Of a stretch of DNA of 64,000 nt, positions 1 to 64,000 are shown piece by piece. A program made the translations under genes and the position numbers. Within the stretch, counting starts at the first letter, position 1. The number at the start of each line of letters is the position of its first letter. This DNA comes from Trichoplax adhaerens (taxonomy: Eukaryota > Animalia > Placozoa). A model generated the notes under the pieces. The model had not been told where the DNA came from and ran no database searches. It saw only the letters and a program-made list of their open reading frames with translations. The stretch is from positions 558,001-622,000 of the forward strand of contig NW_002060967.1 of the NCBI RefSeq assembly GCF_000150275.1. Direction: 5' to 3'.

Positions 1-82
1 GAACGTATTTGGTACTATTATTAATGATACATGAACTGTTTTACTAAATTAATTATAAATACTATAATAACTTTATTTCTAC

Positions 83-5712
<5,630 letters not shown>

Positions 5713-6182
5713 CTTGATGGAGTGGATTGAGCAAATGACGCAAGCGCACCTCCTTCCTTTGTACAGGTCACCCTTTGGGTGGCGTCTTGCTGTTTTTACC
5801 TTCACCCTCCAACCCCGAGTGAAGCCAAAGTGAATGAGACGTGATGACTGTATGAAGCGCTTCGTTCGTTTTCTATTTAATGGAAAGCTGCCTTGTCAGT
5901 CATCCATCCGCTCTTCCTGTCAGCTCAGTCTCATTGAACTACAGTTGACTACTGTATGGGTATTCGATTTATTTTCTCCTCAATCGAAAGCGGCCTTCGA
6001 TCTGTCCAGTCTTCTGTCCTTCATGAAATTCGACGTTGATCCGATCCGGTTCTGCTCCGGGCCTCGGTCCGCAGAGGTACAGTGCAAAGTACTGACTGGT
6101 CTGACGAGAGCTACTGTACACTGTACACTGTACTCTCCAAGTCTCTAGTCTGGACGGAGAAGAAGTTTTGCTGATGTCGGTG

Positions 6183-7426
6183 CAAGCAAATGTCGAAAAA
6201 TTGAGAAAATTTGCGAGTTTGTGCAATTGATTTTCCATTTTCAATTCAATTTTATACCACAACGAAAGAGAACGAGTTGATTGACAAGATTCCGTCGTCG
6301 AACTATCAGTGCAGTACTCAGTGTACGCACTGTACAGTACTGTACTGTATTGACCCATCCTATTTCGTAGCATTTGTGCCTATAAAGGGAGTTGAATTTT
6401 GGGCAATTTTGGTACAAGCAATTGTAGAAAAGTGGCGAGCTGGTGCAATCAATTTTGCATTTTCAATGCAATTTTATACCAAACGAAACGGAATGAGTTG
6501 ATTGACAAGATTCCGTCGTCAAACTATCGATACAGTACTCAGTGTACGCACCGTACTGTATTGACCAATTCTATGTTGTAGCATTTGTGCCTATAAAGGG
6601 AGAAGAATTTATTTTTGGCGATTTTGATACATGCAAATGTAGGAAAGTGGCGAGCTTGTGCAATCGATTTTCCATTTTCAATGCAATTATATACCAAACG
6701 AAAGAGAACGAGTTGATTGACAAGATTCCGTCGTCAAATTATCAGTACAGTACTCAGTGTACGCACTGTACTGTATTGATCAATTCTATTTTGTAGCATT
6801 TATGCCTATAAAGGGAGTTGAATTTTGGGCAATTTTGGTACAAGCAATTGTAGAAAAATGGCGAGCTTGTGCAATCGATTTTCCACTCAATTTTATACCA
6901 AACGAAAGAGAATGAGTTGATTGACAAGACTCCATCGTCAAACTATCGGTGCAGTACTCAGTGTACGCACCGTACTGTATTGACCAATTCTATGTTGTAG
7001 CATTTGTGCCTATAATAAAGGGAGAACAATTTATTTTTGGCGATTTTGATACATGCAAATGTAGGAAAGTTGCGAGCTGGTGCAATCGATTTTCCATTTC
7101 AATTTTATACCAAACGAAAGAGAATGAGTTGATTGACAAGACTCCTTCGTCAAACTATCAGTACAGTACTCAGTGTATGCACTGTACTGTATTGACCAAT
7201 TCTATGTTGTAGCATTTGTGCCTATAAAGGGAGTTGAATTTTTGACAATTTTGGTACAAGCAATTGCAGAAAAGTGGCGAGCTTGTGCAATCGATTTTCC
7301 ATTTTCAATGCAATTTTATACCAAATGAAAGAGAATGAGTTGATTGACAAGACTCCTTCGTCAAACTATCAGTGCAGTACTCAGTCTACGTACTGGACTG
7401 TATTGACCAATTCTATTTTGTAGCAT
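6183..7426. repeat. Tandem array of ~6 units of ~210 bp with alternating A/B junction variants (~420-bp higher-order dimer)
   Basis: Recurrent gagttgattgacaaga..ccgtcgtcaaactatc..tacagtactcagtgtacgca. Junctions after cctataaa fall at ~6387 (A), 6598 (B), 6813 (A), 7020 (B) and 7229 (A). Confidence 0.95.
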
Positions 7427-7599
7427 GAGTAGCTAGGAATAACTTTATGACGAGACTAAACTGCTGTACTGGAAAGCTCCAAGCTGATTTTTTACTGACA
7501 GTACAGTATACTGAAGCAGCGTTCATTGCCATGGACATTGCACACTGTACACGAATAGTACTACGCTACTGTATACTGGGAATTGGGACAAAGTCGCTG

Positions 7600-8150
7600 T
7601 CATGGCGAGCCAGAGCATTGCAATGGAAGATCTTTGGAATCTGTCAGTCATGCTCTTGTTAGAAACTTGAGCTATGCAATGCCAACCCATGATTAACCCG
7701 CAGTCTAAAGCTGATAACTCTGGTACCAGCTATGCTGTACTCAAGAATAGAATTGTTCCTATCCATTGCACAGTATCTTAATCATTTGCCAGCTATTTTG
7801 CATCCAAGTCATTCTCCGCTCAGTAATGCAAAGAATCGTAGGTTCTCCTCCATTTCTATCATCGGTACTCTTCACAGTGAAGGCTTGCTTCCATGCTAAA
7901 CCATTCAGCATCAAATGTCCTAAGTCATAGAAGAAAAGTATCGGTTGTCTTGCATGATTGGGATTCAGTGCCCCTTCCTTGCTAGCCACAGTCATTTGCA
8001 TACAACTCGCTCTGCATTCCCACTGTTCATGAACAAGTAGCACTGCGCCTCCATGCTCAATTGCTCGTGTAGGAAATTAGATCGCTTTGCGGCGTCATAA
8101 TCGATCATGGATCGGTAACCTTCACTGTTCGCCACCGTCATTTTGCCTAC
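7600..8150 (-). pseudogene. Decayed coding relic paralogous to the N-terminal part of the intron-1 relic
   Basis: YRSMIDYD..HEQLSMEAQ..ILFFYDLGHLMLNGLAWK aligns with YNNLDYE..DEQLSIQQR..ILTYYDSVQPVSNGLKGK at ~4660-4920. The DNA atgctcaattgctc is shared at ~4817 and ~8053. Confidence 0.45.
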
Positions 8151-8334
8151 TCTGCACTTGGCTAAATGCCTTGAAGAAAATAAATCAATATCAATATAGG
8201 GTAATAATATTGTCATATTGATTAACTGTATACTAGTGTACACTGTACAGTATAGAGAGCACGAGACGGATATACGTACTACAGGACCTGAACCATTTCG
8301 AGAGCGAGTTCGGTAGTCCAAGCCCATCGTCAAC

Positions 8335-10054
8335 ATGCCTAAGAAAGGCCAAGCTAAAGGTAAACCTCCATCAAATGGAGAAAATGAAAGCAATCATTGC
8401 ATCTACCATTTTTTATAGTCTATAAAATAGACCAGCAAGATTGTCGTTTGACGAATGTAGTCATGGAATAGGGCTATCGTAATCAAATTGATAGGAGCTA
8501 TTTTTATTCTAGATTTACCTTTGCCTACATGACCAATTTTGGCCCTTGTTTGCAAGGATTGAATTAGGTCATGCAACGATCGTAGTTTTGTTATTTTACG
8601 ATCAGCCAACCACTGGAATAGCATGATACTACGCTACACTACTGTCGAAGTAATCATATTAAACGTAGATGGTATCAATCGAGTTGTTCAAACTCTTCAT
8701 ATCATAACATTGACTGCATGACAGACGTCATTGCCAATGCTACACAAGGTGTTTGGTTAATGAACGCAACCAGTTTAGTCGGTTGGCAACGCTGTGATGA
8801 ATGGCTTGAATTGAATTTGATATTGCATTTTGTGTATAGTCTATCTTATAAATAATAAATATGCTATTTCTACCCTGCATATATTTCATCAAGGCAAAGG
8901 GAGCTCATCCACTAGTGCAGCAGAATCAGCTACATCTTCCGATAAGAAAAAGGGCAAGAGTAAAGGTGGCACTGCTGTAAAGGTAAGCCTACGACAAGAA
9001 ACCTTGACAACGCTGCTACGCCATGGCATCATGATGCAGTAGCATTTGAGTGCATTCGATAAAATGGTCCGTAGTGTTTTATCGATGGCAGATACAGCGT
9101 GATTATTAGAATGGCTCTACTGACGGTGCTGTAAAATAGAAGATATCTGCAATTACGTATAGACTGAAGCTGGGCTGCTACCCATTGAAGGATGGTTCAT
9201 TGCATTCACATCTCTAAAATTAATTGACTATTACAAATACAGTAGTTCATTCCACTAGTACACCTTCAGTATTCTCTTATTATACGTACTAGGTTCGACA
9301 TATACTATGTGAAAAACACTCTAAAGTTATGGAAGCTATGGCCAAATTAAAGGAAGGAATTGCTTTCAATCAAGTAGCTACGCAATACAGTGAAGATAAA
9401 GCTAGACAAGGGGTAAGCAAGCAACACAAAATACAGCATAAGATAGTCTTGGACCTAGAACGGGCGATAATTACTGTAGTGTTACATAAATCTCGTTCAG
9501 TAAAAATAGATGGCAAATTTTTAGTAAATAGTTGTAAGTAATCAAGATATTGATAGTCTTACTTGTTATACTAGGGTGATCTAGGATGGATGACTCGGGG
9601 ATCAATGGTAATAAGTTTGCTATACTTACACTTAAATTAGGCATTGCTGTCATGATAACAGTTGTTGTACTTATCTAATCCGTTGTTGCAATGCAGAAAT
9701 GTACTTTAGCCGATTGTCATCTTTTTCTTTGGCATTGTGAATCATTGAATCGAATGAATAACCTAATTAAAATTGCACTGTGGCTACAAAACCATTTTAA
9801 CTTGCAGCCTAATTACTTTTCTTTTGCATGATTGAGGAAATAACGCAACATGTAGAATTATAATGTCTAATAGATATGGTAGCTTTCTGTATATCTTTCT
9901 AAGCAATCTTCTGCATGTAACTGCTTAGGTTGGACCATTTCAAGAAGCTGCCTTTAACTTGGAACCTAGCACGGTAGCCAGTCCATCATATACAGACCCA
10001 CCAGTTAAAACTAAATTTGGTTACCATATCATTATGATTGAAGGGAAAAAGTAG
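8335..10054 (+). CDS. PIN4: Peptidyl-prolyl cis-trans isomerase NIMA-interacting 4 (parvulin-14); 5 exons
   Basis: Exons 8335-8359, 8894-8982, 9293-9412, 9575-9607 and 9929-10054 splice in frame: [11 protein letters not shown]...[84 protein letters not shown]. Confidence 0.97.
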
Positions 10055-11496
10055 AATAACTACATGAGTGCTAAATTTAGGCACGTCTTTTTTAAGCGTT
10101 GTATATATATCGTAAGATATTATTTGTAAGCAGTCACGATGTGTTCATTTCTATAACGCAATATCTTGTAAAATCATGGTAGCGTCAATTTCAATACCAC
10201 ACAAATTTAGAGATGTTTGGTTTATTATTGCCGCCATGGCATGGATGCTGGCACAGTGAGATAATGTTGATATGCGAGAAGACGGATATGGTGGCTATTC
10301 TACTTTACCTTCCGAAATTGAGGAATAATTGACGTTGACATAGACGATGCTAAAATGTGTGGTACAACCGAGAACACAAAAATAGTATTTATTTTGATAT
10401 CAACGCCTCAAAATAGGCTTCCCAATAGAGTAGAAGATGAAAACTATCCCTTATTGGAAATATTTCTATTTAGGATTTTATTGAACTAGATTAAAAAGAA
10501 TAAATGATTACAACGTTCAGGATCAACTCTAATAAATTGATATTATGCCATTTTACTCTAAAGTTTATATACGTGTATTTCTTCGTCGCATCAAAGCTTC
10601 TATTTCTGTCTTTCCATATGGAAAGATTGAATGTATTTTTCAATTGTTGGCAAGACTACAACGTTAGATTAAAATATCTAGCTAATTTCTACTAAGACCA
10701 CTTTACAGTTTTGAGAGAGGAATAAATAACGAGTGGGATAATATCATCTCTGTAACTTCTCGATGAAATGTTTCAGCCAGTGTTTGAATATCTGCCAGAT
10801 CCAATTTAATGTACTAAAATACGAAAGTTAGGAGTTAATACCTCAAGCCATTTCGTATCTAACCTGAGTCATGGATTTTCTATAGAGTGTATTACTATAA
10901 AGTTTTAGAAAAATTATGTCTGCTATAATTTCCCTATCAAGATCGCGCTAAAGGTTACATGCTCATCGTTAAAATGCCATATTAGTATCACAACGCCCTA
11001 TTGCAAACTATCATGCTATTGACTATATTTATTGTTCGATGATATACCCTTTACGCGTGCTAAAATTAGAAATTTTATTAATAAAAAAGGCTAATTTTTA
11101 TCGATACAAGATACAGCTGAATAATGAATCATTAAGAGAGTGAGCATAACAATGTAGTAAACTGTTATTTAAACTGAACGTGAGAATTTTAATATTGTGG
11201 TTATATCCTGCCAAATAAATATCTCCAAGTAGCAGCATTAACAAAAATTGAGTAAAAGTATATTCAAATATCTCCTTTAAAGTTTGGTAGTTAAGATACA
11301 GAATCAATCAATTCTATTACTTATCAACATAAAATAGGTTCAATTAACAATAATTATAATTATCAGAAAATGCCCTGTTGGGTTGATATCTGACCTCTTT
11401 TGTAGATCCCTTGAGGAAAGTTGTTTTATTACAGTAGTTGATTTTGATCACTTTTTAAAGCTTTTCGTTACATGAATTAGTTAAAAGCATTATACT

Positions 11497-11831
11497 TTTG
11501 TCTTTAAGTGCAGTAAAATCATATTAAGTTATTAGTAGCAAATTGTGCCTAGTAAACACAACAAGAACGTAGCTTCCATTTTATACTTTTAGCAGATTTT
11601 GAGAAGCAGCCAGTAGAAACATAGATAAATAGGAACATTCAAACTGAAATATAAGTTAATATTTTTGTCTTTTCAAGTGCAGTAAAATCATTCTTTCAAG
11701 TTATTATTAACAGATTATGCCTGGTTAGCACAACAAAGAAGTAGCTTCTATTTCATCATTTTTAGTAGATTCAAGAAGCAGCTAGCAGAAACATAAATAA
11801 ATAGAAATATTCAAATTGAAATATAAGTTGA
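11497..11831. repeat. Two diverged tandem copies of a ~167-bp unit
   Basis: ttgtcttt..aagtgcagtaaaatcat...agaagcagc.ag.agaaacata.ataaatag...tgaaatataagtt occurs at ~11497-11660 and ~11662-11831. Confidence 0.8.
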
Positions 11832-12106
11832 AAAAGGTACTATTTGACAATGGAAAGGAAATAGCAAGAAAAAACGTTTTAAACATAGGATAGTAATGAA
11901 TAGCTCGCAGTCGTTTCAGGAAAACAAATAAGATGATTCATTGCTATCGTCATATTAGCTGTAAAATGATTAAAATGATTCATTGCTGTATTATTAGACT
12001 AAACATGGTACCAATTGGAGAATCTAATTAAAATGAGATTGAATAGTGATAGTCACAATTCTATTATACCTAAAGTGATCCGTACTTGTAATTTATTTAA
12101 TATAGC

Positions 12107-12448
12107 AATGAAATGCAAGACTAACAGTAAGTAAAATCATTTCAGAATGATAACATCTGTGATCGCCATTCTATCAAGGTTATTCTGCATAGTTGTAGTA
12201 AGCTAATACACCCATCAAATAACTCCCTTGGATAAGAGTACATTACTCAAAGCAATTACCTAGATAGTCCCCACGTCGGGCCAATTGGTATAATCCTATT
12301 GAGGTAAGCTTATGACTTCAACAAGAATTCTACAGCCATAATTATGATTTCGTGGAAGCCATTTGGGTAATGGATATCTGTTGAACTGATAAACACGTAC
12401 AGGTACGAAGTACTTGCACTCGCGCTCTTTTACATAGGAAGACTTGAA
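12107..12448 (-). repeat. Diverged tandem duplicate of the GPCR C-terminal tail and 3' flank (source ~12456-12749)
   Basis: Shared blocks attctgcatagttgta, ggccaattgg, tgaggtaag, ggtaatggata, ctgataaaca and gtacttgcact.gcgctctttt..ataggaagacttga. The copy has a stop (LPM*KSASAS) and an indel. Confidence 0.8.
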
Positions 12449-12656
12449 TTATAGAAATGAAGTAGAAGACTAAATAAAATCATTTTATAATGGTAAGATC
12501 CATAGCCTCCATTCTACCATGATAATTCTGCATAGTTGTATGCTTTGAATTAGAGTACATTTATTCGAAGTGGTTACACAGAAAGCTCAAATGCCAGGCC
12601 AATTGGAATACCCATGCTGAGGTAAGATTGTGACTTTGGGAATTCTTCTACCGTAA

Positions 12657-13763
12657 TCATGATTCCGGTATGGTTATTTTGGTAATGGATACTTGCTGTG
12701 CTGATAAACATGTACTTGCACTGGCGCTCTTTTTTATAGGAAGACTTGATCTTGGCGATTGCACAGGGGTAGAACCCACACGATGTCGACGACGTGGTAA
12801 ATCTTTTGTAGGTCGATTACAAGACAAGTATCGATGGATAAATAACTTTAGTTTCCGTCGTAAGATACCATTAGTAAGTGTATATAATATAGGATTAACT
12901 GCCGTATTTAAGAACGTAAGTAAATAAACCATTCTCTGAGTAGAAGGTGGTAAGAATTGGTTTTGTGTTGGAGCAGACGATTCCGCGATGGCGAGTACCA
13001 ATAATGGTACCCAACATAACATATTAGTGCCAACAATTAAAGATGTCGTTCTAATAGATTTTTTCAGATTTCGATCTTGAAAGTAACCAGCTACATTTTT
13101 ACTGTAAGCAACAATAAAAATAACAATGTAACAAGTGATAGTTACGCTAACACCAACGATTAAATAACTACTAACAACATAACCATAGACATAATTGGTT
13201 GTGTTGACTCCTTTGACATCTAAATTACACAAGACACTAAATCGATACCCATTTAAACCCACAATTTTGCCTAGTAATGGCATAGTAGCATAGCAAAAAG
13301 GAACAAGCCATGCTAGAACAATTTGAAAGATGGCTTTGTTGACGGTCATTCTCGAACGATAAAAGAACGGATTAGTGACTGCGATACAGCGATCAATGCT
13401 AATAAGAGCAGTGGTAAAAAGTGAAGTACCCATAATCCAAATCAGGAGAAAGCCTTGAAAATTACATAGTCCTTGTGATAATTGATTATATACGTAGCAC
13501 ATATTGGTTACAATAATGCTTGGCAAGACTAACAGCGCACTAATTAAATCCGTCACGGCTAAATTGGCAATAAATAGTGTATCTACATCTTGTTTTAATG
13601 ATGTCCGACAGACGATGGTTAAGCAGAAAGTGTTACCTAAACCAGACACGATCATAATGATCACAGCTCCTGGAATAAAGTAATATGTAAAAGCATTAGA
13701 TGGTTGCCATTGATCCAATGTAGTAGCTTCCGTACTGACATTGGTAGTAGTGAGATCAATCAT
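12657..13763 (-). CDS. Intronless rhodopsin-like (class A) orphan GPCR, 368 aa
   Basis: Seven hydrophobic segments with GN (TM1), NLAVTD (TM2), SIDRC (DRY variant), W in TM4, CWVP (TM6) and NPILY (TM7). N-terminal NVS sequon. Confidence 0.93.
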   Translation of the reverse strand: MIDLTTTNVSTEATTLDQWQPSNAFTYYFIPGAVIIMIVSGLGNTFCLTIVCRTSLKQDVDTLFIANLAVTDLISALLVLPSIIVTNMCYVYNQLSQGLCNFQGFLLIWIMGTSLFTTALISIDRCIAVTNPFFYRSRMTVNKAIFQIVLAWLVPFCYATMPLLGKIVGLNGYRFSVLCNLDVKGVNTTNYVYGYVVSSYLIVGVSVTITCYIVIFIVAYSKNVAGYFQDRNLKKSIRTTSLIVGTNMLCWVPLLVLAIAESSAPTQNQFLPPSTQRMVYLLTFLNTAVNPILYTLTNGILRRKLKLFIHRYLSCNRPTKDLPRRRHRVGSTPVQSPRSSLPIKKSASASTCLSAQQVSITKITIPES

Positions 13764-16700
13764 GATGGAGTTGGAATAAAATGATTCCAGATGAATACCA
13801 CCCTAGGTAAAGACTACTGAGTCTTACGGTATTTTGACAATACTTGGCAAGGACCAAAAAAATAGTTATGATCGCGCTGCATAACCAGCGCATAAGGAGC
13901 AGTAAAGTAATATTTTCTCCGTTATTGTTCTATTCAGTTTACTCTTTTAGTAGTGTTGCCGACTAGAAAGCAAAAAGAAGAAATTAAACTACTGCTATCA
14001 TTAGAAATCTCAATGTTATCTGTACTAAACTAACCAACAACATAAATATATAAATATATATATTATATGATAGATATAACTGCTACATTCATAGGTAACA
14101 ACGTGAAAAATTCAAATTCTTCTCCAACTAGAAATCTCGATAGCATCTGCACTAATTCAAGCAATACGATGTAAAAAAAGTGCAAATAGCGCTAAAAATT
14201 TAAGAGTTATTACCACAACGAAATTAAAGATAAAAAATAGGAAAAGTGCATACTTAGTTATGGCTCCTACTTTGCAAATACTGTAAATGACAAGAAGAAA
14301 TTTCGATATGATCTGTACTCATCTCAGCAATTACATTAAAAAAAAAATGGATCGGATAACGATGGCTGTATTACAAAAGTTTCGCACCAAGAAAGCCGGA
14401 ATTATTGTTGAATCTCGACAAAGTAATTTAAGACTAGAAGAAGATTTCACACTATTGCGTTGAAGTGCAAATCGAACACTGTTTATATGGCAAAATTTTC
14501 AAAATTTAACGTTAGAAAAGTATTACCAATACAACATAGAGATCGCTTTTATTTGTATTATCGCCAAGGTATGATTATTACCATGATATCATTGGACTTG
14601 GAGACCTGTGATGGGGATACTACTAATTTTGTTTTACAGCGGTAGTTATAGTCTTACGATGAAAAAGCAATTTATAGATGGAGTTACTGTCTTATACTGA
14701 GAGTTTGTTTGACTTTATTTACAGATTGATATTATTCAATTTCCAAATAAGCACCTGTACCATGTCAACAAGAAAATTTTTTTACTCGTAATTGCTACTC
14801 AAAGAATATATTGCTACAATACAAAGCATAGTTGCTTTAAAAGAGTTTAAGTAGCGTATGAGTTAAGGTACGCTAAATGCAAGTAAAGGAATAGATCGTA
14901 TCGAATATCGATGTCAGCAAAGCTTGCAATTTACTAATTTTGATGTTATGGGATGTTAATATTAATTAATCCTAAATAAAAGTGGATACTACTATGGCTT
15001 ATTTTAACGCAACTGGAAAATGACATTTCCAAAATCCTAAATGAAAGACTGTCTTGCTGTATGTGTATCTTATGGAATTTGAATTGCTGCTCATGTAGGA
15101 CAAATCAATGAGTCTTCCATTAGATTAGAATTCCGTATAAACTTACTGAATAAATGTATTATTCTATCCCTTCTATAGTAAAGAGTAGCACCCTTGCTTT
15201 TCATTTACCCTAGTCGGAAACCTTATGCACAATTTGCTCACTGTGAACGACATTCTTTGGGCAACGAATATCGGTTTTACTTTGGATCAGCGAATTGATG
15301 GAGATAATACTGTATATCAGTATTATCGGAACAGAAATATCGAATTACTTTCGGTGTTGAATGTCAGATACCAATTTTAATCATGATTTAATATCACATA
15401 ATATCCCACTCGATGTTGTCTACGTGAGCGTGAAAACATAAACAAGACTTAATATATTGCCGGCACAAATTCGTAGATATTCAATACTGGTATTGTTCAT
15501 ATTCTTATAAATAACAAACATTTATTACTATTGAGTGATGTATATATATTATAAATGAATGAGGATGCTAACCCAATCGATTTCGATGGAACGAAAATCG
15601 GGCTTTAGAATCGTATTAATTATGTCGGAAATGGAGAGGTACCGGTATAGAAAGGTCAACTACGGTGGAATAAATCGGTCAAGCCCTTGTATATTGTATT
15701 GTATCAATTTGCATGATAGAACAAGCTTAAAAACTAGCTATAAACACTTGAAAACTGTTGGACGTGATGGTAAATAGGCTATTTAAAATAGCCATTTCAT
15801 ATCATACAAAAAAAATTGTAAAGGTAAAGAGTCAACATTATAAATGGTTAATAAATTAAATAAGTCAAGTTGATTGTATCCAAAATGTATTATTTCAAAT
15901 TAGACGTTCTCTTCACGATACTATAAGGAAACAAGAATCAATAATTAATTAAAGAACATTACAATGGCCAGACTAAATTTATCTTCGTAGTTCTTTTAGT
16001 GAATTGAAAGAAGATATAAAACCATCAACTATTCCCTACGGTGATCGCTACGGTACCATTTAGGTGTACGAAAATGATAGTGTTATATTTTATTAAACAG
16101 ATCATTAAGAGAAGAAAAATACAGCTACATAATGCAACCTCTATCGTTTGGGGTGAAATTAAGCTGTTTATTATTTGTGTTGGTTTTGCTTACTATTTGA
16201 CCTAGATGAATATCTAGTACTGCCAGTTCAAGATGGATTGCCTTCTTTTTATAGATTGAGTTGTCTATAATACACTGGTATGGTTATTTTAATTTTAGAG
16301 AAAGAGCTAAGATTCTAAATGCTATCCTGATGTTGAGTATTCGATTGGTAAAACTATCATGCCTATAAAAGAAAAGCATGTAAATGAATGCTATCGACTT
16401 TATCTTTTTAAGGAAAATCGATTGCAATATTTGAATTTTATGTTGCTCAGTGAGAAAATGCGATATTGCTATTAATTATTTTTAATAAAGTCAGTAAATT
16501 GCAATAGTCAAGCTCCTGTTGCCATGCGGATATTTTAAAAGTCTTAATTAAATCAACATCATTTTATAACATAGAATAGATTATTTCTTGGCTGTTGGCT
16601 CTAGATTTGTTGCTATGATCTACTAACTGATTTCATTAATGCAATTCTAATAAATTAGATTACAATAGAGTTTACGGCTGATCTAGACGACAAATTAATA

Positions 16701-19700
16701 AAGTGTAACTTCAGCCATATTATTAAGTAATACAGGATCTGATAATGACGGCAATGATTCTTTCAATAAATTATTCCTGAGCGAACAACATAGTAAATGC
16801 CTTACAAGTTTATAGGATGAAGAAATAAATTTATTAGGCAATTATTCTACTAAATCTAGAGGTACGATCTTTTTACTGTTTTGGTAGTAAAATAAAGATA
16901 CTCTACCGTTACAAATTCGAAACTTAGCTGCTAAATAAAAATGAAAAAAGGAATTTTCTTAAATTGGTATGCTAGTGCTAATTAATTCGAGCAATTGTTG
17001 CACTGGTAAGGGAATAGTTAGATTTTACAATAATGATTATATTGTCTTTAAACTGGTGTATGCTAACAAATTAAAGAGCCTAAAAAGAGATTCTCAAATA
17101 TTATGGAATAGTCTAAAAGTTGAAAATGGAATCAATTTTACCTGGAAGATACTTTTGATTCAGTAACTTGCGAACCCAAAGGCTAGCTTGAGAGGAATTA
17201 CTGACGCGTTCTGCTAAGCTAAATAGATAAATGGTTATCGCTTCAGTTGATAGGCAGATTATGATAAACTAGGCAATGATAAACAGTAGTTGAATAAATA
17301 GAATTAAAGATTGCGATTAATTCAGAATTTAAATAATATCTTGGTATGATGGTAAGAATACTCACAACGGATCAAAGCTCATAAGTGACGAATTAAATAT
17401 TAGTGATCAATTTATATCTGATTCTGGCGATAATTTATTTGGTTACATTAAGTACAGCTTGTCTAACCTATGCTAAATATAGTGTGATCGGATCATCGGG
17501 ATTATAATTATCGAAAGATCATCAATGCACAAAATGGGGTTATTATCAATTTATGTTGACAATACAAGGATTAATAATCCAATTAAACATTTGTTATTCA
17601 TAGCGGAGGTTAATGGATTACATCTGCTATCACGTATTATTTCAAATGGAAAGAAGCAAATAGCTATTCGCCGATACTTTGCTTGAGCTACAATAGCAAC
17701 TGGTGAAATTATTTCTATGCAATACAATAGATACTTAACAGTCCATTTTAGTTGATCAATAAATATTAGCTATATGATATTAATAATTATTCTTTTTGAC
17801 CAATAACTCTTAATTGAATATCTCTACATTAAACATCCTCTAAAAATTGCTTGTGCATGAATAAGCACGATAGAATTTTTAACCATTTTAATTCAACTAG
17901 GCCAACTCCATATTGAAATAATTACAGGTTAGTATTATCATTTATCAATATGGCAAGGTACCGGTATTATTACTGTTAAAATTTTGCAGATATAACAGGC
18001 ATATACTCTAACAAGTAAATACATAGGGTAAAAACTTATCAGTAGTCATTTAAGGTCTTGATCTTTGTACAATTTTCTTCACTTATAGTTAAGACAAATG
18101 ATCGATGATCATCTAAGTGAAGGCCTATAAAAGTATTGAGTGAGCGACCATCTATCTGTCACTTATATTGAATTTGAAAACTTGGGGTAGAAAAATTAAA
18201 AGGCAATACTTAACCATTGAAGTGAATAAATATGTTACCTGGCCGGCAAGCAGTCATTCGATGTCACTTTCTACTAGTTTAGCGGCGCATTTGTTTTAAA
18301 TTTCTTATCTGCTAAAAATGCGCAAGAATAATATAGCCCAAAGATGATCAAGTTGCTTATAAATAATGCTATATTCTACTTTAACCCTCAATAATTACTA
18401 AAGACCTGTAAGCATGCCCTTAATCAGCCAATTATTCGTGTTACCATATAATAAAGTCAATTTTTCGTTTATTGTTTTATTTCTTTGATGCACGTGAAAT
18501 TTTATTTAGTTGATTTGCCGTCTAAATTTATCCCGGGCGAGGCGCTTTTCAATGGCGATTACCATTGCTACATTGTTATTAATTTACGGAACAAAAATAC
18601 TGACCAAACCCTGACTCAGTTATGCAATTATTACTAAACCCATGAACTGAATAGAATGTTTAGGATTAATATTACCTGAGCAAATAATTTATTAATTTTA
18701 ATGACCATTTCATGAATAATTTTTTCGTTATAATTTCAGTTAAAATTCTATACACTAAATAATTTTAAGAGCTTTTATAAAGTTTGATTGTTTTAATGAG
18801 TACCTATAGGTTGAATTTAATACGATTATCCCTTTTATTAGAGATCTATAGCATTAGCACATTGCAATTCATTATAAACATGTTTAAACACCTATTTGGC
18901 GACAATCGCTTCAACACAGAATGAGACGTTTATCCGACATCATAACTACAGTAACCTACAAGTACCAATATATCAATTAGTCTTAAATTACAAAGTTAGT
19001 TTCGACTTCCTATGGTAAGATAGTAGTTCTCCTATTTTAGAACTGATCTTATTTTACTAAATTTTGGCACATGATATTGTTGATTTTTACTTTAAATTAT
19101 TTAGTGCCGAGATATGAATAGTGCTGTAATTGTCGTCGGTCTCATTATCATCAGTTCTCAATGAGGTGTGACGCCAAGATGTAATTACTGCCGAGAAAAT
19201 TCTCTTATATAACATTGCAACATACTACCAGTCTATCTAGTAACTAAATTATCATTCTGTATATCTTCGTAGTCTATCAATTGTGCTGTAATTTACGCCG
19301 GAACCACCGTTGTTAAAACTGTAGGTAGACCTAATTAAGAGGGTGTCGGCAAATTTAGACATACAGGCAATTACCGTGTTATCCGATAGACTTGACTGTC
19401 GTGTTTACTTCTAAATACGGTATAGTCTATTTTCAGTAAAAGTATTAGTTTTCACTAGACTGTAGCATAACTCTAAGACTGTAACATAACTCTAAATATG
19501 TATGATCTATATTTAACAATTTATTCTGTGGAAATATCTTGTACTCTAGCTAAATTCTACCGTAGCACTAGCTTAACATACAAGTAACTTATTTTCATGA
19601 ATCATTCGCGCCTATAAATAATTTTCCTCCTGCTGTGCTCCTAACTTTATAAAAGCTATCTTCTTTCGTCTATCTCGTTAGTTAGTTCTGGTAGTTACAT

Positions 19701-19883
19701 GGTAAGCTTGCATGCTTTGCCTATTCTACACTACTATAGTTATTCGACTAGTCACGTCGTTACTTACACGATAATCTTAGACGATTATTCTCTTATACTA
19801 GCTCAATAAAGATTACTCTTCCGTGAACTATTTTATTGCACTTTATTGCGACTGATGCTGAACTCTCAACCTCCCGAAACATC

Positions 19884-20282
19884 TGTAAGACAGTGTAATA
19901 TTGTATTCTCAGTTGATGATATATTTAGTAATGTCTACCGTAGGTGTTGTATTCAACATGTGATAGATATTCTAGTTAGAAGCTTAAGTATTAAATATAG
20001 CTAGCTTAGTAGCTGTAATCCTTTTGAAGAGGAGCGCTACAGTGCTCACACTAGAGCTTCACATGAAAGGTGTAAACTAGCCTGTATTTGAGATGCTAAT
20101 ACTGAAGTGTGTAGTAAGTAAGGCGGAAAGGTATATAAGCGAGTAGTTTAGTAAAGTAAGATAGTTCTTTCTCGTTAGAGGTCCTCAGCTAATCGATTAC
20201 GTTGTATCTTCGTAAAGGAGGTTTTGTTTAATAAATCTTAATTTTCTAAAGTTTTGAAGATTTTTGATCTATCAACCTCACA
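19884..20282 (+). mobile_element. Solo LTR, family A, copy 1 (399 bp)
   Basis: TGTAAG...CTCACA termini, 5-bp TSD ACATC (19879-19883 / 20283-20287), internal TATATAA and AATAAA. Homologous to copies at 20520 and 51857. Confidence 0.9.
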
Positions 20283-20519
20283 ACATCACATAAGCGGCCA
20301 AAGATGTCAACCATGGTGGCTATTTTGCCAGAATAATATTAATCTAATAGTGTTCTCTTTAGCAATATATAGTGTGGGAATCTATTACCTAAACCGCTTC
20401 TATCGGTCTAATCGAAGACGACGTAGATAAACTTATAGATAAGCTGCAAATCAGAGCTTGCTACTCGTAATTACTGGTTTCTGAATGAATTTTATGTCAT
20501 CTTTATATTAAAATAAGAG

Positions 20520-20910
20520 TGTGAGGTTGATTTCAAGAATCTATAAGATTTATTGAACAAAACCTCGTTTACAAAGATACAACGTAATCGATCAGCTGAG
20601 GACCTCTAACGAGAAAGAACTATTTTACTGTTCTAAACTACTCGCTTATACACATTTCTGCGTTAACAATCTTAGCACCTTACTTACTACACACTTCAGT
20701 ATTAGCATCTCCAATACAGGATAGTTTACACCTTTCATGTGAAGCTCTAGTGTGAGCACTGTAGCACTCCTCTTCATAAGGATACAGTTACTAAGCTAGC
20801 TATATTTAATAATAAGCCTCTAACAGAATATCTATCGCACGTTGAATACAATAACTACAGTATTACTAAATATACCATCAACTTAGAATACAGTATTACA
20901 CTGTCTTACA
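20520..20910 (-). mobile_element. Solo LTR, family A, copy 2 (391 bp), inverted relative to copy 1
   Basis: Reverse complement of copy 1, with its own 5-bp TSD AAGAG (20515-20519 / 20911-20915). Confidence 0.9.
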
Positions 20911-22202
20911 AAGAGTTAAAGATCATTCCATGATCATGAAACAAAATCATCAGTGATTGTAGATTAAAGATAAAGAAGTTGGCATTCACTTTTAATGCTT
21001 TTTTTTCCCCCTCTATTCACATAGCTATATATAGCGCTATGCTGTAATTAACAGTAGGTAAAATCTAGCAGATGAAGTTAACTTTATTACAGCAATGCTT
21101 CTCAGTACTAGTATTGAATACTAGTTGATAAACTTCGATATGGTGATCCATGACAGGGTCAATTATTGGAAGTTCAGCGATGACTAGGTACTGTAGACTC
21201 GCGATGTAGATATTATGTAAGTTTCCTTCTCGACAGATATGCATATAAAGTGGTGTTGGACTGCTCTTTATGTTAGCAACCACATAGCAAATGATTGTGT
21301 TGGTATTTAGCTGGTGCTTGTTTAAATGAAATATTGTACATTCCTCGATTGGATTTTCAATGCTTACGAACTAGAAAATCCGATTTGGATAACGTCCTCT
21401 TCAAACAGAGCTTTAGTGGATCTAATATCACTCTTTTCATTCCATTTTATAGCTCTAACATCGATTATTACACTAATTTCATACAGTTTACTCGCCCTTA
21501 GTACCAATTTAAAAACTGCAATGCATCTTAATCTTAGGAAATTTTCATAATATCTTTGGTAAAGTAATGTATTAGCTAACTCTAAGTTCTAACCTTGACA
21601 AAAGTTAATTTCTATCTCCAAATCGACACATTAGTGCGAATATCATGGATTAACTGATAATTTCATACTGGGCACAACGTACATTAGATAAAAATTAGCA
21701 AATAAGACGGTTAAGCATGCTATCATTATCTCTACGATATTATTGCCATGGTATATTAGAAATTATACGGTATAGGGCATTCTAGTTTATTGCGATACGT
21801 CGCTTTCAGTAATGTATGCAGATATATGATATTATCAAAGATCAAGATTCATTTCAATTTAATTATTTTATTTACATAACTTTCATGATGATTAATTATA
21901 TACGATAACGATTACTATGATAGATTGCAACGAATTAGGTAACCATTCCCATATTCAATGGCATCGGTATGGCTAATGGGTCGAACATTACTTACTTTTA
22001 CTTGGCTAATTTAAATTATTTGATTTGTAATGAAAACAGCTAAAGCAATATTGTATGCCGTACGACTACTTACGTCAAATAATGTTTATTACCCGCTCGA
22101 AGGATTCGGTTAGTACTGATATACGTGTTTGCATTCCGGATATTTTTGTTTATCTTATAGTAATATGCATATTATCTTCTATGTATTAGTATCCTTAAAA
22201 GT

Positions 22203-22345
22203 CAACCCGAAACCCGGTTTGAGCCCGACTTGAGGGCGGGATTCGGATTAAGAATTTGTGTGATGATACCGTGTTTGTATAGCGATTGCACTTATTTCGG
22301 GTTAGAAAATCAACAATTTAATCGGGTTTTATCGGATTCGGGTTG
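22203..22345. mobile_element. Short MITE-like relic with inverted termini and repeated aacccg/cgggtt motifs
   Basis: caacccgaaacccg at the left end, cggattcgggttg (reverse complement caacccgaatccg) at the right, several internal tcgggtt/tcggatt motifs. GC-rich island in AT-rich DNA; no TSD identified. Confidence 0.4.
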
Positions 22346-25300
22346 CGTTTTCACTCCATTGAAAGACTCTACTATGTATCATTGAGAACAGAGTTTTCGG
22401 TTCGAACAGTTGGTTTTAAAGAGATTATCATTAATTATTATGAGACAGTCTGTTCTTTTTCTTAATTTTCCAGCTACATACAATTCATGAATCCATACAT
22501 TACTAAAGTTATGGTATTGCTTTAAAATTTCAGAGTACAATAATATCATTTTACGCGGATTATCATAAAAACGATGGTGTGCTTGTTGTAAATTAGCAGT
22601 CTGAGCGTAAAAATTTAAATTAGTTCTTGAAAATAGTTTATGTACAACTTTAACTTTCCCTAATAAAATGGGTTATAAGACGTAAGTCTTTCTGGTAAAT
22701 TGAAAGATTTTGGTAGCAATGTCGCTGCATTGCAATTTCGTATCGTAAATTTCGGAAGAACGTTTCGCTGTCGATATGACAGGTTGTACGTTATTTGACC
22801 GCCCTTACTCAAACGGATTAGCCTGTTTACTTATATAGTATAAATATTATCAAAATCATTAGCGTATATTATTTCCTTGCACTATCGTGGCCGATAGTCG
22901 TACTTGTCGCCATTGGTACGTAAACAATTGGCGTGCCTTGCCATGAATTTACGCAATAGACCTCCTAGTAGCCACCGGCAACATCATCGCCTATTTTATT
23001 TATAATGCAGTGGGTGGTGGGGCTGTCGATTTTATTTTTTGATTTGATATTTATTTAGATTATAATTTTGTCCCGTGTGGATTATTATAGAATCTTTAAT
23101 AATAAACAAATGGACGCCTCACGGGCTGCTGTAGTAGATCATAATTGATCGAGTATTTTCGGAATAATTTTCTTTAAGTTCTTTTGCATGAACGATCACA
23201 TAAATTTGCATCATGTTTTGTATGTCTCAGTAAGAATTACAATTATTTATTCGTACATTTGTTGGTAAATACGGAACTCCTTAAACTATGTGTTTAATTT
23301 TTTGCCTATGCCAACACCCATAATAAAGTATTTGATGATGGGCTGTCCGTTGCATCATTATGTAAACGTGGCTAGAAATGAATAGAATCAAAGTTATAAT
23401 TTAAACAGTTCAATGATGTAATAATTGGTAATGGAAGTTCAATCTATAGAGAAATTGAACTCTATCTAAGCCTACGGAATTTCCGATACTTTAGCAATAC
23501 CTTGATATCAAAAATGAACTACCTACTGTACAGCTTATTACAATTTAGCAGATCTATTAACGCCATATAAAAGTGGAGGATGATTTATAGCCTGCCTTAC
23601 TGCCAATAGCTCATGCTATTGGCAGTGTATTCCGACCAAAGTCACCGAACAAGTACTACTATTAGATTACAGCAGGTGGTATAGGTGCTTCATTATCCTT
23701 GCGTTAATGTTAATCGTAGGGTTTCTACTACACACTATCTTTTTAGACGGGTTTTCATTTCTATCCTGATGATATCGGTAGAAACGGTTTGGCTACACCA
23801 GGCAATAGCAAATTAAAAATTAAAACTTGAGTTAGATTAAAGCTACATCAGTAGCTATTATGAAGAGCTGTTGCATGGAATTGCCTATTTTATTTCTAAC
23901 TGGAATGATCAGCAGTTAAATATCTTTGGTGTTGTATTATCCGTAGAAATGACACAGTGCAATCAAAAAGGATGTCATTTAAATGTTGCAATGATTAGGT
24001 TTACATATTGTTACAGATTTATACTATACTACAGTCTTATATTCAATCTTTTGCTCAAATGCTGATATTTGCGCTGTTTAAAATACTCAGTAGCCATATT
24101 GAGAATATAAACAAGGATGCTTCCATTTATGGTCCTCTGAGATTATATGGTCATCTTTTGATTGTAGGAATTATTTTTACTCCTGTTAAATAGATGATTA
24201 CGGTACTCTATTACCTAGTTGATGAAATTGTAATGTTCAGGCAGAAATAATTTATTTACTAGATCTAATTTTATAATGTAACAGAGCGCCAAACGTGCTC
24301 CACTGCAAGTACAAAAGTCGGTACCGTAGTTTAGATATGCCTTAAAATGGTTATCAATGATCAATTTCAACAGGTGCAAACATGAACACGTTCTATGTGC
24401 CTCGTTCTACTATTGCCACTAGGTAGGAAAGAGGGCATTAATAATGATTGAATGGGTAATTTTTTTGGTGGTAAGATCAACAATCTGTTCGTGAAGTTTA
24501 GTGGAATATTGATATTTTATTCAAGAGACAGTTGTGTGAACAATTTCCGATACTTTGGTAAACAACAGGCGGAGTAGCTGATGTAGCAAAATGGAATCTA
24601 AACTCGTTAATCTGAAATTGGTATAGTGCGGTGCTTGTTGTAGCTGATTAATATTCTGAGTCTTAAAGCACCGAATGGACGGCCTTCTAATTTTTAGATT
24701 GTTTTCGTATTGAAGCTTTGCCTGGATTCGTTATAATCGTTTCAAACGACTTAACTTGAGTTGATATACATGCACTTGCCCATGACAATATTGAATTAGC
24801 TACGCATGTATACGTAAATAAGAAATGATCACCGTATGAATGAAGAGGTTAAATATTGAAAATTCCAGTACTGTTTAGTATAGTATTGGAAATTAATTTC
24901 CTTGACAGTTGGTATTGAACCCGTTAAAACGAGCTAAGAGGAGAGTGTAATATCGTGGAGAATTTCCAGATCAGATGTGTCAAAATTGGAATCTCAATGA
25001 CACAAAAAATCAACTCTATTCATCGTAGGAAAGAAACAGGGCAACGGTTGTCAGTCTCTCCATTGCTTATACTGCAGGGGTCCGCTGGTTATCCTGGCTC
25101 TTTTTTATAATTAGAATTTAGAATTTTGTGTTTACTGTTAGTCATTCCTGTTGAAAGCCTTCCCATTTCCTAAATAAATATCCCGCCTTAAACCCGAACG
25201 ATTTGTTCTTGTAGTATTTTATAGTTAGCAGTCAACCAATCTAAAGGCTGAGCGACAGTAGAAATTACAATACAGTATATGGCTCGAACATGTACAATGT

Positions 25301-25459
25301 GATTCGTTTTCTTTAATATGATTGAATAGTAAACATTATAAGTAAAGCGCTTCAAAAAGACCAATCGTCATGAATCGTTCTATCCAGATACATATTAAAA
25401 CCAAGCATTTGCGATGAATTTTGTACAAATTGATGCAAAAATTTTAATATCGAATGTAT

Positions 25460-25868
25460 CATGCCGAAAGTAGATCCCTTGCTAATAGTGTTCTGCATCG
25501 TACTGAGAAATCACTCAAATGAATGGACTTTTCCATTTTTAATAAAATTGTTTTGTCCGGGATCAAGCATCCATTTCATGCCCGTAGTAGATCCCTTGCT
25601 AATGGCGTTCTACATCGCACTGAGAAGTCACTCAAATGAATGGACTTCTCTATTCTTAATAAGATTGTTTTGTCCAGGGATCAAGCATCCATTTCATGCT
25701 GAAAGTAGATCCCTTGCTAATAGTGTTCTACATTGTACTGAGAAGTCACTCAAACGAATGGACTTCTCTATTCTTAATAAGATTGTTTTATCAAGGGATC
25801 AAGCATCCATTTCATGCTGAAAGTAGATCCTTGCTAGCAGTATTCTGCATCGTAGTGAGAAGTCGCTC
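25460..25868. repeat. Tandem repeat of 117-118-bp unit, ~3.4 copies, plus a detached degenerate fragment near 26020-26075
   Basis: catgc.gaaagtagatcccttgctaat...ctgagaagtcactcaaa.gaatggactt...gggatcaagcatccattt starts at 25460, 25577, 25695 and 25813. Confidence 0.93.
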
Positions 25869-27057
25869 TTGGGAACTAGCTTTGATCGTTGTACGATCAA
25901 ATTGGAGTTTTAGCGGATTTTAGGGGTACTTCAGAGTACTTGGCAGAGCTCTACTTGCTAGGCGATGAAAACTCAGTATGGAAACGATCTTGAGGTTAAG
26001 GCATGAACTGCTGTATTCCAAATGGGATTGAATTGTCCATGGATCGAGCATCCATTTGATGATGAAAGTCGATTGAACTCTGACTTACAGTATCGAAAAT
26101 CATAATATCTCCTTCATCGATCTACGGTGGAAGCTTGACTAATGCAGATACGAGCGCGTTTGATGGGAAGAGGTAGAGACTATTTGAAGAAACCTTAGGA
26201 GCAACGGCTTCAATTCGTTGTCCAGGGAACCCTCTATAGGTAGTTAGAATAGAGTTTACTAGACGTTTTACTATAAAGGCTATAGGGATTAGGGGTTGCA
26301 TAGATACTTTTTAGATAGCTATCCGTCTTAACATCCAATGCCGCTTCCCGTAGGTATCATTCGACATTGGACTAGCACAGGCTGTCGTACACTATCACAT
26401 CGACGATAAAACAAGTACAAGAGTACGTCATGTGTTTTGTTGATTTTCTTCCAGCTAAATGTTGTTGAGTCACCATTCGTCCTGGATTATGTACAGAAGG
26501 GCGTTCCACAGCATTTGCTGGTGACCATATACACATGGCTAACCATGGTGGAACGCCCTAATGGACAGTATATGAGAGCACACCACCACAGGAAAGACCG
26601 TAAGAAAACACACAACCTGTCGTTCAAGAACATCGAACACGGAACTGCCTTGAAACATTTTTGATCGCTTTTGCAAATGGTTCAAGTCAGCGTAGCCTCT
26701 GCTCTCCCTTCGTAGATATTCGATAAGAAGTAAAGAGAAAGCATACTGTACGACGTTATGGTATAGACTAGAGAAAATGACTGGCAGTTGGGTAAACATT
26801 ATTTTGCCGTCCTTTTCTTGGCCAAAATCAGCATTAGGTCTGCCGATAACAAGTTTATTTATTTTTTTTTCTACTGATTAAATAAAAAAATAAACTTTTA
26901 TTCACCGACCGTGACATGTTGATAAGTTAGCGGTAGGGTTACCAATCAAGAATGCAAAGTAGCAAGGTCCAGTAGTTGTTATTCTCTTACTGAATTTAAA
27001 TTTTCATGCAATTGGCATTTTTCACTCATTCTTGTTCGATGACCATCTGAGTGCAAG

Positions 27058-30000
27058 ATGCGTTGGTCAACTTACCTTCAGATCTTTTGTGTCGCTTTAG
27101 GTAAGACGTTATTGTTCAAGTAGGAGAAAAAATAGAATTCCTGATGAAAAGTGGATATAGTCTTTTCCTGTAATTGTTAATGTCAATCTCGATCTTGCGA
27201 TAGTCAATGGCCATCACTACAAATTGTCATCAAAATGAATTTTAGGAAAACTTGCCTAGTTTCGATTAGTGACTTTGGAAGTTACGATTAGAAATAAAAT
27301 GTTTCATGAAATGACAGTTATTGTAATACGAGTACAATTGAAATACCAAATGTTTTACTGGTTATAACTTTGGATTCTATTTCAATACTTTATTAGTATT
27401 TGTGGTCGGCGCTCAAGGAGATGCTGCCAAGCCAGAGTGCAGTCAAAATCAGGTAATTTTTGCTAATGTTGACCTAATTAAGTTACTATGAATTGTTATA
27501 CAGTAGTTTATTTTCTAATGTCGACATTGTGCAGGATATGTCCGGCAATTTCGTTTTTTTTCTGAATACGTTTCAAGTATACTGTGTATTTTATGCCTTG
27601 GCAGAGCACATGCATTCCTATAAGAATTCGTTAATTTTGATGTACTGTATGGCTACTAGACAATCATTCAATTTTTAGTCTGGACAAATTCGATGTTCGC
27701 ATTTGATATAGGAATTATTTCACCAATTTATATCGCACACGTGATAGGTATTTATGTGCATCGAAGCCAACTGGTTTTTAAGCCTCTCAAAGGCTTATGG
27801 ATAGCAAGCTACCTTAACGTATCGTAGATTGATCTGCTAATACTTGATGCACAAATAATTGATGCTCTCTGTTGCAAATTTCCGTAAACTATTGATCTGC
27901 CATATACTAATCCAAACATACTTAACTGCTCATTTGTCCTAAAATAGTTTAATTTTGACATTTAATTCTTGTGTTATTGAATGTATTTTAGCCACAAGGT
28001 ACCGATGACAGATTGAAAACTTTGCGTAGTCATCTAGCGCAAGACAGTAATAACATTCATGCATACATCATTCCTGCTGGTGATGCCCATCAGGTACGTT
28101 CATAAGATATACGAGTATATCTCCATCAAGGAAACTATCTGCGCCAAATAAACATGCTTAAAAAGCTCAAAGTACTTCGATAGATTCTATTTACATCAGG
28201 CCTAATAGTCAACTGTAATCATAGTCACCAGTAAAAGTGAGATTTTGCAAGAATACATCATCCATAATTGTCAATGACAGCCTACTGAATACTTGAAATC
28301 GATTGATCATATTGAATAACCCATCATCCTTTATATAGAGCGAATACATAGCTCCTTATTCCATGAGAAGGAAATTTATCTCTGGTTTTACTGGCTCGGC
28401 AGGTAAATTCTCCGCCAGTTTTTAGACTGTATGTCGATCCCTATAAGTGTGGTATAACAGCAAAATAAATATGTATATAGTGCAATGTGACAGTGATAAT
28501 TGTGTTATTATTATATATACAATATAAAAGAAAACTAAAAATGGAAAAAAACACACAGGCTGTAGAACCTTAATTTGATTATGCATTCTATCGCCATGAT
28601 AAGGTACGGCCATTGTTACCAGAACTAAAGCCGCTCTATGGACAGATGGACGCTATTTCCTTCAGGGAGCGGATGAATTAGATTGTAATTGGATTTTAAT
28701 GAAAGCTGGTATGATTATAATTTTACTTTTTAAATCTCAATTTATCGTTTAGCTAGTGAGCTTTTTACCAATTATTTATGCAAAAGGTTTCAGTGCAGCA
28801 AGTTCTTGCATTGAAGATATGAATAGAATAACAAATAAATGCAGAGGTGTCTTTATTAAATGAACTATTGCTTATTATCTTTCATTCATAATTAAGGCTT
28901 ACCGACTACCCCCAGTCAGACTACCTGGTTAAATCAGGTATTAAAATATCTTTAATTATTGTTTGACTACTATCTAATTCAGTAAATATTGCATAATAGA
29001 GAACTATAGCTTGATATGCGGTTCAGAATACTTAAAGTGGATTGATGTAAATTGTTTTGTATGACAGTAGCTTTGGCAAATAATAATTGAATATTCAAAT
29101 TTACGATCATAAGTTAATACAATTTCAGAACATTTAGTCATTTAATAATTTATTTAAAATATTTGCGGCTAGTATTGTACTTTATGCAGTTGCCTAACTA
29201 GTTATATAGAAAGTATACTCTATTTTAGAAGGATTAATTTTAATTATCTCTCTTTTCAGGAATTGCCAGCCGGTGCTAATGTAGGAGCTGATCCTTTCCT
29301 ATTATCTATCAGTAAGTGTCCTGTTTTTAAGTCTACTCTTCAGGCTCAATCGATATAGGCAGTATAATACTGTACTTGAATCATTTTGAAGTTTGCGATA
29401 GTATAGTTATCATTATTTGATGCAGATATTGCTTAACAATAGTGTACCTTACTGAAGTTGTAACAGATGTTATTTCTTGGCTTTGTATGCTCCCGCAATT
29501 AAAAACTAAGCTATGAATTCTTTATGTTATGATTATGATAGATTCATGGTCATCATATGAAAAGGTGAAACTACATTGAAACTTTACGATCGTTTTCTTC
29601 GGCTATATATAATCAGATTCAAGTTCTGCTGTCCTTATCCAATATTTTTTACTTTAATTCCGATCTGTAGGCCTTGGCTACTGCAGGACATAAAATGATC
29701 CCAATAAGTGAAAATTTGGTTGACAAAGTGTGGCTTGATAAACCAAGCAGGCCTGATGCAGCCTTAATTGCTATGGAAAATTTTTACACCGGTATAGTGA
29801 CAAATTATTTTCTTTGCAATAACTTTCATCATCTTCTTCTGTATACGTAATGATATAGCTATCATTAATATCCTCTGTTCATTACCTACAATAAACTTAA
29901 TCAATGTGTATTGATGTTGATTATATTTGTGGTATTAACTAAATTTTAGGCAGATCGTGGAAATCAAAAATCGATGAATTGCGTGGTCAATTACGAGCTA

Positions 30001-33000
30001 AAGGAACATTTGCAATTATAGTACCAGCATTGGATAATGTTGCTTGTAAGATAAATTTATAATTTATGCCTTTTTTGATTAAGTCGATTGCCTATGATTA
30101 GACAATTGCGAGTGCAATTCATATGTAATCGTCAACATAATGTAGTGGCGGTGCACATACTTATTGCTAGTGCGTACAGTAACAGTAGCAAGCATATTAA
30201 GGCTATACACATACGAACAGTAATTATACAGAATGAGTAATGTTCAATGATGTCCTCGTCTTTTCTGAAATAAGTATTTAAAACCTGGGTTTTATGGTAT
30301 CGTTGAGGATTGTTATCATTGATTGTTTATATTATTATACTATGCAATTACTATAAAACTACTATTGTCCTATTTTATCTGTAACTACGTAGAAAGATCT
30401 AATTATAATTACTGGTATTCCAAGTATAATACTTGACTGCTACATTCGATAATAAATTAATTTCACTTAACGGAGTTATCAAATTTTTAATTTAGGGCTA
30501 TTAAATCTTCGTGGTGATGATGTTCCATATAATCCTGTCTTTTTCTCTTACGTTATTGTAACGCTCGACACCATTGAGTAAGCTAATAGAATGTCAGTTA
30601 AATGAGACTGATTTGTTTGAGTTACGAAAGTCCATACGCACTTTATGACCACTGCACCCGAACGTAATCATTGAAATACCACTATCGATATATCCTAATA
30701 GATTATACATAGATGAATCAAAGGTCAAACCAGCTAACATTAGAACACATTTGGAATTGGATAATTGTGCTAATCCACATTGTATCACAGTCAAGCCGTA
30801 CAATCAAATTTTGACTGGCATTAAGGCTATTAGTGATGGAAATCCGACTGGCAAGATCTGGTTAAGTCCCAGAACTTCAAGTTTCGCTATTTATAATCAA
30901 GTAAAACCTGTAAGTTTATCTCATAGAGTAGTAAATATCAACGCATATCATTACATTTGTTTTGTAATCTTTAAGTGAGATCGAAGCTGTGTAAAAGTTA
31001 TTGAAGACTATACGAATTGCTAACAATATTCGTCCTACGTATTTACGTCTTTATAGGAACAACGCTACTTGGAACCATCTCCAATTTCGTTAACAAAAGC
31101 TATGAAGAATGACGTTGAAAGACAACGTATGAGGGAAACTTACGTAAGTATAGATACATTAGATACCACTACGTATGTAATAATTAAACTAATTGCATGA
31201 TGTAGGTTTACATTATCTACTTTTGTATTAACTGGTAATGTATTATCATGCTACTTCAAAACCATGATTTCATAGATCCAAGAATCTGCTCTCTATTGTC
31301 AATTTATGGCTTGGCTTAGCAAAGAGGTGTGTTAGTTAAATTCTATTTGTATTATATGAACTTAAAATTTACTTTGTTTTATACACTTTGTTATTACATT
31401 TGTGTAATTTAAAATTAATAGAGTTAGAGCACATCATACGATGCAAGCACATAAAAAGGAATTGAAGCTTTGATGGCCAATTGTTAATTTTTCCTTTAAA
31501 TTTTATAGATCAAATCGAGACCCGCTAATTTAACAGAAATGTCTGCTGATAAGTACATGGAAAATATGCGATGGTAAGACAGTAATTATTGGTTATCTTT
31601 TACTACATATGAGTATTTGATTAATATCATCAACGAGTAAATTAATTTACATCCATATTCAGGAACGCCTTCAAAGACTTTAAGGGATTGAGTTTTGCCA
31701 CGATTTCTGCTGTCGGCCCTAATGGTGCTATCATCCACTACAAGTAAGTAATGTACATTGAATGGAAGTTAATGTCAGTATTTACTTGACATATTTAGAT
31801 AATTTGTGATTCAATATTTAAGTCGTGGTGGTATTTAAAGTTGAAAAATTTAACCGTAATTATAATTTACATTTGTTTTTGAATGCTTGAATCACAGTTT
31901 ATGCAATCCAAGTTTATATCGATGGAATTTTTTCAACTTGATGGCTAATGTTATTTTACAATAAATGAGCTAATTAATTATTGTCTATCATTATTCTTAA
32001 AAATACTTGTGTATCTTCTTCTTACTAGGGCATCTAAAAAATCCGATACAAAATTAGACCCTGATCAGATCTACTTATTAGATGCTGGTGGCCAATACCT
32101 GTTAGTAATAACAGCTAGCTATATAGTAGTCATTTTTGAAATATTGATTTAAAAATTAGAATGTGATGTCTTTATCTGCAGTGGAATGATGCTATATTTA
32201 AAACTTGTATTTGACAATCAGTCTAATATTATATATTTTCAATCCCTAGCGGTGGTACTACTGACACCACAAGAACTTGGAAATTTACGCCTGGAACAGC
32301 ATACGAAAGGGTAAGCATCTATTATGACGATCTTTTTATCGTTAACGATTCTAGAGATCGAATCAAGTAGATAACTATTTATCACGTGAAAGTAGAATAA
32401 TTCTTTTTTGTGGCCTGGGATTTAGGAATGCTTTACTCGAGTTTTAATGGGCCAAATCGATTTAGCTCGAGCAGTTTGGCCAGAAGGTACACATGGCCGA
32501 GTTATTGATATTTTTGCCCGCCAACCTCTCTACCAAGCAGGCCTGCAATACAGGCACGGTACTGGACATGGTATCGGAATTTTCTTAAACGTTCATGAAG
32601 GTTAGTATACCCTTAACTTTAAAATTGTTCATCAATAAACTACCATATAGTGTTATTCTGAAAGTGATACTCATCAGCATCCTAATCTAACGTACATATT
32701 TGACAATAAATAAACTGAATACGCCTCGCTCTAGGTCCTGGACGTATTGCACCTGGTGTCCCACGGTATTACGAAAAACCATTATCACCCGGCATGTTCT
32801 TTTCAGACGGTAAGGAATCTAAATTTGATTTTCATGTATAGTTCATGCCTGAAGTTTGTCCTCGATTTAATTATTAAGGTGCTGCTCTAGTAATTAAAAT
32901 TACTCTGTAATGTTTTTTATCAGAACCTGGATATTATGAAGCAGGTAAATTTGGCATCCGATTGGAAACTGTCGTTATGGTTAAAAAAGCAAAGACTCCT

Positions 33001-33837
33001 GTAAGTTGATATAGTGCTATAATGTACATATGCATGCATGCAATTTAATGTCAGCAATGTTTGTATTAATTAAAAAAATATCGTAAGCGAGTATCAGATC
33101 CACTTTAAAAGGCTAGAAAACAATTTATGGGATATAGTCCTATATGCAACGTTATGACTAATTACAGTATATGATAATTTAATTTATCAAAAGATTGTAT
33201 AAATTTATTTTGGGTGTAAGTGACTGGTATTTTATTTTTTAGTATAATTATGAAGGAATGCAATTCTTGGACTTTGAAGTTATTACTTTTGTAAGTTTGT
33301 TAAATACTGGATAGTAGTTGCGTGTAGCGTTAACTGAGATAAAATATCTTGTAAGGTGTTGTTCCTACTTATAATATGCTCAAGTATTAATAAAGCTATA
33401 GTTAAAGGTATATTTAGCGTAAAAATTAGAGTTTATGCTTGCTATTTTTTTAGGTTCCAATTGATATCATCAATTTAATAGACCTTAAATTGATGAGCAA
33501 AGAACAGGTTAGATTCAACGGTTATTATGTTGGATGATTGGTAACGTTAAAATATGTATAATATGTATTCAATGTTTTTGTGTCTATTAACTTGAAAATA
33601 TAGAGAGTCTGGTTGAACAAGTACAACTCAGATATTCGCACTAAAGTTGGCCCTTATTTGAAGGAACGTAAATGGGATGAAGGTTACAACTGGATGTTGG
33701 AATACACTAAACCTATTCCAATTACCGATGAACAGCCTCCTAACGGCAACAGCGCTTATAGTTCTTCTAATACTGTAGCTATTGCTTTAGTTACTGCCAC
33801 TTTGATGATGATTGTTAACTATTTCAATCGCCACTAA
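27058..33837 (+). CDS. XPNPEP2: Xaa-Pro aminopeptidase (aminopeptidase P, M24B), secreted/GPI-anchored XPNPEP2-like; ~20 exons
   Basis: Signal peptide [22 protein letters not shown] (exon 1 27058-27100 spliced to ~27398). Motifs [73 protein letters not shown] and [17 protein letters not shown]. Hydrophobic C-terminus (…[30 protein letters not shown]). The family call is firm; XPNPEP2 versus XPNPEP1 orthology is inferred from topology only. Confidence 0.9.
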
Positions 33838-34811
33838 TGCAGGTGTAAATCGAATCAAATCTTAAATGTAGCTTCCTCTACTTTGTGTGATGATTTTATA
33901 TGTTATCGTTTAATATAATGTTAATTTTTGTTTGTTTGTCATCTTAAGTTCGTATTCCAAATGTGTGTATTAACTGTTAAGAGTCGAATAAAAAGATGAT
34001 ATATTGATCAATGGTAATTTACTTGAAGCGCAATTAATTCGCGTCGGTGGCGACGGTTAATCGCTTATAATTCTATCAAAAGGCGATAGTACAATACTAT
34101 ACTCATTACGGACATTTTCACTGACTGCAATACACCAAATGGGAGTAGCGATAGCGTAATGCTTTTCCACGATATTACGCTAAATTCGTTATGCATTACG
34201 TGTATAGTTACTACAGTTACTAAAGTCCATTTTCCAGTATAATTAAGCGAGATTGTATCAATAATTTTATTACATCCTTGATATTATCACTGCCTGTACA
34301 TTTGTAACTAGAGTTTCAAATTTACATTCATTCTTATCGCAAAACGTTATGATTGTAGTCAAATTGTCAATACGTACTTAATATAATTCGAAAGTTAGAA
34401 CAGTTTCGATCTTTCAATAGAACAAAAAATTATTTACAATCTTTAGATTAGGCATAAGAATAGAACCAAAGTAATTGCGTCAAATTAGCGTTCGTAGGAT
34501 ATAGTAGCTCATGGATACATCAAATTGTACTGATGGTGCAGCAAATGAAAATGAATTCACAAATACTGTGTGAATGTAACAGTGAATGCGAACTAAAATT
34601 ACTACGTAGCAAAAATTTCATGACATAGCCAGATGTAAGAATAATGAGTCAATTTACGTAATAGTATATTTCTCTTTATATCAATTAATTACCCAAATGT
34701 TCATATAAATTTATGGTAGTAATACTGAATGAATAAATTCATTATAAAATCAAGAGAATTATAAAGCACATGCAACGCTGGGTAAAATTAAATTTTGAGT
34801 ATATTCGTACA

Positions 34812-37657
<2,846 letters not shown>

Positions 37658-40600
37658 AGTTTGAGTGGTTAGCCAGCGTCCAGAAAAATAACGATGGTAG
37701 TGATAATGGCAGTAATAGTTAGGCCAAAAAGACGCCAAAGAGATGATCGGAAATCGGTTTGCAAGGCCAAAAAAGGAGCGCTAATCGACGCATATATGGC
37801 GGTGGTCCTTAAAATATTGGTCTGAATATTGAAATTGGCGGGAAGACGATAGTTGCCTACGTGCCCTCGAGAGGGAGTGGCCGGTCGACAATCCAGTCAA
37901 AGTACGCAATCATTATCCTACGAGTATAGGAAAACACCTGGATTCAGCCACGAAAATTGGTTAAAAAGCCAGAGGAACGGCCCGTGGTCGTTTTATGTAC
38001 TCCCATACGAAATGGGCAAATAGACTCTTTGCTGGTCATTTCAGCTGTGTTCTACACCTGCAAGCGTATGCATACTGTATAATACCAGAGACTGCCGAGA
38101 CCACCTGATGCCCGTGTTTCGGACCACACCATGCACAGACGGACAGACTTCCCGAGACTCAAGGACGGAAATGAGGCCCAAAATGCCGGAAATATCGCAA
38201 AAATTAGTTTACTTTCAGTAGGGATCTTCCGTAGACCTGAGAAAACTTCGGTTCTACTAATGGAAGAACAGAAATGACGTTCGATAACTGCTTTTAAGCA
38301 GAACCTTGTAAAATAGAATGCATTTCAATGTAATATGACTTCATTTAGAAAATGAAGTCAGCTCTAGAATTGAGCTTTAAATGACATTATAACCAAGGGA
38401 AGAAAGTGTTTGCAATACGTGCGATGCAGTTGAAATAACCAATAAAATAATCATCCTCCACATTTTAGTAGAGTGAACGACCGTTTCTCGTTTCTCTCTT
38501 TCTTTTTAGTAGTCCCTAACCATGCCAGGGACTACTAAACTACAATACAGTACTAAAAGATACTGTAGAGAAGAGAGTGGGACTGTCGGCTTTCCTTGCC
38601 AAAATGTGAAAAGTGACTATTTTTCTCATCATTTTAGCTGCGCTGTACTGTTGACACTCACTCTAGTTGACAGCTACCCTCCGAAGTAGCACAACAGATA
38701 CCAAGTTAGTTCCGTACGGCCCCAATCTTCTAATATATCAAAAGTGACCAGCAAATTGGTCAGCCTTGCTATAGCTTGCAATGAAAATCGTTGGCAGTAC
38801 CTCTCGCTTTCCTTTTCTTTTATTCAATTTTCTAAGGCAAACTTTGGCATTCATGAAAAATTGCGAAGCGTACATAATTTCCATTTGTGCCTTCATGCAA
38901 TGTTCTATTCTGATTGAATCTTCATAGTTTAAAGCTCTTCTGATGCCAAGGCGATAAGCTTTAATTCCGAATATTTTATTTAGGGCACCAGATAGGTTAC
39001 TGTTATTTTAGCGCGATTAACTAACTTAAATAGCGACAGTATTGACTTTAATATAGGAGATTCTATATTGGTAGAGATATCTCTTCTGTCATGATGATTG
39101 TAATGAAGTAGTCGACTAAAAGCGTATGAGCAATGTAATTAGTATTACGTATGCCACATTTGGAAAGATCGATGATATTATATGGTACAATGATATTTGC
39201 AGGAGCTCCTATTGTATTAATTAGCTAAACTATAGTAACTTGTAAGATGGTAGATGATGATTTACCAGTTGTATATAAAGTGAGGCCTTTCTGTAGTTTA
39301 CTAGTTTTTATCCTCCGTTAACATTAGAATCCCGCTCTCCCTCGCCTTGTAGTTAGCGTTTATACCCTCCTTAGGGCTGTTTATGCTTTCTACGATAGAA
39401 AATAAGGAAGCTAAGTACTCTATCGTAATACGTAGGCCATATTATGTGATACTGTATACAGCAATCTCTTCATAGGAGTAGTAAAAGTCACGAAAACAGA
39501 TACTAGGTATTAGTTGCTGTAGTCGCGCACTATATTAAAACTTGCACATAATTATTGTTATTAGCTGAAATCATTACAGTTGTGCATGTCATAAGCTACT
39601 AGTGCTGTAGTTAGCAAGAATTATTTTCATCACGCTGCATAACATCTGGAGCAGCAGCCATACGTACCTCTAGTAAAGTTCTCATCAAGTAGTACAGAAA
39701 ATAAGAACTTCATTGTCCGATTTGCTAATAAGCTAATAAAGACATAGTTAAGGCAGAGGGGTTCATCGTGTTGTATGTAGGAATTAATCGATTTAGTATG
39801 AGAAGCAAGGTGCTATATCGAATTTGGCAGAGTAGGATACTTTAGGTATAAAGCATTGAGGTATTTATATTTAGACGGACATAAACAAAGCGATGTCTAG
39901 AACTCGCTCTAGCTCATTGGTGGAACTATATGTTGTGATAGGATATTATTTATAGAAATTTTGTTTCATATTAACCAAATGAATAATTAGGTCAAATTCA
40001 ATTGCCGGTGTATCAGCGGCCTTGATGACAACGATAAAAGCCGGTCAGAAATTTTGCTTTTAATGTGTTCTTTCTACCTTACTTGGGTGAAAGGGATGAT
40101 AAATGTAAAGATTATTATTCTACTATGAACCAATTACTTATAACTTTTTGAGTACAGTAGTATATAATTATATATATATTGGAAATGAAATAAAGAATTA
40201 ATTTTTGAAGAAAGGAGCTCAGCTTGGATTACTACAAGAAACGCTATTATCCTGCTTAACGGTAAATAATATTAAAATTGTAGCTGCATTCATTGAAAAC
40301 TTAACGACAGTGTGATAAGTTACCGAACGGTGAATGATTGCATTTTTACATCACTTGCATGAAAATTTAAGCAGGAAATTACCTCCCAGTGCTGTATAAA
40401 ACTAAGAATAACTGCTTGCAACATCGTTATCAAGGCTACAGAATTAATTTATCATGATTCCTAAGAAAATGAATGTAAAATAGGAGACTATATTATACAC
40501 TTATTTGCAGAGGATGGAATTTCGTGGCAACGATTACATCACATTGGGAGTAAACAACAAATACAACACATATTTCTATCTTGATCCACAGAGTACTGCA

Positions 40601-43249
40601 AGCAACTCAAAATCAATCATCCATGTGTCATAATCAAACCTACACCCAATGAGACTAGGTATACATGCCATTTACTGTTTGCGTCATCATGGATTCAGAC
40701 AGGTTTTCACTTCTATTATATTTCCAGCAGGGATTTTGAAATAGAGAACACAAGCAGCAAATCACTTTTGAAATCCTAGTCAAAAGCAGTAAAGTTTTAA
40801 AACTCAGCAATAAATCGATAAAATCACATCAGTTTATTGATACTGTAGCCTATAAATAATATATAAACAAGTCTGGTATATATCTAGTAACAAGAATGAA
40901 AGTAATACCGATATTAGCCTTGAGAGGAGTGGAGAATAAAAGATAGATTACGAAGGGATTCTCGCTGCCTAGTAACATTATTTGCCTAGACATCGAATGT
41001 TCGCATAGTACTATTTATGAACTCCAAAAGTAACTGAGGATTATTCGTCGATCAAATTGTGTAAATTATTTCTCATATACAGTAGTTGTTAATTGATTGT
41101 CAACTACAGTTGAAATCAGTATATACTACAGCATGCCTATTGCAATGTGCCAGTATCGACAGTGGTAGTCCACGATACGGCTTATAATAAAGTATTGATT
41201 TCAAAGCAATTTTTATAATATACCGTACTAAAGAAGAAAATTAGCCTTAAATTTGTCATGGATTATAGTAATTGAAATAATATCTTAGTCTGTGAAAGTG
41301 AGTTAGGCTATACGTCATATATATTGCAGTATATAAGTGAGATCATTAATATGATCATTAGATAAATCATTTACAGCACATTGTTTGCTTGCGTATAACT
41401 TTTGCTACTATTGAATTGATTACCTCTAACCCTAATCTAATCTGAAATATTATTCTATGATTTATGCATCTACTTCAGAGGGATATGATCTTACCTAGAT
41501 CCCGGATATCATGCAATTTGTATGGTAGAGGATCCACAGCAGTCATCTTTCCAAGATGAAAGCTGCTTAAAAATTCGCTGCATGCTGGGAAGTTCTCCTG
41601 GCTTGAGCAAAATCTTCAGTTCCTAAAATCTGTATTTTATTCATAATTAGTCGTTTAGTTAAAAAATAACATCAGGCTATTACAGAAAGTGATAGACAAG
41701 TACATCGCTAATATCCTATTGATTCGATTTTTTGAAATGCCAATTTATGGTTCCAAGAAAGCGAGGTAGCTTAAACTCTATACAACATATTATTCTAGTA
41801 ACTAATGGAAGGATTGAAAAGCATCTACGTTATTGTCAGCTTACGCGTATTTTTTGCTTTCGTGAATTTATTTGTTGCAATCGTAATACTTAATTGAGTA
41901 AATAGAATTAGAAGATTCAGGATACGAATTTACTTATCAAATTATAGTCGCAATGTGTGTTAACAGCAGCCAATGCTAACAGAACCATTCTTGTTTCATT
42001 GTGATTTCAATATCATGGATTGCAATCTTTTAACCAGAGGCATAAACATAAACTACTTGCTCGTAAATTATTATCAGAATTGCAAATTCTCACATTTAAT
42101 ATACCTGTAACGATTATATTAACACAAAAAGAGGAGGAAGGGAAAGCATATGCATGATCATTTAGTCTATGATAGAATTACTAAGTTTAAAGTTGCCTAT
42201 TCATTTGTAGCGGTATTGTGAGCAGTCTTAATGCCTATTCTGCATTCAGGAAGGATATCAATTTTTAGGACGAAAAAAGACAAAAATGTGGTCAAGATGA
42301 ACAGGAATATAAATTATTTAACTTTAACTTCGATTCGATAGACGGTAATCATCGTGCACATGCTACGAAACAAACAAGTTTAAATTATTTCCTTTCAGTA
42401 ATTAATGTCAATAGAATCATACAAAAATCCAGCACAATATCCGTATCATAAGCATTAAATGTCCTAAGCTACGAATAGTTAAAAGTACGAAAGGTTATGC
42501 GTTATTTATTTTGCTTATATTGTAATGATTGTTATAGTAACCGTATTATACAATGAAAAGTGTATAGTAGTTGGGATATAGTATTGCAAAAGTGTAACAA
42601 ATATTCATCAGAAGACAAGGTATTTTATTCCTGATAGAATTAGTGATATTTTTGTATATTTTGTATAGTACTATTTATCAGATTTGCACAACATGATGTA
42701 ACCATGCATTAATCCCCGAAAATACTTATATATGCCAAGGTAAGTCCAGATTCTTCGGTTATCATGGATTACTCTCCTGACAAAGAATAAGGTAAAGTAT
42801 GCTGCTCTTCTAGGTTGCTATTGTCAACTACTATTTTAGCTTAGATCTAGAACTACCCTTCTAAACTGCAATCACACAGAAAAACTTCACAACGTCGAGC
42901 TACTTCTACTTTAACGAATACGACCAATACTAAATACTCGGGCTACAAAAACAATTACTAACGGCCAACATTCGCAATTACGAGTCAATGACAAAAGTTT
43001 TAGTCGACCTAATCTCTATATAGGCAAAAATCAAATACTTAATCTATACTACTCTTGAAGCTGCATTTGAACCGTGACAACGGCATATAAATGCTTCATT
43101 TAAATCTATGAAAATTATTACAGGCTTTTTTGCTCCTTACAATAGATTATTTTCCAATAAGGCCTTCAAAATTTAATATATGGATTAGCAATTAATGGGA
43201 TAAATTACCGATCATGAATTCTTTTAAATCTTTAATTTCTTCCTCGAAG

Positions 43250-44110
43250 GCAGTACTATCCACTTTTCAGCTATCTTCGTCATAGTTGCTGTCTTTCCTT
43301 TTGCTGCGCTATTAGCAAGGCTTATTATTCCCGGTTTATGTATCGAATAGATTTAATTGAAATCCGGAGGTTGCTAAAGTTCTAATTGAGCGTATATTAA
43401 GATATATTGTAAAATTAGGTATCCAAGCCAAGATCATGCCAACAGATTAAAGCGTATGGTGGACCCTGAGTAATGGATATTATGGGGTTTATGATGACTA
43501 TAATCGACCATTTATGACATTTTGTGATTTTTGGTCTGATCCAGGATATGTACGGACTCTAATTGAATCGCTATCTCGAGAAAATGCTAGAAAGAATAGC
43601 TATCGTCTAAATTTCTGTTATAATGTTCAACAACAGCTTGTTCATTAATTGGTTAGAAAATCTGCTGGATAAATCTACCATGATGACCCTCGTTAACTTA
43701 ACAGGGACAACGCATATTTGGGTTATATACAATTTTAATGCCGATAATTGACTTGGGTTGTCGAATCGTAGAAATTATTTGCGCATTGCATTTTGTCAGT
43801 ACCCTAAATTTTAGAAACACTGGCCATACTGACCAGTCGTACTGTACTATCATAGATTATATTAGCATTCGTGGCTACAGATGCCAACAATGTAGTATTA
43901 TTCTGATATTCGATGAAGAAATCAACTACTGTATGCATATTCAGACCCAATAAGCAAAACTAATATATGACAAATGGGTCGTTCTTGATGACAATGAACC
44001 TTGGGAAAATAACTTTTTTGATTATTTACACTATAATCCAAACTTCTCTTGCTCTTCTGCAAATTACACGACGAGTTATTGGATCAGTGGTGTATATATA
44101 CCCCACTACT
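43250..44110 (+). pseudogene. Pseudogene paralog of the secreted intelectin/FReD-like genes
   Basis: From the acceptor at 43418: VSKPRSCQQIK, frameshift, SNGYYGVYDDYNRPFMTFCDFWSDPGYVRTLIESLS, later IDYISIRGYRCQQCSI and FSCSSANYTTSYWISGVY. Multiple stops and frameshifts; degenerate hydrophobic signal exon ~43260-43313. Confidence 0.85.
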
Positions 44111-44819
44111 TTATAGTAACCAGGCTATCATTATCTCTATTTTCATTTCCTGACGAGGCAGGAAAAAATCTTAGTGTATCATTTCATGCAATCAATAGCA
44201 TGATTTGAAATAACTTATATAAGCAATCATGACTATTATAGGGATGTTTATTTTACGTATACTCCCCAGGAATATTTAACACTAGAAATTAATAATGATG
44301 AATTTTGAACCTATGGCTAAATCTAATCTTAACAATATTCGTTTCATTATTTTTTTTTTTAATTATTCTACTTATGTGATGCATCAACAGCTCATTTTTG
44401 TCGCCTTGAAACAATAAGACTGCTTTGATATGATATTACATTTTTGAAAATTTTTACGAAATGTATCTGTATTGTAAAATTAAAGTGTTTGCTTTAGAAT
44501 AACAAAAAGGAAGATGAAAATCGATTTTATTTTATACAGTAAAATTGCGCGTCTTACAAGGATGGTTCAAAGATATGATTATTCAAGTTTTGTCACGTAT
44601 AATACTGGAATGATTAAGTTCTACTAACTAGCTCTGGTAACTTTGATCATTATTCTTCAACCCATTTTAGGGAGAAATTAGCAGAGGCCTGGCTACTGGA
44701 TGGCTCAGCTGACAAGATATGTGTAAATAAAGGTTACTAATAAAGTAAAATACTATTGCTAGTGTTTCCATAGCTAATCTGAGGTACCCTTCACTTAATT
44801 TTCGCCATCGACATCGCTC

Positions 44820-45745
44820 GTTATTTTTTATATTTTACTTATTCCCCACTTTAAATTAAATCAATAGTAAACAATTCTTCTTATTTTTTTAACTCTAAAA
44901 GATATGAATAACCTTTTAAAGTGTAGATTGATGAGGTTACTTAATTTGTATAGATGATGATAGATTAAAAGAGTTGATGTTAAATTACTATCTGTGATAT
45001 ATACCAATCACGAAATTCCAAATTTTAGAAAAATAAGGGCTTTATTGAATCTTATACAAAGATCAACTACACACAGCTCTACTTTAGCCGAATACTACTA
45101 CTAAAGACTTCTAGAACGAACTAACAGAATAATCTAAAGTTGCATGCTTTTATACTTTTCGTAGCATTCGCAGCTACAATCCGCATGGCAACCTTTTACC
45201 TTATTTTACACATAGTTAAATTATTCTTAGTAAGACTATTCTACTGCGGACCAACATTAATCTGATATGGATACGACTACAGTACTTACGTAGACATTAT
45301 TCACACCAGCCAAAGTACAATGAATTTCGTGACCGGTATATGTCACAACCGACTATATGTTTCATAAAGACTAGTGCAAACTCCCGTCGCTTTACTGACG
45401 GTTTACGATAATGTGCTCATTTAACATCTTTTACGAGGTTCAGTAACTTTATACCGTACCGTATGCTCGGAATTAAGCCGATTTTCATACTAATGAGATA
45501 TTTGTTAAATTTAAAAGGAAAGGATGACATCGGTATATGAGATGCATATCCTTTATTTTCGATATATAAATCGCAGCTTGACTCATTAATTATTTAATTT
45601 TACTTTTTCCTATCTAAAACAAAATCAATAATAAACAATTCTTATTATTTCTCAACCCTAATAGACGTAAATAATCTTTTGCAGGTCTGGATATATGAGG
45701 CTATTCAATTTATATGATATTTTGAAAGGTTGATATTAATTTAGT
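44820..45745. repeat. Two diverged direct copies of a ~170-bp segment (~44820-44987 and ~45590-45745)
   Basis: ttttactt.ttcc...aaatcaata.taaacaattctt.ttattt...aac.ctaa.aga...aataa.ctttt...atgagg.ta.t.aattt...gttgat.ttaa is present twice. Confidence 0.6.
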
Positions 45746-47501
45746 GTTGAGTATATTTTATAGCTTACAAATACACACAATTGACCGAGATTACAGATTT
45801 TGTATTTTAATATTAGATAAGATGTTTCAGCTAGTAAATAGGTTAAGGTAGCACATGAAATTAAGCTGATTTGCATATTAAAAGATCTTTGCTATCTTTA
45901 AAAGAAAAAAATATTAAGATTTTATCCTTGTTAACGATTAATATCGGAATATGGATGAAAAATTTCAAATTCAATTTTGAAGCATATACTATAATCGATG
46001 TCATATCAGTATTTGATCCTGATCAATTTAAAAATTACATACGTGCCCAAATAGTTAAAAAATCTATTATTTTTTATTAAGGTAGTACGCAATTTAATTA
46101 TATAAATATCTAAAATTGATTAATTTTTAGTAAAATTGATCAGTGCATTTATTTGGTAGAAATAGAAATATTAGCTAGAAAATAAAACAATATTATTGGG
46201 TATTTCTAGCCATACAACTGCTTTAAAGTCTAGAAATATTGATACCTATGTGGTATGATATTAAATATTTGATTTAAATTTGACCTTTGAAGGGATTCAT
46301 TTTAGTATTTAGTGTATACTAACTACAGTAAATAATTAACTAGCAAGGTTGTAATGAAAGATTATCTACAAAATTCATGTTCTGTACCATGAAAGACTGC
46401 ATTCAGCGCTATTATTGGACAAGTAAGTGGATTTGAAAGTTTAGAATTTACCATAATTATTATGGAATGGCTCGATATTATAAACGAGTCTGTCGTGCAT
46501 TAAGGTTTCACTATTAATAAATAAAATTAATGATTAATGAAGTGAACGTTTAGAATTGTATGAAATTTATCGCATTCAATACTAGACATGCCTATAATTA
46601 TGCTGGCATGTTCTGTATTGCGTAAAGGTAGATGATCAGGTGAGGCAACGATTAAAGTCCAATCGATAAATAAATAAGAGCATGTAAATGTTAGTAACAG
46701 ATTAAAATAATTTTCGTTGGCAAGAAAAGAAATATGAAAGATTTTGTTTTAAGGAATACCTACTGTGATATTAGTAGAAGCCTTGATTATTATAAAGATT
46801 TGTAAGCTTACATAGTCATAAATTGCAGCTGATGTGACCTGGGAATTTTGATCGTTAGTGTTTTGATTGTAGACAAGTTTGGTACTTTAGCAGCTGTGTT
46901 CTGCTTCTACTATTAGTTTTTGAAAATAACAGTCTGTTATAGAATTATCTTTTTATAGCATAGACTATACCAACTTGTAAGTACTTATATGATAGATCAA
47001 ACTACAAACTGATAAGTTTTACTCAGAATCTATCATAATATTCAATAACTGTGAATTAGAGAAGTAAGCTTCGCGACAGTATTATTCAGTGGATAAATGA
47101 AAACTATACATTATACTCGTATAGGCAACTTTTCTAGGAAAAAATGACGTTCTCACTCCCCCCTCCTTGCAAGAGATAAAATTTGAATTAAGAAATCTTT
47201 AATTATGTTAAGGCAAGTTAATCGAGTAATAACAATAATGACGTCAACTTGATATTTAAACCTTCAAAAATGATATCAAAAACTGTTCTTAAAATTTTTA
47301 CGTTATTTGCTAAATACTTTAATTATTAATTAAGGTTAAGTATAAATAAACAAGACAAGAATGACTGTATTTCAATCAGCTTATCAATTTTACGGCAAAG
47401 ATATAAAAAACTCATTAGAAATATCAATTTGCTTACTTTTATTGGTATTTGTCGCTCTTTCTTATCCATTTTCATTTATTATCATATGATAGTTTCGCAA
47501 A

Positions 47502-48356
47502 ATGAAATTTACGGCATTATCATTGGTTTTCTTCATCTTCAGCATAGTACCTTTTACTATACAGGCGGTAAGTAATTTAATCGATTGATATCCGCATAAA
47601 CTGCTTTTTTATTCTGTTTCAAAAAGGTTGTTATAATCGCTTATTAATTTTTTGGGGAAAATTTTTTATTTTAACAATTAGACTACCAATGCGAAATCTT
47701 GCCTACAGGCTAAAGATATAAATGGAGTTAGCGAAAATGGTTTCTATATCCTATACGATAACCAATATCGACCGTTTATCACATTTTGTGATTTCAATTC
47801 TGATAAAGGATTTATTTGGACACTTATTGAGTCATTTTCCTTGAATAACAGCATGAAAGCCAAATATCGCAAGGGATTTTTTCAGGATTTTCCAACTGTT
47901 AGTAGTTTTATTGACTTGCAGGAATTTCGATTAGAGAACTCAGTTATGAAATCGATTGCTGGTGCGCCAGGATCGACCCATTTTCGCACAACATGTAATT
48001 TTAACACGAATGACCGCAAAGGAATACAGAATCATCTAGACTATTTGCGTGTATCATTTTGTAATTTTCCCAATTTCTTTAAAAATGTTAACAAAAATAC
48101 ATGTACTAAGGTGGATTATATTAATGTCCAAGGACAATCCTGCAGAGATTGTAGTATTCCAATACATGATGGCGGTAATGAACATCATATGTTAGCTAAC
48201 ATCGACAGATCCCCGGACGATTGTGATCGTTTGAAATTTGGAGGTGCAAAAGGATATGCTTTTGGTGATTACAGGCTTTTAGATTCAAAATTTTCATGTT
48301 CAATGGCATCTAATTCGACTACCAATTGGTGGATTGGAGGTGCAGATATGTCGTAA
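47502..48356 (+). CDS. Small secreted Cys-rich protein with intelectin/fibrinogen-related-like N-terminal motif, 246 aa; 2 exons
   Basis: Exon 1 47502-47567 encodes signal peptide MKFTALSLVFFIFSIVPFTIQA. Exon 2 47682-48356 encodes TTNAKSCLQAK..ENGFYILY..TFCDFNSDKGFIWTLIESFS..THFRTTCNF..DYLR..KFSCSMASNSTTNWWIGG. Confidence 0.88.
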
Positions 48357-49607
48357 ACGTTATCTAGCCCACAGTTAGAATGGAATTGCAGCTGGAAGAT
48401 TGAGATTCACAATTTAAATCGCCATATGAGGAGCTCTTCCCTGACCTCATAAATATAACATGTGCTAATTTGAAGTACTTAATTAGATTGAATGAAGTCT
48501 TTAATATTTTTGATGGTTGATGTTTTATTTTATATATCTGCTGCTAGTTAAATTATAATCAAGAAATAATTATGATATCGAAAATAATGCCCAGAAATTA
48601 CTTTTATTATTGGGTAATTATTAAGAAACTGCTAGAACAAATACCGTGGCTAAGTGTTGTTACGCATTGTGATTGCAAACATTTCATTAGAGTTGATGTG
48701 TTCGATTAAAGCTTTAAGTAGAGCGATTTGGCCATGATTTGAAGGTGGCTGACCAAAGGTTCTTTAAATTTTACCGCAAAAAATTATGAATGTTACAGGT
48801 CCACATAGAAAAGTTGCGCGGTTTTTTGGTAAAGATTCTATAGATTCTGAAATTGATTTGATTTTTACTAATAAACGTATCATTCAAAAGTAATAAAATG
48901 TTAACAATTGAACTACGACATGTGTGAATAATTATTGTGATACAAATTTTCACGAAGGATATGCGGATGCAGCATCATTTAGCATTTAGATTGTAAATTA
49001 TTAGCTACGTTTAGTATGATGTAAGGTGCGAGTATCTTGCTCTAATTATTATCAGGCATATTTAGTAATACCTATTATTTACTCGTATTACGCTATATTC
49101 GTTAGATTGTGCATTAATGTGATGTATTACTATATACAGTATTTAACTATAGCATATATTGTATAGAATTACTCTTCCTTAAAAAATCTTAAAAGTACAG
49201 TATTATACGCGTAGATATTAGATTGCATGCTGTAGCTGATATAGTTTATAGTAATATATAGTATTGTTGCACAACTACAACTTAATCTATATACATAAAA
49301 GTAGAAGCGGTTTTTTGTAATAATATTACGACCAAACCTAGAATGGTACTTTAAAAATTTTGAGTGATAACGCTAGGCTAAGCAAATTATGCATATATAG
49401 ATGCTGTATAAACATTTGTATTTGCAGTAATAGATTTAAACGTTTTGTGGGAAAAACTAGGCTATGCTGGGTTTCGTAGCTAATACTAGCGTATAGAAAC
49501 TATTCTTCCGTAAGAAATCTGAAATGTACCGTAGATATTACATACATGCTGCCTTTAATGCAGCTTATGATAAAATATTGTTTTAAAGCATATTTGAAAT
49601 ATGTACT

Positions 49608-50156
49608 TGTTAAGGTGTTGCATTGTCATTAGGATAGTTTAATAAGTACAGTAGTAGCTAGTATGAAGAATATCCATATTTGTAGTGCTAGGTAAGAGAA
49701 GTAATGCCTTAACGTGGATATTTGTGATAGTTCATTACACATTTGATATTGATTGTTATTGTGTGATAGATAGCAGTAAGATGATTCAAGTTCTAGTTGG
49801 TGATAGTTGAATTAAACAACCTACGAGCTTAGATTAAGATTAAGTATGAGTAAGAGATTCAAATATTTACTGATAGAAAAGCTGTGTAAGGAACATCTCA
49901 GTTCGAGATGTTTCTCCTGGTAAGGTATAATAGTAATACTGTTGTTGTTTATAAATTAGACGGTTCTTATATAAACGGCAACATTTGAGTTGAGTGGTTT
50001 GGTAAAAAGTTGTAGATGTATCTTTGCTAATAAAAGTTTCATCTTTGCAGTATTTTGCTAAATATGTTTAATGTTAAGTAAAAGGGCGTTTTAAGTCGGT
50101 AGCTACTTATAGACTTTTACTGTACGTTACCTTGTCGCAGAAGTGAAATTGTGACA
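49608..50156 (+). mobile_element. Solo LTR, family B (549 bp)
   Basis: TGTTA...TGACA termini, 5-bp TSD GTACT (49603-49607 / 50157-50161), TATATAAA at ~49968 and AATAAA at ~50029 in U3-R-U5 order. No similarity to family A. Confidence 0.7.
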
Positions 50157-50929
50157 GTACTGTATTAATTAATCCTGCTTAAGAAATCTTAAATATACTG
50201 TAGCTATTATATTATATGCTTTCACTTATACTGCTCATAGTAACATATCTCATTAACGTATAATCTTACAAATATGGCGTAATATATAACAGCCCATAAC
50301 AATATACTGTAATTAAAGATTCTATGTTAGAATCTAGTTGACTATATACTATAGCTAAATGCCATAACTACTAATTTTTATAGTAAAATACAATATTAAT
50401 GCCCACAATCTAACAAAAATAGCGTAATATACGGTATGTCACTTGAAAGTTGTAATCATAGAGGTTTTCTCTATGGTCATATAGTGATGCCTCCTGCATT
50501 TGATTGTATGGATAGCTATATTTGATATGTTTTCTCATAATAGATGTTATCGTGATGCTAATATTAGATGAATACTTACAACTAGCTGCATGTACGATGC
50601 TGATGTTGATGCTTTATTCTGTACTACACTTGTACTTTCGAATTGTCAGTAGATGCAGTTGTATAGGATGAATAGTGTTTAAGTATAAGTCTGTTTGTAG
50701 CTGCAGCTATAAAATAAGATCGAATATTCCTATGCTAATTGTAGCCGTAAACGTTACAAAAAAAAGCATAATGCATAAAGCTAACACTCCAATCACTCTT
50801 ACGCAAGACACTTTATATACCCCCTGGGGTAGGTTATTGCGTAAAGGCAGGAATGATTATTCTTGTTCTGCAGTTTCTCAAGTAGGCTAGAGCTTGCCTT
50901 CAAAAATTTGTTACTCCTGTACTAATTAT

Positions 50930-51300
50930 TGCGAAACTACTCGTACATTAGCCCATTGCTCTATTATAACAAATAAAGCTACGACAGGGCATTAAAAGTA
51001 TTTATTTGTAGTTACAATTCTACTATTTTCTAACGAAGTTGGTACTCCGGTCGGGGTCTCACACATTAATCAAAATACCGCACTTACAATTTTCTCGCAC
51101 TTTTTTACTTCGTCATCATCATTACTTTGCAAACTTATAACCTAGTCATTGAGTTCGCAAGAATTTATATCTGACCTCGATCTATGGCGTTGGAATCATA
51201 TATCGAAGCTATACGTATAGTACAATATGTAAACTCTGTATAGTATTACAGTATTCATTTATATTTCACAATCATAATAATACCGCCGTGTTGCCGTACA
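50930..51300 (-). mobile_element. Possible solo LTR (371 bp)
   Basis: TG...CA ends with flanking ATTAT direct repeat; TATAAA and AATAAA on the minus strand in the expected order. The TSD is AT-rich and could be chance. Confidence 0.35.
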
Positions 51301-51856
51301 ATTATCTTTCATGCACAGCTTACTGTATGACGATATTTAATATTAATTTTACCTTTACTACTGTATGAGTTTAACCTAATACAGAGCAACGATTTGCTGA
51401 CATGGTAACAACGAAATAAAGTTGTAAGATAAAGTCAACTCTTAGCTTTAACAAAGGATTTATAGTCAACTATGATAATTGCATGCTAAATTGCAATGCT
51501 GTTTCTGTACCGATATTATTCATATTACTATACCTTTATCTAACAGATAACTTTCTGGCCAATGTATACAATTTTAATTTAACTTGCTATTATAGCTCAA
51601 TTTAGCAGTTTTAATAATTAAATCACCCTGCTAATTTTAATCATGAATAATCTCTAATATGCACTGAAAACACTTCCATTACTTAAGAAATTAATAAATC
51701 ATGTTATGAGTTATGGACATATATACTAATCGCGGATACGAATGTTGGAAGTATACTGACAGGCAACTTTAGGGAACTTAGTAGTTCTTTCTAAGCTCTT
51801 TCTAGTTACTGTATTCGGTTATGAGTACACCGACTAAATTTATTGTATTTATACTC

Positions 51857-52271
51857 TGTAAGACAGTATAATATTGTATTCTAAGTTGATGATATATTTA
51901 GTAATGTCTACTGTAGGTGTTGTGTTCAACATATGATAGATATTCTCGTTAGAGACTTAATTATTAAATATAGCTAGCTTAGTAGCTGTATTCCTTTTGA
52001 AGAGGAGCGCTACAGTGCTTACACTAGAGCTTCACACGAAAGGTGTAAACTAGCCTGTATTTGAGATCCTAATACTGAAGTGTGTAGTAAGTAAGGTGTT
52101 AAGACTGTAAGCGCAGAAAAGTATATAAGGGAGTAGTTTAGTAAAGTAAGATAGTACTTTCTCGTTAGAGGTCCTCAGCTAATCGATTACATTGTACCTT
52201 CGTAAACGAGGTTTTGTTCAATAAATCTTATTTTCTAAAGTTTTGAAGATTCTTGATCTATCAACCTCACA
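51857..52271 (+). mobile_element. Solo LTR, family A, copy 3 (415 bp)
   Basis: Colinear with copy 1 end to end; 5-bp TSD TACTC (51852-51856 / 52272-52276). Confidence 0.9.
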
Positions 52272-53654
52272 TACTCGTATTCTACACTTAGTAGACGGTA
52301 AACTGCTATTGCTGTTACTTTGATAAAAAGTTCGAGTAAGTTTAATTTACGTTAATTTGTTAAGATTCTTTAATAATGCTAGATGATATTAACCGATTTT
52401 ACTAATTTGAAGGTAGAATGAATTCTCATTGAGGACTGCTGTAGTTTTTATAGAGTTTTCGACAATTCTCTCTCTATAATTATACGTCTTTGCGTCGCTA
52501 CACAATTATTTGACTTAATGGTACTTAGCTTAGAAAGTATATTTTACATATATTGCTTGGCTAGAGCTCGAATTCTAATCGAACTGTAAAACTTAATCAT
52601 GTGGCAGTTAGGTGTATAGAATAACTCTACATGTGTACAAATATCTGAATTCTAGCATCAGTTCTTTTGCATAGAGGTAATGAATGTAAATTTATTGCAT
52701 AGAAGTAAATGGAAGTAAATCTAAAATTAATTAGACAGTTAATTATTTCGATTTATTCGACTGGCAGAATTAAAGAAATATCGAATAAGATAAGTATTAC
52801 CCGTATTATAGAATGCAGGTTATGAAGTTTGCAGAATCAATGCTGATCAGCACAAAATCATTCAACTATTAAAATGAAGTAGAAATTTAGCCTAATTTTA
52901 TTTATTTTGCATATATTATCCATAGCATTCTTGACCATAGAATTTTTGAAATTAGTAAGATTCCACAGAATATTCTCTATCTATTCATAGGATAATCATC
53001 ATATGTCTTTAAAATATTGTTTTATGTGCCAGAGATAAATCAAAGTCGAGAATCTAAAGTTCGAGTACGCAATCATAACATGTTTTTGATGCTAAAAGTA
53101 TACGCAACGATATGGTCAATTTATGAATAAGATCGATATCTACACGATAAGAATCGATTGTGATATCAATAGTCAAGCTTAATATAGATTCTCTGCGTAA
53201 AATATATCGCATGCATAATTTTGTAGAATACATAAGAGATTAAATTGTGGTAATAGAATTAATTGACATATCGATAATTACTGTAGCTGTTAGTAGCAAA
53301 TGCTATGAACTTGCAAATAAATTGTAAAATCAAATAAAATGTATATTTAGAGATCCATGAATTAAAAATAACATCACTAATATAAATATAATCTTTAAAC
53401 TATAGTCAAAAGGTTAAATAGACTTTCTGAAGTTATATATTAAAAACACTGCGTTGTTATATTAATATGAAAGAGGTGAAAATAGTTTGACAAATAAGTC
53501 AAGTACAAATTTGTCATAGTAAGGTAAAAATATCAGATTACGACCGCAATTTACTTTATTCATTTTAGAACAGTTTCGATTGAGTTAAACCTCTTGCTAT
53601 AGCTTTGTATAAGATTATACTGAAATAATAGGTCAACCACTATAACGAAGAGAA

Positions 53655-54532
53655 ATGATGTATAGATTATTCTCATTGCTGTTAATATGCTGTATGATGC
53701 CTATCTCTATACAAATGGTAAGACTATTAATAGATTGAAATCACTTCCGTTCATTTATTTACTGTTCATCGCATGCTGTAAATTAATATCGGACGTACGA
53801 GTATACATCTTTATGATTCCAATTAAATAATGTTGCAATTATTGTATTTAGACAATTAAGCCTAAATCTTGTCTACAAGCTAAAGAATTAAAAGGCGCTA
53901 GCAATAATGGTTTCTATGTGATATACGATAGTCTCAATAGACCATTTACTACATTTTGTGATTTTAATTCTGATGTTGGATTTGTTTGGACACTTATTGA
54001 ATCGTTATCGTTAGCTAATGCTAAGAAGTCCAAATATCGTAAAAGTTTCTATTACGATGTTTCAACAAGCGGTTGTTCTATTAACTGGTCAGAATTTCGA
54101 TTATGTAAATCAGTTATGAAATCGATTGCAGATGCACGAGGATCGACACATTTTCGGGCAACATGTAATTTCAATATAGAAGATATTAAAGGAATTAATA
54201 ATCATCGAGACTATCTACGAGTATCATTTTGTAATTATCCGAATTTCTTTAAAAATGTTGCTGCTCATTTTTGTACAAAAATGGACTATGTTAATATTCG
54301 AGGTCATACATGTCGACAGTGTAGTATACCGTTATATGATGGTGGAAGCAGCTACCACATTTTACTTCAAGTCGATCACGCGAAAAATATCTGTGATAAA
54401 TGGGTAGTTCCAAATACAGTCGTACACGATTTCGCTTTCGGGGATTACAGGTATATGAATTCTAAATTTACATGCGCAAATTCATCTACTTCTACTACAA
54501 ATTGGTGGATAGGCGGTGCGTATATCTCGTAA
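53655..54532 (+). CDS. Small secreted Cys-rich intelectin/FReD-like protein, paralog of 47502-48356, 247 aa; 2 exons
   Basis: Exon 1 53655-53717 (MMYRLFSLLLICCMMPISIQM). Exon 2 53852-54532 (TIKPKSCLQAK..NNGFYVIYD..TFCDFNSDVGFVWTLIESLS..STTNWWIGGAYIS*). Same phase-0 intron position as the paralog. Confidence 0.88.
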
Positions 54533-56419
54533 TATGAATTTTCTTAGTCCTTCAAGGAAACGTTAAGATTTAGACATAAATATACATTGAAACTGTATTT
54601 GAATTTACCATGGAAGAAGTTCTTACTGTAATAAATAGCTATGCAAAGTTTGATTAAAGACGCATTAGAAGTGATTGATGGCTGTGCTAAAGAATGCTTA
54701 ATTAATCAATGTATTTGACATAATTCTTACGTGCGCCATATTAGAACTAGACTCGTTGATGTCGTATTTATGGAAATTTTTTAGAGGTAATTAATGGTTT
54801 ATAAGCTGTCCTTACTGATTATTAAATATAAGTATTCCCTTTTATAATGATATGCATCAGTAACTAGAATGTTTTATGAAAATGACTATTTATCGTATTT
54901 AAACCTATATATTTTTTGTTCGCTGTTAGAAAGTACTTCAATATAGTTTAAGTTGTTATATGGAGAACTCTTTCGTAATGATCTCATTATAAGAGTACTT
55001 AACAATTTGAGATACTTGATTAAATTGAATGAAAGATTTGATATCTTTGATAATAAATATTTAATTCGGTTTGTCTGCCTCTGCTTGCCTTATAATCACT
55101 GAAGAAATATGATATCGAAATTAATGTCGGAATACTTTTGGAGAGAGGTAATGATTAAGAATCTGCAAGGATGTTAATAAATGTCGCTACAATTTTTAAA
55201 TAGAAACATTTCATTAGAGTTTTGTGTCTAATTATAATTTCAATTTTAATTTTGATTGTCAGAATTTAATGCTTTGTTATTAGGTACTAATAGAATTCAG
55301 CTTACTATTGCATCGTATACTTCATACTATTAAAAGCCCTCCACTACAGAAACTACATTACAAGTGTAAATGTGAATATTTTAAAGCTTATTAGAATCGT
55401 ATCTGTTATACAATAGGATGAATTTGAGTACCTTTATTTCGCCTAATTCAGCCAGTGTCGGATAATTCTGTCATATTTGGTTAGCCGTAGATATTCAGAT
55501 ATTTCGTATTTTAACCGTAATAAACTACAAAACTTTGATTAATGTCTAGCGTTAGGTACTTACATTGATCGTAGAGATTAATTTACTCACTAATTGCAGC
55601 AAAATTTGTTTACTAATGCAGTATACCTAAGTCTTGGCTTGCAGATTGCTAGACATGTTTAGCTTAGTGTTCTAGCAAGCAGAAAATCTCAGCGTTTAAA
55701 GATACTCGGCTAGAGTATCGATGGCAATAAGCATTGTGCTACCGAGTTACTATCAAGGGTATTGGTAAATATGGATGGTTAACTCTCATATTTGGTCATG
55801 GCATTGTCAACCACAGTATCATATAAGATACTATTAAATATATTATAGAATGCATATTACAGAGTTTGTATAGTCAAATTTTACTGAACAATACAAATCG
55901 TTAAATTATTAAAATGAGATGATGTTGCTATAAGTTGATTTAGTAGCATGGTAATGTACTAGATATACTCTTACAATTGTATGACATATAATATTAGTTC
56001 ATATTGTAAGCTCTAGTCAGACTGTCTTTTTGCACTACGTCGCACTAGTATTCAATATGTGAGGATGTATATCGTGTAGTACGTTACATCATTAATATTA
56101 CAGGATTGATATATAAAGGGTGAACCTCTATAAGAACAGGAGATTTTTAGCTCAGACGAGTAGGACTGCGGAAGTAGTGAGGACAGAGTTGGAATTGTTC
56201 GTGAGAAATAGAAGAACGGTAAATAAAGGTAATAATATAGATTAGAATGCATTTACTGTCTAAACTGATTGCAAGAAGAATAGCTAGAGTACTGACGCTA
56301 ATTTCCTGAAAATCGACCGTCAGATGTTTTGACCTAATCTTATTTTTCGCATGTATTGTCGATATTATTTATGACCCTAAAATTTTTTGGAATGAGTAAA
56401 ATTGCAAAATTACATCGTA

Positions 56420-56760
56420 TCCAATAGAATATTTGCTATGTGCTTAAGAAACAGCCATTAAATGTCTTAAAAAATAATGATGCTATATGGAGATTGTATT
56501 TGATCTGTGTGCTTTGTAATAGACCAAAGCCGAGAATTTAAAGTTCGAGTAAGCAATCATAATATATTTTGATGCTGAAAGTATGCAATATGATAAAGTT
56601 AATTTATGGATAGGATAATATCTACATGAAAAAATTTATACTAACGTATATCAAGAGTCAAGCTAATTATAGATTATCAAGGTTAAATATATTGTAAGAG
56701 TAAATTTAAAGAAGGCATAAAGGATAAAATGCGAGGTAATAAAAATTGATTGATAAATGG
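56420..56760 (+). repeat. Diverged copy of the upstream region (~52960-53280) of the 53655 gene, with no gene following
   Basis: caaag.cgagaat.taaagttcgagta.gcaatcataa.at.tttt.gatgct.aaagtat...aatttatg.ata.gat...agtcaagct occurs at ~53040 and ~56525. Confidence 0.75.
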
Positions 56761-57189
56761 ATACATTAGTGTCACGAAGCAGCCTTCGTAATCGGGCCAA
56801 AATTTTACTATCGACTCTAAGTTGATTTCCGTTTAACTCTCAGAAATCTGCAGTAGAGGAAACTAACTTACTTGCATTCCAGGATTTACTGTTCGGAAGA
56901 GATAAATGATGCGTTTACAGTTAAGGCTTTTATTGAAGCAGATAATGAATCGGAATAGTGTATTCTACTACAGAATAATTGTAACTCTATCTAAAAGAAT
57001 GATATCCAGCCCTTTACATAGTTCTTTAACTTTGCGCTGCGCCCACAGGTGCAAATTACAATCTGAAGGGAGACGTGAAGAAAAAGTGATCAGAATCTTT
57101 CGTCTCAAAATAGAAGAAAATATTCTTAGCGCCCTTTATACCGAAACTAATAGAAATTGTGAAGTGGAAGTTTGAAGAAATGGCGATAA

Positions 57190-57480
57190 TGTTAGTTATG
57201 CTACATTTAATCGCTAATTTAAATCTCCTTCAGAGTGAAGTACAGTACTACATTTGATATCGTAGAGAAAGCAAATGTATCCTCAACCATAAATATTATG
57301 AGGTAAGCGTAGAATGTCGAATTAAGATCAACTGACCGGTTGATAATTTAGCCGATAAATGTGAATATTCCTAATTCAAAAGAACTAATACTAAATTCTG
57401 TGATGTGAAATGTTTCTAGGCGACATGCTAGCTACTTAATAAAGAACACATTAGTCTTAAATTTCTTCCTCTCACTAACA
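57190..57480 (+). mobile_element. Possible short solo LTR (291 bp) with 4-bp TSD
   Basis: Perfect 7-bp inverted termini TGTTAGT...ACTAACA, flanking ATAA on both sides, AATAAA ~40 nt before the 3' end. Confidence 0.45.
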
Positions 57481-59479
57481 ATAATGCTAAGAGCTGTAAA
57501 TAACGCGAATATAATTACCGTATTCACTTTCATCAATCTCGGTTTGTTTTCAATTTCATTCCCTTCATTAAAAATGCAAATTATCTTAGAATACCCTCGC
57601 TCTCAAGATACGATTTACAGTTCTATTTTTACCTATACACTTATTAGTAACTCAACACCTTACTGTATATAGTCATCTGTGCTCTAGCATAGAGTCTATA
57701 CCATTACAGTCTATAGTTATAGCTACCAAATATCTCTTAGGATAAATATCTACCGTACATTATACTAAACATGGCTAACAGTCTACAGTACAATCACAAT
57801 ACTAGTTACATTACAGTAGTATTCTAAGAGGTGTGTAAAAGCTTGTAGATAAAATCTATTTAAACGATTGGATAAATTAATAAAAGTTAGTTCTTAGTTC
57901 CTAAGGTTAGAAGTATAACGTAAATCGAAGGCGCACGAATTATTGCGAGATCGTAGATTCGATCACAACGTTATCTTGTCATATGGGAGTTTGTGACAAT
58001 ACCCTATCTAGAGTTTATATTTCGTTTGGATAGGATCGAACCTATCTACATATAGCAATTTCAGTTATTTTACAGTAGCAATATGTTTTGAAAGTGTAAT
58101 TCTAATATAAAGAAAATACTGTCATATAAATACAGTCGTTTAAGCTTCCTTATAGTACAGTTATTCAAATCAAATTGTAGAAAACTCCTTTTATTAGAAG
58201 TATTTACTGGAAGATTCTAGGAAAGAAAATCCGTGACACCTTAACTGCGTCTATTAAAGTGGCTTTAGAAATTGTAACCATAATGAGATAGCTAAAAACG
58301 CGGATGATTATAAGGATATGCATATAATGTACCGTAATGCTAGGAAGTACTTCTAAAGCTTGTACAAATAAATTCATGCATATAGCCAGCTGTGCCGATC
58401 TTGCATATCAATTTAAATTAAGAGAATAAACACCAGTACCACTGTTTGAAGCACCTTAATGATAAATAGGCAAAGATACCAATTCATTCAAAATATTTTG
58501 TATCTATAATTAGAGTTGTAGCTATAACCATTATAATCGTACTCTTTGCCTGTCGAAATAAAGTTGAGCTCCATCAAGATTAATATATCAGATCAAGGTA
58601 TTGCTGTTGATAATGGTGTTTATAAACTAGATGACAACATCAATTTCATTATAGGCAATAAGCAACAAATGCATTTCAGATAACAACGATTTACTTTTTA
58701 TGTGGGAGCAATGTTAAATTAACTTTATTTAAGTGCCAACGATATCAGTATATGGATTGCTTGATTATTACTAACTAGCTCAAAATGAAACGACATCTGA
58801 TGCATTCAGATTTTAGATATAAGGTGGGAAAGCTAAGTATTACAGGAAATAATACAAATACATAATTATTCGCGACGGTTAAAATCTTTTCTATCTTTAG
58901 AAACTCCCTTGACAACAATACCGATTGCCTTAAAGGATCAAAGACCGGAAATACCGGCTACGACATTATTTTTAAATCTTGATACTATTTCTTCCAGCGT
59001 TAGTAGTACAGTCCAATGTACGCATTGAGTACTCCGTTCAAGTCGTTACTTACTGTTGTCGATTTCCAATCGCTATGTTTTACTAGGCATAACCGAGAAG
59101 GTTGCTAGGAAATAACTTTCCGTTAAAGCATAAATTAAAATACTTTCAGGTAGCAATACTTACAGATAACATAAGGATTGATATAGTTAATAAAGGCCAC
59201 ATACTTAACAACGTGGGTAAATTGTCTTATTAATATGATAACAAATGACGCTCTTATTGACGTTTCTTAACATATATTAGGATAGAATTTAGCATTTGTT
59301 ATCGGTATTTGTGTAAGATAAAATTATTGCTGGGTACAGTCGGTCAGATTTGATAATTCATATATACTCGTAAACTTATGGTCTTCAAAGTAATGATAAC
59401 GGTTCCAGTACGTTAGCTGAAGAGATTAATCTTAAACCATGTTTAAAGAATAATACTGATATCAGTATTGCGGCACTTA

Positions 59480-62400
59480 TTACATTATTTCCGATTGATG
59501 CTTAAGGGTGTTCATTTTGAAGTCTTGAAGCTAAATTAAATAGTATACATTTAATGTTACTGAAAATATGAAACATATCTTTAATTGCTGATGCATGTGC
59601 ATGTTCAACCATTAATAAAATTATTCACAAATAGATTACGCATAAGTGCAATTTACTTTCTCAACTGAGATAATGTTAGCTATCAAAAATATTGGTAATA
59701 AAATAGTCTACAAATACGTCAAAGTTTAAATTTAGTACTAAATGATATTGTCAAAGTTTGTATTTTCAAACACGGCATTTTGTAAAATCAATAGGTATTT
59801 CATGTGCTGTTACAAAACAGCTTTGCAATAAGATAACGTAATGCACGATCAATCAGTCCATTCCCTGAACCACGCATCAGGGAGCAGTATCTACTCTTTC
59901 AGGAACTCTTTCCCTATACTAGTAGACTACTAAAAGACTTAGACTCCTCGTATCTTACGTTAAACACTAATCATAAGAACTCACTTCATTATATAATTTA
60001 TCGTATTTATATACTCTTTTACAATAGCAAAGACATCCTGGTTAGTATTATTAACATTGAAACCTGATAATGAATCAAAAGCTAATTTTATCTACTGCTC
60101 CATAATGTAGACAACAGTATTTACGAACATAGACATCGAATGACTAATACAAAATTGTCAGATTACAATATGTCCTATCTCGGAACATTTCTACGATAAT
60201 CTACGATCTACTATTAGTAAATTACAATCACAGTGATTTGAATGGTAAGAAGATTATTCTCACTTCCCTAATTAAGCTACTAGTTTCAGTAGGCCGTATA
60301 TATATATCACCATAAAAGCTAGTGCTATATTTAAATATCACATATCTAAATTAGAAACTCATCATATAAGGGTAAATCAACAAAATTATCCTAACATAGA
60401 TGTCTCTACTATAATCTCGATATTACAGTGTATAACACTGTAACATGCGCCTAACCACATTTTAACATTTAAGAATACACCATGTTTATATATTGATTTC
60501 ACCACATAAAAAATTTCATTATTAGGAGAAAGATCAGACAGAATTTGCTGAAATTTGCAGATGATTGCACTAAACTTCTTAAATATTGATTCAATTTTGT
60601 AACAACTTACCCAACCTATAATTTCCAACCAGGAGTCGTTATGACCAGTTGATTTATGACTTCTATCGCGTGTACTGTGTTTGCTTACAACGTTACTCTC
60701 TATTTTTGACTGGCAATATGTGATGATCTCATCACATAGTAGTAGAATACAATTCAAATCCTCCATCGATGCAGCTGCGAAACTGGGAAATTGCATATTG
60801 TCACCAAATATTTTGGCGGATGTAAAGTCGCCTAGTAGGCACTTAATCAGACCCTGTTGATTGAAACATTAGAAATAGGGCTTAAATCGAAAGTATAGTT
60901 AATTACGCTAAGTTAAATAATCTCAGAATTTTAAATAATTAAACGCGCTTTAAGCTAAAATTTACTCTAATTGTGCTAAGTTAGAATCCAATACAAAAGC
61001 GTAGCATTCAACGTACATTACGAAATTAAATACCATCAAAAGAAAAAAATATCATCTTCATAATCTTATTGCAGGCTATCAGTCATGCGTATTATTTACT
61101 AGTATTACCGCTTAACTTGAATAAATACTAAATATGTCCGAAATTAAAACAAGAGCTACTAAGAGCACAAATTATTAACTCTTAGTAGCGTAAAACTCAA
61201 CACCAAATAACAAATTATAAATACGTGAGTAATGTGAAAGTTCAACAGATGTTGATTCCCCAAATCATGATTACAATTTAAGGATGTGCGTTGATGCGTA
61301 CCGATACTTATCACATCTGTACGCAGTAAAAACAACCTACAACATGAACTTTAAATAAATTAGACTATTCAAGCAGTTCTAATAGTATTCATGTTACATT
61401 TTATATATTAATTAATGCATAGTCTTTTACTAACGTACCGTACCTCATCAATGATAACAATAAATATTGTGCGAGAGTTGATATTGCCGTGGATAATTAA
61501 ATTAGCTCGCAACGATTTTACAGCTTTTAAAAGATCATTAAAAATTTGTTTAATAGATTCTGGAGTCAAGTATTCAGATTTGTTACACAGTAATTCGCGT
61601 AGAGTGGCTATTTCTTCACCAGGCAGCGAGTAACATACCATTCTGAAAAAATGTTTCATGTGCATGCAAGTAAATTTTGACACGCATTATTTTCTCTAGA
61701 TATTTATAATTGGTATTATACAAGCTTATTTTTTTAAACGTGCTATTTACAGCTATCTATAAGTAAAGTTTATTACCTATGGCACTATTCCGGTTTGACT
61801 ATAAAATAATTATTGTATAAATAGATTATGTGATAACTACTTACCGTTTACTTTGTAATTTTGCTGGAATCTTGAATCTATGGCTTTCTATTTTAAACTT
61901 AGGACGCTCTAATGCCCAAAGGCATTGTAGTATGTTCTCTACTCGCATTTCTTGTAGTTTAATATGACAATAAAACTGCTTCTCCTTCTTCCAATCTCCA
62001 GCCTCTTTCTCACTGTAATACTTGAGCCATGCAGTTGTGCTTTCTTTATTGCTCTGATAGATGAGTTTAACTTTGAAATAGTTCTGTGTGGTAACAGAAG
62101 TTGAAGAATTTACCCCTTGGCTTGGTATTTTTTTATGCTACGTCAACAATTCTATGAATTTTGTCCCTTAGTGAAGTTATCTGATGCAACTTTATACCAT
62201 AAGAGCAATATTGAATTTAATAACTTCTATGCAATTAACATGTAATATTTCCGCACTATTAACTTACAGATGAAACAAAATCTGCTGCAGCAGTCCGAGC
62301 AATAGATATTTTTTCAAGGCATTTCGTCTTCTGATCTAATAAGAAAGACAACATGATATAAAAGATAACTTTAACATTCCATACTCACAAATCATATGAA

Positions 62401-63859
62401 TAAGAATACCATTGTGCAATGTTTCGCATTCTATATTCATGTTGTCAAGGTGCATCGTAAAACTCGACTAAATCCAATTACTTCTTGTGATAGCGAGCGA
62501 TACTTAATTTATCTTTCAAAAAGACTCAATAATCGTCTTCTTCACGATATTTCAGTTCTTGTAAGTATAAAACTACTGGTGCAATAGAAACTGCATTTTG
62601 CATGATAATTATGAGTGATCATAAATTCTGCCTTCGTACTATTGTTTACAGTTTTGTGTATTAGCTATTGGAATAGTAAGCTATCGTGAAAATGAAAGTA
62701 AGTTAATGATTTAGATATCTATTGTATAAATGGAAGTGTACCTTCGAAACATGTCACAGTTAATATTGAGCGTTTCAGATAATCTTACTCCAACTTACTT
62801 CCAATTTGATAGTAAGACCGATCTTGAAGTAAATCTTTACTACTGGCCCATTTTACCTTATCACAGCAGTTTCCAAGAGATCTTACAATTCTAATAGAAC
62901 GATCTAAAAATGTTTGAGTGAACATCGTGTAAATTATTGGATTAATACACGAATTAAGCGGTAAAGATAAGACAGCAATAAATGGCAATACATGAGTGTC
63001 CAACTCAGAGTTGATTAAGCCGATAATCAGAATAGCATAAAACGGAAGCCAGCATATAAGATCAGTAGCTACAATAGTAATCATCTTTGCTACAATTATT
63101 TTATCTAATCTGGAAATTTGAACATTTGCCTCGCGACGAGATTTTGCTAATGTAATAATAATGCCAGAATACATAATGCTGATGATAGCCCAAGCCAAGA
63201 ATGTTACACCGCAATAACATAAAAGCCATAATAATAGATAAGGATTGCTAATATTACCGGGCAAACAAGCCCCATTAACGCTATGCAAACGATTATTAGG
63301 TGTCTGATTAAAACCATAAATTATTGGTAAACCTGTAAATACGGCAGAAATTGCCCAAACAATAAGGAAGATATTGAATATCTGTCTGTAGGAAAGACGA
63401 TAATTTTGAAACGGATAGACTAAATATAAGTAACGATCCAGTGTTATAAGAAAAATGACCAATGTCGACACGAAAGTAGAAATTGAGACTAGAAAAGAAC
63501 ATATTGAGCAAACTGTACTCCGTAACCAAACTTCGTGGTATTCAGCATAGACTCCAGAAAAGTAGATGTTGGCTGATGCGATAGTTGTCAAGTAAATACC
63601 CATCAGCAAATCTGCTGTTGACAGATTAATAATTAAAGATCTGACAATAATATAGTCCTTGTTTTTCCCATTTGTATGCCATATAATTGAAACGATATTG
63701 CCAATGATGGACAGGACTCCAATTAGCCAAATGAAAACTCGTAGTACTCCATGTGATAAAATATCTGAGCAAGTTGATAAACTGAACTGATCTGGTAAAG
63801 GCTGGCAAATAGTTACAGATCTTCCAACGTAACAACATAGATAATCGAGAGTTGAAAGT
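59480..63859 (-). CDS. Type C LGR (RXFP/GRL101-like) GPCR with C-terminal TGF-beta-receptor-like pseudokinase domain; 5' (ectodomain) exons lie beyond the window
   Basis: Exon 62799-63859 encodes hinge YLCCYV..CQPLPDQFSLSTCSDIL..LRVFIW..GN, NLSTADLLMGIY, TLDRY, TDLICWLP and LPLNSCINPIIY. Phase-compatible exons 62268-62335, 61845-62137, 61444-61642 and 60611-60853 carry AWLK, WKKE, ENIL, HGNINSR and LGDFT. The last exon 59480-59530 is tentative; read-through would stop at 60386. Confidence 0.8.
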
Positions 63860-64000
63860 CTAGTATCAACAAAGAACTTACAGTCAATGCAATCATTTTT
63901 TAAGTTACATTCATGTTGGTAAAATATTTAACATTTATTAGCATTTCAGTTTCTGCATAATTGTTCTAAATAGTATTAAATATTAAGCAATATTATTTAG

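What the first reader, a model, noticed from the sequence alone, without database searches (positions are those of the whole stretch)
59480..63859. GPCR-kinase chimera: RXFP/GRL101-type LGR spliced in frame to a TGF-beta/BMP type II receptor-like kinase domain
Seen: the 7TM exon ends at a consensus donor (GGA A|GTAAGT, 62799). Four downstream exons with canonical GT-AG sites keep frame (junction phases 1,0,2,0) with no stop: NQKTKCLEK...; ...STTAWLKYYSEKEAGDWKKEKQFYCHIKLQEMRVENILQCLWA...; ...IATLRELL...IKQIFNDLLKAVKSLRANLIIHGNINSRTIFIVIIDE; GLIKCLLGDFTSAKIFG.... Established: TGF-beta-family receptor kinases have the signature VAVKIF....SWxxExxI[YF]....L[KR]HENILQF, and BMPR2 has HRDLNSRNVLV...CVISDFG. 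The W-x-x-E alphaC motif, ENILQ, NSR and CxxxDF all recur here in order. Characterised animal LGRs have no kinase domain. Inference: one receptor coupling an LRR/7TM module to an STKR-derived cytoplasmic domain, a possible physical link between G-protein and TGF-beta/BMP-type signalling. I know of no functional description but cannot exclude automated database annotations.
Basis: partly seen in the sequence, partly recalled or inferred. Interest (0 to 1): 0.92.

Follow-up and report, generated by a model that had tools for sequence, protein, structure and literature searches.

The report
Placozoan LRR-GPCR with fused pseudokinase tail
This Trichoplax adhaerens gene most likely encodes a leucine-rich-repeat G-protein-coupled receptor whose cytoplasmic end carries a catalytically dead kinase-like domain, one of about 16 such genes in this genome, an architecture I found in no paper on animal rhodopsin-type receptors.

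Summary
On the minus strand, a rhodopsin-type 7TM exon (63859-62800) ends at a phase-1 GTAAGT donor. Five downstream exons follow in frame, the last ending at 59480.

Public gene models already join them. JGI TRIADDRAFT_61684 joins part of this locus. The Trichoplax sp. H2 MAKER model RDD36152.1 joins all of it, about 99% identical.

The genome holds 16 loci where a close 7TM paralog (44-64% identity by match) is followed on the same strand by the tail exons. No more distant LGR (39% or less) has them. The tail exons are under purifying selection (dN/dS 0.2-0.45).

The tail is kinase-like:
- Family profile against PDB sequences: E = 3.9e-4 and 1.5e-5.
- ESM Atlas model of the H2 ortholog: TM 0.60-0.66 to kinases.
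- Foldseek: all 50 rows shown are kinases.

It is a pseudokinase. HRD reads HGN, the catalytic Asn is lost, the DFG Asp is not conserved, there is no Gly-rich loop, and the C-lobe is truncated.

The TGF-beta type II link is weak. Only the N-lobe matches TGFBR2 (E = 0.19-0.3).

I could not obtain direct RNA evidence. Verdict: real, largely as read, a new variant of GPCR-kinase fusions.

The parts
62800..63859 (-). Hinge plus 7TM exon of the LGR, with helix 8 and a CC motif. DRY, CWLP and NPIIY are intact. It ends at a phase-1 donor GGAA|GTAAGT.
   Evidence: Pfam 7tm_1 E = 3e-28. Exon mapped from P0038.
62268..62335 (-). Linker exon e2 (starts NQKTKCLEK). Phase-1 acceptor, phase-0 donor.
   Evidence: Used by both P0001 and P0038. 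The EKISI motif is shared with the neighbouring paralog.
61845..62083 (-). Exon e3, the kinase-like N-lobe (beta3 Lys in WLKYY, alphaC W..E, ENIL).
   Evidence: 16 paralogous copies. N-lobe profile hits only TGFBR2, E = 0.19.
61444..61642 (-). Exon e4: hinge, alphaD, alphaE and a degenerate catalytic loop (HGN in place of HRD).
   Evidence: Pfam Pkinase E = 0.079 for the exon alone. e4 profile against PDB: CDKL3 E = 1.5e-5 and many kinases below 1e-3. About 20 copies in the genome.
60611..60853 (-). Exon e5: the DFG-equivalent (GDFT), a short activation segment and one long helix. It ends W|GTAAGT, a donor conserved in the closest paralogs.
59480..59530 (-). Terminal exon e6 of the H2 model (16 codons plus TAA). 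This is the least certain part, because C-terminal exons differ among paralog models.
   Evidence: An alternative in-frame read-through after 60611 is noted.

Best explanation
Window 63859-59480 (minus strand) is the 3' two-thirds of one Trichoplax adhaerens gene. Its LRR exons lie beyond the window end. The protein has an extracellular leucine-rich-repeat domain, a canonical rhodopsin-type 7TM core and, after helix 8 and a roughly 45-residue linker, a cytoplasmic kinase-like domain of about 230 residues. That domain is a pseudokinase. It belongs to a placozoan-specific subfamily of about 16 LGR-pseudokinase genes. Shown: exon structure, splice compatibility, family-wide linkage, purifying selection, kinase fold, loss of catalytic residues, and an intact DRY/CWxP/NPxxY set. 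Inferred: the receptor still couples to G proteins. The tethered dead kinase would then act as a scaffold or allosteric module that docks or regulates a partner, for example an active kinase. Known pseudokinases such as HER3, KSR, JAK JH2 and the kinase-homology domain of receptor guanylyl cyclases work this way (established knowledge, not tested here). Its N-lobe may descend from a TGF-beta type II receptor kinase, at odds of about one in three.
For: Splicing: the donor sits at 62800 in phase 1 and all downstream junctions are GT-AG and in frame. A phase-1 GT[AG]AGT donor just before the read-through stop recurs in most paralogs. No initiator Met is available in e2 or e3 before the alphaC-beta4 region. 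Linkage: at 16 loci on 8 contigs, a 7TM exon close to this one (44-64% identity by match) is followed on the same strand, 0.7-4 kb away, by e3 and e4, and by e5 at most loci. None of the LGR 7TM exons at 39% identity or less has them. Gene models: JGI TRIADDRAFT_61684 (this locus) and TRIADDRAFT_60495 are fusions. So are the H2 MAKER models RDD36152.1 (ortholog of this gene, complete tail), RDD39592.1 (896 aa from Met), RDD45091.1 (1129 aa) and RDD42511.1. MAKER used RNA-seq evidence in that study (PMC6057997). The one JGI tail-only model traced to its locus (TRIADDRAFT_61685) and a partial H2 tail-only model (RDD39140.1) lie where the 7TM exon is frameshifted or stop-ridden in this assembly. 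Coding: dN/dS is 0.2-0.45. Kinase fold: the A3 profile against PDB gave kinases in all 60 best rows, best E = 3.9e-4. The e4 profile gave E = 1.5e-5. Pfam scores are sub-threshold but in register: Pkinase E = 0.0032 on P0038 and PK_Tyr_Ser-Thr E = 2.4e-4 on P0018. The AF2 model has pLDDT 74. Foldseek rows shown are all kinases at prob 0.92-1.00, and VIA gives Z of 9-10. The ESM Atlas model of P0038 residues 395-641 has TM 0.60-0.66 to kinase clusters, and feature scores reach 0.97. Pseudokinase: HRD reads HG[NS], the catalytic Asn is lost, DFG reads G[DKNEV]F, and no GxGxxG is present.
Against: All joins therefore rest on gene prediction and comparative logic. Several JGI models stop at the 7TM exon (for example TRIADDRAFT_61227), and two public models are tail-only. 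Tandem co-duplication of two adjacent genes could also give collinear loci. Pfam does not reach its gathering score for any tail, and finds nothing in P0002 or P0004. Global TM scores from my own AF2 model are low, at 0.3-0.38. The 3' terminal exon differs among paralog models. The scaffold function is pure inference.
Confidence: 0.78

Rival explanations
1. There are two neighbouring genes. An ordinary LGR terminates at the 62785 stop, and a separate small cytosolic pseudokinase gene lies downstream. The pair was duplicated together many times.
For: The 7TM frame stops four codons after the donor. Some JGI models are 7TM-only (P0013), and two public models are tail-only (P0002 from JGI, P0004 from H2). 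Tandem duplication copies neighbours together.
Against: e2 and e3 have no start codon before the middle of the N-lobe. Phase-1 donors are conserved at the 7TM exon end. Linkage holds at all 16 loci, on 8 contigs, at 30-40% tail identity. Both tail-only models sit behind broken 7TM exons in this assembly. The H2 ortholog of the locus behind TRIADDRAFT_61685 is a complete 896-aa fusion. All four H2 evidence-based models at intact loci are fusions.
Confidence: 0.14
2. The tail is a catalytically competent TGF-beta/BMP type II receptor-type kinase, so the receptor directly phosphorylates type I receptors or Smad-pathway components.
For: The N-lobe profile and the single sequence hit only TGFBR2 for that lobe. 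The beta3 Lys is mostly conserved and the alphaC Glu is invariant. This copy keeps an Asp in GDFT.
Against: The HRD Asp and the catalytic Asn are absent in every copy. The DFG Asp is absent in most copies. There is no glycine-rich loop, and the C-lobe is cut down to one long helix plus short helices. The TGFBR2 E-values are only 0.19-0.3. The 'NSR' and 'CxxxDF' matches are private to this copy. Trichoplax's own Activin_recp and GS loci score 6 bits or less with the family profiles.
Confidence: 0.04
3. The tail exons are decaying remnants of an old fusion and are no longer translated or functional.
For: Some loci are clearly broken: L024 and L016 carry stops, and the remnants at C1385 and C1404 lack a 7TM exon.
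Against: Frames are open and dN/dS is 0.2-0.45 across intact copies, including pairs with dS of about 0.4. The motifs Y24, W32, E35 and N51 are invariant across 17 N-lobes.
Confidence: 0.04

Closest known systems
GPCR-kinase fusions ('GPCR-bigrams'): GPCR-TKL/K and GPCR-TK of choanoflagellates, GPCR-TK of sponges, GPCR-TKL and GPCR-PIPK of oomycetes and amoebozoans (PMC12716839)
   Same: A 7TM receptor with a kinase-type domain at the cytoplasmic C-terminus in one polypeptide. None has been characterised functionally.
   Different: Here the 7TM is a bona fide metazoan rhodopsin-family LGR with an LRR ectodomain, and the kinase domain is degenerate and truncated. That paper found GPCR-TKs in sponges but in no other metazoan lineage, with the Trichoplax proteome among its data. 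The fusion here is therefore probably independent.
Leucine-rich-repeat GPCRs (LGRs), including the 41 Trichoplax-specific LGRs of Hauser et al. 2022 (PMC9545775)
   Same: LRR ectodomain, Cys-rich hinge and a rhodopsin-type 7TM with DRY, CWxP and NPxxY. Automated names are 'GRL101-like' and 'relaxin receptor 2'.
   Different: Described LGRs end in a short tail. The word 'kinase' does not occur in that review. No LDLa module was found, so this is not a GRL101 or type C LGR in the strict sense.
TGF-beta receptor type II kinase domain (TGFBR2; PDB 5e8v, 7dv6, 8ygz)
   Same: N-lobe register and motifs: a K-x-[FY] beta3 strand, W-x-x-E-K in alphaC, then [FY], then ENIL. It is the only PDB hit for the N-lobe profile.
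   Different: E-values are only 0.19-0.3. There is no Activin_recp ectodomain. The catalytic and activation segments are not receptor-kinase-like, and the C-lobe is truncated.
Receptor-tethered pseudokinases (kinase-homology domain of receptor guanylyl cyclases, JAK JH2, HER3, plant NFR5)
   Same: A dead kinase domain attached to a receptor. The HGN catalytic loop resembles the guanylyl-cyclase homology domain (from memory, a lead only). NFR5 is among the VIA matches (Z 9.4, 20% identity).
   Different: None of these is attached to a 7TM receptor. No guanylyl-cyclase domain appeared among the best 60 PDB rows.

Membership tests
Rhodopsin-family GPCR (Pfam 7tm_1) | Seven-helix core scoring above the Pfam gathering threshold, with DRY, CWxP and NPxxY microswitches | tested here: met
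   99.5 bits against a cut-off of 30.5. LDRY, CWLP and NPIIY are read in the translation.
LGR (leucine-rich-repeat GPCR) | LRR ectodomain encoded upstream of the 7TM in the same gene | tested here: met
   LRR-type exons lie 1.3-9.6 kb upstream, outside the window. Models of two paralogs score LRR_8 at E = 4e-24 (P0039) and 8e-38 (P0041). The model of this gene's H2 ortholog is N-terminally partial.
GRL101 / type C LGR | N-terminal LDLa module(s) | tested here: not met
   No LDLa motif appears in the six frames of the 10 kb upstream. Pfam finds no LDLa in the complete 896-aa paralog model P0039.
Protein kinase superfamily (fold) | Bilobal kinase fold, with sequence-profile homology in the correct register | tested here: met
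   Profile against PDB at E = 3.9e-4 and 1.5e-5. Atlas model TM 0.60-0.66 over 188-200 residues. Foldseek and VIA rows shown are all kinases or kinase-fold proteins.
Protein kinase domain (Pfam PF00069 / PF07714 membership) | Score above the Pfam gathering threshold | tested here: not met
   Best scores are 17.3 bits (cut-off 31.7) on P0038 and 20.9 bits (cut-off 23.1) on P0018. P0002 and P0004 give no hit.
Active protein kinase | Gly-rich loop, beta3 Lys, alphaC Glu, HRD Asp, catalytic Asn, DFG Asp | tested here: not met
   The Lys is mostly kept and the Glu is kept. HRD reads HG[NS], the Asn is lost, DFG reads G[DKNEV]F and no GxGxxG is present.
TGF-beta/BMP receptor serine/threonine kinases | Kinase domain clustering with this receptor family. 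Type I receptors also carry a GS box, and all carry an Activin_recp ectodomain. | tested here: inconclusive
   TGFBR2 is the only hit for the N-lobe, at E = 0.19-0.3. The C-lobe matches other kinases. No GS or Activin_recp domain appears in the models. Trichoplax's own receptor-kinase loci score 6 bits or less. No kinome-wide tree could be built.
GPCR-kinase fusion | 7TM and kinase-type domain on one mRNA and one polypeptide | tested here: inconclusive
   Six public gene models and the splice logic say yes. Transcript reads could not be examined.

The most novel reading that the evidence does not exclude
Placozoans built a receptor class of their own in which ligand binding to an LGR is transmitted both to G proteins and, through a covalently tethered TGFBR2-derived pseudokinase, to a partner kinase such as a TGF-beta type I receptor. 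This would be a direct hard-wired bridge between GPCR and receptor-kinase signalling in an early-branching animal.
Probability: 0.1. Interest if true: 0.85.

Novelty: new variant of a known kind. Interest (0 to 1): 0.62.

Why it matters
GPCR-kinase fusions have been reported in oomycetes, amoebozoans, choanoflagellates and sponges. They were explicitly not found in other animals (PMC12716839), and none has been studied functionally. The review that counted 46 Trichoplax LGRs does not mention a kinase-like tail (PMC9545775).

A family of about 16 LGR-pseudokinase genes under purifying selection, in an animal with a handful of cell types, shows that the architecture arose again inside Metazoa on a classical hormone-receptor scaffold. 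It also offers a tractable system for asking what a kinase-type module does at the C-terminus of a GPCR.

The limits are real. The domain is dead as an enzyme. The family seems confined to placozoans. The gene models already sit unremarked in GenBank and UniProt. Transcript proof is still missing.

Tried and rejected
I did not resend or trim the request, so read laying was unusable and I have no RNA evidence.

2. Pfam on single exons gave only a weak Pkinase hit on e4.

3. The search for homologous proteins with the tail region, and with P0002, returned only the query itself.

4. I hoped the Logan and ENA contigs carrying relatives would be cDNA. They are genomic fragments, probably of another placozoan, with introns, and too short to link the 7TM exon to the tail.

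5. The first AF2 model, from 10 rows, was poor (pLDDT 58) and gave only weak kinase matches. The second, from 33 rows, was usable.

6. The own-genome search with the N-lobe profile found no true kinase. Its one extra hit, at C1412:807528, is a Lys/Glu-rich stretch and not a kinase.

7. The Trichoplax Activin_recp and GS loci, and seven other kinase loci, showed no special affinity between the receptor kinases and the family profiles.

8. The TALE-repeat proteins at the top are a repeat artefact, with no stretch passing on its own.

9. A regex search for LDLa modules found nothing.

10. No paper mentions TRIADDRAFT_61684, 61685 or 60495.

Exons were searched one by one by reference, and the public models P0001 and P0038 stood in for the joined product.

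Full report
IDENTITY OF THE SEQUENCE

The window is G000:C1390:558001-622000 of a 105.6-Mb genome in 1414 contigs. The protein encoded at the locus is identical to TRIADDRAFT_61684 of Trichoplax adhaerens (P0001). The organism is therefore the placozoan T. adhaerens.

THE OBSERVATION

On the minus strand, an exon from 63859 to 62800 encodes a Cys-rich hinge, seven helices, helix 8 and a CC motif.
- Pfam 7tm_1 scores 99.5 bits, E = 3e-28.
- The LDRY, CWLP and NPIIY switches are intact.
- The exon ends ...GGAA|GTAAGT in phase 1. Unspliced, the frame stops four codons later at 62785.

Two public gene models confirm the joins.
- The JGI model P0001 splices the 7TM exon to e2 and e3, then ends in a tiny alternative exon.
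- The MAKER model of the sister lineage Trichoplax sp. H2, RDD36152.1 (P0038, 641 aa, about 99% identical), runs 7TM-e2-e3-e4-e5-e6.

The 18 codons between them are in frame either way, and the inner site has the better pyrimidine tract. P0038 adds a terminal exon at 59530-59480.

I did not build the joined protein myself. Exons were searched one at a time by reference, and these public models served for whole-tail analyses.

ONE GENE OR TWO

Own-genome searches with each exon and a tblastn map give 16 loci on 8 contigs. At each, a 7TM exon close to this one (44-64% identity by match) is followed on the same strand, 0.7-4 kb downstream, by e3 and e4, and by e5 at most loci. None of the many LGR 7TM exons at 39% identity or less has such exons.

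A few further 7TM pieces lie on tiny contigs or are degenerate and cannot be judged. Four tail-only remnants exist at C1385, C1404, C1266 and a second copy on C1288.

Further points favour one gene.
- Most paralogs carry a phase-1 GT[AG]AGT donor shortly before the read-through stop of the 7TM exon.
- e2 and e3 have no Met before the middle of the N-lobe.
- The W|GTAAGT donor at the end of e5 is conserved in the nearest paralogs.
- Tail exons evolve under purifying selection. dN/dS is 0.24-0.45 for young pairs, 0.30-0.33 at dS of about 0.4, and 0.2-0.5 for old pairs.

Gene models are mixed in the 2008 JGI set. Two are fusions (61684 and 60495), several are 7TM-only, and some are tail-only. TRIADDRAFT_61685, the one I traced to its locus, lies behind a frameshifted 7TM exon in this assembly. 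A partial H2 model, RDD39140.1, is also tail-only and corresponds to a locus whose 7TM exon carries stops here.

In the evidence-based MAKER annotation of H2 (PMC6057997), all four intact loci I could trace are fusions:
- RDD36152.1, the ortholog of this gene.
- RDD39592.1, 896 aa from the initiator Met, the ortholog of the locus that JGI modelled as tail-only TRIADDRAFT_61685.
- RDD45091.1, 1129 aa.
- RDD42511.1, 747 aa.

I put the single-gene reading at about 0.8.

WHAT THE TAIL IS

Sequence evidence:
- Pfam does not reach its threshold, but it aligns in the correct register. Pkinase positions 15-156 match P0038 at E = 0.0032, and PK_Tyr_Ser-Thr matches P0018 and P0041 at E of about 3e-4.
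- UniProt already names two tail-only models 'Protein kinase domain-containing protein'.
- A 33-row family profile searched against PDB sequences returned 402 matches at E of 10 or less. The best 60 are all kinases, best E = 3.9e-4.
- The e4 profile alone gives CDKL3 at E = 1.5e-5 and dozens of kinases below 1e-3, always at alphaD, alphaE and the catalytic loop.

Structure evidence:
- An AF2 model of the neighbouring paralog's tail has pLDDT 74.
- Foldseek rows for it are all kinases, prob 0.92-1.00, E from 8.8e-4, but global TM is only 0.3-0.38.
- VIA-align gives Z of 9-10 over 100-118 residues.
- The ESM Atlas's own model of P0038 residues 395-641 aligns to kinase clusters at TM 0.60-0.66 over 188-200 residues. 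Language-model features give kinase clusters at 0.97.

The fold is kinase-like. The enzyme is not there. Across 17 N-lobes and 14 catalytic-loop exons:
- The beta3 Lys is mostly kept and the alphaC Glu is invariant.
- There is no glycine-rich loop.
- HRD reads HG[NS] (once YGN, once HRH).
- The catalytic Asn is gone.
- The DFG Asp is D, K, N, E or V.

After the DFG-equivalent, the models show one long helix and one or two short ones in place of alphaF to alphaI. The C-lobe is therefore truncated. This agrees with the scan's sister note s1-735031.

THE TGF-BETA / BMP TYPE II CLAIM

The family-wide N-lobe signature is real. It runs K-x-Y, ten residues, W-x-x-E, x-x-F-Y, then N-I. Y24, W32, E35 and N51 are invariant.

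The N-lobe profile hits only three PDB sequences at E of 10 or less. All three are TGFBR2, aligned in register with beta3 and alphaC, but at E = 0.19. The single sequence gives E = 0.3, and the whole-tail profile gives TGFBR2 E = 0.023, aligned over the N-lobe and hinge.

Against the claim:
- The rest of the domain matches MAPKAPK3, CDKL3, MST, PAK, IRE1, RAF/KSR and TBK1 better.
- Trichoplax's own Activin_recp and GS loci show no affinity to the family profiles.

I rate descent from a type II receptor kinase at roughly one in three. A working link to TGF-beta signalling is unsupported.

From memory, HGN is also the catalytic-loop motif of the kinase-homology domain of receptor guanylyl cyclases. 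No such protein appeared in the best 60 rows, so this remains a lead only.

THE RECEPTOR PART

LRR-type exons lie upstream of the window end. Models of two paralogs carry many LRRs. No LDLa module was found, so 'GRL101-type' is only an automated name. The gene probably belongs to the 41 Trichoplax-specific LGRs of Hauser et al. 2022, a review in which the word 'kinase' does not occur (PMC9545775).

MECHANISM (INFERRED)

The topology places the pseudokinase in the cytoplasm, about 45 residues beyond helix 8. The intact microswitches argue for normal G-protein coupling. The dead, conserved kinase module most likely works as a docking or allosteric element, as other pseudokinases do. Nothing here identifies its partner.

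NOVELTY

Garcia De Las Bayonas and colleagues (eLife 2025, PMC12716839) list GPCR-kinase fusions in oomycetes, amoebozoans, choanoflagellates and sponges. They state that GPCR-TKs were not recovered in other metazoan lineages and that none is characterised. Trichoplax was in their data. No paper mentions these loci.

The architecture is thus a new variant of a known kind. It is present only as unremarked automated annotation.

Noticed in passing
G000:C1390:634500-644500 (locus L021), about 13-20 kb beyond the window's high end: The nearest paralog lies in tandem on the same strand. In this assembly its 7TM exon is split into two frames (matches 2-160 and 168-349), and JGI modelled only the tail (TRIADDRAFT_61685). 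The H2 ortholog RDD39592.1 is an intact 896-aa LRR-7TM-tail protein. The break may be an assembly error or a strain-specific pseudogene.
   Followed up: partly
window 60386-60610, minus strand: The frame stays open past the e5 donor for 74 more codons. It contains QQILSDL, which resembles KQILADL in the terminal exon of paralog model P0007. The first 63 nt after the donor are an in-frame stretch ending in tttcag. The true 3' end of the gene may differ from the H2 model's e6 exon.
   Followed up: partly
window about 61797-61775, minus strand (inside intron 3): The JGI model TRIADDRAFT_61684 ends in a 7-codon mini-exon here (QTGIVP plus stop) and does not continue to e4. This is probably a prediction artefact.
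   Followed up: no
G000:C1385:243000-244200, C1404:1078770-1080750, C1288:11786-12900, C1266:10739-10924: Four extra copies of tail exons have no recognisable intact 7TM exon upstream. One carries stops and two adjoin assembly gaps. They look like remnants or assembly fragments of the family.
   Followed up: partly
Loci L025-L028 and L032-L034 (Logan contigs of runs SRR30664515-17): Short genomic contigs carry 7TM exons 62-63% identical to this gene's. Separate contigs carry e3-like and e4-like exons 150-220 nt apart. They probably come from another placozoan. The tail family therefore appears to extend beyond T. adhaerens and H2, although 7TM-tail linkage could not be checked on such short contigs.
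   Followed up: partly
Alignment A5 against PDB: The e4 profile gives very low whole-sequence E-values for TALE repeat proteins (AvrBs3, Hax3), with no single stretch passing. This is an additive artefact of the LTPE..V..I motif against 34-residue repeats, not homology.
   Followed up: yes
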